A stretch of 64,000 nt of DNA. Origin: Eledone cirrhosa (lineage: Eukaryota). The stretch spans positions 14,508,001 to 14,572,000 of the forward strand of contig OZ024748.1 in NCBI GenBank assembly GCA_964016885.1. The letters run 5' to 3'. How positions within the stretch are numbered: the first letter of the stretch is position 1; every line of letters begins with the position of its first letter. The position numbers and the translations under genes were made by a program. Below, piece after piece: positions 1 to 64,000 of this stretch. The notes below the pieces were generated by a model. It saw only the letters and a program-made list of their open reading frames with translations. It was not told where the DNA came from and made no database searches.

Positions 1-99
1 TAAGGTTTTTTTAAAAATAATTTTGAAAATGTTTCTTAGATAAAAGATGGGAAATGGAAACTAGAAGGATCTTAAGAGTGCAGGGAGTTCATAAACTGA

Positions 100-465
100 A
101 GTGGGGTGATGATGATAGGTGGGTGGGTTGATGGTGATGGCAAGGGTGTTGATGGTTGTGGCGTGGTGGCGATGGGAGGGTTTCTTGATGATGGGGGTGG
201 GTGATGCTGGCAGTGATAGGAAGTGATGATGATGGGAAGTGACTCTGGTGAGAGGCGATGCTGATGTTTAAGGGAAATGATGCTGTTGGTTGAGGGAGGT
301 GCTGGTGATGATTGAGGGAGGTGCTGCTGACAGGAGGTGATGATGATGATTATGGGAAGGGATGCTGATCGTTATGGGAAGGGATGCTGATCGTTATGGT
401 AAGTGATGCTGATGGTTAAGGGAAGTGATGCTGCTGGTTGCTGATGATGGTGGTGGTGGTGAGAC
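100..465. repeat. G/T-rich low-complexity tract with a 21-bp tandem unit
   Basis: ttatgggaagggatgctgatcg is repeated at about 351-415. Confidence 0.75.
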
Positions 466-1142
466 AATAATGAAAATAGAGGGACCATAAGAATGAAGTG
501 AGTTCATACACTGGGAGTAGTTAATGTGATGGTGATGTGGGGGATGCAATAATGAAAATAGAGTGTATAAATTTGGATTGAAATGACAAAAAAGCCAGCA
601 GTGATAGCAAGAATAATGATATTAGTGAAGTAAGGATAATGCTGACAGCAGAGTTTTTTTAAAATATAGTGAAGAAGTGAAAATGCTGACTGTTTAGATG
701 TTAAAAACAGACAGTGGTATGTTCTGAACATGTGTATACACACACATTATATATATATATATATATATAGATATACATACATATGCATACATGCATACAT
801 ACAGGCATACAAGAGCGGTAACCTTTTTGATGCCAACCTGCTTGAAACCAGCATTGGTTCTATGATACAAAGCTGTTTATTTTGAAGTATTTATATTTAT
901 TGTAGCTGCAATTCAAAAGATTGGCCTTGATACATGACTGGGAAATGCTTGGCCACAGGTATGTTAATTTCATATACAGGCTGTTGCACTGTTTGAACAA
1001 CTGGAACCACCAGAATTCTAACATACATAGGACTGGATTTTCTCTTGTTGAGGCCCTAAGCTATATGAAATTTGAGCCCCCTCTCTAAAAAATGTTAAGG
1101 TTAATGAGAAAGACGAAATTATATATATATGTGTGTGTGTGT

Positions 1143-1290
1143 TTTGGCATTAGGAAGGACATCTAGCCATAGACACGAAGCCAAAATCAGTTCTGTGTGA
1201 GAGAAACACAATCCTCTGATCTGATCTCTCACAAAAGGACAGCCCGTCCAACCCATGCTAGAATGGAAAATGGATGTTAAACCATGATGA
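1143..1290 (+). mobile_element. SINE 3' fragment with RTE tail
   Basis: ggcattaggaaggacatctagc..cccgtccaacccatgctag..atgatgat. A similar copy is at 43525-43735. Confidence 0.6.
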
Positions 1291-1521
1291 TATACATATA
1301 TATATATTGCACCTCTCAACGTGATGACACATGACCGTGACCTCTGGCATCACGCAGTAATACAGAAGACCTAACTTCCTACAGGGACAAGCCAAAGCCG
1401 AAGCATATAGACAATATGCCCCCATCCCCTCCCACTGAAAAGTGGTCGTGGAGGTGTCATGACAAAAAAGCACCTAACCCATGCTAGTGTGGAAGAATGG
1501 ATGTGTGATGATGATGATGAT

Positions 1522-1863
1522 ATCATCATCATCATCATTTTACGTCCGCTTTTCCCTGCTTGCAAGGGTGGGATGGGAACTGATTCTGGCTTGATTTCTA
1601 CGGCTGGATGCCCTTCCTAACACCAACCTCATTTACAGTGAGTGCTGGGTGCTTTTTTTTACCGTGGCACCTCCACGACCACTTTGCAGTGGAATGATAT
1701 CGACCCCAGTCCCTATCATCTCATTTCTACAGCTGAGTAAACTGGAGCAATGTGAAATAAAGTGTCTTGCTCAAGGAAACAACACATGACCCGGTCTGAG
1801 AATTGAACTCACAACCTTTCGATTGCAAGGCCAATGCTCTAACCACTAAGCCATGTGCCTCCA
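1522..1863 (-). mobile_element. Full-length SINE, same family as 60449-60784
   Basis: The reverse complement aligns by eye over its whole length with 60449-60784. Confidence 0.85.
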
Positions 1864-3409
1864 TCTAAGCCATGTGTCTCCATATATATATGGAGGCACA
1901 TATATATATATGTTTGAAAACTAATGATAAAATAAAAATATATTTTTAAAATGAGACTCTAATGGGGGTGTGGTTGTAAGCTATAGTTTATTTAGTTTAA
2001 AGATAAGTCAAGCATTGAACCTATATATTTAAAGACCTTCAAATAATTTATGTAAAATCCTTTCTATCACAGCATAATATACACAGTAACTGTGTCTAAT
2101 ATACACAATCACTGTGTTTAATATACTGTGCCATCTGAATATGAAACACTGCCTTAAATCCAACAGGTGAATGTTACTCTCCAAAATACATTAACCAAAC
2201 AAGACATATATTTCGAAAGTCATGCTAGGATATTAATCATAGCATTTAAAGAATGGCAGAAGTGTGGGCGATGGGTGGTGAGGAGTGAGGAATGGCAGAA
2301 TATTAATGAAAAAGTATTTTGTTTAATCAAAATTTTGGCAGGATAAATAATTAAATATGACAGAATATTTATGCATTTATTGCATTCACTGTTCTATCTC
2401 CATAACTGTTCAATTCTCCATAATACTGGAGAAAATTAATGCTTGTAAAATATCCACAAAATGGGATGTCAACTCATTACATACATGAGGGAGAAATAAA
2501 CAACAACACATAATTATTCACTTCTTTTCATAATGTGGTATTTAGTTGTTTTATTATTAATTGCTTTTTCAATTTTCTAATTCCTATTTTCTATTTTCTT
2601 TTTGCTTCCTCCTCCATCCCTCTCATTTATCTTTTTCTCTCTTTACTCTCTTCAAAGCATTTGCAATGGATCAGCATTTTTAAATTCCATTATTGATCTG
2701 CAACAGCAACAAATACTTTCAATTGAATAACATTACACTTTAAAAATCCTCTGTGGATCATCTCACTGTTGTACACACATAGATAGATCATTGCCATCTG
2801 TATAATAATTATTCAATATTACACAGGTTGAATTATTCAGCAAGCTTTTTTATTTAATTTTTTTTATTTTTCTTTTTTTTTGTCAAAATTGAATAAAATC
2901 ATTGAAGCACTTTTCTTGAAATCCCTCTTACAAAGCCATTATTTAAGGCTTAAAGTCAGTGAAGGATGTAGTTTTAGTGTCTCTAAATCCAATAATGCTC
3001 TCACGTTTAATGTTGTTCTTCCCTCACCCCCCATCACCAACCACCACCCCACCATTATATTCTTTTGAATTACAAATTTTAATGTTTTAGCAGAGAGGAA
3101 ATTAAGGAGCTCTAAATTTAAATAGTTCTGAAGTAAAACAAATATGTGATGTTGAGGTAGACTAATGTTCAATGAAAGAAAATTAATCTAAGGTTAATGC
3201 AAATGATGGGGAGCTAATTTCTGAAACAAAAGAATGGTTTATGTTATGTTTTTCAAGAAATAAACAGTTCGTCCAGAAAAAGTATAAAGAAAAACATGTG
3301 GTTGAAAATAAATGTGATTTTAGAAACTGTTGTTAGTGTGTAAGACATAATGACTGGCAGTACTTGTTTCTGGCTAATGATACTCTCAGATCAAATCTTG
3401 CAATAGTCA

Positions 3410-3640
3410 ACTTTCTTCTTCTTCTTCTTTGACCACTTATTCCTGGAAAGGTCATGGGGCAGAATTTACAAGTATGCCTTCCAGCACGAACTGTCAGAAG
3501 CAACCATCTCCAATTGATCTGGCTGGATCCCAAAGCGAGACAAACTGTGTTCATGGATGTTATCAAACCATTTTGCTTGAGGGGTCTCCTACTATTTGAT
3601 TTTGCCCATAAAACCTGTTCAGCAATTCTTTCCTGAAACA
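3410..3640 (-). mobile_element. LINE 3' end with (GAA)n tail (RTE-like, third family)
   Basis: Tail ...ccccatgacc(ct/tt)ctcaggaataagtgg..aagaagaag. The same family recurs at about 35635-35860(+), 41260-41462(+), 56490-56620(+) and 60855-60915(+). Confidence 0.6.
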
Positions 3641-3759
3641 TTGTAACATGTTCATAATATTGGAGCTGTGATCTCTTAATTCAGAGAAGTATTGGTTCTA
3701 CCTGGAGCAACTCTCTGACCTTAAAACTACACAGTCTATCAAGTAATGTTGCTCTAAAT

Positions 3760-3975
3760 AAGTTTACTGTGCATGGTTGGTTTACGAAATCAGTGTTGCT
3801 CTGGAACCCTGACTCCAGCTTGACTAGGAGTAGGAAACTGTCATTCCCTGACGTTATCTCTAGGGATATGGGAATCAATAGACGGGACCTGGGGGCAGCG
3901 ATGGGGGACAGGGAATTCTGGGGCATGAGGGTGAGATCCATCATCTCGACAGTAGTCGATGAATGATGATGATGA
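3760..3975 (+). mobile_element. RTE LINE 3' end (second family)
   Basis: VLLWNP..RSRKLSFPDVISRDMG..DLGAAMGDREFW is a typical RTE ORF C-terminus, followed by (GAT)n. Confidence 0.7.
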
Positions 3976-4224
3976 TATATATATATAAACACACAGGCAT
4001 ATATATTCAGGATATATATCTATATATGAATACATATTGACAGAGTTTTCTGAGTGTTTTGTTTATAGGTTAAGGCAATCAATGATCTTATTTACATGCA
4101 CAAGCACATATAGGGTCTAATCATAGGAGTACTCAATGCAGAGTGGTTGTAGAGACACTGCTTGGCACAACGGTCAGGATTTTTCATATCTATGTATCGC
4201 TCTCTCTCTCTATATATATATATA

Positions 4225-4267
<43 letters not shown>

Positions 4268-4273
<6 letters not shown>

Positions 4274-4503
4274 AGATGGCGTAGGACAGAACAAAGGAGA
4301 GGCACAAAACAAAGAGAAGAATCCCCAGTCACTGAAGAGGTCACAGAATGTGTGGCGAAAGAACTGTGACAATATATGAACAACCATCCGGTTGTAGGAA
4401 CCAACCAACCAACCGGAAATTTATAAATTTAATTTATAATAAATTGGAGTGAAAGCAACTGGTGCGTGTGTTTCTTATTGGCAACATGAGCCTCACAAAG
4501 TAT

Positions 4504-4510
<7 letters not shown>
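4268..4510 (+). mobile_element. TA-embedded repeat with hammerhead-like 5' core
   Basis: gtca-CTGAAGA (4332-4338)-gtcaca/tgtggc-GAAA (4357-4360)..tgac. The 3' part is shared with 26331-26485. Confidence 0.5.
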
Positions 4511-4545
<35 letters not shown>

Positions 4546-5389
4546 ATATATTCTATTAATCCTCATTCTCTAATGAGCTGTAGCCAACAAGTGAATTAGT
4601 AGCGAGTGCATGGGAATTGAACAACTAAATATTTTCATTCTTGTCTTCTGTAGGGATTATAACACAATTGATATAAGTGAATAAATGTATGTATGTATGG
4701 GTGTATGTATGTATGTGTGTGTGTGTATGTATGTATGTATATATGTCTGTGTTTATGTATGTATGTGTGTACGTATATTCATAGGAAGCTAGGTTTTCTG
4801 TTGTGAGCTGTTGTGTGTTTGTATGAATATTTCTGCAGAGTTATCAAATACCAATGATATTGTAAAAATAAGCACAAATTCCATTTCTCATTAAATGATT
4901 AAAATTCTTATTCTATTCAATATTAAAACACTTTTCATAATTTCTCAAATATAAACAACTCAGCATGCATCTCTTTTCTTTTTTTCTTTTTTTTCTTGAA
5001 TAGCGTTAATTAATGTTTATTTTCCCTGATTATTCTTAAGAAAATTTAAAATTAACATATGCTATAGATTTCCATTTTGTTTTTTTAATTTGAATGTTTT
5101 GTTTATTCTAAAGTCTAAATCTAAAGTCTGTCTTGATATCTCCTTTCTTTTTTTCCTTCTCTCCTTAACTCCTGTTGAAGGGGCAATGACAGGAACATGG
5201 CATAAACATACAATCTTGTTTGATGAAGAAAGTCATTTTATTAGACTTTCTATTTCCTCTCTAACTGTCATTATAGTTTCTTTTCCATCTATATTACTGG
5301 ATAATGCCAAAGATTTCGATCCTGTGTCATTGTTTTTGAGAGGTGTAATTGTGCAAGGTCAGCTTTTATCACCTCATCCTAGGTCTTCC

Positions 5390-5974
5390 TACTCCATAGC
5401 TTCTGTTAAATTTGATAGCCCTGTACTTTTTTTTATACAACTGTCATCCTTCATACCATACCAATCCAATCTCCTCTCTAGCATCCTACATCTGATACCT
5501 CTTATACTCAATTTTTCTCTCTGTTCATTTATGCTTTGCCATGCTTTCCACATCCATCAAAACATGTGGGCTTCATTTCTTTCCAATCTTTGCAATTCTT
5601 CTGCTCACAGTGCCCAGGTCTCACTACCATGCAACATTTTTGTTCATATACATGCATCATACACTCTGCCCTTCATTTTAAGGAAAAAGCCTTTTGTAGC
5701 TAGCAGCAGTAGTAGCATCCTGTTCTTACTCTGGCTATGGTACTTTTGGAACAACCTCCTCCACTGCTGATTTGTTCTCCCATCTAATGGAAACTGTTGA
5801 CTCTTTCTACAGAGCTGTCTGGGCATTTAAAGGAGCTAGTATCCTGTGGGAATTCACTACTTACTGCACCTGTGCATCGGTCGCATATAAAACCTACTTT
5901 CTTTGATAGCCTGCCTCTGATCCCACTACATCTTTTATGTACCCATAACGTGAATTTTGAACATAGGATGGAAT
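5390..5974 (-). mobile_element. Degenerate RTE LINE fragment
   Basis: Minus-strand frames give SILCSKFTLWVHKRCSGI..FICDRCTG and LLATKGFFLKMKGRVYDAC, homologous to the 5988-6780 copy. Confidence 0.8.
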
Positions 5975-5987
5975 ATATATATACATA

Positions 5988-6780
5988 TATTCCATAAAAT
6001 GTACGCAATGCAGATTATGGGTACACAAGTGGGATAGCGGGCAAACTAACAGGTAGGGAAAACTACGTATGCAGTAGATGTATAGGGAAAGTTGGCAGTA
6101 GTAATCGCATTGATAGACACATTTATCCAATGCAGGTGGATTCTATATAAGTGGTTGATAGCTTCCGGTACCTAGGTGATCAGATTAGCATGGGAAGGGG
6201 GGGGGGTTCCGAGGTCATAGTATCTAGAATGAGGACAGGTTGGAAGAAGTTTAGGGAGCTGCTTCCTCTGTTGACAAAGAAGGGTTTCTCCCTGCTTATG
6301 AAAGGATGGTTATATGATGCCTGTGTGAGATGCGCGCTGCTGCAATGTAGTGAGACATGGGTAGAAACTGCAGAGGATATGTGATGGCTGGAGAGAAATG
6401 AAGCAAGCATGCTCTGTTGGATGTGCAATGTCAATGTGCGTGAACGACCAAGCATAGACGAGTTGAGAAAGAAACTGGGTATAAGAGGGATAAGTTGTGG
6501 TGTGCAGGAGAGAAGACTGAGATGGTATGGACATGTGATGCGCATGGAGGATGACCGCTGAGTAAAGAAGTGCCAAGAAATCCCTGTAGAAGGAAGACGC
6601 AGTAGAGAGAGGTAGACCACAAAAACATGGGCGGAGGTGGTGAGAGCAGACCTCAGATCGCTAAAACTCACGGAGGAGATGACGAAGGACCGTGACAAGT
6701 GGAGGTATGCTGTGCTGAATAGGACCCGTCCAACCCATGCAAGCAGGGAAAAGTGAACGTATGATGATGATGATGATGAT
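5988..6780 (+). mobile_element. 5'-truncated RTE-clade LINE (Cys/His finger, RT C-terminus, 3' tail), inactivated
   Basis: SIKCTQCRLWVHK..YVCSRC, then DSFRYLGDQI, GWKKFRELLPLL, LYDACVR..SETW, RRLRWYGHVMRM, KTWAEVVRADL, DRDKWR. In-frame stops. Ends in a (GAT)n tail. Confidence 0.9.
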
Positions 6781-7073
6781 ATGGCAACCCACTTCACTAC
6801 TGGATAGACGTGCCTGGCCACCAGCATATCACATGTAACAGAAATATATATCATGCAACAAAATATTATGGTAAATTAATCCTGTCTTAATTACCATTAT
6901 TTGATAAATGAATACTCCGTGACTCATAATCACCTACCTGGGATAAACTACTGATGTGAAGGGCTTTGGATCGCTAGGACCTACTTATCCTCAAGAAGTT
7001 ACAACATAACAATTAAGATAAACAACACTCTTCTGCAACTATACACATACACACACATATATATATATATATA

Positions 7074-7306
7074 TAATGTATAAAATCAATACAATATAAT
7101 TACCTCATTACCAGAGGTTTCCCGAATGAGGCGAATACGAAATAAACGACTTCATTCGTTCGTCAGACGAGGCAATATTTATTACCTCGTCTGAGGCAAT
7201 ATTATTGCCTCGTCTGACGAACGAATGAAGTCGTTTATTTAGTATTCGCCTCATTCGGGAAACCTCTGGTAATGAGGTAATTATATTGTATTGATTTTAT
7301 ACATTA
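7074..7306. mobile_element. Fold-back element with head-to-head minimal hammerhead ribozymes (Penelope-like pLTR remnant)
   Basis: About 100-bp near-perfect inverted arms. Plus strand: CTGACGA 7214-7220, stem II cgaatga/tcattcg, GAAAC-C-TCT-G-GTA 7259-7271, stem I caatattattgcctcgt/atgaggtaattatattg. Mirror copy on the minus strand. Follows (TA)n. Confidence 0.8.
7197..7288 (+). ncRNA. Type I hammerhead ribozyme motif, predicted cleavage after GUA at 7271
   Basis: Core boxes CUGACGA and GAAA, GUA triplet, 17-bp stem I with one mismatch. The base of stem II is an A.G mismatch. Confidence 0.7.
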
Positions 7307-7969
7307 AATTTTGCTCTGATATTTACATAGAGCACTCTTCATTTCTATGACCTTTTCTGTTTCCAACTGAAATTTCAATACTTATATATATATATATAGA
7401 CATATATATATTGTACACGCACATCCATAGGCCCTGAACTCCTGAGTTGTTGGGGATGTTTTATTGTCATAAAGCATGACTTGAGCCTTTGAAATGTTTT
7501 GGACCTCATCCACTTCCAGGTCTCAACACAACCAATTTCTTCCAAAGAAAGAAAGAACAAGAGGGTGAGAAAGAAAGATGGAAGAAGAATTGACCCCACT
7601 ACTAGACTGGTACTTTGTTTTTCAACCTCAAAAGGATAATAGGCAAAGTTGAACTCAGAATTTGCACTTGGGTCACTGGCAGCTGGAACAAATACCACAA
7701 TGCATTCTATTCAATGTTTTAACGACTCTGTCAATTTGCCACCTGGAGATATTTTAGCAGAGCATAAAATCTAAAGTGAAATATCTGTTGATTGCTACTT
7801 CAGTAGTTTCTTGTAACTCTAAGTTGATTCCTCCCTCAATATTCTTGCTGTTAGTGCTATAAAATTTCCCATTAGATAATAGCTACATCTCTTCACACAC
7901 ATGCATATATACACGTATACATCTAGTGTATTGCAGTTACCATTTTTACTATTATTATTACCCCCTACA

Positions 7970-8184
7970 GGGGTGGTGAATTGGCAGTATAGAGGATGGT
8001 GAATTGGCAGTATCGGTAGAGGGTCGGACGCCATGCTTTGCAGCACAGTTACGTCCCTTTACGGACTCAGTTCAAATCCCGCCGAGGTTAACTTTGCCTT
8101 TCATCCTTACGGGGTCGATAAAATAAAGTACCAGTAATGCACTGGGTAATTGCTGGCCTTGTGTCAAAAGTAGAAACAATTATT
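7970..8184 (+). mobile_element. Short tRNA-headed SINE (GCCTTTCATCCTTACGGGGTCGATAAAATAAAGTACCAG family)
   Basis: Head ggtgaattggcagtatcggtagag, B box agttcaaatcc, conserved central block and ATT tail. Roughly 25 copies in the window. Confidence 0.85.
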
Positions 8185-8468
8185 ACCCTCTATAGGGGAA
8201 TTTTATTGTTGTAATTTTATTGTTAATTTGTTTTTACTCAGTTTTTATTGTAAACCCCCACTCTCCCTGTTTTTTTGTATTCTCCCTATATGTAGGCCCT
8301 AGTGGCCAATAAAGAAATTACTACTACTACTACTACTAATGCCAACTACTAAACAGTTTCATATAACACCACATTCCTTAATCACAGTATTTATTTATTT
8401 ATTTTTGGGGGTGTGTTGATAGAGTTTTATAATTGAAGGAGTTACTAGACATATTATGTAGTTAATAA

Positions 8469-8656
8469 GGGCGGTGAATTGGCAGTATCGGTAGAGGGTT
8501 GGATTATGCTTTCCAGCATAGTTACGTCCCTTTATGATCTGAGTTCAATTCCCGCCGACGTTAACTTTGCCTTTCATCCTTACGGGGTCGATAAAATAAA
8601 GTACCAGTAATGTACTGGGATAATTGCTGGCCTTGTGCCAAAAAGTAGAAACAATT
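8469..8656 (+). mobile_element. SINE, same family as 7970
   Basis: Near-identical to 7995-8184. Confidence 0.85.
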
Positions 8657-10232
8657 CTGTAGTTGATAAATGTATTTCCACATTCCATACCTAATTAGAC
8701 AATAAGTGATGGCACATGGCCTAATGTTTAGAGTGTTGGACTCACAATTATGAGAGGAAAAATTAAATTTACAACTTGAACCTACACAGCTTTAAATGGC
8801 CTTCTATGATGATGGATCTCATAGAAAGTTTCTCAGGTGATTTAATGATAGGGGAGGAACCAGTGTTGTTTTTAAAACTTATATCGATGTAAGTTTAGCT
8901 GGACTCATATGAAGATGTTTTAATGATAGGGCTGCCAGTCTTATGAAAAGCAACAGAAAATGTAGAACATAATGTGCTATATGGTCCAAAAATGAAACTC
9001 ACAGTCATCAGTCAAAAATCCTAACCATTAGGCTAAACTCCTTCGCCAAGATGATAAGGTCAGTGGTTTAATATCTTAACCAGGTAGTGTATTGTATTCT
9101 TAAGCAAGGCTCTTCACTTCACATTGCTTTTCATGATAAGAGTTAGGGCTCTATCATTAAAACACAAAACCTATGAGATGTAATATCATAGAAAAACTGT
9201 AACCACAACTTGAAACAAGACAAGACAACCAAGAAACTTTCTGTGATGCATCCTTTTAAAAGGCCAGTTAAACCTACATAGGTGTGAGCTGTAAATTTCA
9301 TTTTTTTTTTTTGTCTTTCATTTCAATCAGACAGTATGAATCATGTTTGGAACTTAACTTAAGAATGGTTCTTACATAAAATTAGGATGAAAGGATTTTA
9401 TATAAATATAGACAGTTTAAAATATACAGCTTTGTATCATAGAGCCAAGAGTGGTTTCAAGCAGGTTTTGGTGTCAAACATGTTAGTATTAAGAAAGGTT
9501 CTTACATAAAATTATTATGAAAGGGTTTTAAATAAATATAAACATTTAAAAATATACAGCCTTGCATCATAGAACCAAAAGTGGTTTCAAGCATGTTTTG
9601 GTAACAAAGGGATTCATATTGGAACATTACTGAAACTTAAGTCAAACTTTACAGAACACTTTTCCCACAATCATAACTGGGGAAAATAAATAAATATATG
9701 AAAATATAGGAGCCTTTAACAATACAAGACAATCAATATTTCAAATTTTTGTCTCATTGTTTTGCTTAATTTATTTGGTTCCTGTTTTATTTGAAAGTAA
9801 AGTAGTTATTTTAGTTATTTTAAAAGAAGCAGATAAAAAGTGATTGTACTGAAATTTAATTTATGTGATAATAGTAACCTTATTTTCTTGAAAATACTTC
9901 ATTTCATTATTATTATTATTATTTTGTTGTTGTTACTCTGTAACAGTAAATTAAGTGGTTCACATTAAAAGGTTAAAGAAAATAACAAAAATATTAAACA
10001 GGAATGTAACTTTTCAGAAATATATTTCTAAATATTTCAGTTTAGTGATTTTTTTTTTTAAATTTGAAATGGAAACACATTATTATAATTGGGGCTGCTT
10101 GTAAGAAGGTTATAGGTTCAAATCTAGCTGAAGGTAATTCATTATGTTTTTAGAACAATGCACTTAAGTCTACTTGGTTAACACCTAATTAAAAAGTTGT
10201 TGTCATAACTAATGGCTTTTATTATTATAGAA

Positions 10233-11110
10233 ACGGTGAGGACCGTAGATTGGCTGTATCGGCAGAGCATCAGACACCATGCTTTGAAGCATAGAGTTAT
10301 GGCCATTTATGTTCTGAGTTCAAATCCCACCGAGGTTAGCTTTGGTTTCATCCTTACGGGGTCGATAAAATAAAGCACCAGTAATACACTGGGGTTGATT
10401 TAATCAACTTTCCCTTCCCCTTCAAATTGCTGGTCCCCTGCCTAAAGTAGAAACAATTATTATAACAACGGTGGATTTTTTTGTGAGGGGGGTGGGATTG
10501 GCACATTCGTTAGAGTGTCAAGTGATATGCTTTGCAGCATATAGTTAAGACCCTTTATGTTCTGATTTCAAATCCTGCCACAGTTAGATTTGCATTTCAT
10601 CCTTATGGAGTTGATGAAATAATGTACCAGTAATGTGCTGAGGTTGAATTAATCAACTTTCTCCTCTCCCAAAATTGTTGGCCTTGAGCCTAAATGATAA
10701 ACCATTATTACAGTGGTGTGTAGGGCAGTGAATTGGCTGAAAAATAGAGACTTGGGCAAAATGCTTGTGACATTTGTTTCTGATTTCAAACCATCCTGAG
10801 GCCAACTTTGCCTTTTATCCATCTGGATTTGATAAAGCAAGGTACCAGTTAAGTACTGGGTTCAATATAATTGATTTCCTCTTCCCTTAAATTGCAGGCA
10901 TTGTGCTAAAATTGGAAATACTTATAACAGTGGTTTGTATTGCAGTATTTTGTTATGACCCTCTACATTCTGAGTTCATATCTCACGGAGATCAACTTTG
11001 CCTTTCTTCTTTCTGGGGTCCCTCAAATAAAGTACCAGTCAAGTACTGAACAATATAATTGACTTACCCCTCCCCACAAATTGCTGGTCTTGTGCCACAT
11101 TCAAAAATTA
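10233..11110 (+). mobile_element. Cluster of four head-to-tail copies of the 7970 SINE family
   Basis: The central block recurs at about 10345, 10595, 10810 and 11000 with increasing divergence. Confidence 0.75.
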
Positions 11111-11166
11111 AAAATTAGACAACAGAACAAAAGAAACCAAATGGTTTATTGTTGTATGGGTTTTGA

Positions 11167-11410
11167 AGGCTGGCAGCTTAGTAGTTAGGGTGTTTGGTCT
11201 GGAGTTCAAAGCAAGGACTAGGCAGTGCATTGTGTCCTTGAACAAGACACTTTATTTGATATTCCTCTAGTCCAATTAGCTAGGAAAACTGAGTTATATC
11301 TCTAATTCAAAGAGTCATATCACACAGTTGTGCCATACTGAGTCTCCCTGAGAACTACATTAAGTTTGCATGTGTTTGTGGAATACTCAGCAGTTAGCAT
11401 GTTAATTTCA
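11167..11410 (+). mobile_element. Degenerate CORE-like SINE
   Basis: gcttagtagttagggtg..gagttcaaa..ttgtgtccttgaacaagacactttattt..gagtctccctgagaactac. Confidence 0.55.
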
Positions 11411-11492
11411 TGTTAATCATCTTTACATATATATATGTAAAGATGATTAGCATGAAATTAACATGCTAACTGCTTAGTATTCCACAAACACA
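11371..11492. repeat. Near-perfect 122-bp palindrome centred on (AT)n
   Basis: tgtgtttgtggaatactcagcagttagcatgttaatttcatgttaatcatctttacatat followed by its reverse complement with 2 mismatches. Confidence 0.9.
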
Positions 11493-12054
11493 CCCACACA
11501 TATATATATATATATCCATGCTAGCATGGAAGGTCGACGTTAAACAATGATGATGATACTGACGTATGTATATATGAAATAATCAGACTGGCTACCCAAT
11601 CAAGTGGCTAAATCACTGGGAGTGCATTCTTCTAGGAGAAGGCAACTCAGGAAACTGTGATAACTCTGACATAAAACCTGTGGCTCAGTAGTTATCGATG
11701 ATGTTGATTTTTTCTTCTTTTCGGGTTTTAGCTACTGTCGCTCAGAGAGTGGGATTGCCTCAGTGCACAGTCTTTCCTCACTTAAAAAAAAATCTTCACA
11801 ATCAGGCATTGAACGATAGAATTAATTAATAATTATTAATAATGTTTTATCATGCAATGGCGATACTCGATAATGAGTGGGCAGCCATTATGTATATATG
11901 AAGAACTTTAAAACAGATTCCATCTACAAAGGTCATTCACTAGGCATTTATCAGACGAAAACAATAGTAGAAAATACTTGCCCAAGTTGCCAACTCTTTA
12001 ACCCTACAATCAGGCCTACATAATTGCTATGTGTTCAATACTTATTGATCCATT

Positions 12055-12773
12055 TTAACCTTTCCGATAGAAAACCACCTGAAAACACCCATGGTTTTAA
12101 GATACAAAAGCATTTGTTTTAAAATGTTAATATTTGAATTTAAACTTTCCATCATAATCTTATGTCAGAACCATGCACTAGATCAATAATAAACAATTTT
12201 AGTTATGTTATTAAATCCCACCAAATTCGTGATTAACTTCAAATTAAAGACAATGTCCTTCATTAGAAATATACTAACAAATGGGTTAAAGTGTATATAT
12301 TTATTTAAAATCTTTGCATCATAATTTTATGTAAGAAAACATTTTCTAAATAACAGTGAGTTATGTTATTAAATATCTCAAAATTCTTCATTATTTTCAA
12401 ATTATAGACAATGTCCTTCCGTAGAAATATAGTAACAAATGGGTTAAAGCTTATATTTTTATTTAAAATGTTTCTATTATAATTTTACATATGAAAACCT
12501 CTTCTAAATAACAGAGTTATATTACTATATCTCTTAAAATTCTCGATTATTTTCAAATTATTGGCAGTGTCCTTCATTAGAAATATGACAACATATGGGG
12601 TAAAGTGTATATATTTATTTAAAATCTTTCCATAATAATTTTATGTAAGAATATATCTTCCAAATAACAGTGAGTTATGTTACTAAATCTCTCAAAATTC
12701 TTGATTATTTTCAAAATATTTCGAAGCTTATAAGGAGTGTTTTTCATTAGAATCATGATAATGAAAGGGTTAA
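12055..12773 (+). mobile_element. TTAA-bounded MITE-like element with about 155-bp internal tandem amplification (4 units)
   Basis: Starts ttaacctttc. Units end gggttaaag (about 12290, 12449, 12605), final end gaaagggttaa. Related fragments at about 820-900, 9380-9600, 28270-28377, 29725-29945, 32142-32545, 35030-35200, 44460-44690 and 50355-50720. Confidence 0.55.
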
Positions 12774-14839
12774 TTACACAAAATAAATTTCCCTTTAGAT
12801 ATAATTATAAAAAGCATATATCATTATGTCATCTTTACGTAATGCTTTATACTTCAATATTTCTGTATTAAAACAATCAAGAGCAATTTGTCTAAAATAG
12901 AGAATTAGATTCTGTTGCCATTTTCTCATCAAACTTATTAACTCCATAGCAATTGCTCCTTACTCAGCAATTGAATATCATTTCAAACAACAAAAAAACA
13001 CAACCACAAACTTAAGATGAAAACATTTTAAATGTATATTATTATTGTTTGATAATTTCTTAATTATATCTAAAATGATTAAGAAAGCTTTTAAAGTGGG
13101 AATGATTTTCAAGTGGATTTCTTGTTGTTGTTGATATTGTTTGTGCTGTTGTTGTTTTTTTAACTTTCTAGTCCATTATCTATGTGGTAAGACATTTGGT
13201 TAATTACAACCAACAAAACCATTTAAAAATGTTTCTGGTTTCACTTTTATTTTTTAAGTAATTAAAGATTTTCTATTCTTACATTAGAATAGTTCATTAA
13301 TTTAACAAGTGAGAAAACATCTTAATTTCATGATAAAATTAATTTGATCACCATCACACACTTTCTTCCAGTTAGATAATGACTAGTTCAAGAATGGAAT
13401 TTAATTTGATGGCCAGCCTCGAAACTACAAAACTTACTATCAATTTTATATTTTTGCTCAGTCACTTTAACCTTATATACCAATCCCCTTCTCTCTATTT
13501 TAACAACCAAAGCCATTCATGTCCTATTAAAGTACCTTATAGGACAGACCAGACCAGATGTAGCAAGCTGGAAGTGGGTCAGTTAGCATGGGCATATGAT
13601 CTTTGAGGGAGAGGACCTACTTGTACTTGCATCAAGATTTAGTTCTTTTATTCAGGTTTGTTACTTATAAGTATATACAAGTACACTACATATATATATC
13701 ACCATTGTTATCAAACCATGTGTATTATCACTGGTTATTAAATTCTTAATGAGTAGTTTAAGTTGGGGCTTACATTTTACATATAGATATGGCATATTAT
13801 CAACTTTGGTTTCAGGCACTGGAAAGATGTGAAATAAAGTGTCATGCTGAAGGACACAATGTGCCACTTTGTATTGAACTTACAATCTTATGACCAGAAA
13901 CTGAACATCCTAACCACTAATCCACGTACCTCTACTGTATATATGTATATATATATATGCGTGTGTGTGTGTGTGTGTGTTCATGCCAATATTTAGACTT
14001 CCATAACTTAGCAGTAAGAGAAAAAATTGATCAATGATATAAGTAGCAGATATGAAAAAAAATACTAGTATCAATAGGATCCCCCCCCCCCCCAAATCTA
14101 TTTAAGGTGGTGCCCCAGCATGGCCAGGTCAACACTCTAATGACAGAGACGAGTAAAAGAATAAACTAAACATAAACAATTATTTAAAAGAAAATTACTG
14201 ACAGAAAGAAACAAAAACAAAAAAATATCAAAACAAAGCATTTTTCTTTTAGATAAAAATCTATGCTTTCTATCCTGTATCTCACTTCTATTGACTTCAC
14301 GCACCCCACTCGTATCTTTCCTGGGTAGTGTTTAAAGAAGGGGGGGGGGGGGGGGGCAAGCAACAACAGCAATATTTTTTTTTTTGGCAGTTGCAAGTAA
14401 AATTTAAGAAACACACACACAGGTGCAAATCAACCAGGTGTACATAGATATTATATAATAAACTACATACTAGAAGTGCGGGGACGTGTGTGTAGGAAGA
14501 TAGAAGGGGTCTGAAGATTGTTTGTTTGTCAATAGAGTGATGGGAGGGAGAGAGTTAAGAATGGGTGGGGTGAAATGAGAAGATATACTTTAGATGGTTT
14601 AAGTAAGAAATTGCCGGAAGAAATTGAAAAGTTCGGAAAACTTGAAAAGAATTCTTAAGGATTAACATCAGTTAGTTTTGTGGAACAACTGATGTATATA
14701 TAAAGATGGTGTATATATGTATGTATATAAGATGTGTATATGTGTGATATGTATGTAAATATATATATAACGATGGTTTGTATGTGTGTGTGAATAGTGT
14801 TGGGTGATATAAAGTATATAAGGATAGTGTTTTAGTGTG

Positions 14840-15105
14840 ATCATCATCATCATCATCAACGTTTAACGTCCGTGTTCCACGCTTGCATGGGTTTGGACGG
14901 GGGTAGTCCCACTTGAGGCAAGAGTGATTGTCTTGCTCGCATAGGACTGTCTGGCAGGTTTTCTAAAGTTGGATGCCCTTCCTAACACCAACCACATTTA
15001 CAGTGTGGGTCTGGGAGGTTTTTACCGTGTTGCCTACACGGCCACATTACAGCGTGGACTGTGTGTTTTTTTGTCGTGACACCTACACGATCTCATTTGT
15101 TTCGG
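14840..15105 (-). mobile_element. SINE 3' portion with RTE tail
   Basis: Near-identical to 45945-46215. Related pieces at 27060-27270 and 27290-27475. Confidence 0.75.
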
Positions 15106-15261
15106 CCTGGATGGCGTGGCACCAACATAACTTTACATAGAACGGGGTGGTGTGGATGGGGTGGGGGTGGTGGCGGGACGGGGGTATATATATATATATA
15201 CATAAGGATGGTGTGTATATATATATAGTATAAACAAAGTTTCATACACTTAACATGTACG

Positions 15262-15397
15262 TGCAACCATGGCCACCAGAGTATATTGGAGGAGGCATTG
15301 ATATAATTGTCCATGCCCCCAAAGAGGACCCAATTTAAAAGTGCCTCCTCCAATATACAGTGGTGGCCATAACTGGACCCTGAAACCAATGGTTGCA
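15262..15397. mobile_element. Small inverted-repeat element (MITE-like)
   Basis: atggccaccagagtatattggaggaggca / tgcctcctccaatatacagtggtggccat, with outer tgcaaccat/atggttgca. Confidence 0.55.
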
Positions 15398-15983
15398 TAT
15401 ACAAGTTCAGTGTATGAAACTTTGTTTATACTAAATAAGCCCTCTAGCAACAGATTGGGCACTGTTTTCCTTGATCTTTCATCTATAGATTTCCACACAC
15501 ACACATATATATATATTAAGGTGGAGTGTATCTATGTGATATATATATATGTATACATTTACATAAGTAAATGACTGTTTACAATTGTAGGCTCCTTAAC
15601 CACACTGCCATGTCTGTACCTACCTATATATGATTAGATATTTTTAATTAACTAAGTAGTTACTTAATTAATGTATATAATTGTTTCTACTTTAGGCACA
15701 AGGCCAGCAATTACCCAGTACATTATTGGTACTTTATTTTATCGACCCCGTAAGGATGAAAGGCAAAGTTAACCTTGGCAGGATTTGAACTCAGACCGTA
15801 AAATTAATGTATATAATGTGAAGCAATCCTCTCTGGAAAGAATCAGATATGTTCCAACATGGAGAAGGATAAGCTCCACTAAAAATACCCAAACATGCCA
15901 TGTATCAGGACAGTACCCCTTAGACTCGAACAGGAGTTATGGAGCCATCCCCACCTTATATTTAATAGAAAATAAGTACTCAC

Positions 15984-16090
15984 CAGTTTTCTCTACACAT
16001 ATAACTGTGCGCTGTTGCAGGCCCGGACCACAGTTTGTTGTGACAGATGAAGGTTTACATAAACCATATCCGGATACTATCCAATGATAA
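15984..16090 (-). CDS. Internal coding exon encoding part of a thrombospondin type-1 repeat (THSD7/ADAMTS-like extracellular protein)
   Basis: Minus-strand acceptor tattttcttttaatttcAG (AG at 16092-16091) and donor GTGAGTA (16 kb region, 15983-15977). 107 nt, phase 2 to phase 1. Reads YHWIVSGYGLCKPSSVTTNCGPGLQQRTVICVEKT(G), matching the TSP1 pattern W-x4-(W/Y)-x2-C...CGxGxQxRxVxC. Confidence 0.85.
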
Positions 16091-16129
16091 CTGAAATTAA
16101 AAGAAAATAATATCAATAATAATGAAGAT

Positions 16130-16530
16130 TTCTTATCTAGGCACAAGGCCAGCAATATTTAGTGGAATGGAAAGTCAATTAAGTTGACCCCAGTGCATTA
16201 ATGGTACTTTAATTTCTCGACCCTATAAAGATGAAAGGCAAAGCTAACATCAGTGGGATTTGAACTCAGAACAGGCTATAATTAAATGCTGCCATTCCTC
16301 CACCTTATAATTACAAATAATAATAATAATTGTTTCAACTTTTGGCACAAGGACAGCAATTATCCCAGTGCATTACTGGTAATTTATTTTATTGACCCCG
16401 TAAGGACGAAAGGCAAAGTTATCCTTGGTGGGATTTGAACTCTATGTTGCAAATCATGACGTCTGACCCTCTACCGATACTGCCGAACCACCAATGGTTT
16501 CTGATTTAGGCACAAGGCCAACGATTTTAG
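16130..16530 (-). mobile_element. Cluster of 7970-family SINEs upstream of the TSP1 exon (another copy at 15680-15800)
   Basis: Reverse-complement blocks aggcacaaggccagcaat..gaccccgtaaggatgaaaggcaaag..ggatttgaactc. Confidence 0.75.
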
Positions 16531-17409
16531 GGGAGGAGAAAGATATATACATAGGTGTGAGTACCTGTACTCAGACTATGTTGTAAACTGGTAATACAGG
16601 TGTCAATAAAATGCACCCAGTCCACCCTGTAAAGTGTTAGTGCTAGTGTCACGATAAAATGCATCTGGGCCATGCTTTATGTAGAAAGTTTGATGTTAGG
16701 AAGAGTTCATTCAACCATAGAAGCCATACCAATATTAAACTTAATAGCAAGACATAATCATCTGACCACTGAAATCTCAGAATGTGACAACCTGTCCAAC
16801 ACATGCCACCATAGACAGCAGACATAAAAAGATGATGATGATGATACCTATAACATACAATTCGTTTATAACCTTTGCCCACCATATAAACAGAAAATTT
16901 GGAAAATTAGTCAATACTTTTAAAGTGAAGAAATGACATATGGATTTCTAGAACATTCTCCACAAATTATATTACTCTCATCTTGACTGTGAAACTTTAT
17001 CTGAAGATAAAGTTCAATATGCTAAAATGTTATTGATGATTAAGACTCGAGGTGTTACTTCTACTGACAATAATAATCATTTCAACAATTTTGACAATAG
17101 TCGAACAAAGCAAACATTAGTTATCTAAAGACAACAGTTTTTCTATGATTGCCTTACAACTACTAATATTACTAATAATAATAATAGTAATAACACAACT
17201 AATATTTGAACTGAATATTGTAAAGTTAAATAAAATTATGGTAATAATAATAATGATGATAATTTCTTTAGAATAATATAATTTACTATATCTCCTAGTC
17301 AGAATATTATTATCGCAGTTCCATGTTCTTAATAGAAATATATGAATATGTATATATATATACATATATATGTATGCATGTGTATGCATGTGTATGTACA
17401 TACATACAC

Positions 17410-17447
<38 letters not shown>

Positions 17448-19265
17448 TAACAAATAATTTTCCATAGTGTTTTATAATATAATTCATTTATATTGCTTCT
17501 TTCTTGCAAGGTGTCATTGTGTAAAAGATTATATTCTTAGTTAGTCCTTTTGTAAATGAAAGTTAAATTGATTTGGACTTGGAATGTAAAGAAATGGAAC
17601 TCTATGCCACAAAGTTTGTTATTTCACTCTCTACCGATACTGCCAATCTCTCACCCTAAATGACACAACTTTCAACCTTTTTTGCTACCAGCCAAACCAA
17701 AACCAGTTCTGGTACAATACAACAAAACCACACCTTTTAAAGTGTCCGTATTTAAATTAAAATCTTCCAACAAAATTATATTTATATAAATGCCATATGA
17801 TAAGTTACTATCTTAGAAATGAAATAATTTATCATTTTTGTAAATCACTCAAAATTCCCATCAACCATTTGGATAAATGTCTAAAGTCTGTCTCAAAATC
17901 CAGAGGCTCATCAGGCCAGTGTTTATCCCTGTTTCCATGGCATGAGGTGACTGAGAGCAAAATTCTTCCTCCTGGACAAGACATCAGTTCATTGCTGGGT
18001 TAAACCCCAGATACTGCTGGTGTCCATTTTATTTTCAGCTGAGTATACTGGAGTAATGTGAAACAACATACAGAACCTGGTCCACGATATTATAAGTAGG
18101 TTGTCAGAGTTCAAACTAAACAGGTCAGGACCATATCTTAGTCATACATTCCAATTTGAGCATGGTTTCTATGGCTGAATGTCCTTCATAATACCAGCCA
18201 ATTTGCAGTGTGTCCTTTGTTCGTTTTATCATGTGTGAGGAAGGGTAGCTGCTCATAAAACACTGCTCAAAATGTTTCATCCGGCCCAGAAAGAAAGAAG
18301 GCATTAAAATAATGGTTTCTGATTTAGACACAAGGCCAACAATTTTTTTTTGGGGGGGATGAAGTCAATTAAACTGACCACAGTGCTTACTGGTACATTT
18401 CCATCTCCTTCAAATTGCTGACCTTATGCCTAAATTAGAAACAATTATGATAACAATGATTAAACAATATTTATTTTGCATGTTGTTAGGAAATGATTTT
18501 GTTCAGCTGAGGAAAGTTTTACTATAACATGGAACTTCCTTTTAAAATACATTTCTTATTCGGAAGAAAAAATATATATATTCAAGTTTATTCAAGGCAT
18601 GTTCTTTTCTTTAATTAAAAAATGTATTTTTTTAATGTTTTTTATTGTTTTTAATTTCCATGGCTACAACTAAAATATTGACATATTCACATTGAAATGG
18701 AATGAAATCAATTAAAGTAAATTTAGAAAGTCACCAAGCAACCAATATGTAAAAATAGTCCACAGACAAAATTCCTTTGCTTCATTTAAAGTAAATAAAC
18801 TGGTTGTGTTTCTATAATGAGTCTTGGGTGTATTTTTAAAATACAACCAATGTATCATGTCAAATGATGCCATCTAAATGAAATATGTGTTTCCCAATAA
18901 AATATATATATGCAATTATGGTAAAACTCTAAGAAACCTAACAAATACCATGTTTTCTTCAGACTTTTATTCAAACAAGGTCAAGAATTTATCTAATATA
19001 CAAAAATTTCCTTTTCAAGGCACATTATTTTTTTTGTATCATATTTGGAAACGAGAAATAGGACTTGATCATTTTATTTCATTTGAAAATTCTGCAGAAA
19101 GTCACATCAACATGATATGTTTTGAAAAATGTTTGGCCAACTAAATCTAAATTAGATTCCGTTGGGAAAAAGGTCCAGAAATAAATATGAGAAAGATAGA
19201 GAGTAGGTTTAAAATGTAATGAGTTTCTGATATGTGTAATGGATATTATAACAGATAATATATCT

Positions 19266-19770
19266 ATCATCATTATCATCATCATCTTTACATCAGTTTT
19301 TCCATGAGTTGGACAGGCCATTTTCAGCACAGCATCTCTCCACATGTCACGTTCCTTCATCATCTCTTCTGTGAGATTCAGTGGTTTCAGATCAACTCTC
19401 ACCACTTCCATCCGGGTCTTTCTTGGTATTTCTCTACTGCAGGTTCCTTCTACCAGGATTTGCTGGAACTTCTTCATCCCGTGATCATCATCCATGTGCA
19501 TCACATGTCTGTACCAATGCAGTCTTCTCTGTTGCACACCAGCTTGAATTCCTCATAAATCCCAGTCTTCCTTTGTGTACCTCTACTGCAGCTTCCCTGA
19601 ACTGGGATTTCTTGGCATTTATTCAACCAGTGATCATCATCCAAGCACATCACATGCCTGTATCAACACAGTCTTTTCTCCTGCACACCACTTTAGATTC
19701 CTCTTAAACCCAGTTTCCCCCTCAGTTCCTCCAAGCTCTGTCTTTCTCTCACATTTACATTGTGTAGCAT
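19266..19770 (-). mobile_element. RTE LINE 3' fragment with internal duplication
   Basis: QRRLHWYRHVMHM..VVRVDL..MKERDMWRDAVLK. The segment near 19430-19560 is repeated near 19580-19710. Confidence 0.75.
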
Positions 19771-20068
19771 ATATGTAACATATAATAGGTGTAACATATA
19801 TATAACAGCTATTATATATAACATATGTATGTAACATAATATATGGTTATGGAATATATATGTATTGTGCATAACAAATAATATTTGTAACATATAATAT
19901 ATGGAATATCTATGTAACATGTATTATATGTAACAAATAATGTATTTAACATATAATATACATAACATATTTGTAACATATAGGTATAATATATGTGTAA
20001 CATGCAATATATGCAACAAATATATGTAATTTATGTGTAATATAATATATGGAATATCTAACAGGTAA

Positions 20069-20270
20069 TATATGACAAGAAATCTCAGTAGAAGGGAGCT
20101 GCAGTAGAGGGAGGCCAAGGAAGGCCAAAACAGAGGTTGTCAGAGCTGATCTTAAATCACTGAATCGCAAGGACCCTGACAAGTGGAAGATGCTGTGCTG
20201 AAAAAGGCCTATCCAACCCATGCTAGTATGGTAAAATAGATGTACAATGATGATGATGTTGCTGATGATG
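20069..20270 (+). mobile_element. RTE LINE 3' fragment
   Basis: caagaaatctcagtagaaggg..agagctgatctt..atccaacccatgctag plus (GAT)n, homologous to 6570-6780. Confidence 0.65.
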
Positions 20271-22809
20271 ATATATCTAACAAGTACATGGTAGTGAGAG
20301 ATGAGGTTCTTGGCCATACTGAATTGTTTCTTAACACTGTGTCTGACAAAAACTCGAACAGAAGCAATCGATGAAAGCACTTGCCCAAGGTGTCACACAT
20401 TAATATCAAACCTGAAACTATGAGGCTGTAAATGAGGTAAACTTCCTGATCCCACAAATATGCCTACACACACACACGCACTACACTCTCAAACAAACAC
20501 ACCCATGCATACATATGCCTATCCTGGAAATGTGCTTACATTTCTGGCTCAGTGTTAATTCATTTGACAGGCACAAGATATATAATATTTTAAGTAGCGT
20601 GCTTTTATTTAAAATCTTATGAGAGAGTGAGAAGCATAAACAAAAAAAGATATCAGTAATTTTGTTATTAGTAGAACTATATTGATAGCTAAGTTGAAAG
20701 AGATCGTTTCCAAGAGATATTGCTCTGCTATGGTATAAAAACACTATTGAAATTTGTGGCAGCGGCAAGATAAAACTGCCAAACTAGTTTGAATTATGAG
20801 ATGCAATATAGTCATAAATATATATATATATATATTTTAAAACTTAGTATTTTGTTATCTTGCTTAGAAAAACAAACAAACAAACAAAACATGAAAAAAA
20901 AAGACGAAAAATAACTATGAGAAACAAAGTGCAGACTTTAGTGGTAGCAGCTATAACTAGTATTTCAAAAGAAAGCAAAGTGATTAAATGACATGATATA
21001 GGTGTAAATGTATAACATGAGTTATGTAACTTGATTTAATATTAATAAACAAATAAATCATTAGGTGACATACTGAACATTTGAAAGTAAACTTATTGAG
21101 AATCTGAAATGAAAAATAAACAAAATATTAAGCATTTTATCTAAAAAAGAGCAGAAATATAACATATATTGAAGATTAATCATACTACTACCAACAGTTT
21201 CATTATTATTGGGTATCATTAGTGCTTCATAATATGTATGTTTAATAAGTACACTGGGATGAAGAGCTGATGTGTATCAATGATGAGTGTTGGCTGAAGA
21301 AATGTCAAGACATTACATAGACAGGAGCGGGAAGAGAGAGGAGAAATGTAGAGTGAAGTGGTGAGGGCTGATCTCAATAAACCCATGCAACCCATGCAAG
21401 TGTGAAACAACAAATGTAAAATAATGCTGCTGTTACTGATTAATTTCAGTCAGTTTGATCATTTGAACTCTCACCTCAAACACACTAGTAATATCTATGA
21501 CTTCTGCGAGGTAGATAGGAAGGTATTCACCAACTAGAGACTTGGTTTAAATACCTGCAGCAGAGTGGAATCTTCTAAAGGCACCCAAGGACCTGAGGTA
21601 GTGTTGTTGATATTTAACTGGGTGATGAATTAAATATATCAACCAAGAACGAAGCAACAGCAGTAAAGAACCAAAACAAATGTTGTCATACTTCTCATCT
21701 GATGCTGTAACATTTCTGCCAATGCACCACTCTGGGCTAGTACTTCATTCAATTTAGCATTATTACCTTCTCACCAGAGGATAAAAGGCAAACTTGGCCT
21801 CAGCAAGATTTAAAAAAGAGTGTAGAAAGTTAATTTTATTATTAAGATACACTAATGCAATCTAATCCAGGGCCTTCCACACCTGTTGGAGGAAACCCTC
21901 CCAGGTTGACTTCCACTGGTTTCTGTTTGGTGTTGATCATGTCAGGGGTGCAGCCTTACTCATAGCGCTGGCCAATTGCATAGTTGGAGTGGATGGTCAT
22001 CGACTCTGAGGAGTTCATCCTACCTTTTAATGGCTCCTTTTCTTGTACACTTACTCTCCTTACCAGTCCAGGGGCTGGTGGGGGAGCCAGTTTAGTAACT
22101 GACGACTCAACCATGAAGTACTGGGGTTACATGGTACCAGTGGCAGACCTGACGATACCATACTAACTTAACATATAGTTCTTATATAAAATCGTGTTGG
22201 AAGATTTTGATTTTGACTTGGTGGTTTTGTTTCATAGGGACAGAACTGGTTTCAACTTGGTTGGTCTCAAAAGTAATAAAATAGTGATCATTAAATAATA
22301 AATGAGGTGTAATTATGGAGGTGAGAACAAGAGGATAATACTTATTGACTAATAATAATATTTTAATTCTTCTGGTGATAAATATTTTGTTATAGTATAC
22401 ATTTTTGTTTTTTCTTAATATGAGGCCTTCTTAATTTCTATTCCTCAGATATGACATATATGTAGATGTTCCATACATACACACTATCATCAAAATCGAT
22501 GTAAAGTAAGTTGTTTAATTTTATTTGCCTAAAGACTTTACATAATTTGAATCAATTTGCAATAAATTTAGCCATTATTACAATTTATTTACAGGTGGAT
22601 AATGTAGAAATAATTTTAATATTTTATTGAAAGCAGATAATGGATTAAATTTTTACCTCTAGAAAATCTATTATGAATAATTTAAATCATATCTGAGAAT
22701 GATACAAAGAACATTAGCTCAACTCCATCAACACTTTCTGGTGGCTAATGTGACATATATTTTTAGTACAGCATTAACAATGTTATTATATTCCTCGATA
22801 ATACTAGAG

Positions 22810-23405
22810 AGGTGGATTAGCAAAATTATTAATGCATCAGAAAAACTGCTTTTGCAGTATTTGTTGCAGCTCTTTTATGTTCTGATTTCAAATCCTACAA
22901 AGATCAACTTTTCCCATTCATTCATCCAGCTGTTGAAAGAATAAAATACCAGGCAAATACTGGGACCAGTATAATCAGCTTTCTCTCTGCCATTAATTTG
23001 CTGGCTTTGTCCTTTAGAATTCATTGCATTTGCAGTATTTGTAGGGCATCAAACAACATACTTTGTGGCATAAAATTTCAGGCCTCTCTCTTCTGAGATC
23101 AAATCTAATGTTATCTTTGCCTTTTATCCTTATGGGGGTTGATAAACTAAAGCAGCAATAATGCACTGCCGTCAATTTAATCGACTTTCCTCTCCCCAAA
23201 AAATTGTTGGCCTTATGCCTAAATCAGAAACCATTATTTTATAAAGGGCGGTGGATTGGCAGTATCGGTAGAGGGTCGGACGCCATGCTTTGCAGCACAA
23301 TTACGAGGTTAACTTTACCTTTCATCCTTACGAGGTCGATAAAATAAAGTACCAGTAATACACTGGGATAATTGCTGGCCTTGTACCAAAAGTAGAAACA
23401 ATTAT
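22810..23405 (+). mobile_element. Three tandem 7970-family SINEs
   Basis: Central block at about 22910, 23120 and 23320. Confidence 0.7.
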
Positions 23406-24234
23406 TTTTATAGTTAATGTTGCTAGAGATACACAGATGATATGTGTGTGTGAGAAAGATATGATGATGTGTGTGTGAGTATATGATGGTGATGTGTGTG
23501 TGAGTGAGATAGATATATGAATGTGGTACTGAAAGTAATACTATTACACAAGATGTAACTTAATGTTAAATTAATTCAATAACGCTCATAATTTTCTCAA
23601 AAACTTGTACAATACCCTACCATTGTTTCTAACCAATTTATAACCATTATTACAAAGATAAATGTAAACAAATGTTGTATAAATTCTGAATTGATTAACT
23701 TTATTATTATTATTATTATTTTTGTTTCTTCCTTCCAAAATTGTTATATGTTGTAGTTGAAATGTTCACATGATACTTGTAACAAAATGTGCAACATTAA
23801 TATTTTAAAACATTGTAATGTCTTTCAGAAAAATTAAATATAAAATATAGTGTGTTTTACAAATGGATGATACATTGTTAACAATATAAATAAAAAAATT
23901 CAACCATTAAAACTATTATTAATACTACCACGAAGATAAAGTGGTTAATTTTTAAAAGTATTTGAAGATTAAATTAAATTTCACAACAAACATTCTATTA
24001 GGTTTGAGATAAATGAAATAATTTTTCTTTTCCCCTTTTATCCAACAGAAAATATAAAAATATCATTGTTTTATTTTACAATTTCAGAATTTGTTTTGGA
24101 ATTGAAAACTCTAAAATACATACAACAAAAGCAATCTCTCTCTCTCTATTCTGTATGTGTGTGTAGGTGTGTATGTATGTGTGTGTATATGTATGTATAT
24201 ATATATAATGGTTTAGATGGAGGTTCAGTGTTTA

Positions 24235-24570
24235 TATATGTGAAAGTCAAAGCATGGATGAGCTGAGAGAGAGGCTGGATCCAAGAGGAATTAGATGCGG
24301 TGTGCAGGAGAGAAGACTGCATTGGTATGGCCATGTGATGCATATGATTGATTAGCATTTGTTAAGAAATATGCCAAGAAATCGCAGTGGAAAAGAGCTA
24401 TAGAAGATGGAGACCAAGGAAGACTTGGGACAATGTTGTCAGTGCTGATTTCTCAATCACAAAGGAGATGACCAGGGGCCAAGATAACTGGAGAGATGTT
24501 GTATGGGAAAGACCCCATCTAACCCATGAAAGCATGGAAAAGCAAATACATGATGATGATGATGATGATA
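24235..24570 (+). mobile_element. RTE LINE 3' fragment
   Basis: gtgcaggagagaagactgcattggtatggccatgtgatg, RPRKTWDNVVSAD, (GAT)n tail. Confidence 0.75.
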
Positions 24571-24652
24571 TAGGGGGATTCTCAATGGGTATCAGGAGGT
24601 GACCACATCTAAAAAGGTTACTCAACCGAGTATAGGTCTCATTTGTGTGTGT

Positions 24653-24715
<63 letters not shown>

Positions 24716-25330
24716 CGTGTGTTATTGGAGCTCTGTTGGTGTTTGTGATGAGAGTTCCAATGCTTTGATAAGTAGAACAGCCTACTTTCAAAATGATCAT
24801 GAAAGTATATTCACCCTTAATATTGTTCTAATGAACAATCATTTTAACACTACATGACAAGGCTGGCCCTTTGAACTATATGAAGAACTTCCTGTTTTCC
24901 AGCTGAGTGAACTACAGCAATGTGAAACAAAGTATCTTGCTCAAGGTCATAATGCACAGCCCAGCTTGGGAATCAAACTCACAACATAACGACCATGAGC
25001 TGAACACCCTAACCACCAAGGTACACACCTTCGCTTCACTTGTGGTGATATATAGAATCTTACTAAATAAGCAATTCTATAAAGTGTCATTCCACATTAA
25101 GCTAACAAGATTAGTGGAGTAGGAAGAGGCAGAAGAGGAGAAAAGGAAACTAAATGAACAGAGTAAGCAATTTATGGAATACTCGAGTACAAAAACACCA
25201 TCAACAACTTAAAATCAAATTTGAGAAAACATTATTATTTACAAATGAAATTTTCTTAGTGTCTGTGTGTCTATGGAATATAATGCACAAATGCAAATAA
25301 ATGCAACACTACAAGGATATTAGGAATTTC

Positions 25331-25373
<43 letters not shown>

Positions 25374-26023
25374 ATTATTATTAATTTTTGCAATTCAATC
25401 TAGAATGACTATCTGTATTTTCTAATAGAATATTAAATTTTTCGTTTGAAGCAAATCCTTTTTCCTATTTCCCCAGTTATCTCTCTCTTGTGTTTGCAGC
25501 TAAAATAACCGATAATTCCACTACTATGGTAATTATTTTGTTATTGCAGGTGCACCAAATAGCGACGTAATGTGCAGACAGTTATCTCAGCTTTATATTA
25601 TTTTAGTAATAAATTCCGGATATCTTAACAATATAAACGAAACAAAACATTTAGTTTGCAGCTACATTGTTTTTTTGTTTCAGTTTTGTAGCTGAAATAT
25701 TGTATGCAATACAGCATTAGAACTTTTTTTACTGAGTCAAGTAATTTGGGGTTTCAGTTTCAATCTATACCGGAGTTGTTTAATTTTGGTTAAAATGGTT
25801 AAAGTTAACGCCTGTACCAACCTTTCCCTACCCTTCTGTATTTTCTATTTTGAGCAAATATCTTCTGGTTCATTTTCATTGGTACAGGTTGAACAAATTG
25901 GTCCACAGGACTAATGAAATATATATTCCTGGTATGGTGCCATTGTAGTAACTAGCCTATATATATACATATATATATATAGATATATAATATTATATAA
26001 TATATATACATATATATATCTAT

Positions 26024-26264
26024 ATTCTACTTTAGGAGGGTCATGCTGACAATAAAAACACAAGCACATGTTGGTTTTCACTTCAATTTATTATAAATTT
26101 CCGGTTGGTTGGTTAGTTCCATAACTGGATGGTTGTTTATAATAAATTGAAGTGAAAATCATCAGGTGCTTGTGTTTTTATTGGCAGCATGACCCTCCCA
26201 AAATATAACAATATCTATTTCAACAGACGTTTTCAGATAAGAAATCTTGCAAATTAAATTCAAA

Positions 26265-26336
<72 letters not shown>

Positions 26337-26560
26337 ATACTTTGGGAGGGTCATGTTGCCAATAAGAAACACATGCACCAGTTGTTTCACTCTAATTTAT
26401 TATAAATTAAATTTATAAATTTAAGAATTTATAAATTTCCGGTTGGTTGGTTGGTTCCACAACCGGACGGTTGTTCATATATTGCCAAAGCATAACAATA
26501 TCGGTTTCAACACACGTTTTCATATAAAGAATCTTGCTAAACAAATTCAGAAACGAAATA
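26024..26560. mobile_element. Two copies of a TA-embedded repeat (first one folded back, 26024-26212), same family as 4370-4510
   Basis: Shared gggagggtcatgttgccaataagaaacac..tttccggttggttggttgg. The reverse complement is at 4370-4510. Confidence 0.7.
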
Positions 26561-26735
26561 TATATATAGTAGTAGTAGTAGTAGTAGTAAAGGTGCAATT
26601 GGATTGCATTCACAAGGGGTATGCCAAGATGAGCACTCGATACTATTGGGGAGCAGAGTATCAATAATAATTGTTTCTACTTTAGGCACAAGGCCAGCAA
26701 TTACCCAGTGCATTACTGGTACTTTATTTTATATC

Positions 26736-27030
26736 AATAATAATAATTAGGGAACAAAGAATCAGTGTTGCATCATATACATATTCAATTACATATCTTT
26801 CACTGCCGATTAGCTTGAGGAACAATCGATTATCTTTGATCCTGTCTCTGGAATTGAAGGTTCCTCAGATATGTGTTCTCATGTGAGAACACATATCTGA
26901 GCAGCTTCCAATTTCAGAGTCAGAAATGAACATAATCGATCATTCCTGATCAGCAGTGAAACATACGTAATATGTAATTAAACATGTATATGGAGCAATA
27001 CTGATTCTTTGTTCCCTAATTATTATTATT
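26736..27030. mobile_element. Older imperfect fold-back element with hammerhead-like core and enlarged domain II
   Basis: About 140-bp diverged arms centred on gttctc-atgt-gagaac (26880-26885). Plus strand: acatat-CTGAGCA (the other arm reads CTGAGGA)...GAAAC-ATAC-GTA-atatgt at 26891-26975. Confidence 0.6.
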
Positions 27031-27573
27031 ATTATCATTATATGTATATATATATATATATCATCATCATCATCTTCGTTTAACGTCCATTTTCCACGTT
27101 AGCATGGGTTAGACGGGAGTTGTCCCACTTGAGGCAAGGTTGGTTGGGTGACCATCTCTCGCTCATATAGGACTATCTGGCAGGTTTTCTACGGCTGGAT
27201 GCCCTTCCTAACACCAACCACATTTACAATGTGGAACTGGGAACGTTTTACCATGTTACCTACACAACCTGTTACCTATATATATATATATATCATCATC
27301 ATCATCATCACCGTTTTACGTCCGTTCTTCCATGCTAGTATGGGTTAGACGGGTTGTCCTGTTGTGGGCAGTGTCTGGTCGGCTGACCATGCCTTGCTCA
27401 TACAGGAACTGATTTTGGCTTGATTTCTACAGCTGGATGCTCTTCCTAACACCAACCTCATTTACAGTGAGTGCTAATACATAAGCATATATACATAAAT
27501 ATATGTGAGTCCCGGGTACAATCGGGGGTAACCACAGTAAGTAAGGTACTCAATATATTATTAGAGTGTAAAC

Positions 27574-27679
27574 ATCAAATTATATATAGAAATGGCTTCT
27601 ACAAGGCTAGAACTTTTCATTCGAAAGAAATCATCAGGAAAGCCCTAGTTCTGTAGAAGCCATTTCTATATAAAATTTG

Positions 27680-27681
<2 letters not shown>
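27574..27681 (-). mobile_element. Hairpin element with CUGAUGA-stem II-GAAA core lacking stem III
   Basis: About 45-bp imperfect stem closing ctgatga-tttctttcgaat-gaaa on the minus strand (tcatcag at 27631-27637). Tail toward 27500 with acactct and gagtacct. Confidence 0.55.
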
Positions 27682-27710
<29 letters not shown>

Positions 27711-28084
27711 CATATATAAGCTGTTTCTTAAACCATTCAATCATTTTCTCCCATTAGAATTTACTTCAAACATCATTGAATGTTTTCTTTAGTTTTCATA
27801 TTTATTCTAAAGAAAATTAAGACTAATTGCAACATCAAATACAAATAAAACAAATCTATACTAATTAGCAAGTGGTGCAGTGATTTGTGTATGTGGATGA
27901 GGGTGACACTGGGTGGGGTGGGGTGGGGTGAAACCTGAAAGAATAAGCTCAGACATCAAATTGAAATAAAATAAGTTTTAGGTGACAGCATAATTATATG
28001 GTTAAGGTGATTACTTTGTAAGCCTTGGGGTTTCAAGTTCAATATATAACAAGGGCATTTGTTATGTTTCAAACAGCAGGTTAA

Positions 28085-28265
28085 TAATGTTTCTACTTTT
28101 GGTACAAGGCCAGCAATTACCCCAGTGCATTACTGGTGCTTTATTTTATCAACCCCGTGAGGATGAAAGGCAAAGCTAGTCTGGAGGGATTTGAACTCAG
28201 AACGTAAAGGGCCATATTCTATGCTGCAAAGCATAGTGCTAACACTCTACCAATACTGCCAAACC
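28085..28265 (-). mobile_element. 7970-family SINE
   Basis: Reverse-complement match to the family. Confidence 0.75.
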
Positions 28266-28862
28266 GAAAAACGTTAGTTTTATTACTAAAAACCCCACAA
28301 ATTTTTCATTATTTTCTAAATTATTCGAAAATCATATGCAGTGTCTTTCATTAGAAATAGGGTAATGAAAGGGTTAAACAGGTTAGAATAAACCATCAGG
28401 GACAAAAAACAATTATACAATTTAATAGAATTATATTGAAATCAAAGAAAAATAGGATTACAATAGAACACAGAAATGAAGTTACTAGTAGAAAAATTAA
28501 CAGAATGATATAATAATACTAGAATTAATTTGTTGAGTGAATGCTTTGAGCATTCTTTCTAAAAGCAGAAATAATTACATGCTTACATGCTTTAATTCTA
28601 TGGCAAAAATATAGGAAAGCTTGAAGCATGTCTAATATATTGTCCTGCAATATAGTGGGAAACTGCAATATAGTAAAAATTAAAAATATAGTTATGCATT
28701 TTCTTTTTCCTTTATTTGTGTGTTTTTCATATAAATAAAACCAATAGTTTTAATTGCATTCTTGTTTTAGAAAATATAGTAATTTCGAAAACATTCCCCA
28801 CCATAAGATATTATTTATTGGTAAATTAAGAATGATTTATTCCAGATCTTAAAACTATTTAT

Positions 28863-29135
28863 GGGTGCAGACATGGCTGAGTGGTTAGGGAGTTTGCTCA
28901 CCAACTCTTAGATTCAGGCTCAATCACACTGTGTTGCATCTTTAGAAAGTGTCTGCTACTATAGCCTCAGATTAACCAATGTCTTATGAATGTGTATCCC
29001 ATATATGTGTGTGTATTCATTTACCAAACTTGAAAAAATAAGTACTATATTTGATGTGGTTGACTAAATCCCTTCAAAGTAGTGCTCTAACATGGTCACT
29101 GTCTACTAACTGAAACCAGTTAAAAGAGTAAAAGA
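28863..29135 (+). mobile_element. Degenerate tRNA-headed SINE with TAAAAG tail
   Basis: ggtgcagacatggctgagtggtt head, tail atggtcactgtctactaactgaaaccagttaaaag. The tail recurs at 14110-14165 and in tandem at 36470-36770. Confidence 0.55.
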
Positions 29136-30454
29136 AGAGAGAAAAGAAAACGTGGTCAAAACTGAACAGATGATCATTACTAAGACACTATGTTAATAAT
29201 AATCCTTAAGTTTACCTTAAATGTTGAAATCTACATCGTGTTCTAGCATAAATATTTATTATTTATTTAATTACTTCACTAATCATATGCATGTCATTCA
29301 AATTTGACTGAATCATAGAGGTATTCATACTCTGATGAGGACAAACAAATGTCTGAAAAGTATAAGAATAATCTCATGTTTTTCTATGTACAAAGGAAAC
29401 ATTGAAAACGTTTATACTTCACACATTCATTTTGTCAGCCACAGCCTGAAATTGATAAATAATAGTTATTTATAACATGCTGAGTTTCTGAAATTATGTT
29501 GAATGCTGATTAAACAGACTAAAGTAGGTAGAGGGAGAGAGTGTGTGTGTGTGGTTATTGATTCTTCTTCCTTAATTAGGGAGTGGCTCATGATATTCAG
29601 ACCTTAATTATGGACTACCCCTCCTCCCCGCCTGATATTCAGACCTTAATTAAGGAGTGGTCCCTTTCAACCTTGAAAATACAGAAATAAAAAAATTCAT
29701 AATTTGATTAGTATGCAGTCTATTTAACTCTTATGATACTAAACCACATAAACCCCCCGTTCTATGATACTAAGCTGTTTATTTTGAAGTATTTATATTC
29801 ATACTTATCAAAAACCCTTCCACCATAAGGTTATGCAAGAACCTTTGTTAAGTTATGGTTCAAACTCTAGCTTAATTATGTGAAAGCTAGTTATATAACT
29901 GAACCCCTCCAAATTCTTGATAATTTTCAAAATGATGTGAAAATCATTCACATTTTCTTTCATTATAACAGTGTTTTGCAAACTTTTTCAAGCGGGTAAC
30001 CATTTTTGGTTCAGAATTTTTTTGTGGTACTCCAAAGTTTAAATATACATATATAAATATCTTCATCATCATTTTACGTCCACCTTTCCCTGCTTGCAAG
30101 GGTGGGATGGGTCCTATATATATATACGAGTGAACCAATAGCAAATAAATGTTACACACCATTACTATATATATATATATATAATCAGCAGTTTTACATT
30201 TCCATTTCCATGTTAGCATGGGCTGGAAGGGTCTTTTTGAGGTAATGTTTTATAGCCGGTTGCACTTCCTGACACCAATCTCTTTAATTGCTTCTAGCAT
30301 GCAGGATACAGTTCAGTATATGTATTCAAAATTGGATACACACAGCTGTGTATATATATATATATACATATATTAATTTATAACTCTATAAAGTTAACTG
30401 TTTCTAATACAGTTTATTTCATATACATATATATATACTTATATACATATATAT

Positions 30455-30650
30455 GAAAAGAGTCAAGACCCCCAATGGCTGAGCTATGGCTGTTCCGACA
30501 GCTAGATCCAATCAGTTCAGATCTAGCTGTCAAATTGCCCGGAGCTCAGCTCTCGGAGTCTTGAATCTTTTCATATTACCCACTCTACTACTCCAAGTAT
30601 CGAGTACTCTGGTGCCTTATGGTCCACCTGGTATCTTACCACACCCTTTT
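30455..30650 (+). mobile_element. Diverged copy of the 59437 fold-back family
   Basis: Imperfect inverted arms gaaaagagtcaagacc.../...gagtcttgaatcttttc, and the same tail (ttacccactctactactccaagtatcgagtactctggtgcc..tggtccacctgg). Confidence 0.7.
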
Positions 30651-30666
30651 TGTTATATATATATAC

Positions 30667-30817
30667 ATATTGAAAGGATAACAAGGACGATTGATTACTC
30701 CTTCATTGCATTTATTGGTAGGTGACGCGCGTTTTGCCACTGATCAGCGAAACGCGCGTCACCTACCAATAAATGCAATAAAGGAGTAATCAATCGTCCT
30801 TGTTATCCTTTCAATAT
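30667..30817. mobile_element. Fold-back element retaining the 3' half of a hammerhead (GAAAC-GCGC-GUC)
   Basis: About 65-bp inverted arms. gaaacgcgcgtc at 30749-30760 is mirrored by gacgcgcgttt. The inversion point falls in the stem II/CUGA region (ctgatcagc). Tail to about 30920, then (TA)n. Confidence 0.7.
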
Positions 30818-31140
30818 ATTACACTCTGTATAGCTCTACACCTCATCACAGAAGTGAACCTAAACATCGAGTGCTCTCCCTGGTGAACCTGCAGTAACTC
30901 CAAGTTACACCCCCTGGATATATATATATATATAAATAAAACCTACCTTAATTTACAACTCTATATAATTAATTGCCTCTAATACATTGGTATCTCAATG
31001 AAAGGACAAGATATATTAATACATTAATAAACTAATAACCTACTTGGAGAAATATTAATATATATATATAAAGGTAGAACACTGGAAGGTAATATCCGTA
31101 GTGGTAGAGCACTCAGTCCATGGGACGAATTTGGTAGAAG

Positions 31141-31336
31141 TAGTAACACAACAGTTAGTTCACCATACCGAGAACAATTGTTTCACCTTATGCGGATCTT
31201 CAGCTCAGACTGGCAATGGTTATACGGACAGTAGTAACAGAACAGTAGTTCCATATAACCATTACCAGTCCGAGCTGAAGATCCGCATAAGGTGAAACAA
31301 TTGTTCTCAGTATGGTGAACTATAGTTGTGTTACTA
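31141..31336. mobile_element. Fold-back element with head-to-head hammerhead ribozymes
   Basis: About 85-bp inverted arms. Plus strand: CTGAAGA 31275-31281, short stem II cc/gg, GAAAC-AATT-GTT 31294-31305 with palindromic loop, stem I accagtccgag/ctc(a/g)gtatggt. Confidence 0.75.
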
Positions 31337-33224
31337 TATATAGATCCATGTGGTGCTTCTGTCTGATAATCCTGTTAATACAAGAGTGAAACTCCTGAGT
31401 AACAAGATGTATCACTTAGCCATAATAAAGAATATGTATATGACTGAGTGAACATTCAAGCTTTGATTTTGCCTTGTATACTCAGTAAAGTTATTGATGA
31501 TTGTGGGTCAAAGAAGTTAGTTTAGTCTTGCTAAATACATAATAGCCACTTTAGTGTTAGTAATGCATTCAGTGCACTCTGTAAAGTGATAGTGTTGGTA
31601 CAATATTAAAATGCACTCAGTGTACTCAGTAAAATTGTTGTTGTTATTAAGGGAATCCAACCAGCCAGAAGAAATCACCTCAAAAATGGAATGTATGTGT
31701 GAGATGTGCTTGTCCAACCCATCGACTGTTCAACCATGGTGACTCGTCCAACATGACAAGCAGACATAAAATGAAACTGAATAAATAATGAAGATGTGAA
31801 GAGTTTCATCTTGAATTTGAGATATGAACTGAGATCAGAAATTATGTATTACTGATCTCAGCAAAGGATTAATTATCTGAGATTAATTAAAGATAAAAGA
31901 TTCACATCAAATTCATCTGTGAGTGTGTGTCTGTCTGCGTCCATCTGTGACTGTGTGTATGTGTCTGTGTGTGTTTGTGTCTGTATGTCTTTGTCTTTGA
32001 TTGTGTTGGTCTGTGTGACTGTGTGTGCATGCAGTGATGCATGAATAATTGTTTCTAATCATGACAAGTTTAATCATAGCATGGAGAAATTTACATTACC
32101 ATTCCACAATTTAATATTGTCTGATAACAGAGGTCATCTGATTAACCCTTTTATTACCAAACTATTCAAACCTAACTCTGTTCTAGGAAATAAAACCAAA
32201 CATTTTAAAGGGCTTCTATTTAAATTAAAATTTTCCAATATAATTTTCTGCAAGAACCTTATGTTAAGTTATTAAGTAATTAAATAATCATTTAAGGGAA
32301 TCCCTAAAAATTCTTCATTAATCCTTTTATTACCAGACCAGGCACAGTGAGTCTGGTTCTATGAAATGAACCGCCCATTTTAAGGGTTTCTATTTAAATT
32401 GACATTACCCAACATAACTTTATATGAGAACCATATGTTAAGTTAATATCTTAGTAATGAAATAATTAATAGTTTTACTAAGTCCCACAACATACTTCAT
32501 TAATTAAATGAAATAAAGTGTATTTCATTTGGTCATGAAAGGTTTACCACCCACACTTATTCCTTCATGACTGATACTGTATCCTCTTTCAGCAACTTGT
32601 AACATTTACCCCACACAATTCCTCATATTTCTGCATATATATGTAATCCAAGCTCTGCATATGCTTGTCTTTATGTATGTATATATATGTGCGTATGTAT
32701 GTATGTTTGTGTGCATGTGTCTTTATGTATGTCTTTGTGTATGTATGTGAGTCTTGATGTATGTACATATGTATGTGTGCATGTGTTTTTATGTATGTCT
32801 TTATGTGCATATGTATGTAAATTTGTAGGTATGTATGTGTGCATTAATGTATGTTTGTATGTAAGTATGTATGTATGTAAGTTTGTAGGTATGTATGTGT
32901 GCCTTTAAGTATGTTTGTATGTATGTGTGTGTGCATGTATCTATGTATGTACTTGCTTCTTTGCATACATATATATATATAAGTATGTATGTGCATTCTT
33001 GAATGATTGTGTGCGTGTGTGCATCACCCTAGATTTATGTATGTGCGAATATGTTTATGTCAACACTTCAATTTCTCAGCTCATTTGCACTCAATTTTCT
33101 ATGACAACTTACTCTTGTTACAATAGTGTAAGTAAATATATTGTCTAAAATAGTCTGTGTGTAAAAATATTATCGACAGTAGTCTGCGTATATATATTCT
33201 GTAGAATTGTCTCTCTCTTTATTT

Positions 33225-33270
<46 letters not shown>

Positions 33271-34543
33271 ATATATATATATACACATATATATAAACAA
33301 CACAATATACATATATATATATAAACAACACAATATATATATATATATTTGGTTTATGCTTCATTGCTATATGCCATCGGCATACCATGACACATAACTC
33401 ATAAAAACCTACTTTCCAATCCAACAGAGAAACATTTTTTATTTCAACATAGTTTCTTTAGTGTCAACATAGTTTCTTTAGTGTCTAACCCTATGATACC
33501 CCTAGTTCCTCTTACTTTAACCTTTCTGTTATCATATTTCTAATGAAAGACACTGTCTACGATTTAGGTCTTATAAGCTCATGGCTGCACACCAAGGCTT
33601 TCAAATTATTCAGGCCCCCTTTATAATTTCCATCCAGTAACAGTGCTGCAGCAAAAGAAATTGACAGGCCTCTATTCTCTGCAGTGCTTTCTAGACCTCT
33701 TGCGGCCATCTGGCCTTAAGTTAAGTCAATTTTTATTTGACTGTGTTTTTCAAATCCAGAATTTGGAGCAACTTAATATAATGGACACACTTGTTAATTC
33801 TCTGGAATTTAAATACATCCATAAACAGTTATATCTCGATATTTTACTACAGAATATTCTTTAAAACAGACAGTGAATTGGCAGATTTGTTAGAACATCA
33901 GATAGAATGATTTGTGGTATTCATTTCTTGTCTCTGCTTTCTGAGGTCAAATTTGCCTTTTGTCCTTTCAAGGTTGATAAAAAAAAGTACCAGTCAAGTG
34001 TTGGGGACGATTCTTCCTCTGTGTCTCTTTCTCACTTGCATTCCTTCCTGCTTTATCCTTCTTTGGAAGAAATCTGCTGTATTCAGACCTGGAGAGGAGA
34101 TGGGCTCTGCCAGGTTAAAAAGAATGTGTGTGTGCATGCATGCGTGTGTGTTTACAGAGCTATTTGTACTACAGAGAGAGAGAGAGAGAGAGACTTTAAA
34201 TATTATATATCTCTTTAAATGTCATGAAAATATAAACTATTATAAGAAACATTACATTCTAAGAAATCCAAATCAAATATGGTCAAACCTTGAACTAGTC
34301 GATATGATAAATATTTATTCATGCAAATATCATCAATATTTGAAAATAAATATCCCAGATCATATCATTCTGTCATATTCCATGGAAAATACTAATGTCT
34401 CCTACTTGTGCGAGCAATGGTGCTGCATATGTAAACAGCAATTAATCATTTCTGCATATTTAAATAAACTGGACAAATATGACATATTTCCTGATATAAA
34501 GACCTTAGAGTTTATAGTGTGTTAATGTGAGTGGATATATATA

Positions 34544-34595
<52 letters not shown>

Positions 34596-34605
34596 TATAT
34601 GTACA

Positions 34606-34653
<48 letters not shown>

Positions 34654-34827
34654 CATATATGTACATGTGTGTGTGTATATATATATATATATGTACATAT
34701 TTGTACATATATATATATATAAATATATATAGTGTAGAAATTTGTGTGTGTGTGTCTCCTGTGGAATATTTGATGCTAAACAGACCTTAGGTTTCAAAAA
34801 AGAATTAATATATAGATTGTGTAGAAT

Positions 34828-34866
<39 letters not shown>

Positions 34867-34939
34867 TCGACAAATAAGCAATATTTCGTACTATAAACAT
34901 CTTATGTTTTGAACGAGTGTTAAATACTGTAGAATCCTG

Positions 34940-34977
<38 letters not shown>

Positions 34978-35634
34978 GGAATATTTGATACTACATCGAA
35001 TCTTGTTTCAAATCATATTCAAACTTTTCATGATCAGATTTCTAATGAAAGACACTGCTTATTATTTGCAAAATATCAAGAATTTGGAGGGATTTAGTAA
35101 TAGAACTAATCTGCTCATTAATAAGCTTGAGTTTAGAGCATAACTTTAAAAAGTTCTTATATAAAATTATGGCGGAAGTTTTTTAGATAAAAATAATCAG
35201 TTTATAATATAGAATTTTGTATTGTAGGTAGAAGGGCCTGCCTTACGTAGAGGAGCCTGTTCATAAAATATATTGCAGTCTCTATTTCATGCTGCAAAAA
35301 CTGGCAACAGGCCTGCAACCTGTACTGGGAGGTGTTGGATGGACACACAAATATTGTATTTCCCCGAGACCCCAATGAGAGTCCAGAAAAGAACAAACCT
35401 TGACAATTGGTATTGTAGAATAAGGAATGGTTTCAGACAGTTTATTATTGAAAGTATTATTAAATATTTGGCGTGAAGTCATGTTTGTGTATAAATTGAA
35501 CAAATAAAGCATGTTTGATGCTATACTGACTTAGGTTTTCAAAGGAAAGTTAACAAATATTTAGTGTAGAGTCACTAAGAGTAGTTACACCATATTGTTG
35601 TTGTTGTAGTGGTTGTTTGTAAATTTCTCTGGTA

Positions 35635-35860
35635 GGAAAGAATTGGTGGACAGATTTTATGGGAAAAATCAGCCAGCAGGAGTACCAACTGTAGACCCCG
35701 AGATAGATGGTTGGATAACATCCTTGAGTTTGGCTGATTTTGTTTGGGGTTCCAGCCAGATCAATTGGAGATGATACTTCTGACAGGACCTGCTGGAAGG
35801 ATTGTTTCAGTATTCTTCCCCAACAACCCTCTCAGGAATAAGTGGGAGAAGAAGAAGTAA
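35635..35860 (+). mobile_element. LINE 3' end, (GAA)n-tail family
   Basis: gggttccagccagatcaattggagatg..ttctgacagga..accctctcaggaataagtgggagaagaagaag matches the reverse complement of 3410-3640. Confidence 0.6.
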
Positions 35861-37256
35861 TGAATCCTTTCCTTAACATATTTCTAATGAAAGACACTGG
35901 CTATGATTTTCAAATAATTTTGAAAATGATCAGAATTTGGAGAGATTTAGTAATAAAACTCTCTTTCTCATTGTTAAGTTGGTGTTGAAAAATGAATTAC
36001 TGGGATTGATATGATCAACTGAAATTCATTTGTGACAATGCCCCAATATGACTGCAGCCTAATTTGTGTGTGTTTATGATTGTGATGGTGTCTGTGTGTA
36101 AATCCAGTAACTAACTCTCTAAGTCTAAAGACTGCCTCAAGCCAGGAGACTTGTCAGGCTGGTGCTTATCCTGGTTTCATGGTGTGAAGCAACTGAGAGT
36201 ACAAGACTTCCTCCAGTCCATCGTAGGGTTAAACCTTCAGCTATCACTGGTACCCATTTTCAGCTGAGTATACTTGAGCAACGTGAAATGAAGTGTTTAG
36301 CTGAAAAACACAACACACAACCCTGCCCAGGAATCGAACCCACAACATTATTATCATAAATCCAACACACTTACTAGTAGGCATCCACAAGTAACTAAGT
36401 GGTTCAACAAAATAGATGAAAAATAGGTGTCAGACTTGAACAGTTAAAAAAGTACTAGAGTGAACATGATCAACTTATGTCCCTTTAAGGTCCCCGGCAT
36501 GGCCACAGTTTAGTGAATGAAACCAGTAAAAGTATAAAAGCAGTCATTCAGAAAAAAAATACAGAAAGAAAGAAACCGCAAAAACTATGTATGCTTGAAA
36601 AATATCCCTTTAAGCAGTGCCCCAGCATGGCCCTACTCTAATAACAGGAACTAGTAAAAGAATAAAAGAATGAAAGCAGTCATTCAAAAATAATAAAAAA
36701 CAGAAAGGAAACAAAAAAAACTATAAATGCCAACATGGCCACAGTCTAATAACTGGAATCAATAAAAGAACAATTTCCTGATCTAAATAAATACCATTAT
36801 ATGGAACTAAGTCAGTAGATTATTCCATAGATGAATGGCTTCATGTTCCATCATAACAACATTGCTATTTCTAACCATCTTAAAGATTTAACCAAAACAA
36901 AATCAAAATCTCAAACATTTTAGATTCTATTTGGTATTTAGTAAAAATACTTGTATTTTACTTAGAAATGGCTTTATTTCAGATACTGGTAAAAAAGCAA
37001 ACAAAAAATTTCCTCCCCGACCTCATTAAACATACATGCAGACACACACAAGCAAACACACACACACAAGCTAACATGTACACACACAAGTAAACACACA
37101 TACGCACACAAGCAAACACTTACATACACACACACAAGCAGAATATTTTGTACCATACCCATCTTGGTAGTATGCCATGATGGGTATGTTACAAAATATT
37201 CTGTGTGTGTAGTTTGCGCATGTGTAAACATTTATGCATATATATTTGCTCATGTG

Positions 37257-37296
<40 letters not shown>

Positions 37297-37589
37297 TATA
37301 TGTATGTGTATATATTTGACAATGTGTGTGGTTTACAAAAGTATGTGCAAGTTTCTATGTACATGCATATGTATATATATATATATGTGTGTATGTGTGT
37401 AATATATATATATGCACGTATATATGTGTGTGTATTTGCATATGGGTGTGTATGTATATGTAGTATATACACATATGTTACCGTAATTCTATTTCTGTTG
37501 TTTTACATGAGGAAATTCTATCTGTACATTTCTGATAGGAATTATACATTTGATTGAGTCCTGTTGAAAGTACATCAGCAAAAATAGTG

Positions 37590-38060
37590 AACCACCACCA
37601 CAACCACCACCACCACCACAACCACAACCACCACCACCACTACCAACAACAACAGCACCATCACAAACAGCAGCGACAAAACCATAACCAATACTGTTAA
37701 CACCAGCAACACCACTACCAACAACAACAACAACAACAAAATTATCACCAATACTGTTATCACCAGCAACACCAACACCAACAATGACATACCAATAACT
37801 ATACCACCACCATTACCACCATAATCACTACCACATACAACATCACTAACACTGTCACCACCATTACTACCACAAGCAGCATCACAACCACTGCCACCAG
37901 CCCCACCACCCGTACCATCACAACAGCACCAGCACCATACAGCAGTACTAGCATCACAACTAGCCCAACCATCACCATCAGAACCACCACCAGAATCATT
38001 ATACATCAGTACCAGCACCATAACCAGTACTACCACAAACTCCACCACCAGCAACACCAA
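37590..38060. repeat. Degenerate (CAC/CAA)n low-complexity tract
   Basis: Visible directly. Explains the poly-Val/Leu ORFs. Confidence 0.9.
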
Positions 38061-38478
38061 CATTGAGGACACTATGTCAGATGAAGAGCAGTGATGTGTG
38101 AAAACTCTAGTAAACCTTAAAATTAATCCTCTTTGTTCTCAGTACCAACTACTTAGACAAAATCTCAAAGTTGTAAAACTAAAATAATATTTGCTTTCAT
38201 TCAAAGCATCCATTTCTCAATTAATTCTAAGTGCTGGAATCGAAAGAGTCTCAAAGACTTTCTCCTCTCATCCTTTTGTTCAAAGTTTTAAGTAAAACTA
38301 GTGTTTTATTTATAAATATATAATTATAAAACTTGAAGGATATTCAATAATAAAATATATCAAAGAAACATAATGTAAATTACAATAATTATATCAGTGA
38401 AATGTCTTTTGGTGTTGTTTCTGGAAATTCTTGGAAATTGTCCAGGTACACACACACACAGACAAACATATATACACG

Positions 38479-38512
<34 letters not shown>

Positions 38513-38762
38513 TGCAAAAATTAAAGGAAACAACAATGCAAATAACATAGTGTAATGAAGAAATATATTGGTTTAAAACTTGATATAGTAGGAAAAGATT
38601 CTTTACGTTTCAGACAATAGTCCTTTATCATAAGATAGAATGAGAAATAAAAGATAAGATAGAAAGATTGCAAGTAAGAAGATGAAGGAACAGAAATATT
38701 TTTTTCAGAAAAAGCATGTGTGTATTCAGTCAGCAATAATTATGCATGCATGTATATATGTA

Positions 38763-39063
38763 CAGGGCTATATTTAATGGGGGCAAATGTCCTGGGCTCC
38801 CTGCAGTGTGTGTGTGGGGAGGGGGGGCACCGGCGATAGCTGTGGCAATTTATTTGTGCCCTCAGCTGGGCCTTTTAGTTTTAGGATAGTTACAATTTTT
38901 TAATTTAACACCTGTTGTATAACTTTTCACTTCCAATTACTTGCGCCAAGCTAAATTTGGTATGTAAAATTGGGGGCTTGCTACATATTCTAATTTTTTT
39001 GTGTATGAGGGGCCCCCCAAACCTGAAGTGCTCTGGGGGTCCTAAGGTCTAAATCCAACCTTG
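38763..39063. mobile_element. GC-rich MITE-like element with degenerate TIRs
   Basis: cagggctatattta ... taaatccaaccttg with internal ggggccccc blocks, embedded in (TATG)n. Confidence 0.4.
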
Positions 39064-39524
39064 TCTATGTATGTATGTAAATGGTGAACAGAAAACAATA
39101 CAGTACAATGAAGATATATATTATTTTAACACTTGATATACTAGAAAAGGAATCTTAATACAAGTCCTTCCTCAGAAGATAGAATGAGAATTATAATAAA
39201 AAAACTAAAACAATGGAGGAATGTGAAAGAAGCAAGAAATAGGGAAAGAATTTTTGGAGAAAAAGCAAGTGTTCAGTTCATAGCCCTTCATCTCACACAC
39301 ACACACACACACACATATACATGTGAATGTATGCATATATCTTTTTTCTAAGATTACTGCTTAAAACAAGCCAAAAACGCTCACTTATCAAAAAATCAGC
39401 AAAAACATTTAGATTCGAACTAAATTTGGAGTATTTTATTAGAAAGAATTAATAATTAAAGAATTTAATGGTGAAACCAACCATAGTGATGCATATATGC
39501 ATTAGAGCAAAAATGGCAAATATG

Positions 39525-39740
39525 ATATGATGATGGTGATGGTGGTAATGGTGATGATGATGTTAATGATGGTGGCAGTGATGATGATGATGGTGTTAAT
39601 GGTCATAATGATGATGATAATAGTGAGGGTAATAATGATAATTGTAGTGATGGTCATGACGATGGGGATAATGATGGGGATAATGTTGGAAATGACAAGG
39701 ATGATGATTACAATGATTATCATAATGATGATAATGATGG
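39525..39740. repeat. Degenerate (GAT)n tract
   Basis: Visible directly. Confidence 0.9.
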
Positions 39741-39913
39741 AAGTTGGCTGGTACAGCTGTTTTCTCAGGTGGTTAACTTTGCACAATATTTTCAATCTTG
39801 AAACTATGCCAAAGAATATAAACCAATATATAATCATTTTCATTGCTTTCATTCCTTCTATTCAAATATTTATGCAAATTTAGCCATTATCTGTATGCAT
39901 GTGTGTGTGTGTG

Positions 39914-39959
<46 letters not shown>

Positions 39960-40182
39960 TACTGCTGCATTGCTTGGGTTCCTTTCTTTAAACATCTTTT
40001 GCTTTTTTCATTGTTTCTTAACCAATAACATTTAGATATTTTCTGAAGAATTTGTGTGTTTGTGTATATATATATATATATATATATAAGCAGAAGGGAT
40101 ATTCAATTTGTTGGTTATTCAACCAATATAAATGTTTATAACTGATTCAGAGCACTCAACAGATTTTCTGGAGTATAATATT

Positions 40183-40544
40183 CAATGATATTAAATAAAT
40201 GGAAACTATATTTATAAAACCATATTTATTCTATTATATATATTTCAAGGGTACCAAAACTTTGGTACGCTTTCATCAGATAAAATACAAAGTTTGTTTT
40301 ATAAATATTGACATAACCAAGAAAAGATATCTTAACGGTTCAAGTTTTTCTTGGATAAGTTTTCTTGACTATCAAAGAAAAACTTGAACCATTAAGGTAT
40401 CTTTTCTTGGTTATGTCAAAATTTATAAAACAAACTTTCTATTTTATCTGATGAAAGCGTACCAAAGTTTTGGTACCCTTGAAATATATATAATAGAATA
40501 AATATGGTTTTATAAATATAGTTTCCATTTATTTAATATCATTG
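40183..40544. mobile_element. Long fold-back element (about 170-bp arms) with head-to-head hammerhead ribozymes
   Basis: Inverted arms caatgatattaaataaatggaaac.../...gtttccatttatttaatatcattg. Plus strand: CTGATGA 40448-40454, stem II aag-c-gtaccaaa/tttggtac-c-ctt, GAAA-T-ATAT-A-TA 40481-40492, stem I tattttat/atagaata. Mirrored on the minus strand. (TA)n on both sides. Confidence 0.8.
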
Positions 40545-40548
40545 TATG

Positions 40549-40585
<37 letters not shown>

Positions 40586-40648
40586 CTTAAGGTTTGTTGG
40601 TTATATATATATATTCAGAATTATACATAAATATATAAATATATTGTT

Positions 40649-40682
<34 letters not shown>

Positions 40683-40686
40683 TGTT

Positions 40687-40718
<32 letters not shown>

Positions 40719-41585
40719 GCATATGTGTGTGTGTTTGTGATATTAATATACATCATCTTTATTTACTTTGCCTTTCATCCTTACGGGGTCGATAAAATAA
40801 AGTACCAGTAATACACTGGGTAATTGCTGGCCTTGTGCCTAAAGTAGAAACAATTAATATACATTATCAAGCCAAACTTCATAGAATTCAATTATACTTT
40901 ATTTTTATTTTTGTGGTCTAAATAATATCAATGGAATGTTCCACAATCTCTACTATATTATCAATTATTCATTATTCATTAATTTTTTCTCATTGAATTA
41001 GTGTGTAGAAGCTGATATTAATGGCTCTTTTCACATACAAAAGCAGATTAAACCGTTGGATTAAATGTCTGGTGTTTTTATTTCAGCTCTCTGAGTTCAA
41101 GTCCTGCCTACTTCAACTTTGTTATTATTGCATTCTATTTAGAGGTGTAACATAACAATTAATAATAATAAATAAAGTATGCTGATAAGGTGTTACTTGA
41201 AGAGATTAAAGAAGGTATCGAGAGACTATAGAATATAAGTATGTATGTATGATATGGACCTGTAACTCCTAAGGGGGTTAAGAATTCTCAAAGAATGTTT
41301 TGTAACAGTGAGCTTGGATAATATCCATGAGCTTGGCTGGTCACACTTGGGGATCCAGCTGGATCTTTGGAGACGGCTAATTCTGACAGGATGCACACGA
41401 AGGAGTGTTTGAGGACTCTTCCCCCATGACCCTCTCAGGAATAAGTGGGTCAAGAAGAAGAGTTTTAACTGTTTCAGTACTTCTAAAGAAAATCACTTCC
41501 TTCGACTTTCCAATAGATATAAAAATAATCAAGAATTCCGAAAGATTAAATATAACTAACTTTCTTATTATTAAGTTAATGTTTA

Positions 41586-41815
41586 AGGTAGTGGATTGGC
41601 AGTATCATTAGAGCATCAGGCATTATGTTGTGTTTTGGGGCAGACAGTTACAGCCCTTTTCATTCTGAGTTCAAATCTCACCGAGCTTAGCCTTGCATTT
41701 CATCCTTATGAGGGTCGATAAAATAAAGCACCAGTAACATACTGAGGTTGATTTAATCAACTTTCCCCTCCCCAAAAAATTGTTGGCCTTGTGCCTAAGT
41801 CAGAAACCATTATTA
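41586..41815 (+). mobile_element. 7970-family SINE (long-tail variant)
   Basis: gtggattggcagtatc..gagttcaaatc..tttcatccttatgagggtcgataaaataaagcaccag. Confidence 0.75.
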
Positions 41816-42699
41816 AGTTAATGTTCGAAGTATAACAAAAGTTCTTGTATAAAATTATGATGAATGGTTTTTAAATAAATATAAACATATAAACATCTTT
41901 TCATCCTTGTACCAGGAGCAGTGTTAAGTAGTTAGTTATCAAAAGAGTTAAATTATAAAATGTGTTGGTAGTATTATGTTTTATGGTGCTGAAACCTTAG
42001 CTACATATTATACTGGAAGGGAAAAAGAACAACAAAATTTACAGCTCACTCCTATGCAAATTTAGCTGGCATCCTATGAGATTGTGTCTAATAGGTTTGG
42101 GGGGCTTTTTAATAATAAGGGCCCAGTCCTATCACAAAAAGCAATGTAAAATGACGTGTTTTGAACAAGAATATAAAAATTCTGCCTGGTCCAGGATTTG
42201 AATCCATGAACTTATGACCAAAAGTTCAACATTCTAGCCACTAGGCTACATGCTTTCCCCTTACTGGAGATGGTATACAGACAATCGATATTTAGACTAT
42301 ACTTCAGAATCTTAATGTTCTACCTTTAAACTTATTGCATTTATAAAGTCAACAGCTTATTTCCTTTATAAGATACGTGCCTGCTTGCATGCATTTGTGT
42401 GTATGTGTGTGTGCATGTATACATGCCTATGTGCATGCGTTTATATATGTATCTTGTTTGCATATTTATAAATGTGCACGTGTCAACTACATACAAACAG
42501 CTTAATTCGTTTATAGGGAATGTTTGTACGTGCACACATGCAGGTTTGTATGTACATGAATGCATATATATAAGTGTGTGTGCCTTCACATATTTATTTG
42601 CTTATTTATATATGCACACGTGCGAAATCTACACAGTCAGTAGTACCCTGTTCTTATTAACAGATACTTAAATTCAACCTTCTAGCAATTAAGTAAAAG

Positions 42700-42735
<36 letters not shown>

Positions 42736-42869
42736 TTGTACCCATTTTCCTGTAGTTCAGTAGAAGAGGGAGCAGCAATTAAGAGATTTCTCAATCCTGA
42801 TTCACACCGTTTCATCTCTTATGGAATGTCTTGGCTAATTTCATATCACATATCTACTGCTGCTCCTGT

Positions 42870-42897
42870 TGTAGTAGTAGTAGTAGTAGTGGTAGTG

Positions 42898-42960
<63 letters not shown>

Positions 42961-42969
42961 ATAGTAGTG

Positions 42970-43004
<35 letters not shown>
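42870..43004. repeat. (GTA)n microsatellite
   Basis: About 45 units visible directly. Confidence 0.95.
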
Positions 43005-43005
<1 letters not shown>

Positions 43006-45009
43006 AGCTTTGTTGGAGAATATTAAGGTGAACCAGTACTTGAAAGTACATGTGCACATACATATAGATCACACATATATATATATATATATACACATAC
43101 ATACAGATATATATTCATATACACATGCACACACACACACACATATATATATATTGGTACATGTGTGTATGAATATATATATATATATATATATTCATAC
43201 ACACATGTACCAATATATATATATAGAGAGAGAGGGACACATACACATATATACACATTTACTCATATATATATATAGCGTTTAGTGTTTATCTTTGTAT
43301 AAGTAGCTATGTTAATTCCTTCATAATTTGCTTTCTCTTAAAACCATGAAGCATTGTTTAATGTTAATAAAGCCAAATTATTGACTCACATTCAAGGAGC
43401 AAATTTATTTTAATGTTGTCTTTCTTTCATTTTTCATTCCTTCATTGAAAAAAAATATAATAAATAGCTATACATATACACATCATGCCAAAATGTACGC
43501 AGCTTACACAGGAAATTGTTTGTGTAGATGTCATGACAAAAAGCACCCAGCACACATAGTAAATGTGGTTGGCATTAGGAAGGGCATCCAGCTATAGGAA
43601 CCAAGCCAAAATTAGTTCTGTTTGAGCAAGATATGGTCACCTTACCTGGCATTTCTCACAACAGGACAACTCGTCTAACCCATGCTAGTATGGATAAATA
43701 GACCTTAAATGGTGATGGTGATGATGATGATGATGAACTTAGGCATTACTTTAAATATTTCATCAGCTACGTTAACAGTTATCTCTTGTTTCTAATGTTT
43801 TAGCAATTATATTTTTTAAAATTTTGCTAATTCAATATATGGGTGGGGAAAAAAACTCACATACAGATTTGTTTTTGAAGAAAAAGAAAAGACAATCGCT
43901 TGTAGAAGAATGCAAACTAAATTTGGATATACATATATATTATTCAGATGTTCTCAGCACAAAATAGCTTCCTAGAGATAAGTCTACTTCTCTTTGGAAA
44001 ATAAAATTCCATTGAAATTTATGAGACTCATATTTATAGATAAAAGAAAAACTGTTTGTGTGGCTTCATGTTTTTATTTTATCTCTTTACTCTTAAAAAA
44101 TTATTTTACGGGTATTTTTCAAAGCAAGAATTGCTTTTGAAAAATATCAATATTGAGGTCATGAAATTAGCAATTATCATAAATTTTAAGAACTTTCTAA
44201 TGAACCCATACAGGTTCTAATGCAGTTACATGAAGCTTTTATCTTTTGCCAATATATTTTTTGCTGGTTTTATTTAGGTCATTGTTAACCCAGTATTCTC
44301 TCAGCCATTTTGGATATATAAACATGAAGCAAAAACTGCTCTCTCTCTCTCTGTCTCTCTCTCTCTCACAGCTCATTTTGCTACACTTCAAGAGAATGAA
44401 GCAACTAGCTGCTAATCTTTCTAAGCAGGGAATAGAGAATGCAACGCAGAAAACAGAATTGAACATTTTTGATACCAAACCTCCTGAAATTGCCCCTTGT
44501 TCTATGATACAAAACTGTTTCATTTAATGATCCACCATAATCTAATGTAAGAATTGGTGTTCCAAAGAACACCTTAAAAATGAAAATGTTATATCACTAA
44601 ATCCCTCCAAATTCTTGATTATTTTCAAAACTATTTGAAAATCATAGATTGTGTCTTTCATAAAATATATGGTAACACAAGGTCTAAATATGAAGCAGGT
44701 TGCGCTTCATAAGAAATCAGTTACTGTATATATTTGTCAGGAGGGTAACAAAATATCTCCACCAGGTTTATATAAATATGTATATATAATTAAATATATA
44801 ATAATTTCCTGTGATCAATAAATAAATCACATCTTTGCTGTGTAGAAATATCGAAAGCAGTGAAGAGGGTCACTTGGTGTTATGACCTGCCACATGATTT
44901 TGTGTGAGTGAGTGTGGACTGTGTAGTAGAAAATGCAAGCCTAGTGTAATCAGAGCAGGAAGTGTCAAGTGCTAGGTTTATCAACATACTAAACTGTAGG
45001 TTATTTACA

Positions 45010-45308
45010 TTGGAGGCACATGGCCTGCATGGTAAAGATGTTGGACATAATATCATAATGTCATGGGTTCGATTCCTGGACTGGGTTGTGTGTTGTGTTC
45101 TTGAGCAATGCACTTCATTTCATATTGCACCAGTAAGCTCAGCTAAAAGTACGTACCAGCATCAGCCAGGGGTTGAACCAACCCTGCAATGAACTGGCAT
45201 CCTGTCCAGGGGGGGGGGGGTCTTGTACTCTCAGTCACTTCATGCCATGGAAACCAGGATAAACACTGGGCTGATGAGCCTCTGGGTTCAAGATAGACTT
45301 TACACTTT
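45010..45308 (+). mobile_element. tRNA-headed SINE with CORE-like and V-like segments
   Basis: Head tggaggcacatggcc, B box gggttcgattc, gtgttcttgagcaatgcactt, ccctgcaatgaactggcatcctgtccaggg. Minus-strand relatives at about 17880-18060 and 36120-36385. Confidence 0.7.
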
Positions 45309-45944
45309 AGGCACATGCATTAGGTTTAGCTTAGGGTACTAACTATCAAGGCACCATCTTTTACCAAACGTTGTCTAGGAACAAATGTTATTATAAATAT
45401 ATGAATGTTCAATCGTAAGAAATGTCTGTTTAAAAGAGTTTTCCAAACTTTAGTCTCAGTACCATAATTACTTTACTTTATAAATGAAGATTTTAACAAA
45501 TGATTTAGAAATGTTTTGTTGCATCAAACATTAGTAGTGAGACAAAGTTTTAAAATTAATCTTTGAATCTCAAATGGTAATTAAATTGAATCTAGGTTTT
45601 ATTGTGAATAAAGTGAGAGATAATTCTCAAGACCAGTGAATAATAAAATTTCTTAGAAAATGATTTCACTTGTAAAACACTGCCCAGTCAGAAATCTAAT
45701 TAGTAGTAAGAGCAAGTATACTTCTCATTATAACCTCAATATTGCTGTTAGAATCCATTATTGCCAGTATATATTGAAACCAAATATATCTATCACTGCA
45801 ACATATTGAAAGTATATGTATCTATTGCTACTATATACTGCAACAATTTAAACTGAACAACAGCAGCATCAAACACAGCAGACTCAGAGATCCTGTAAAG
45901 GTCATGGTCATAAAACCTTTCCTCTAGACTTAGCAAATAATCAT

Positions 45945-46215
45945 CATTATCATCATCATCATCATCATCAACGTTTAACGTCCGTGTTCCACGCTTGCAT
46001 GGGTTTGGACGGGGGTTTTCCCACTTGAGGCAAGAGTGGTTGTCTTGCTCGCATAGGACTGTCTGGCAGGTTTTCTACAGAAGGATGCCCTTCCTAACAC
46101 CAACCACATTTACAGTGTGGGGCTGGGAGGTTTTTACCGTGTTGTCTACACGGCCACATTACAGCGTGGACTGTGTGTCTTTTGTCGTGACACCTACACG
46201 ATCTCATTTGTTTCG
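45945..46215 (-). mobile_element. SINE 3' portion with RTE tail
   Basis: Near-identical to 14840-15105 and ends at the same nucleotides (atctcatttgtttcg). Confidence 0.75.
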
Positions 46216-46231
46216 AATAATAATAATAATA

Positions 46232-46650
46232 AAGAACACCGAAATGGTGGAAATGAAGGTCAATGGAAACTGGGCACTAAATGGGAGCAAAAACCACTCG
46301 TATGTTCTCTGTAGCAAAGAACCTGATGTAGATCAAACTCAAACTCTAACCCATCAGTGGCTACAGAGTTCTGGGCTAAAAGTAGAGAGTGGGGGCTTTA
46401 TTTTGGCTGTGTCAGACTAGTATCTTTTAACATGCACTTTTTAAAACCATTCTGATCAAAAATTAAACTGATTTTGTGATGATCAAGTTGAGATCATTGA
46501 CCACCTGGTTTCAGATTGCAAAGTATTAGCTCCTGAGGAGCATAAAACTAGGTATGATAGATTTGGGGAATATTTACATTGGGTAATATGCAAGTTTTAT
46601 GGTATAAAAACAGAGAAAGAATGGTACATGCATCACCCAGATGCAGTAAA
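46232..46650 (+). mobile_element. Second R4/Dong-type fragment
   Basis: KWEQKPL, DVDQ..THQWLQSSGLKVESGGFILA, EIIDHLVSDCKVLAPEEHKTRYDRFGEYLHWVICKFYGI..WYMHHP. Preceded by (AAT)n. Confidence 0.75.
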
Positions 46651-47879
46651 GTGGTAGTGCATTTTATCATAGCACCAGCACTACCACATTACACAGAATA
46701 TAGGGTGAATATTATTGTGAGACCACTACTATACACACACACACATCTTATGTAGTCTATCACAAAATAGCATATTATATATCATTCTATTTGTATGTAA
46801 TTCTTCCCGGAGTATCTATCTATATTTGATATATTAACATATTCAGCTCCCAATGATACTCAAACATAACAGACACTATGGACACATATTTCTATTTATA
46901 ACTAAACAGCTATCTATCATAAGATGGTTCGTTAACCATAATCAACTTTAAACTGCCTAAATGTTATGATTAAATGTTGCAAGTATTTTAACAGTACAGT
47001 AGCATATTTAGGAGCTGTTTAAGTATTCCATCTAGATTCATGCAAGAGAATAGTTTTTGCCTTTACAAATATCTATTTATCTTGCTCTTTGTTGTTTTTG
47101 TTGTTATTATTATTATTATCATTAGTATTATAAATGTATTATGCTTAAATTGAGTGGTCACAAAACATTGATTTACAAACTGTCTCCTGGCTAAATCAAT
47201 ATGTATATATGAAACAAAAAAATAGAGAGAGAGAGAGAGAATTATCATATTATTGTTACCATTCTGCATTTCCTCTTTCACTACATTCTTCTATTTCTTA
47301 ACATCACCATTATCATCATCACCATTATCAGCAGTACTTCATAAACTCTATATTCTTATTGAAATGCCTATCAACCTCACCACCATCTCCACTCCACCAT
47401 CCATTCAACCAACGACCCTTACAAAATAATAATAAGTAGTAGAATTCTTCCGCCATTGATTTTATGCTCTTCAGAGCTGAGCTTTTATAGTGTTTCAAGT
47501 ATGACTAAAGAAATTTTCAAAAAGTTGGCAATTATGAAAGCAAGGAAAATGGTTTTGATTTTTTTTTTTTTTTTCATATTTATTTTTATTTTTATTATTC
47601 CTTTTTGTCTCTGCCAGCTATATATTTCACACTTTGAAAACCGATCATGCAGAAAAGGAACATACTAGAAGAAAACTGGAAGGGAGAGAAGAGAGAGAGA
47701 GAGAAAGGGGAGAGAAGGCATGACACATCACTTTATTAGTTCTAACATACTTAAAATATGCTGTTACCACTTAACAGATATTCTTCTTTCTCACCATTCC
47801 CAAAGAATAACACCAATCCTATCAAATTCATGTCATTTCAATAACTTTACACAGCTAATCTTTATATTTCTTTACACAA

Positions 47880-48215
<336 letters not shown>

Positions 48216-48659
48216 AGTTTATATTTTTTTTTAATCTATACTTGTTCCAAAGAAGTTTCAGCAATAGAAGCTGCTGCAAGTTTTAAAGTCTGCAACAATA
48301 GATGACAGAATAGAAGAAATATTTAAAACTTTGTAGCTCTTTTCTACCCATTAGGTAGATCAAGTGTTGGCAAAAATATCATGATTACACATAGACACAT
48401 GTGTACACATACCAATAAACACATGCTAGGGAAATTGTGATAAAGAAGAATATATGTTAAGTGGTAACAGCATATTTAAATGTTTTAAAATTAATAAAGT
48501 GTGTTTATGTATGCAAGCATATACACTCACACACAAATATAGTATCAAACGTTTGATAATCAATAGCCAATACAAGCAATACAGGCATGTAAACACCTAT
48601 AAAAAATGTTAACTACTAGATGCAATTCAACTGGCAAAATCAACTATTATGTTATTCAA

Positions 48660-48960
48660 TTCAACCAATATATATTTTGAATTGAAGTTTTGTTGGTCCA
48701 GTTGATAAATCACACTCCCATTTTACATACAACATTCACAATGTACTATATATTTTGAATTGAAGTTTTCTAGGCCCAGTAAATAGGCAGCCCCTCATGT
48801 TACATAGATTCATCTATGTAGCATATATTTTGGAATTGAGATTTTGTAGGTCCAGTGGAAATGTCGCACTTCCATTTTATATACAACATTTACAATGTAC
48901 CATATATTTTGGAAGTGTGATTTTATATGTCTTGTGGAAACATTGCATGCTGACTTTTAA
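48660..48960. repeat. About 78-bp tandem repeat (4 units)
   Basis: atatattttg(g)aattga.gtttt...gtccagt recurs at about 48668, 48748, 48823 and 48901. Confidence 0.7.
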
Positions 48961-51299
48961 CATTGTCTCTTTGTGAGAAAAGGGAACAATTGAATAATTG
49001 GCAAGGAATAATATTGTTCCTTGTAGCCAGGAAATAATTCTCCAATGTTTCACTCCTGCCCATTAGAATTGCTCTAGCTGTACTAAATTATGTACAAGAT
49101 CCTTGTAACAATCAGATATATATTTGCCATCCAATGAATAATTGACATGCAGCTGCACATCACTCAGCTCTTGGTATTAAACTATTAAGGATTTCGAAAG
49201 GGCATTTCATTGTATCAATCATGGGGGAATTTCATCTCCATTGCACTTATTACCAGAACATCCCATTGATTTATATATGGAGACGGAGAACCTTTCTTTT
49301 AAAAATAAACAAATATAACATTTATTTGTGAATGAAAGTATCTAGATGAAATATGTTCTATCTATGCATATAGGATTGAAAGGACTCTTCAATCTAGTGC
49401 TGATGTCATGACAAAACAGACCCAGTACACTCTGAAATATGACTGAACAGAGATCATATTGAACAGAGATCATATAAAATAGAAACGACTCTCCTGTGTG
49501 GTTGAGTATATGGTAACCACTCTAGTGCTGGTGTCATAACAAAATGAATCCAGAGCACCTGTTAAGTAATTTTATGTCAAGATAAAATGCATTCAATGCA
49601 CGCTGTGAATTAATAGTGTTGATGCCATTATAAAATGCACCTAGTACATTCTGTAAAGTGGTAGTGCTTGTGTCAGGATAAAATGCACCCAGTATACTCT
49701 GTAAATTGGTAGTTTTTGCTCCATGAAGTCACCCAATACACTCTAAAATAGGGTTGGCAATTGAAGAGAGGTGATACAGGATAGGGAGAACTCTCTCAGT
49801 AAATATTGTAAAATAGCTGGTATTAGGAAGGGGATCCAATGTGCGTCTTTTTTTCCCCTATTTTTTTTATCTTGTTTTAACCTCTCACACTCTACTACAA
49901 TTGCCTATCCCTTCTTCCACTTCTTTTCCCTCATTCTGTTTTCTATAACTTATACACACACACACACACACCCATATATATATAAAGAGAGAAAGAGAGA
50001 GAGAGAGAGAGGGAGAGAGAGAGAGAGAGTGTGTGTGTTTGTATGTGTGTGGATATATATATATATATATAATGCAACAATTATAAAATTATTCGTTCTG
50101 TTGGAATAAAGAAAATATAATGTTTAATTATACTTCTGTGCATTTTCACTTTTACTATATATATATATATACATATATATACATACATATATATACATGT
50201 CTAATTCTGTATGAACCAATCCATATGGAATCCCTAATAAACTGAGTGAAAATGAATGGATGGTAGTTCCACCAATTATATTGAAAAAGGAAGATTATGC
50301 TAGAAGACAATATGTCAACATGAATTTGGTTTCTATCATGTACAGAGAAACCACTTAACCCTTTTGTGACCATATTTCTAATGAAATACACACACTATTT
50401 CAATTAATTTAAGAAGAAGTTTTAGAGATGTACAAAACGTATTAATTTTTTTCATTAACATATGGTTCTTATATAAATTTATGTTGAAAGATTTTAATTT
50501 AAACATGAACCCTTTAACCCTTTCATGAAAGTATTTCCATGAATTAATGAAGTATGTTTAGGAATTTCATAAAATCATTAATTATTTCTTCCTCACTATG
50601 ATATTAACTTAATATATGGTTTTCATATTGGAAGATTCTCATATAAATAGGAACCCTTTAGAATAGATGTTTTTTTTTTTTCTTAGAACCAGAGCTTCTT
50701 GGTTTGGTATCATTTTGATAAGAATGAGATACAGTACTGAAATATCTTTCCAGATATTTCATCCTTCACAATATCACACTATCCAGACACATGTAGCATA
50801 CACATATAGTCACTCATACACATTCATACATATATACATAAATGCATATACAACTCCATTCACATTTATACATTCACACACATACATGCATATATACACA
50901 TAAATGCATCTATATTAGAAAATATACCTACATACATCAATGTTCATATACATAAGTACACATATGTACATATACACAGTATTCATACACATATACACAT
51001 ACATACACACAGTACAAATGTGCAAGTTATGTATATAGATGTAAGCAATATATTTCATTTTTCTATATGAATTCATATTCATTGTGATAAACAAAACAGG
51101 AAAGAAACCACATTAAATACAAATTATTATTTGGCCTGTTAAATAGATTGATTTTTTAAATTTAATTTTATTGGAATAAAATAAAATGTACCAGTTGAAC
51201 TTAATCAGTGACAACATATGTTGCTTCTGTCAAAATAAAACTGTTTTATGGAAGAGCTGCATCCAAATATAGCAGAAAATTAATATATGAATATAGTGA

Positions 51300-51725
51300 A
51301 ATATACTTAGTCCACTCTGGCAAATGGTAGTGCTGGTGTCACAATGAAATGAAGCTAGGTCATCAGTAAAGCAGCCATGCACATGCCACAATAAAATTCA
51401 CCCAATTCACTCTATCATATAGTAATGCTGGTGCCATAAAATAATACACCCAGTTCACTCTGTAATATAGCAATGCTTGTGCCATGATAAAATTCACCCA
51501 GTTCACTCTGTAAAGTAGTAATGCTGGTTCCATGATAACATTCACCCAGTTCACTCTGTAAAGTAGTAATGCTGGTGCCATCATAAAATACACCAGTACA
51601 CTCTTTAAAATAGTAGCGCTGGTACCACAATGATATTCACCAGTACAGGCTTAAAGTGATACTGCTGGTGGCCCAATAAAATGTACCCAGTACACTCTGC
51701 AAAGTGGTTATATCTAGGAAAGGCT
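51300..51725. repeat. About 45-bp minisatellite (about 9 units) derived from a SINE internal segment
   Basis: Unit tagtaatgctggtgccatgataaaattcacccagttcactctgtaaag. A looser array of the same unit is at 49395-49840. Confidence 0.85.
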
Positions 51726-52042
51726 TTGAGCCATGAAAACCATGCTAAAATGGAACATATGAGCAGGATATTGTCATCTGATCTATCATGTTTCAGACTT
51801 TGACAACCCATCGAACATAAAATGATAATGATGATAAGACTATATTATTGATTTTACATATTTTCATATCGGCCTTGCTTCTATAAAATACATTTCTTTT
51901 CAATTCGAAATATTCTCAAAATAACTCTGTCTCCCATTACGTTAGTACCTCATTCTATTGTCTTCCAAGTCAATAATTCATGAGAGAATTTAGTAGATGG
52001 AGACTCTTAGGAAATCTATTGGTGTGTGCCTGTACACACACA

Positions 52043-52146
<104 letters not shown>

Positions 52147-52147
52147 G

Positions 52148-52181
<34 letters not shown>

Positions 52182-52194
52182 TATATATATATAT

Positions 52195-52345
52195 ATATTT
52201 ATTAAAATAACAGATTAAAGTTTAAGCAAAGAATCGCTGCTTTCACCCTTAATGGGATCTTCTGAAAAAAAATCTGTTATTTTAATAAATATTTGCTCTA
52301 CGGTTCTTATATATTTGATATATATTTATCCTTATCGAGCCCTCT
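52195..52345. mobile_element. Degenerate fold-back element of the hammerhead class
   Basis: 28-bp inverted arms atatttattaaaataacagatt/aatctgttattttaataaatat. Minus strand caGAAGA-tccc-attaa-gggt-GAAA. Tail ttgctctac...tcgagccctc. Confidence 0.45.
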
Positions 52346-52378
52346 TTGGATTTTAGTCTTCAAATTTATTATTATTAC

Positions 52379-52439
<61 letters not shown>

Positions 52440-52443
<4 letters not shown>

Positions 52444-52650
52444 TGTGCCAAGTAGTTCGAGTGGAAGGATGTATACAGCTCTCACCACTTCCATCAAGGA
52501 AGACCTTGATGGAAGTGGTGAGAGCTGATCTCATATCGCTAAAGCTCACGGAGGTGATAAAAAAAAACAAGTTGCAAGATGCTCTATTCTAGAAGGAACC
52601 GTCCAACCCATGCAAGATTGGAACAATGGACATAAAATGATGAATAATGT
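52440..52650 (+). mobile_element. RTE LINE 3' fragment
   Basis: gtggtgagagctgatctcatatcgctaaagctcacggagg..accgtccaacccatgcaag matches 6635-6745. Confidence 0.65.
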
Positions 52651-53886
52651 GATATACAAACATACATACTTATATATATATATAATAATAATAAGTATCG
52701 TACCAGGAAAAACAGGAATGACTAGGCAGGAAGATTTGGTCAGAAGGAGTTCATTCTTGAACTTATGTTTCTGCACAATAACCGTCTACATGCACACACA
52801 CACATATATATATGTGTTTATACACACATGTATATATATACATATTTACACATAAGTCTGCTAGTATATGTGTCTCTTCTCTTTACATTTGACAGTGCAG
52901 GTGGTGACATTTGTTTATGTTTTATACCAACAGAGATATGAGATGGCTAGTTTGTGTGTGATAAAATTATTATGTATTAATATCATAGAGTCTGTTGTGT
53001 GAAGCTAGAGGTAGAGTAGCAATGATAGACAATCAAAAGTTTAAAAAATAAAACAGTTTGACAAGGATTAAAATAAAGTGCGAAAGTTAGATTTCATGTT
53101 AGAATTATGGAATTATCAATTGGATAATGAATATATTTAAAGATGTCATTTAATATCTGCTTTACTGTTAGAGAGCATATTGACCTTATAGTAAGAGGCC
53201 CTCACTAAAGATAGTTAGAGCTTGTTGGTGCAGCAATAATTATTGTGATTATAGTTGGGGGTTTTTAATCTGAAAATTACTGGGCAATTTTCTTTAATTT
53301 GAAATTATTGAATTTTATTAATTGTCTTCCAAACATGATAAATCTGGCTGAAAGCTATGGCTAAAAATCATGTAATTCCTCACAATTTGAAAGTGGTAGA
53401 GTGACATAAACCATATAGTTACAGACAAATGTCTTGCAACTATTTGTTTTTGTTTTTCAATTTATTCATTAGACTGTGGCCATGCTGGGGCAATGCCTTG
53501 ATCTGGTTGATCATATCAATCCCATTACTAGATTTTCAAGTCTGGTACTTATATTATTGATCTTTCTTTTGTTGAACAGCTATATTGTGGTGCATAAACG
53601 CAACCAGACACAAATATAAACAAAGATAAACAAACACACAGATATATATTTAAAAACGGGGTTAAAGTTCCATGCAAATAAAAAATGATAAGTTGAAAAT
53701 AAAGGCATATATGTGTACAGGTGTATATAAAAATTATGTTTTTCTTTAATCAGACAAAACAAATATATTTACTGGGTTGCGCTTATAAAGTAGTCTTTTA
53801 AAAAAAATGATTTTCTATCAAGTATAGTTATTATTTTGTGTCTTTTTAAAGAATGTGTGTGTGTGTATGTGTATATATATATATAA

Positions 53887-54030
53887 GAAAAGAGTCAGGA
53901 CCCCAACGGCTGAGCTCCGACCGTTTCAACAGCTAGATCTGAACCTTTTTCCTATTACCCGCTATACTACCCCAAGTATCGAGTACTCTGGTGCATTATC
54001 GTCCACCTGGTTCCTTACCACACTTTCTTT
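53887..54030 (+). mobile_element. Internally deleted copy of the 59437/30455 family
   Basis: Left arm gaaaagagtcaggaccccaacggctgagctc joined almost directly to the shared tail (agtatcgagtactctggtgc..gtccacctggttccttaccacac). In (TA)n. Confidence 0.65.
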
Positions 54031-54139
54031 GTTATACACACATATATATATATATAGTTGAAAAGGGGGATATGGAGAGAGAGAAGAGATCTATCACTCT
54101 TTTTCTATTTACATACACACAAATAATAATAATAATAAT

Positions 54140-55391
54140 GCAGAAGGAAATGAAAGGAAAAATTAATGTGGAATACATGCACAGACTGAGACTTATTCTC
54201 AAATTGAAACTGAATGGATGGAATAAGATGGAAGCTATCAATACACGGGCAGTATCACTCCTTAGATATGGGGCAGGGGTGATCATATGGACAGTGGAAG
54301 AGCTAAATGGTTTAGATCGAAGGACAAGAAAGATATTGACTAGATATTGGGTATTTCAATGAAAGAGCGACACAGGCAGATGATATATACCATGGAAAAG
54401 GGGAGGAAGAGGACTTATAGAGTGCAAAAACAACATTAGAGCAGAAGAATATAACAAGGTGTTATACATAAAAACTTCCACAGAACCACCGTTGCTGGAA
54501 GTAATAAGGTCAAAGATGTGCAAAATAGAAGATTGCAAAGAAAAAACACAGTACAAGCATTTGAAGATGGATGAAACTGAAATAGATGGACAGAAAAAAG
54601 AATGTATGGACAATTCCAGAGAGATGTTGAAAATAGGACAGATAGAGAAAAAGGTGGTTATGGATGGCTAAAAGTGATCTAAAACTGGAAACAGAAGCCT
54701 TAATCTGTGCTGCTCAAGAACAAACACTAAGATCTAACTACATCAAGCATAGTGTAGACCACACAGCTGAAAGTGATAAGTGTATAATTTATAACATGAA
54801 TGGAGAAACTGTATGGCATATTACCAATCAATGCACATCACTAGCTCAGAACAAATATAAGAGATGTTAAGACAACATATACACTTGACAATGCAGAAAA
54901 GTGGTATGAACATAACCCAGAGGGCGTTATCGAAAATGATGATGCAAAAATCCTGTGGGAGTTTGTAATAGAGTGTGACCATGAAATAGAACATAGGAGA
55001 CGAGATATTGTACTAATTGAGAAAGAAAGCAAGCAGTGTTGGATCATAGATATAGCATGTCCAGTTGATAACAAGGTATGCAATAAAGAAGGAAAAATAA
55101 TCAATAGATATTACAGGTTAGCTTGGCAGATTAAGCAGTTGTGGTCACTGAAAATGGTGGTGGTAATACCAATAATAGTTAGAGTCTTGGAAACAGTGAG
55201 TAAAGATCTGGGGAAGAACATTAAACAAATAAGGATTGTAATATGGATGGAAGACTTTAAAAAAAACAGCATTGCTTGGAACAGCTCGAATACTCCAGTA
55301 GGTACTCGAAAAATAAGGGGTGTTACCTCAGTTCACTGGTAGTGAACAGCTTACACTGTAATATATCTCCAGCAATAGAAGCTGAGCGAAG
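54140..55391 (+). mobile_element. R4/Dong-clade non-LTR retrotransposon remnant (RT thumb, zinc knuckle, restriction-like endonuclease) in (TAA)n
   Basis: EY..RLRLILK..LNGWNK..AINT.AVSLLRYGAG..LDRRTRK, GGRGL, LKLETEALICAAQEQ, ETVWHI..C, WYEHNPEGVIEND..KILW..RRRDIVLIEK..IIDIACP, VVIPIIV. Flanked by (AAT)n at 54121-54139 and 55392-55420. Stops and frameshifts present. Confidence 0.9.
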
Positions 55392-55416
55392 AAATAACAA
55401 TAATAATAATGATAAT

Positions 55417-55627
55417 AATTGTTTCTATTTTAGGCACAAGGCCAGCAATTTGAAGGGGAGGAGAAAGTTGATTAAATCGACCCACTGCATTACTGGTACT
55501 TTATTTATAGACCCCTTCAGGATGAAGGGCAAAGCTAACCTCGTTGGAATTTGAAAGTAAAGAGCCATAACTCTATGCCACAAAGCATGGTGTCCAATGC
55601 TCTGCTGATTCAGCCAATCCACCACCC
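55417..55627 (-). mobile_element. 7970-family SINE
   Basis: Reverse-complement match. Shares the (AAT)n tract with the R4/Dong 3' end. Confidence 0.75.
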
Positions 55628-55808
55628 TAATAATAGTAATAATAATACGTTGTTGTCAGCAACTTAGATTGGAAGATTTTAAGTAATATTTGAAATTCTG
55701 TTTTGTATGTTAGCAATTGTAAATATTGAAATGGAAGTGTACAAGTAAACAAAATCATCGCCTTAGTGTTTTCACTTATGTTTAAAGAAAACAGATATCT
55801 ACTGATAC

Positions 55809-55877
<69 letters not shown>

Positions 55878-56048
55878 GAAATGTATTCAGTTGAAAGACA
55901 ACCTTAGTTGATTGTAAGTGACAACCAGTCAATAAGAACGTACATGATGGACTTCCCAATATATGATGAGAAATCTTTGTCTAAAAATATTTTCTATGTT
56001 TAGAAAGAGAAAAGAACTTGCACAGAAATTCTTGTATATTAAACACAG

Positions 56049-56147
<99 letters not shown>

Positions 56148-57142
56148 ATAAGAATGAATATTATCAATAAATAGAATCGGGAAATTTTCCATCAAGCTAC
56201 TTTAGGAAAATAAACCCAAATTACTTTTATGATTTGGAGTCTGTAAGAGGAAGCAAAGGGAATAATTAAGAATGGTTAAGAATGATATTAAATTTTTTTT
56301 CTTTCATCTAATTGAAAATTTACAGCTCACACCTATGCAGGTTTACCTGGCCCCATCTGTTCACATAACTTCACTTTGTTGAAAATAATCTAAAATTGTG
56401 TGTTAATTGTTAAAGAAAGGTATTTGTAAATGTTTAAAACTGAAAAGAAAACCAGAATAATTTCAGTTTATAATTAAAATGTCAAGCAGCTCAGCTGGTT
56501 TCAGTTGGGGATTCAGCTGGATCAATAGGAGACAGTTGCTTCTGACAGGAACTACTGGAAGTAGTACATGAGGATTCTGCCCTCATGACTCTCTCAGTAA
56601 TAAGTAGGTGAAGAAGAAGATAACTAAACTGTTATTTTAAGAACAAACACTTTAATCTATGAGACTAAAAAATAATCATTATCACATGAGCAAAGACTAC
56701 ATTATCTGTATGTTAACATTTTATTGCTCCTCTTGCAAAGGAAAACAGTTATGTTATGAAATTTGTAAAAGCAGATAGAGAGGCTTAGTGTTTAACGTGC
56801 TGGGCTCATAACTGTAAGGTTGTAAGTTTTATTCCTGGAATGTGCATTGTGTCCTTAAGTAAGACTGTGTCCTTAAGTAAGACTGTTTATTTCATAGTGC
56901 TCCAGTCCAAAGATCTGGAAACATTGAGTTGCAATAATATCATATATCGTATGTATATGAGTTGTGAGGACACTGGTGCTAAGTTGTATCATCTGTTGCC
57001 TTTCTCTTGAGCAACAATATTTATAAGCAGTTATCTGGAATAGGTCACAGAACAAAATATTTATAGAGGATAAACTGGGAGGAATCACATTCCGAAATAT
57101 ACATAGGCAGGAAACTGAAGTAAGTTACATTATATAATATTT

Positions 57143-57490
57143 AGGGCAGTGGGTTGGCAATAACAATAGAACATCAGGCAACATACTTTGCGGCACTTAG
57201 TTATGACCCTTTACATTCTGCTTTCAAATCCTGCCGAGGTTAGCTTTGTCTTTCATCCTCGCGGGGTCGATGAAATAAAGTACAAGTTATATACTGGGGT
57301 CGATTTAATCAACTTCCCCCTCATCCCCAAATTTGTTGACCTTGTGCCTGAATCAGAAACTATTTATTTATTGCTCTTTACTTTCTGAGCTCAAATATTG
57401 CCAAGGTCAACTTTGAGTCAATAAAATAAAGTACCAGTAATGCACCGGGATAATTGCTGGCCTTGTGCCAAAAAGTAGAAACAATTATCG
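57143..57490 (+). mobile_element. Two tandem 7970-family SINEs
   Basis: Central block at about 57250 and 57420. Confidence 0.7.
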
Positions 57491-57670
57491 TTGTTATTAT
57501 TATGATGATTTAGACATTTACTGTGATCTTATGTTGCTTACACTTGATTCATATTCATTGAGTCATCGAAGAAGATATCGTTATTATTATTATTATTTTC
57601 ATTTTATTCTTTTGTAATTTTGATTTTTTAACATCAACCAGATCTTTCTTAGGCTTCTCTCTCCCTCTCT

Positions 57671-57702
<32 letters not shown>

Positions 57703-58774
57703 GTAGGAGGTGAGTTTTATTGTAGTACAATAAAGCAATGCAGATATCGGATAAGAAGCACTCTACAGTTTGTAGGACTGGAGTATGTTGATTTAAAACT
57801 GCACTATTCACAAGTGTTTTTTAACCTTCATATCATGTCTTCCTATTTTATCTGATGAAAACACAAATGTTATTGCATGATGATATTTGTTTTTGAAATA
57901 CGCATAATAAAATACATGGAACTCTTTTAACCATCTTTTGATCTTATATATATATATATATATACACATATATATATATATATATATATAATATGCACAT
58001 AACCTATTTGCTATGTGTCTGTAAATGACAAAACCTATACACACACACATACATATATGTATTGTATGTATGCATATGTATTATATGTATGTATGCATAT
58101 GTATGCCACATTTACAATGTGTCTGTAAATGACAAAAGAAATATATATATATATATATGTATATGTGTGTGTGTATGTATATATAACAATGAATATTATT
58201 GTTTACTTGTCTTCTTTCTAAAACATTTTCATGCTACAACACTGCTGAAAATTTCTTCATGAAAATTGAAATTAATTCAATTCAGTCATGTTTAGAGAAG
58301 GCAGAATACATCAGTTGATATTAAAATGCATTAAATGAATTTTACCTGCTGGTGCAAGTTTAGAAAGAAGGCAGTAGTTGAAACCAGCTCTGATTAGGTG
58401 TCTGTTATTGATGATACCCCCCACTGTGTCAATCTGACACAAATCTAAATGTTAATGAGTGCTAATGAGACTATTTTTCTTGTTTTTGAAATAACAAATG
58501 AAATAATTATTAAAATGATTACATTGCAATTTTTTCAACTAAAATAAAATTTCAAGATCAGCATAAACATCTTTAAAAAATCATTTCTTTTAGAATTGTC
58601 TTCATGATTACTTTATCACTTAACCTATTTTCTTACACAGTTATTTGAAAATTAGATTCCTCATTATTATTCTCCTGATCATGTGACCATCAATAATATT
58701 CGAAAGCTGTGAATAAATTTTACATGTTAAAATTATTAAAATGTTTCAAAGAAGGACATGAAATATTTTATACG

Positions 58775-58925
58775 GGTGACTTCTCTCAATTTCCTGCCTA
58801 TAGATGTTATATAAGGTGACATCTCCCAGTCTCCTGCTTATAGATATTATATAACTTCTTCCGACTAACTGCCTATAAGTATTATATAGTCTGACTTCTC
58901 CCACTTTATTGCCTATAAATATTTT
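58775..58925. repeat. About 35-40-bp tandem repeat (4 units)
   Basis: gacttctc....ctgcctatagat.ttatata is repeated. Confidence 0.65.
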
Positions 58926-59436
58926 GTAATGCTGTTACTTCAAATTTCTCCCCTATATTAAATTTCTGATTTAGGCATATCACCAATGAATACAAAAAAA
59001 ACTAGCACAGAAAAAAATGAAAGAATGCAACTGGCACCAGTATTACATCACCAGCAACAAATGAAGTGTGACAAGCAGATAATAATAATAAATAAACGAT
59101 GATGACGACAGTGATGATGATGATGATAAGGATTTCTTTTATAATAATAAAAAAAAAAGATGTAAACATTGTATTTCTTTCTTGGTGCTATACAAATAGA
59201 GAGTCTGGTTGTCAAACTTTTCAGTGTTCAGACAGGCTAGGATATTTTTTTATAATTTATATAAAAGACATAGACATTAGAAATAAAACAAAAAATAGAA
59301 TTACTACTTAAAGTATTTAAGATGACAATATTATAAAAATGTCACCTGAAGTGACGGATGATAAGAAAGAAAGCTGTATATATGTGTATATGTGTCTCTC
59401 TCCCTCTGTGTGTGCTTGTCCATATATATATATACA

Positions 59437-59640
59437 TAGGAACGAGTAGGACCACGACGGCTGAGCTCAAGCCGTTTCGACGGCTAATTCTGGACAGAAT
59501 TAGCCGTCCAGAATTAGCCATCGAAACGGCTTGAGCTCAGCCGTCGGGGTCCTACTCGTTCCTATTACCCACTCTACTACCCTAAGTATTGAGTACTTTG
59601 GTGCGTTATGGTCCACCTGGTTCCTTACCACATTTCCTTC
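59437..59640 (+). mobile_element. Fold-back element with hammerhead 3' half (GAAAC-GGCT..AGCC-GUC) plus unpaired tail
   Basis: Inverted arms 59437-59564, gaaac 59523-59527, gtc 59543-59545. Tail ttacccactctactac...gagtactttggtgcg..tggtccacctggttccttaccaca. In (TA)n. Confidence 0.7.
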
Positions 59641-59742
59641 GTTATATATATACATATATATATATACACATATATATATATATATACACATATATATATA
59701 TATACACACATATATATATATATATATATACACATACACTCA

Positions 59743-59882
59743 CAGACGAACGTTCCGGAAGGACCTGATGGCAGCCAACATCACCTGGCACGGTCTCGAA
59801 AAAGTTGCCGCTGATCATGACCACCAGCGAGTATCAACTGCTCGATGCACCGAACGGCGCAGAAGAATCTAAGACTAAGACT
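59743..59882 (+). mobile_element. RTE LINE extreme 3' end (distinct family, TAAGAC repeats)
   Basis: RRTFRKDLMAANITWHGLEKVAADHDHQR..ARCTERRRRI* followed by taagactaagact. Confidence 0.55.
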
Positions 59883-60146
59883 CACACATACATACAAAGC
59901 TATATATATATATATATGTGTGTGTGTTGGTCTATCTCTCTCTCTCTCTCTGTATTCATACACCCACACATGCACACATGTATGGATAAACTAAGATTAA
60001 ACTATTTCAGTTCACTTAATTTTCACATTTTGTTTGGTTTTCTTACACTCATCTACCATTCTATTTCTTTACTCTCATTCTATCTTCTGATGAAAGAGTA
60101 ATGACCAAAATATTAAGGCTTTCATATTATATCAAGCATTAAACTA

Positions 60147-60208
<62 letters not shown>

Positions 60209-60448
60209 TCTTTATTTCCTACAGGGGCGTACAAAAATGGGGCATTACAAGACGTGATGGCAGGGGTTTTACATATCCCCAATAGGGGGGAACGTTACTG
60301 CAGGGTTGTTTTACACCCTGTGGATAGACCAACCCTTAACACCAGGAACACGTTTTGTAGGTGTTCCTGTCTTCCCTCTGTTTATCTTCCTCAACCTACA
60401 GGTTTATATACAGAGAAGGTCCAATACAATGATATCTATCTATATATG

Positions 60449-60784
60449 TGGAGGCACATGGCTTAGTGGTTAGAGCATTGGACTTGCAATCGAAAGGTTG
60501 TGAGTTCAATTCTCAGACCGGGTGATGTGTTGTTTCCTTGAGCAAGACACTTTATTTCACATTGCTCCAGTTTACTCAGCTGTAGAAATGAGATGAGAGG
60601 GACTGGGGTCCCTATCATTCCACTGCAAAGTGGTCGTGGAGGTGCCACGGCAAAAAAGCACCCAGCACTCACTGTAAATGAGGTTGGTGTTAGGAAGGGC
60701 ATCCAGCTGTAGAAATCAAGCCAGAATCAGCTCCCGTCCCACCCTTGCAAGCAGGGAAAGGTGGACGTAAAAGGAGATGATGAT
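60449..60784 (+). mobile_element. Full-length tRNA-headed SINE with CORE-like segment and RTE-type 3' tail
   Basis: A box tggcttagtggtt, B box gagttcaattc, CORE-like gtttccttgagcaagacacttt. Tail cccgtcccacccttgcaagcagggaaaggtggacgt plus GAT repeats, similar to the LINE end at 6722-6780. Confidence 0.85.
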
Positions 60785-61454
60785 ATATATATAGATAGAT
60801 AGATACATATTATTGTATTGATCTTGTGTATTGTTTTTCTTTTTTACCCACTGGAATGAATACGTGAGGACTATACCCCCATAACCCTCTCAGGAATAAG
60901 TGGGCAAAGAAGAGAAGACTTTTCTCCCTTTCTCTCACACATACACAGGGACTTGGTGGGAGATGGGGTTGTTTAAAATACTCAAGACATGCTACATGTT
61001 ACAACACTGCCTCTACAATTCTATCAAAATTTTTGGCCCCATAGAACAAAATAATTTTAAAATGTTCTTTTTTTTCTTTCAACCAACCCCAACTTTTCTT
61101 CAGTTACATAAAAATGCTTTTTAAGATTTTATTTTATTTTATTATTAGTGAAACTATTTATGTATTATTATATTTTCAATTCTCTATTTTTTTTCCATTG
61201 CTTGTCGTGACAATACCCAGAAAAACTCACACCCACGTTTTTCTCTCACAATCTTTGGAATATGTAGTGTTTAGATGGGAACCAATATCCATTATTGGAT
61301 CTAACTATATAGATTCCCCCATCTTTCATTGGTGTTGTCATTATTATTGTTGTTGTCCTTCTTCTTGTCAGCATTTTTGCTGTTATTTATTATTATTCTT
61401 GTTGTTGTTCTTGTTAGCATTTTTTGTTATTGTTATTATCATCATCATCAGTGT

Positions 61455-61918
61455 GGGGTGATAGGCAGTATCGGTAGAGGGTCGGACGCCATGCTTTGAT
61501 GCATAGAGTTACGACCCTTGCCATTCTGAATTCAAATCCTGCCGAGGTTAACTTTGCCTTTCATCCTTACGGGGTCGATAAAATAAAGTACCAGTAATAC
61601 ACTGGCATAATTGCTGGCCTTGTGCCAGAATTAGAAACAGTTATTATCCTCATCATCATTTTTATTATCATTAATATTAATAGTATTTTTATTTATTGTT
61701 ATTATTATTATTAGTAGTAATATCATTATTATTGTCTGGGAGTATCGGTAAGGGTTGGACGCCATGCTTTGAAGCATAGAGTTACCTCCCTTTATGATCT
61801 GAGTTCAAATCCCGCCGAGGTTAACTTTGCCTTTCATCCTTACGGGGTCTATAAAATAAAGTACCAGTAATGCACTGGAATAATTGCTGGCCTTGTGCCA
61901 AAAATAGAAACAATTATT
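61455..61918 (+). mobile_element. Two 7970-family SINEs separated by (ATT)-rich DNA
   Basis: Copies at 61455-61645 and 61738-61918 are near-identical to 8469-8656. Confidence 0.85.
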
Positions 61919-62450
61919 GTCTAGAAAGAGAGACACAGAGAGCTTTTTCTGTTTGACTTTCAGGAGGTATTTTTATGTTCACTTTGTGTGGCTAAACTTT
62001 TAGCAAAAGAAATCAGCAAAGAGGGGGATAAATTCAATAGCTTACACTACACAAACTTTATATATTTTAGATATTTTCTATTCTATCTCTCTGGTCTTGT
62101 TTACAAAGAAAGAAGTAATAAATAGAAAAACTAATATAGATTTTTTTACATATGGTTTTTTGGTTTATTTATATTTTTATACTTTTTCAATTGAAATGGA
62201 AGGAAGCAAGCTGGGCAAAAATTGTTATCTGAACAATGCTCAATGGAACAGACACTTTTCATTCCAATTGCTGCTATCATATTGCAAGGGAATATATATA
62301 TATATTTATATTGCATATGTTGTATACGTTAGAGGATATATATATATATACTTTATTTATAGTATATATATATCCTCTAACATATACAACATATGCAATA
62401 TAAATATATATATATTCCCTTGCAATATATATATATATAAGTATGTATAC

Positions 62451-62522
<72 letters not shown>

Positions 62523-62655
62523 ATGAGATAATATATATTTTATTGGTATATATATTTATATATTATTCGTGTATATTATATACAATAGAGAATATATACA
62601 TATGCTCTATAAATTATATTGATATGTACATGTATATATATATTGTGTTTATACA

Positions 62656-62700
<45 letters not shown>

Positions 62701-63499
62701 ATGTATATAAACAAACTCTATCAACAACATAAATATATTGCGTAATCTCAAATTACAAGAGACACGCCATATAAAATATTTAGTTAAAACAAAACATACG
62801 TTAGAATTTAAATCAATACACAATACAGTATAATAACAATTATAAAAACTAACCTACTATACTAGCATGGAGTCTACAAACTTCATGAAGCTGCAATTGT
62901 CCGCATTTCTTGTTTTATATTATGTAGCTATCTATAATCATATATGAATGAACAAGACAGTTGACTAAAAAAGGGCTACAATAATGTGTGTATGAACACA
63001 TAACTCCACGTGATGGTGTCATAGGGGCATTTTAACATGGCAGAGTCCATCCCCTAGCTAGGTCTAAATGCTGTTGACTTTTTCTTTCAAAGATGTAGAG
63101 GGAGAGTGATACAGAGGAGGTGAGAAAGAGATATCGGGGAAAGTAGGGGCATTTTAACATGACAGGACTCATCCCCTCTCCAGATCTAAATGTTATTGAT
63201 TTTTTTTTTTCAGAGGAGTACTGGGAGTGATCAGAGTTAGAGAATGTGAGAAAGAGATATAGGGAAAGAACTGACCCCAGTAGTGAATTGGTACTTTTTT
63301 TTATCAACAGCAAAATAGCTGGAACAAATACTACAAAGCATTCTATCCAAAATTCTAATGGATTTGTCAGTTTGCTGCCTACCACAATAATGGTCAATCA
63401 CTATAAATAATAGTTGAGAAAATCAACTGGATATTAAGAAGAGTAGACACATGTGCAGGCAAGGAATCAAATCCCATCTCATTCCAGAGTAACAGGTTT

Positions 63500-63905
63500 A
63501 ACCTATAGAACAATTTGAACAGTTCTAAGACCAATCAGAATAAATGTGACAGTACTAAGACATGTGAGAAGATTTAGAACAGAACTAAAAGCAACCACAA
63601 CATTTAAAACAGTATTAAAACCAACCAGAATATTTAAAACAGTGCCAAGACCAACCAGAATATTTAAAACAGTACTAAGACCTATAGAACAATTAGGACT
63701 GTATTAAGACCAACCAGATCAATTAGAAGAGGATGAAGATCTACTAGACAATTAACAACAGTCCTAAGACCTATAAAACAATCAGAATAGTACTTAGACT
63801 CATGAAAATAATCACAACACTTCTAAAACCAATCAGATCAATTATATCAGTACTAAGACAACCCAATCAATTATAACAGTACTGAAACTAACCAGCTCAA
63901 TTAGA
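63500..63905. repeat. About 29-bp minisatellite
   Basis: Unit like agaatatttaaaacagtactaagaccaacc repeated more than 10 times with divergence. Confidence 0.75.
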
Positions 63906-64000
63906 GCTGAGAAATCAATAATTGGTTTAACACTAATAAGATACAAAAATACAATTATATAAATATTATAATTGCTGCTGAGATCAAAGATCAAAGAGTC

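Follow-up and report, generated by a model that had tools for sequence, protein, structure and literature searches.

Opposite-strand hammerhead motifs at an Eledone cirrhosa locus as the ends of a truncated Penelope-like insertion, and where copies of its family begin

Two hammerhead motifs face in opposite directions in a window of Eledone cirrhosa DNA (the window being the whole 64-kb stretch that was analysed), within inverted arms at 7071-7177 and 7203-7309 that are 98% complementary. The initial annotation described them as complete twin hammerheads with a 17-bp stem I, carried by a young insertion. The question raised by this locus is whether such a pair is a device in its own right or a product of ordinary transposition, and what it records of the way in which the element was copied.

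The insertion and the family to which it belongs

Judged from its sequence, the locus is a young, 5'-truncated insertion of a Hydra-clade Penelope-like element (PLE) with the usual inverted copy, that is, an ordinary PLE stub (Table 1). Element +1 is defined here as the A of TTTT-A-TATTGCC in longer copies. The left arm stops at a fixed 3' end (+105) and the right arm at about +180, and the 75-nt tail is present on the right arm (to 7381) and absent from the left one. A target-site duplication is unreadable because the insertion lies inside (TA)n. Between the arms, the filler consists of a single additional T, element bases +2..+16 in sense orientation with one mismatch (7180-7194) and bases +10..+1 in antisense orientation (7193-7202), the two pieces sharing a GA overlap (7193-7194). 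This filler was found at one of the 25 twins of the family, and it could have arisen by template switching after run-off at +1, the enzyme copying back over a short distance and then running off once more at +1. No contig bridging the locus was present among those of four runs of one study (at most two samples).

Table 1. Coordinates of the features of the insertion within the window
Feature	Position	Strand	Basis
Left (TA)n target tract	7057..7073		sequence
Inverted tail-less pLTR arm, element +1 (7178) to +105 (7074)	7074..7178	-	arm comparison, genome copies
Hammerhead core CUGACGA, left arm	7160..7166	-	sequence, descriptor search
GAAA box, 3-bp stem III and GUA, left arm; predicted cut 7109/7108	7109..7121	-	sequence, fold
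Junction filler, 24 nt	7179..7202		sequence
Tailed pLTR arm, element +2 to +180	7203..7381	+	genome copies, L034 comparison
Type I hammerhead motif, right arm	7204..7281	+	minimum-energy fold of 7203-7290, pair probabilities
Stem I, right arm	7204..7213/7272..7281	+	fold
Core CUGACGA, right arm	7214..7220	+	fold
Unpaired A, right arm	7221	+	fold
Stem II, right arm	7222..7228/7251..7257	+	fold
Unpaired G, right arm	7258	+	fold
GAAA, right arm	7259..7262	+	fold
Stem III, right arm	7262..7264/7268..7270	+	fold
Predicted cut, right arm, after A	7271	+	fold
75-nt tail, spanning the family's two fixed 3' ends (+105, about +180)	7307..7381	+	genome copies
Right (TA)n target tract, first bases also matching the element	7382..7399		sequence

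The youth of the insertion, as originally proposed, is borne out by the right arm, which agrees with the 3' pLTR of the copy L034 at all of +2..+185 but one position. Comparison of the arms also verified the single internal mismatch noted earlier (7139 versus 7241); only the right arm has the change, 250 arms carrying C at this position and one carrying A. A further mismatch at 7073/7307 is due to the left arm being already in the TA tract there. To the left of the insertion, inverted degenerate LINE-like fragments occupy 5456-6780 (arms 5456-5636 and 6338-6530). Elsewhere in the window, a partial tRNA match, probably a SINE head, lies at 60459-60516 (Rfam, 34.8 bits).

A genome search with the right arm gave 1562 first-look candidates, and the 40 that were scored were 96-100% identical over full-length matches. 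The arms are 99% identical to the ends of L034, in which a 712-codon RT/GIY-YIG frame and, after it, a long 3' UTR lie between two pLTRs. Most copies continue upstream into the common 3' UTR and share one downstream end, with (TA)n next to it; two 3' ends are fixed in the family, at +105 (105 exact matches beside TA) and at about +180 (52 exact matches).

The L034 frame contains RWK (44), DKT in place of DKG (121), YRDD (353), CxCX5C (559), AIVY/YVG (577/598), CxxC (658) and CxH (689); Cys is absent between 577 and 600, as is an N-terminal GxKF/Y, the single GxKF match (at 507) not being N-terminal. This motif set matches the definition of the Hydra clade in the available text of Craig et al. 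2021 (PMC8557442), and the combination of RWK and DKT without N-terminal GxKF/Y, the features of the GIY-YIG region and insertion into (TA)n were all found. By its motifs and its (TA)n target the family belongs to the Hydra clade, and it is distinct from Hydra-1_Obim, whose listed hammerhead differs. The Atlas clusters nearest to the frame product (P0001) carry GIY-YIG/RVT_1; P0001 itself matched no Pfam family, and nothing significant was found among PDB sequences. Its N-terminus resembles that of Hydra-1_Obim (judged by eye). Its endonuclease region appears shortened relative to a sister family, so that L034 need not be the active source. Other Hydra-like frames lie beside family copies at L032, L033, L034 and L035, one of them 44% identical to P0001 over 274 residues, and several Hydra families thus nest in common TA tracts.

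The likeness to the Hydra-clade PLEs, as far as the available text of PMC8557442 describes them, extends to RWK, DKT, the CxCX5C linker, CxxC and CxH, a C-terminal GIY-YIG without CCHH, the (TA)n target, a type I hammerhead whose stem III is short and whose stem II has unpaired bases at its foot, and an inverted 5'-truncated copy with a tail at one end; one of the listed elements, Penelope-13_HM, has a hammerhead on both strands. In contrast to the elements of that list, which are mostly under 3 kb, this family has a unit of about 3.6 kb with a 1.2-kb 3' UTR; its tail has 75 nt where 30-40 are usually described, and both stem I (10 bp) and loop II (22 nt) exceed most of the listed ones in length.

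Hammerhead motifs and their predicted folding

Both motifs are real. The CTGACGA cores lie where the initial annotation placed them, GAAAC-C-TCT-G-GTA ends at 7271 (plus strand) and at 7109 (minus strand), and the predicted cuts (7271/7272 and 7109/7108) follow from this. Each arm has the CUGANGA, GAAA and UH boxes in order plus three helices, as expected of type I hammerheads. A hammerhead descriptor had only these two hits across the 64 kb, and zero in 30 block-shuffled windows; the Rfam search gave no match to a hammerhead model at gathering or E-value thresholds and hit generic hairpin models below their own thresholds.

When each arm is folded alone, the minimum-energy structure is a hammerhead with stems I, II and III of 10, 7 and 3 bp, and these folds are not unusually stable (z of -1.7 and -1.3). 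The motifs were called complete, which is correct for the type I cores in both arms, whereas stem III is weak (3 bp, pair probability 0.22-0.24) and missing from the centroid structure. The 17-bp stem I was recovered for the plus arm only, where 10 bp including two G-U pairs and a U.U mismatch are followed by up to 7 pairs with the filler (7196-7202), 6 of which fold in a construct beginning at 7197. The minus arm has just 10 bp, like the family stem I in general, and filler 7196-7202 is foreign to the family sequence; the long stem I is, on this comparison, an accident of the junction.

The A.G opposition reported at the base of stem II in both arms (7221/7258) likewise exists: the canonical G10.1-C11.1 pair is absent, and a C-G pair comes next. 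It is family-wide (A in 178/179 and G in 177/179 arm records), and its occurrence in both arms is no independent evidence, since the arms were copied from one template. Variants in the helices are almost all singletons, the family being too young for covariation, and one change from G-C to G-U was seen in contigs of a related organism. The Hydra-clade hammerheads given in PMC8557442 File S2 commonly have bases left unpaired where stem II begins, and opposite-strand pairs are reported in the available text of PMC4209133; neither the twin arrangement nor the A.G is therefore new, both being already known from published PLEs, and the new lead is instead a pile-up of copy ends at the edge of the hammerhead, accompanied by an additional G.

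Longer RNAs are predicted to fold differently, other hairpins prevailing once filler and left arm are included. Transcript 7190-7300 would misfold (stem I probability 0.007); the whole two-arm unit is predicted to form one long hairpin of 107 bp (about -194 kcal/mol) with no ribozyme, and a dimeric hammerhead is not the predicted minimum of the two-arm dimer. A competing fold was also noticed at 7242-7282, in which +42..+54 pairs with +70..+82; it wins once the RNA reaches about +99, lowers the predicted stem I probability to 0.017 and could act as an off-switch of the hammerhead. Taken with the weak stem III and the two-arm hairpin, this fold marks the hammerheads as probable passengers; in the RNA that was copied they were probably left uncut. 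The AG/GT at +75/+76 is donor-like, and spliced genomic copies numbered 0 of 115 records.

Where the copies begin

We mapped the 5' ends of 157 arms of the family (97 of 105 tail-less ends and 60 of 61 tailed arms), using anchors downstream of the cut site and removing duplicates by their flanks; the studied locus contributes two of these arms. Starts within -4..+5 were observed in 25 of the 157, whereas the 171 positions around this interval together hold 30 ends (Poisson p about 1e-21). This pile-up, with a spread of 9 nt, coincides with the 5' edge of the hammerhead. An independent, tail-anchored sample had 8 of 52 starts at -1..+3, and in a second PLE family 11 of 33 arms started 4-8 nt before the hammerhead core (determined by eye, in a sample biased against shorter arms). 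Summed contig depth (four runs, one study) rises at +1, but it was set aside because such depth is unable to rank parts of the element. Since 81 of the 157 arms extend more than 400 nt beyond +1 upstream, +1 is only one stop among many. None of the 157 arms started at +71, the first base beyond the predicted cut; this suggests that uncut RNA was reverse transcribed.

The ends at +2 were often preceded by an additional G. Thirty genome-wide matches lack the +1 base. After 5 continuous copies with a point variant had been discounted, and two matches to one duplicated locus counted once, 24 independent ends remained. The extra G preceded 14 of these 24, and 9 of the 11 with a TA flank; among control ends at other positions the figure was 6 of 44 (Fisher p 2e-4). 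The first 30 of 52 matches for starts at +1 provided 26 ends, 6 of them with the G and many of them ATAT overlaps; the excess is clear for +2 starts only. These observations point to +1/+2 as the probable 5' end of the RNA and the point at which the reverse transcriptase ran off. Such a reading has to contend with the fact that 21 of the 25 ends of the -4..+5 peak have no G and that many are joined to TA by a TATAT overlap, which by itself favours the position of the peak and so counts against a transcription start. A start with U, as at +2, is moreover unusual for a capped transcript, which also weighs against it. Precedents for a start of this kind are the untemplated G regarded as a cap signature at full-length 5' ends of L1 and SVA, in the available text of PMC4859970, and the transcription start inside the pLTR of the D. 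virilis Penelope (PMC2377424). Our literature search, with early Penelope work and subscription journals incompletely covered, found no paper stating a PLE 5'-end pile-up at the transcription start, strong-stop cDNA or a cap G.

Alternatively, the pile-up might come from trimming or capture, with TATAT at -1..+4 annealing to (TA)n or to the partner cDNA, an explanation which we regard as possible although rather doubtful. The same tentative standing is given to its variants, in which an exonuclease trims the RNA 5' end back to the hammerhead helix and the G reflects a terminal-transferase preference. In agreement with such a process, many peak ends adjoin TA runs or make ATAT palindromes, the peak precedes stem I by 2-3 nt in both families tested, as an end set by structure would, and smaller clusters occur at other TA-rich spots (-84..-91). 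The longer TA-rich stretches upstream, however, gather far fewer ends (4 at -84..-91), the +2 ends that follow a G have no overlap with the flank, and a G is rare before the control ends. The repeated short copies ending at +1 in the fillers of the studied locus and L316 fit repeated run-off at a physical RNA end.

At the L316 junction, the element's first ten bases recur several times as short repeats ahead of the +1 arm, a pattern that resembles repeated run-off. Imprecise joins at +1 within continuous copies were considered as a mark of template jumping and rejected as too weak: they number 4 of 125 (L017, L156, L247 and L317) and lie in a slippage-prone run, two of the four have nearly the same deletion, and none is located at +5..+78.

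The head-to-head pairs provide a second source of information. An exact-core search detected 25 twin loci of the family genome-wide, with differing junctions; both arms start at -1..+3 in 22 of them, and in 7 of the 25 the centre is a perfect ATAT-overlap palindrome. When all collected loci were pooled, giving 60 head-to-head pairs (a biased set from which no rate can be taken), 58 of the 60 combined one tail-less with one tailed arm. Minority markers at +30, +36 and +81 were common to both arms in 26 pairs, and in none of the 60 were majority and minority bases split between the arms at these sites. A single pair, L123, has arms that differ at a common variant (-11).

Such agreement would also be expected if the second arm were a fold-back (snap-back) DNA copy of the first cDNA, the tail-less end being a resolution cut and not a priming site. 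In its favour are, besides the markers, the private or near-private changes present in both arms of four pairs (L002, L045, L082 and L206), which fit fold-back or arm-to-arm conversion, the near-symmetrical starts away from +1 at L045, L123, L208 and L150, and the ascription of the tail to endonuclease-mediated resolution in the available part of PMC8557442. We nevertheless think it unlikely as the general route. In 18 of the 60 pooled pairs each arm has sequence missing from the other, and 14 have a tailed arm whose start, at +83..+130, adjoins the end of the other arm, as twin priming on one RNA predicts; in addition, both boundaries of the tail correspond to RT start sites observed in vitro for Poseidon_Ac, according to the accessible portion of PMC11167929. 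Priming on both strands at two RT start sites seems to fit the pairs better than fold-back, and fold-back or conversion appears to happen as well.

In nine pairs (L070, L139, L153, L176, L180, L188, L197, L212 and L214) the tailed arm consists almost entirely of the tail and ends near +105, at the start of the other arm. In the tail-anchored sample, 12 of 52 arms start at +97..+151.

Formation of the stub and known systems

Priming by both target strands on uncut RNA, with the cDNAs running off a likely capped 5' end at the hammerhead edge, is in our opinion the probable origin of the stub, and we hold this with considerable confidence. By analogy with other PLEs, the GIY-YIG enzyme would nick both strands of the AT-rich (TA)n target. 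Reverse transcription would then start at two internal sites, yielding the tail-less (+105) and the tailed (about +180) arm, and both cDNAs would run off the RNA 5' end, with +1/+2 as the putative transcription start and the extra G as a possible copy of the cap. Their 3' ends would be joined by an ATAT overlap or a short filler; at the studied locus the reverse transcriptase may have reached +1 twice, leaving the 24-nt filler.

The first steps have a biochemical counterpart in Poseidon_Ac (Frangieh et al. 2024, PMC11167929). According to the available text, both strands of AT-rich DNA are cut by the PLE GIY-YIG enzyme and extended, reverse transcription begins within the RNA at two positions that bound the tail, the main template in vitro is RNA that has not been processed, and RNA ends at the cut site are absent. 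Poseidon_Ac belongs to another clade, and inverted copies and run-off at the RNA 5' end are not addressed in that text. The Adineta vaga Penelope (Arkhipova et al. 2013, PMC3846280) is similar in having, in the part of the paper that describes it, an inverted pLTR beside a direct one, an optional tail, solo pLTRs, palindromes at the pLTR 5' end and an Inr-like motif in the pLTR; it differs in its low copy number and visible target-site duplications, and the same part contains no 5'-end statistics. With L1 twin priming, as presented in the available text of PMC4859970, the pairs share priming by both target strands, small indels at the inversion junction and an untemplated G. The arms of L1, however, copy non-overlapping parts of a polyadenylated RNA, whereas in this family priming would take place at two internal sites and the arms often overlap over +1..+105.

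The closest published counterparts of the motif pair are the dual minimal hammerheads that Cervera and de la Pena (2014, PMC4209133) described in metazoan PLEs; in the available text these lie on opposite strands about 100-700 bp apart, are ascribed to truncated PLEs, and have a helix II of 7-8 bp, an extra base after the core and low predicted activity as monomers. At the present locus just 47 nt separate the cores, the 3-bp stem III carries a non-palindromic UCU loop, and the first pair of stem II is a C-G after the A.G, where theirs is G10.1-C11.1; 5' ends are not mapped in that text.

It is also very improbable that the locus is a retrozyme-like unit copied from cut or circular RNA. The metazoan non-LTR retrozymes (Li, Clavereau, Pollet 2026, 10.64898/2026.07.22.740005) do have type I hammerheads and, in the available text, are proposed to be PLE derivatives; and in one single-copy contig from a related organism both arms start at the cut site. 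Tandem non-coding monomers, however, are absent at the locus, which is a direct piece of an ORF-bearing element, the family runs upstream of the motif into the 3' UTR and ORF of the autonomous element, and starts at the cut remain at 0 of 157 arms. The contig in question, seen at one locus in one sample, joins its arms exactly at the predicted cut sites via an unrelated 33-nt hairpin.

As for the special twin device implied by the initial annotation, the two motifs are better described as pLTR ends of a Penelope-like insertion, and a selected or purpose-built twin-ribozyme unit (a MITE-like palindrome that moves in one piece, or a double cutter acting outward, with a stem I of 17 bp) can be set aside as least credible of all, because the intact cores of both arms and the perfect centre shared by 7 of 25 twins are outweighed by a filler found in 1 of 25, by junctions, tail side and flanks that vary between loci, by a common centre that two ends at +1 would give through their simplest overlap, by the full unit being predicted as one hairpin (about -194 kcal/mol), and by a long stem that requires filler bases.

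Returning to dual-strand priming on uncut RNA, the stubs may be strong-stop-like products, a wider reading to which we give an even chance. According to this proposal, the capped start would lie at the first bases of the hammerhead, and one uncut RNA would be copied from two internal RT starts in the 5' pLTR on both strands until run-off at the cap, so that the genome would record both the start and the uncut template; a jump from the RNA 5' end to the 3' pLTR could then regenerate pLTRs. If the proposal is true, genomic copies register a transcription start and show, in vivo, an uncut ribozyme in the copied RNA. The formation of pLTRs and inverted copies and hammerhead cutting in PLEs are questions to which such family statistics relate. 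A sharp 5' end at the hammerhead edge, combined with an extra G and the lack of copies beginning at the cut site, would account for the abundance of solo and opposite-strand hammerheads in animal genomes.

Further inverted arrangements were noticed in the window. A second twin, from another PLE-type family, is located at 31069-31338, with cores at 31203 (minus strand) and 31275 (plus strand), a palindromic stem III, a tailed left arm, a tail-less right arm and TA flanks; its search gave 2138 genome candidates, and many of its arms begin 4-8 nt ahead of the core. A third, at 40080-40547, has 178-nt arms that are 97% complementary and start at nearly one point, minimal hammerhead-like cores at 40279 (minus strand) and 40448 (plus strand), and an extra tail on the left. 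At 30667-30817, a 71-nt inverted repeat (97% complementary, 9-nt spacer), in which no CUGA-GAAA pair was noted, lies beside a TA run and is bordered by pieces of another repeat.

Follow-up and report, generated by a model that had tools for sequence, protein, structure and literature searches.

Two hammerhead motifs on opposite strands, 22 nt between the arms that carry them, raise two questions: what kind of event placed them in a microsatellite-rich stretch, and can they still act as ribozymes there? We addressed both for the region 31070-31336, within a 64-kb window (the whole stretch of DNA that was analysed) that is AT-rich (28-41% GC per 2 kb), non-coding, and full of TA, CA and triplet microsatellites. 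It is evidently of animal origin, with repeats reminiscent of octopus. Our findings favour, with a probability of about 0.72, a model where the locus is a short, protein-less insertion made by the machinery of Penelope-like elements (PLEs) into a (TA)n microsatellite. As a single locus, 31070-31336 matters little. How PLEs make tandem and inverted insertions with a one-sided tail is treated as an open question in two recent reports (PMC8557442, PMC11167929), and with about nine short insertions arranged in this way, some 4% of its length, the window could serve as material for the PLE insertion mechanism.

Anatomy of the hairpin and its hammerhead

The region 31070-31336 is a hairpin locus made of two inverted copies of one motif, with arms delimited by local alignment at 31141-31228 and 31251-31336. 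Across the locus, from left to right, (TA)n runs enclose a one-sided tail of 71 nt, the forward copy, a 22-nt end repeat and the inverted copy; on the minus strand the inverted copy comes first, followed by the 22-nt end of an upstream copy, the forward copy and the tail, again between (TA)n runs. The left TA run (31058-31070) is the presumed insertion target and a second run lies on the right flank (31335-31342), no target duplication being discernible in either. The tail (31070-31140, minus strand) stands downstream of the minus-strand hammerhead copy and is not duplicated in the other arm; a sequence-only reading had given 31070-31336 as the extent of the twin hammerheads, of which 31070-31140 lies outside the hairpin. 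The forward, tail-bearing arm (31141-31228, minus strand) would represent the 5'-truncated 3' end of an element, the spacer (31229-31250, minus strand) a partial-tandem copy of the 3' end of that arm, and the inverted arm (31251-31336, plus strand) a 5'-truncated copy in the opposite orientation, which ends at the tail boundary against (TA)n. Each arm segment is 86-88 nt long and holds one type I hammerhead, the two cores being only ~70 nt apart. The supposed twins are thus one sequence, present once per strand: two motifs do occur, but as a single inverted repeat on opposite strands, with one sense core per RNA. The arms differ by four substitutions (transitions), three of them at CpG, and by a small indel difference near the outer end, a pattern that fits decay after insertion and disfavours a sequencing chimera. 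The spacer, previously given as 26 nt, measures 21-22 nt, yet it is indeed a near copy of the arm end, 31229-31250 being a same-strand direct repeat of 31139-31161 (21/23 columns, E 0.014) at an offset of 91 nt. Inverted arm, spacer and forward arm all end at most ~2 nt from one site, 31-33 nt past the cut site, and both arms stop within ~1 nt of the same 5' point. The tail is not clearly coding, and its frames were set aside as evidence: of the three on the minus strand, just one stays open throughout 31070-31172, and the frame with a long run over the 3' part of the tail meets a stop upstream.

Both copies retain the core CUGANGA ... GAAA ... UH around three helices. In the minus copy (31160-31216, predicted cut after 31173), CUGAAGA (31203-31197), a helix II region (31196-31185) and GAAAC-AAUU-GUU (31184-31173) are enclosed by helix I (31208-31204/31172-31168) and its extension (31216-31211/31165-31160). 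The plus copy (31262-31318, predicted cut after 31305) has its helix I at 31270-31274/31306-31310, with one C.A mismatch, and the extension at 31262-31267/31313-31318; the segments CTGAAGA (31275-31281), TCC-GCATAA-GGT (the helix II region, 31282-31293) and GAAAC-AATT-GTT (31294-31305, GAAAC-AAUU-GUU as RNA) lie exactly where the sequence-only reading had placed them. Helix I closes beside the core with 5/5 and 6/6 pairs in the minus copy and with 4/5 and 6/6 in the plus copy, running on past a 2x2 internal loop to 11/11 and 10/11 pairs, respectively, and 11/11 pairing was reached in 51 of 200000 shuffles. The stem I proposed earlier, ccgag/cucgg, is found in neither copy and is a composite of the two, although the helix itself is present: the plus copy has ccgag/cucag (4/5 pairs) and the minus copy cugag/cucgg (5/5, one G.U). 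The very short stem II was correctly described, with two C-G pairs over U.U, and helix III consists of 2 bp with a palindromic AAUU loop, the triplet being GUU. The base of helix II (10.1-11.1), paired and usually G-C in hammerheads, is here the unpaired U.U; since natural hammerheads with U10.1-U11.1 and a 2-bp helix II exist (PMC3088659), this feature predicts weaker activity rather than none.

A type I descriptor returned seven matches at four loci in the window (7166/7214, 31203/31275, 40279/40448 and 57852), against a mean of 0.24 and a maximum of 2 over 100 block-wise dinucleotide shuffles of the window; a match with a palindromic loop III appeared in 0/100. The hammerhead at 31070-31336 is real, beyond chance, with the core in both copies and descriptor matches far above the shuffles, as had been called from sequence. 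The Rfam model RF00163 (Hammerhead_1) aligns all core positions, at 11.2 bits (E 6.2), where the gathering score is 34. No Rfam hammerhead match was obtained for the clear hammerhead at 40448 either, so the model is insensitive to these variants. At gathering thresholds the whole window yielded only a tRNA-like match, and among the 35 sub-threshold matches obtained by E-value in 29000-33000 none was a hammerhead, the strongest being miRNA models. A degenerate hammerhead pattern found 0 matches in a collection of bacterial and archaeal genomes, and blastn of 31070-31250 against phages found none, both being weak controls for a window that is evidently eukaryotic. Taken on its own, the modelled motif is plausible as a weak, dimer-assisted ribozyme. 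Cleavage by dimers of small PLE hammerheads was reportedly observed by Lunse and colleagues in 2017.

Folding in place

The whole element folds with an MFE of -143 kcal/mol on the plus and -163 kcal/mol on the minus strand (z -19 and -22, 0/200 shuffles each). On either strand, the single sense core lies downstream of its own antisense copy, and in read-through RNA the probability of helix I is ~1e-48 or lower, the core being fully paired. In isolation, the minus arm reaches a helix I probability of 0.42-0.45 and the plus arm 0.06-0.14 at its paired positions, and adding spacer and tail to the minus arm lowers its value to 0.03. Even in transcripts of nascent length, cut just after the core, the core is already paired in the MFE structure (equilibrium folds, not kinetics). 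Since the antisense arm lying upstream sequesters the core in read-through RNA, the hammerhead at 31070-31336 is probably inactive in place, and cleavage or dimer action at the locus is unlikely according to these models. An intramolecular hammerhead dimer between the arms was also considered, and rejected with the arms on opposite strands. If the locus is transcribed, its likely product would be hairpin dsRNA for the siRNA pathway; siRNAs are known to arise from inverted Penelope copies (PMC3681739). The hairpins of the window may also be a source of siRNAs and will mislead the annotation of miRNAs and MITEs.

Related hairpins, a Penelope-like origin and its alternatives

Self-BLAST of the window gave 26 inverted pairs within 1.5 kb, from which 15 hairpins were kept and 11 rows (dispersed inverted repeat pairs or simple repeats) dropped. 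Six of the 15 (7071, 30451, 30667, 31141, 40180 and 59436) border on (TA)n on one side and have a tail of 71-101 nt on the opposite side, with a full hammerhead in three and, by eye, a hammerhead 3' half in the others. The five that share the layout of 31141 lie at 7071-7309, 30451-30576, 30667-30817, 40180-40547 and 59436-59565, with tails of 74-101 nt. The left arm of the 7071 hairpin begins inside a TA run; the region 7071-7383 has arms of 107 nt that show two differences and each hold a complete type I hammerhead (cores 7166 minus, 7214 plus) with long helix II and GUA triplet, (TA)n on the left, a 74-nt tail with GAGCACTC at 7330, and a spacer in which short stretches of the arm end recur in direct and inverted orientation. 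At 40088-40547, 178-nt arms each contain a textbook PLE-type hammerhead (40279 minus, 40448 plus) with a 10-bp helix II, a palindromic AUAU loop and an AUA triplet, both missed by the Rfam models; here (TA)n is on the right and a 92-nt tail carries the motif GAGYRCTC at 40150. One family occurs in three copies (30451-30654, 53885-54032 and 59436-59643) that share a 3' boundary and a ~78-nt tail with GAGTACTC/T, and that retain, by eye, only the 3' half of a hammerhead-like motif. Their 5' truncation and arm length differ, the 53885 copy having an inverted arm of ~65 nt and a forward arm of ~10 nt, and this variation is a retrotransposon pattern, not that of a MITE.

Several other loci of the window resemble these to varying degrees. 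The hairpin of 30667-30918 stands just upstream of GAAAC-GCGC-GUC, a hammerhead 3' half, and has a 101-nt tail with the motif at 30869; together, 30451, 30667 and 31070 form a run of three such insertions within 900 bp, with TA runs between. At 57700-57946, a single plus-strand hammerhead (core 57852, long helix II) ends in (TA)n and is accompanied by an oppositely oriented tail-like stretch, with GAGTGCTT at 57756, that resembles the 40180 tail; this is apparently an asymmetric member of the same insertion kind. An older hairpin at 26590-27045 (77% arm identity) has a degenerate hammerhead-like 3' half, and its tail (motif at 26631), which ends in (AGT)n, appears split from the arm by an inserted dispersed-repeat fragment. 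In 29327-29365, CUGAUGA, a short helix II and GAAA are followed almost directly by the helix I complement, the segment with helix III and cleavage site being missing. Eight hairpins have no recognised hammerhead (5935-6028, 11371-11492, 15222-15437, 26025-26208, 27574-27681, 37130-37210, 52476-52527 and 62279-62428), and TA runs lie at the centre or on the flanks of some of these.

The literature already describes hammerheads at the ends of PLEs as well as inverted copies and tails. According to Craig et al. 2021, PLE insertions are partial tandems with 5' truncation, next to which lies an inverted copy that is likewise 5'-truncated; they have a tail of 30-40 bp, often at one end only, hammerheads within the terminal repeats, and a (TA)n bias in Naiad, Hydra and Neptune, the last by hypothesis about its linker (PMC8557442). 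The locus studied here presents an inverted 5'-truncated copy next to its 5' end (31251-31336 versus 31141-31228), an upstream partial-tandem copy of pseudo-LTR type that is very short (the 22-nt spacer), and a hammerhead near the 3' end, whose cut site lies 31-32 nt from the arm end, with (TA)n on both sides. Layout, presence of a tail at a single end, 3'-end hammerhead and (TA)n are shared with the endonuclease-bearing PLEs (Penelope/Poseidon, Neptune, Nematis and Hydra), which differ in that 31070-31336 has neither an ORF nor an autonomous partner in the window and has a 71-nt tail, the five similar hairpins having 74-101 nt, instead of the 30-40 bp published (PMC8557442). Naiads have the TA bias in common with the locus but, as characterised in that report, are without canonical hammerheads (PMC8557442). 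Cervera and de la Pena 2014 report dual hammerheads on opposite strands, 100-700 bp apart, and attribute to PLE hammerheads a small palindromic helix III and low in vitro activity (PMC4209133). These motifs, including the Schistosoma dual ones, share with ours the type I core, the palindromic helix III or loop and the opposite-strand pair; yet their helix II has 7-8 bp with G10.1-C11.1, against 2 bp over U.U here, and at 31070-31336 helix I extends beyond the internal loop and the cores are closer (PMC4209133). By these features the hammerhead is closer in appearance to canonical or retrozyme motifs, with short helix II and extended helix I, than to a PLE-minimal motif with long helix II. The probable assignment to PLEs is drawn from structure and layout. 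Of the 52 ORFs in the window with 100 aa or more, 16 were selected and compared with Pfam, none matching at E 0.01, and no PLE protein was found; BLAST of the window for further copies of the 31141-31228 family gave only short low-score matches, a search with fuzzy 20-mers gave three matches, all to one unrelated repeat word, and two core-specific motifs of the element had 0 matches in the PMC8557442 supplement. With no PLE protein and no second copy in the window, the tie to an autonomous PLE is made by layout only. The repeat annotation of Octopus vulgaris lists 31 recently active Penelope-like families (PMC13282606), and no description of cephalopod PLE hairpins was found in the literature searched, whose scope left most subscription journals outside.

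According to the PLE reading, a PLE endonuclease would nick or cut the TA run, and reverse transcription would start at a distal start site (the tail end, 31070), copying the tail, the hammerhead and ~25 nt further upstream. The reverse transcriptase could then jump back to a proximal start site at the tail boundary for 22 nt, giving the spacer. Two sources are conceivable for the inverted arm, a second cDNA initiated at the proximal start site with the opposite DNA strand as its primer, or the first cDNA folding back on itself; CpG deamination would later erode the arms. For the donor element, weak cleavage by the hammerhead is probable, or cleavage of a dimer formed via the palindromic AAUU loop. 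The idea of two start sites comes from a single lizard element, for which Frangieh et al. 2024 report a PLE protein that cuts and extends both strands of AT-rich DNA, two internal reverse transcription start sites that bound the tail, and a predicted protein dimer (PMC11167929). In that reaction hammerhead cleavage was not needed, and earlier work cited there found the tail to be required for endonuclease recognition (PMC11167929). As to the origin of the inverted arm, the asymmetry of the 53885 copy speaks for a second cDNA with priming of its own, a later deletion of one arm being another possible source of it. The near-equal arms at 31141 and in most hairpins (found by a search biased toward symmetric cases) favour instead fold-back or a defined RNA 5' end, as two independently truncated cDNAs would rarely coincide at the same 5' stop.

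The spacer, which copies the far end of the arm and is unusual in this, fits re-initiation or a 91-nt tandem donor alike. The latter would make the donor a non-LTR retrozyme, that is, a head-to-tail array of 91-nt units whose circular RNA is moved by PLE enzymes, with the spacer as the remnant of the penultimate unit; such a reading, which we hold to be unlikely, departs from the PLE one only in the nature of the donor. Both arms end at a unit boundary and the spacer is in exact 91-nt tandem register, sitting where the 3' end of a preceding copy would, as the sequence-only reading had surmised in calling it the residue of a preceding tandem unit. Retrozymes derive from PLE terminal repeats, with consensus lengths of 51-972 bp, and one of nine retrozyme dimers tested cleaved (bioRxiv 10.64898/2026.07.22.740005). 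The hammerhead also matches the description of the axolotl HHR_Amex2, whose monomer is 22% cleaved after 1 h and whose dimer cleaves better; with retrozymes of this type it shares a 2-bp helix III with tetraloop, the U.U at the base of helix II and an extended helix I (PMC7229834). Nevertheless, the inverted arrangement, the tail and the GUU triplet set 31070-31336, known from sequence alone, apart from these retrozymes, as does an implied unit of 91 nt versus 330-350 nt (PMC7229834), typical invertebrate units being ~150-450 bp. Where a retrozyme would show at least two complete hammerhead units in direct tandem, the locus has one unit and 22 nt of a second; the search for an array that had been suggested, run on the 64-kb window, found neither an array nor a second unit copy, leaving a natural 91-nt unit unsupported. 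Nor would a pure tandem or circular template explain the one-sided tail, and the 91-nt circle is weakly structured (MFE -10.1 kcal/mol, helix I probability ~0.18), unlike the highly self-paired circles described. Among four other hairpins, the best match of the spacer falls in the hairpin's own arm in three, over 10-15 nt in two of them and weakly over 8 nt in one, while 30667 shows no such match. Templated insertion would thus be common in the window, and this or a jump of the reverse transcriptase would explain 31229-31250 without a satellite donor.

The remaining alternatives fare worse still. Long inverted arms and TA flanks would also suit a MITE or foldback element inserted at a TA target, a non-autonomous DNA transposon whose termini are inverted repeats and whose hammerhead would be a passenger or a coincidence, but the left repeat is not terminal, having a 71-nt tail outside it, and in place of fixed-end inverted repeats at both termini the neighbouring three-copy family varies in arm length and centre around a fixed 3' boundary. 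Together with full hammerheads of differing sequence in the arms of three hairpins, this makes such an origin very improbable. Equally poor are the prospects of a selected functional RNA, whether a ribozyme cassette working in both directions or a gene for a hairpin RNA. Both arms retain an intact core, the hairpin is highly stable, and transcription starting in the spacer or at the 5' end of an arm could let the minus copy fold with the helix I probability computed for the isolated arm, but this is lost once spacer and tail are included, the differences between the arms resemble neutral CpG decay, a helix I pair of the plus copy being lost to one of them, similar hairpins are scattered through the window, and no Rfam family reaches its gathering score here. 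Palindromes are a known type of sequencing chimera, and a fold-back artefact of sequencing or assembly might be invoked on that account. We consider it scarcely credible, given arms that differ at four sites, three of them CpG transitions, and by an indel difference, and given a spacer, a tail and a layout common to other elements, unlike a read chimera.

The palindrome in the tails

The tail of the locus contains a near-palindrome, GAGTGCTCT (31106-31114, minus strand), 26 nt from its start. The corresponding motif GAGYRCTC is found in eight copies in the window (4127, 7330, 26631, 30602, 30869, 31107, 40150 and 53981), mostly 20-30 nt into tails, against 1.0 expected, and 0/100 shuffles reach eight; the copy at 4127 is associated with no recognised hairpin. 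Five of the eight fall within 70 nt outside a hairpin end, a space that makes up 3.2% of the window (binomial 2e-6). The motif was first noticed by eye, and correction was made through seven tails defined by geometry, with 59565 dropped as a family duplicate. GAG..CTCT is common to five of these seven, from different hairpin families, the other two being without the motif. Any gapped 9-mer shared by five tails arose on the sense strand in 1/3000 shuffled and 4/3000 random-segment sets, and on either strand in 2/3000 and 32/3000, respectively; a looser 8-mer test was borderline after post-hoc correction (60/5000 and 318/5000 null sets). As RNA, the sense GAGURCUC forms a self-duplex of -9.6 to -10.6 kcal/mol, whereas the spelling in the 7309 tail does not self-pair (-3.9 kcal/mol). 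Outside the window, the three GAGYRCTC spellings occur 13 times in the 584,131 characters of the PMC8557442 supplement, which does not point to enrichment, and by eye the motif is absent from the start-site RNA of the lizard element as printed in the PMC11167929 supplement. No description of a tail motif was found in the literature searched, for which the motif itself did not serve as a query.

Common descent of the tails explains the sharing of the motif without function. GAGYRCTCT is a candidate cis-signal, and it is tempting to speculate that GAGURCUCU, ~20-30 nt into the tail, is a conserved PLE signal through which template RNAs would pair as dimers, or a dimeric RT-endonuclease would bind; one cDNA would then start from each end of the tail, the two being primed on opposite strands. 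We regard this idea as rather doubtful; if true, it would explain why the tail is on one arm and why the inverted arm starts at the tail boundary, and the tiny hairpins would be frozen twin-priming intermediates of PLE integration, abundant enough for the mechanism to be read from them. The conserved palindrome offers, in any case, a short target for mutagenesis in vitro with a PLE system.

Elsewhere in the window, the broken ORFs of 53943-55342 are by eye what we take to be the C-terminal part of a non-LTR retrotransposon with a restriction-like endonuclease; ORF 54845-55339, within this stretch, has six homologous proteins at 57-72% identity and no Pfam match. The tRNA-like Rfam match lies at 60459-60516 (34.8 bits, model positions 8-63) and is probably the head of a tRNA-derived SINE.

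Follow-up and report, generated by a model that had tools for sequence, protein, structure and literature searches.

How did a long palindrome with a hammerhead ribozyme motif in each arm come to lie in the genome of Eledone cirrhosa, and would the ribozyme act where it now lies? The window, which is the whole 64,000-nucleotide stretch analyzed here (assembly GCA_964016885.1, contig OZ024748.1), is non-coding animal DNA, rich in AT and in microsatellites, and contains a tRNA-like SINE. Its repeats presumably resemble those of an octopus genome. A dispersed SINE-like family, which we take to resemble octopus SINEs, was found at 8018-8188, 8491-8661, 23239-23409, 40762-40859, 57170-57340, 61478-61648, 61751-61921 and other positions. 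A tRNA-like head scores at 60459-60516, within a 209-bp repeat that is also present at 1655-1863.

Anatomy of the palindrome and its hammerhead motifs

The palindrome was located at 40183-40544 by palindrome search and arm comparison. It consists of two 175-bp arms, with 5 mismatches between them, and a 12-nt non-palindromic spacer. An earlier note made from the sequence had correctly reported its existence and its length of 362 bp, and had placed its start at 40100, a point that takes in most of an unpaired extension at 40089-40182. The left arm (40183-40357, minus strand) reads outward from the center and is a copy of the size of a pLTR, the terminal repeat of Penelope-like elements (PLEs). 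It is continued on the same strand by the extension, a one-sided 94-nt 3' tail of the element that is carried by the left copy only, ends in a (TA)n microsatellite at 40065-40088 and was found as family sequence in three of the four public sequencing runs compared. The right arm (40370-40544, plus strand) is an inverted copy lacking the tail and stops 4 nt from an interrupted (TA)n microsatellite at 40549-40586; in other family copies from the public runs the equivalent point also falls in TA runs. The two microsatellites, identified from the sequence and, on the left, from the measured distance to the palindrome, are the flanks of the probable target site, and since both are TA repeats a target-site duplication is unreadable within (TA)n. 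The junction spacer (40358-40369) resembles a partial repeat of the 5' start of the arms. Six-frame translation of 40080-40560 gave no reading frame.

All 5 arm mismatches lie within the inner 70 of the 175 nt, and the outer 105 nt, hammerhead core included, are identical (post hoc p about 0.01). This clustering near the center is not predicted by plain neutral decay; it could have arisen by chance, by arm-to-arm gene conversion or by additional mutations around the tip of the hairpin. The arm divergence of 5/175 suggests that the insertion may be a few million years old, assuming that the arms were first identical and that the calibration given in excerpts of PMC13282606 (distance 0.09 for about 25 million years) is applicable.

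A hammerhead motif was identified in each arm by motif scan, descriptor and arm comparison, and in the right arm also by folding. Both motifs point outward from the palindrome center (cores at 40448 on the plus strand and 40279 on the minus strand). In the right motif (40440-40500, plus strand) stem I is formed by 40440-40447 with 40493-40500 (8 possible pairs), and encloses the core CUGAUGA at 40448-40454, stem II at 40455-40480, GAAA at 40481-40484, the UAUAUA of stem III at 40485-40490 and UA at 40491-40492. The cleavage triplet is AUA (40490-40492) and cleavage is predicted 3' of 40492. The left motif (40227-40287, minus strand) is made up of stem I (40287-40280 with 40234-40227), core (40279-40273), stem II (40272-40247), GAAA (40246-40243) and the palindromic stem III (40242-40237), with cleavage predicted 3' of 40235. 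The core elements CUGANGA, GAAA and UH are present in type I order in both arms.

The positions that the earlier note had assigned to the right-hand CUGAUGA, stem II, stem III and cleavage triplet were all correct. The stem II that it described as 11-12 bp is rightly located; in detail it has 11 positions, of which 10 are paired, with a C x C mismatch at pair 4 and a 4-nt loop. Stem I has 8 pairs available, and stem III of both arms is the self-complementary UAUAUA with 2 pairs. The description of this stem as AU-only holds for both arms here and does not extend to the family, in which a G variant is common and the loop of a solo copy (core at 57852) is different. The reading of the motif as type I with a weak palindromic stem III, of a kind reported to need a partner, agrees with excerpts of Cervera and De la Pena (2014; PMC4209133).

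A strict type I descriptor matched three sites in the window, namely both arms and the solo copy at 57852, compared with a mean of 0.02 and a maximum of 1 in 100 dinucleotide-preserving block shuffles. The 70-nt motif gave a folding z-score of -4.3. Rfam hammerhead models produced no match over the window at gathering score, nor over 40050-40600 at E <= 10; at the palindrome center the only Rfam hits were generic hairpin (microRNA) models, all below gathering score. In the minimum-energy fold prediction of the right-arm copy stem I was placed in a shifted register. Stem II had a predicted probability of 0.73-1.0 and the active monomer fold a Boltzmann share of 2e-7 (right) and 4e-5 (left). A hammerhead-like stretch at 29320-29375 (core at 29332, 5-bp stem II) failed both full descriptors and was rejected; it is possibly a decayed copy of another family.

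The repeat family in public sequencing runs

Four public sequencing runs (X1, X13, X6 and X5) were compared with 40090-40400 (311 bases) at 80% likeness. Matches were obtained for 8384 of 16.3 million contigs in X1, from the best-matching organism, and for 28561 of 12.5 million RAD-seq records in X13, from the same organism. In runs from two other organisms the matching contigs numbered 53 (X6) and 6 (X5), the latter being mostly short AT-rich pieces that were excluded from evidence. X1 is possibly the source sample of the window and is not independent support for the palindrome locus. Contig depth, which is no measure of copy number, peaked over the hammerhead region and dropped steeply toward the center, with the spacer near single-copy (at 40361, 17.5 in X1 and 1 read in X13); edge effects contribute to the fall. 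The contrast in depth between the hammerhead region and the spacer indicates a dispersed high-copy family. Scans with patterns of the family motif returned no matches in viral contigs and none in two metagenome scans.

Loose ends of the family at 40178-40194 continue into TA repeats, as the right arm does. Among the joints listed, strand changed in 9 of 14, at scattered points from 40161 to 40357, and three of the listed strand switches fell exactly at 40357, the inner end of the left arm of the palindrome and the equivalent of the inner end of the right one. This agreement suggests that the copied unit has a fixed 5' boundary. The single orientable strand-switch joint among those listed was head-to-head. 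A return by the length of a whole unit was seen in none of the 14 listed joints, the two backward joints being 30 and 52 nt.

Two explanations that make no use of a retroelement are affected by these data. Fold-back chimeras occur in sequencing, and the palindrome could be an assembly or library artefact of a single folded-back copy; among the contigs listed, none spans the whole of 40090-40400. It is nonetheless extremely unlikely to be such an artefact. There are 5 differences between the arms, and both the left (at 40330) and the right (at 40374) depart from the family majority at one site or more. X1 contigs, possibly from the source sample, cover the spacer, one of them with 31 letters past 40361, and arms have diverged in other palindromes of the window as well.

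The second is that a DNA transposon of foldback or MITE type inserted here and that its long terminal inverted repeats contain a hammerhead-like motif by chance. The inverted repeats are indeed long and inserted in TA, a common DNA-transposon target, but this explanation is largely refuted by the variable junctions and is barely credible. The termini are asymmetric, with a tail on one side only, arm length varies by copy and the switch points are scattered over the interval given above. The motif, moreover, passes a descriptor that shuffled sequences rarely pass and recurs in the same orientation in unrelated palindromes.

The solo related hammerhead (57844-57913, plus strand) has the same stem I 5' strand and core as the palindrome copy, a different stem II that is longer (16 positions compared with 11) and a different loop 3. 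Comparison of the two copies gave 6 double-sided stem II changes in 10 paired positions, with pairing kept. Two more paired versions of stem II were read by eye in loose-end consensus sequences of 30 letters at most: one has a U-A to C-G exchange, and the other is a different hairpin, again with C x C fourth from the GAAA side. Covariation in stem II, which the earlier note had named as a check, was in this way seen at family level. Pair 4 of stem II is mismatched in both genomic copies, as C x C in the palindrome copy (stem II at 40455-40480) and as C x U in the solo copy (57859-57894), with the C on the 5' side. Apparently present in a third subfamily too, the mismatch with a 5' C is possibly a conserved structural feature.

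Further variation was taken from per-site variant tables, which carry no linkage between positions. The common stem I variants were G-U to A-U (70% of X1 depth) and A-U to G-U. The G variant of loop 3 accounted for 16% of X1 contig depth and 36-69% of X13 reads, and G at position 10.1 for 37% of X1 depth and 22-29% of X13 reads. Among the 40 of 85 variant rows listed, none of the 10 inside the motif hit any of the 13 core positions, an observation of little weight. Across the family the hammerhead fold is maintained, an indication of selection in the source elements that has no bearing on the palindrome locus itself.

Probable Penelope-like insertions in the window

Fourteen long palindromes of the window were examined by self-comparison; one pure microsatellite and one palindrome inside simple repeats were left out, and one overlapping palindrome was merged with its neighbor. 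The layout of the locus, with one end at most 5 nt from (TA)n and an extension of 60-100 nt to (TA)n at the other, was found in 8 of the 14. Random placement gave a mean of 0.21 and a maximum of 3 in 3000 trials, and placement with one end anchored on a TA run a mean of 1.26 and a maximum of 6 in 3000; the distance bounds used were set post hoc, after the data had been seen. Intact, outward-pointing hammerhead cores were present in both arms of three of the eight (7071-7309, 31141-31336 and 40183-40544), which belong to unrelated families. The palindrome at 7071-7309 lies in (TA)n and has a 73-nt tail to about 7382; its hammerheads are at 7214 (plus strand) and 7166 (minus strand), and the motif is predicted to fold straight into a three-way junction. 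At 31141-31336 the tail is 71 nt, on the left, and the hammerheads at 31275 (plus strand) and 31203 (minus strand) have a short stem II and the palindromic stem III CAATTG. The other five, each with a one-sided 60-100-nt tail and one end at (TA)n, are at 15222-15437, 26025-26208, 30451-30576, 30667-30817 and 59436-59565, and no intact hammerhead core was found in them by motif scan. The tails of the palindromes starting at 30451 and 59436 are alike and look like one family.

Excerpts of Cervera and De la Pena (2014; PMC4209133) describe dimer-type hammerheads in the pLTRs of metazoan PLEs, with variants that have a small palindromic helix III. Hammerhead pairs on opposite strands 100-700 bp apart are reported there, as are dimeric constructs that cleave at a low level. 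Hammerheads are also located in PLE terminal repeats in the available text of PMC6431247. As far as these passages of PMC4209133 go, the present motif is like the PLE hammerheads in its type I topology, its intact CUGANGA/GAAA/UH core, its long helix II and a palindromic helix III that needs a partner, and the family is like theirs in its thousands of dispersed copies, variable subfamilies and opposite-strand pairs 100-700 bp apart. Two features given for the PLE motif in the same text, a helix II longer than canonical and a palindromic 15.2-16.2/loop 3, are both found in the palindrome copy. It differs from the PLE hammerheads described there in its helix I of 8 bp and in a helix II of 11 positions with C x pyrimidine at pair 4. 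Also unlike them, the palindrome copy has A-U in place of the G10.1-C11.1 pair and no extra base after position 9 (9/10.1), and the solo copy likewise; this counts against a PLE origin.

The insertion itself can be set beside published ones. Passages of Arkhipova et al. (2013; PMC3846280) report pLTRs of 181-218 bp inverted head-to-head, only one of the two carrying a tail (31 bp), and propose self-priming. Those of Craig et al. (2021; PMC8557442) report an inverted 5'-truncated copy, a 30-40-bp tail, pLTR hammerheads and a (TA)n bias, and the same PLE insertion marks are listed in the available part of PMC8969392. Judged by these excerpts of PMC3846280 and PMC8557442, the locus is like endonuclease-bearing PLE insertions in its head-to-head pLTR-sized copies, its tail on one copy, its microsatellite target and its lack of a readable target duplication; variable 5' truncation is seen as well. 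It is unlike them in comprising the terminal repeat only and in the length of its tail, 94 nt here and 60-100 nt over the 8 insertions of the window (measured to the first TA run) compared with 30-40 bp, a difference that also speaks against a PLE origin.

Taken together, the outward-facing 175-bp copies, the one-sided 94-nt tail, the TA at both ends, the dispersed high-copy family and the variable strand-switch points make a single PLE insertion the best explanation. The locus is very probably a hammerhead-bearing pLTR of a high-copy PLE family, or of a short non-autonomous derivative mobilized by such a family, inserted as a head-to-head inverted pair in (TA)n. By analogy, its behavior would be that of a PLE pLTR hammerhead carried by a PLE-type insertion. 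We infer a link to an autonomous PLE from architecture alone. The window yielded no coding sequence for a reverse transcriptase or a GIY-YIG endonuclease: 98 stop-free frames, comprising 37 of the 79 frames of at least 90 aa (outside simple repeats, picked by eye) and 61 shorter, composition-filtered ones, gave no Pfam hit at the curated cut-off, and a motif scan gave nothing convincing. The viral and metagenome collections gave no match that would supply the link to reverse transcriptase or GIY-YIG. Two stop-free frames, at 54845-55342 (plus strand) and 19079-19552 (minus strand), had no Pfam match; their translations presumably resemble C-terminal parts of non-LTR retrotransposon proteins.

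On the published model of PLE insertion, a GIY-YIG endonuclease encoded by the element would open a TA repeat, and the reverse transcriptase would then copy the end of the element, that is the terminal repeat with its tail. Self-priming or template switching would yield the mirror, tail-less copy, and the palindrome would be built at insertion. The spacer looks like a brief second copy of the beginning (5') of the arms, as would be left by an abortive restart.

A neighboring class of elements, the non-LTR retrozymes, was also considered: a short element made of tandem repeats, bearing a type I hammerhead and copied through circular RNA, could have inserted as an inverted pair. In the available text of PMC7229834 and of 10.64898/2026.07.22.740005 these are short, low-GC, non-coding repeats that carry a type I hammerhead in which helix III is weak and palindromic, and in these respects the family is like them; they are reported to derive from PLE pLTRs. 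With its size of about 180-270 nt, its low GC and its type I hammerhead, the family agrees with the excerpts of PMC7229834, and the three listed joints exactly at 40357 would suit a unit with a fixed 5' boundary. The report of retrozymes as PLE derivatives in the accessible part of 10.64898/2026.07.22.740005 makes this explanation overlap with that of a PLE insertion. The locus, however, is unlike retrozymes in having inverted copies with a one-sided tail and no head-to-tail tandem array, and a whole-unit return is missing from the 14 listed joints; a tail on one side only and a head-to-head junction characterize PLE insertions. A retrozyme monomer is considered improbable here.

In cephalopods, recently active Penelope-like families are described for Octopus vulgaris in excerpts of PMC13282606, in which hammerheads are not mentioned, and 235 Rfam hammerhead hits were counted in giant squid according to the available text of PMC6962438. 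A published account of the repeat family of this palindrome was not found; the supplements of PMC4209133 and PMC8557442, or repeat databases, may contain one.

Predicted activity and meaning of the locus

The earlier note had proposed that the partner copy lies on the opposite strand and that activity would need two separate transcripts. The copies do lie on opposite strands. The opposite arm is not upheld as a functional partner, as the layout is explained by the PLE mode of insertion and as both the read-through fold and the dimer energies tell against it. The plus-strand read-through RNA of 40090-40560 was predicted to form one hairpin of -267 kcal/mol, with a probability of 0 for every hammerhead stem. 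In single-arm RNA stem II was predicted to form and the active junction was not, and on these predictions a one-arm RNA would cleave poorly or not at all.

Energies of two-molecule complexes were calculated as nearest-neighbor estimates that include neither tertiary contacts nor proteins. The double hammerhead was estimated at -28.6 (right/right), -28.2 (left/left) and -28.4 kcal/mol (left/right), the corresponding sums for two free monomers at -32.0, -24.4 and -28.2 kcal/mol, and alternative dimers at -39.8, -32.2 and -36.0 kcal/mol. The 8-nt AU duplex alone contributed -3.2 kcal/mol, with a computed millimolar Kd for the stem III duplex. By these models, dimerization in trans through the AU-only helix is marginal in energy.

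A working two-transcript ribozyme would require a bidirectional promoter near the center, from which divergent RNAs arise, pair through UAUAUA and cleave in trans. The cores are intact in both arms, the distal 105 nt are identical between them, bidirectional promoter motifs are proposed for pLTRs in passages of PMC3846280, and the double hammerhead of the left copy (-28.2) lies below two free monomers (-24.4). The gain for the left/right heterodimer, on the other hand, is near nil (-28.4 vs -28.2), alternative dimers are 4-11 kcal/mol more stable, the stem III duplex has a millimolar Kd and both motifs are buried in read-through RNA. In vitro cleavage was weak even for tandem PLE hammerheads, according to the excerpts of PMC4209133. 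The same layout recurs in unrelated families of the window, and function is therefore not needed as an explanation. Trans activity from the palindrome locus is unlikely on the modeled energies, and the complete two-transcript scheme is very hard to credit.

Under the preferred explanation of a PLE insertion, the hammerhead would be selected in the source element, where the palindromic stem III would find its partner in a same-strand tandem pLTR and the RNA of the element would be processed by dimer cleavage. The hammerhead at the palindrome locus would then be a passenger and the palindrome a by-product of insertion.

One extension of this explanation concerns the family. It may be a distinct structural subtype of PLE hammerhead on a short non-autonomous element, with the pair-4 mismatch of its long stem II retained in versions whose stem sequences are otherwise unrelated, the 5' boundary fixed at 40357 and a tail of 60-100 nt. 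The C x pyrimidine mismatch would in that case possibly replace the usual loop-loop interaction as a tertiary contact. This subtype is rather doubtful at present.

As a single locus the palindrome matters little, being one of thousands of repeat-family stumps with a layout that is already published. The 8 insertions in 64 kb, from several unrelated families, are a record of PLE junctions and of tails longer than reported, and could test the self-priming model for the origin of inverted copies, which is left open in the accessible literature. The stem II mismatch that recurs at pair 4 offers a testable hint on how such weak hammerheads fold. If the family is indeed a distinct subtype, the host RNA pool would receive from such insertions, at thousands of loci, long hairpin RNAs or hammerhead RNAs able to pair in trans.
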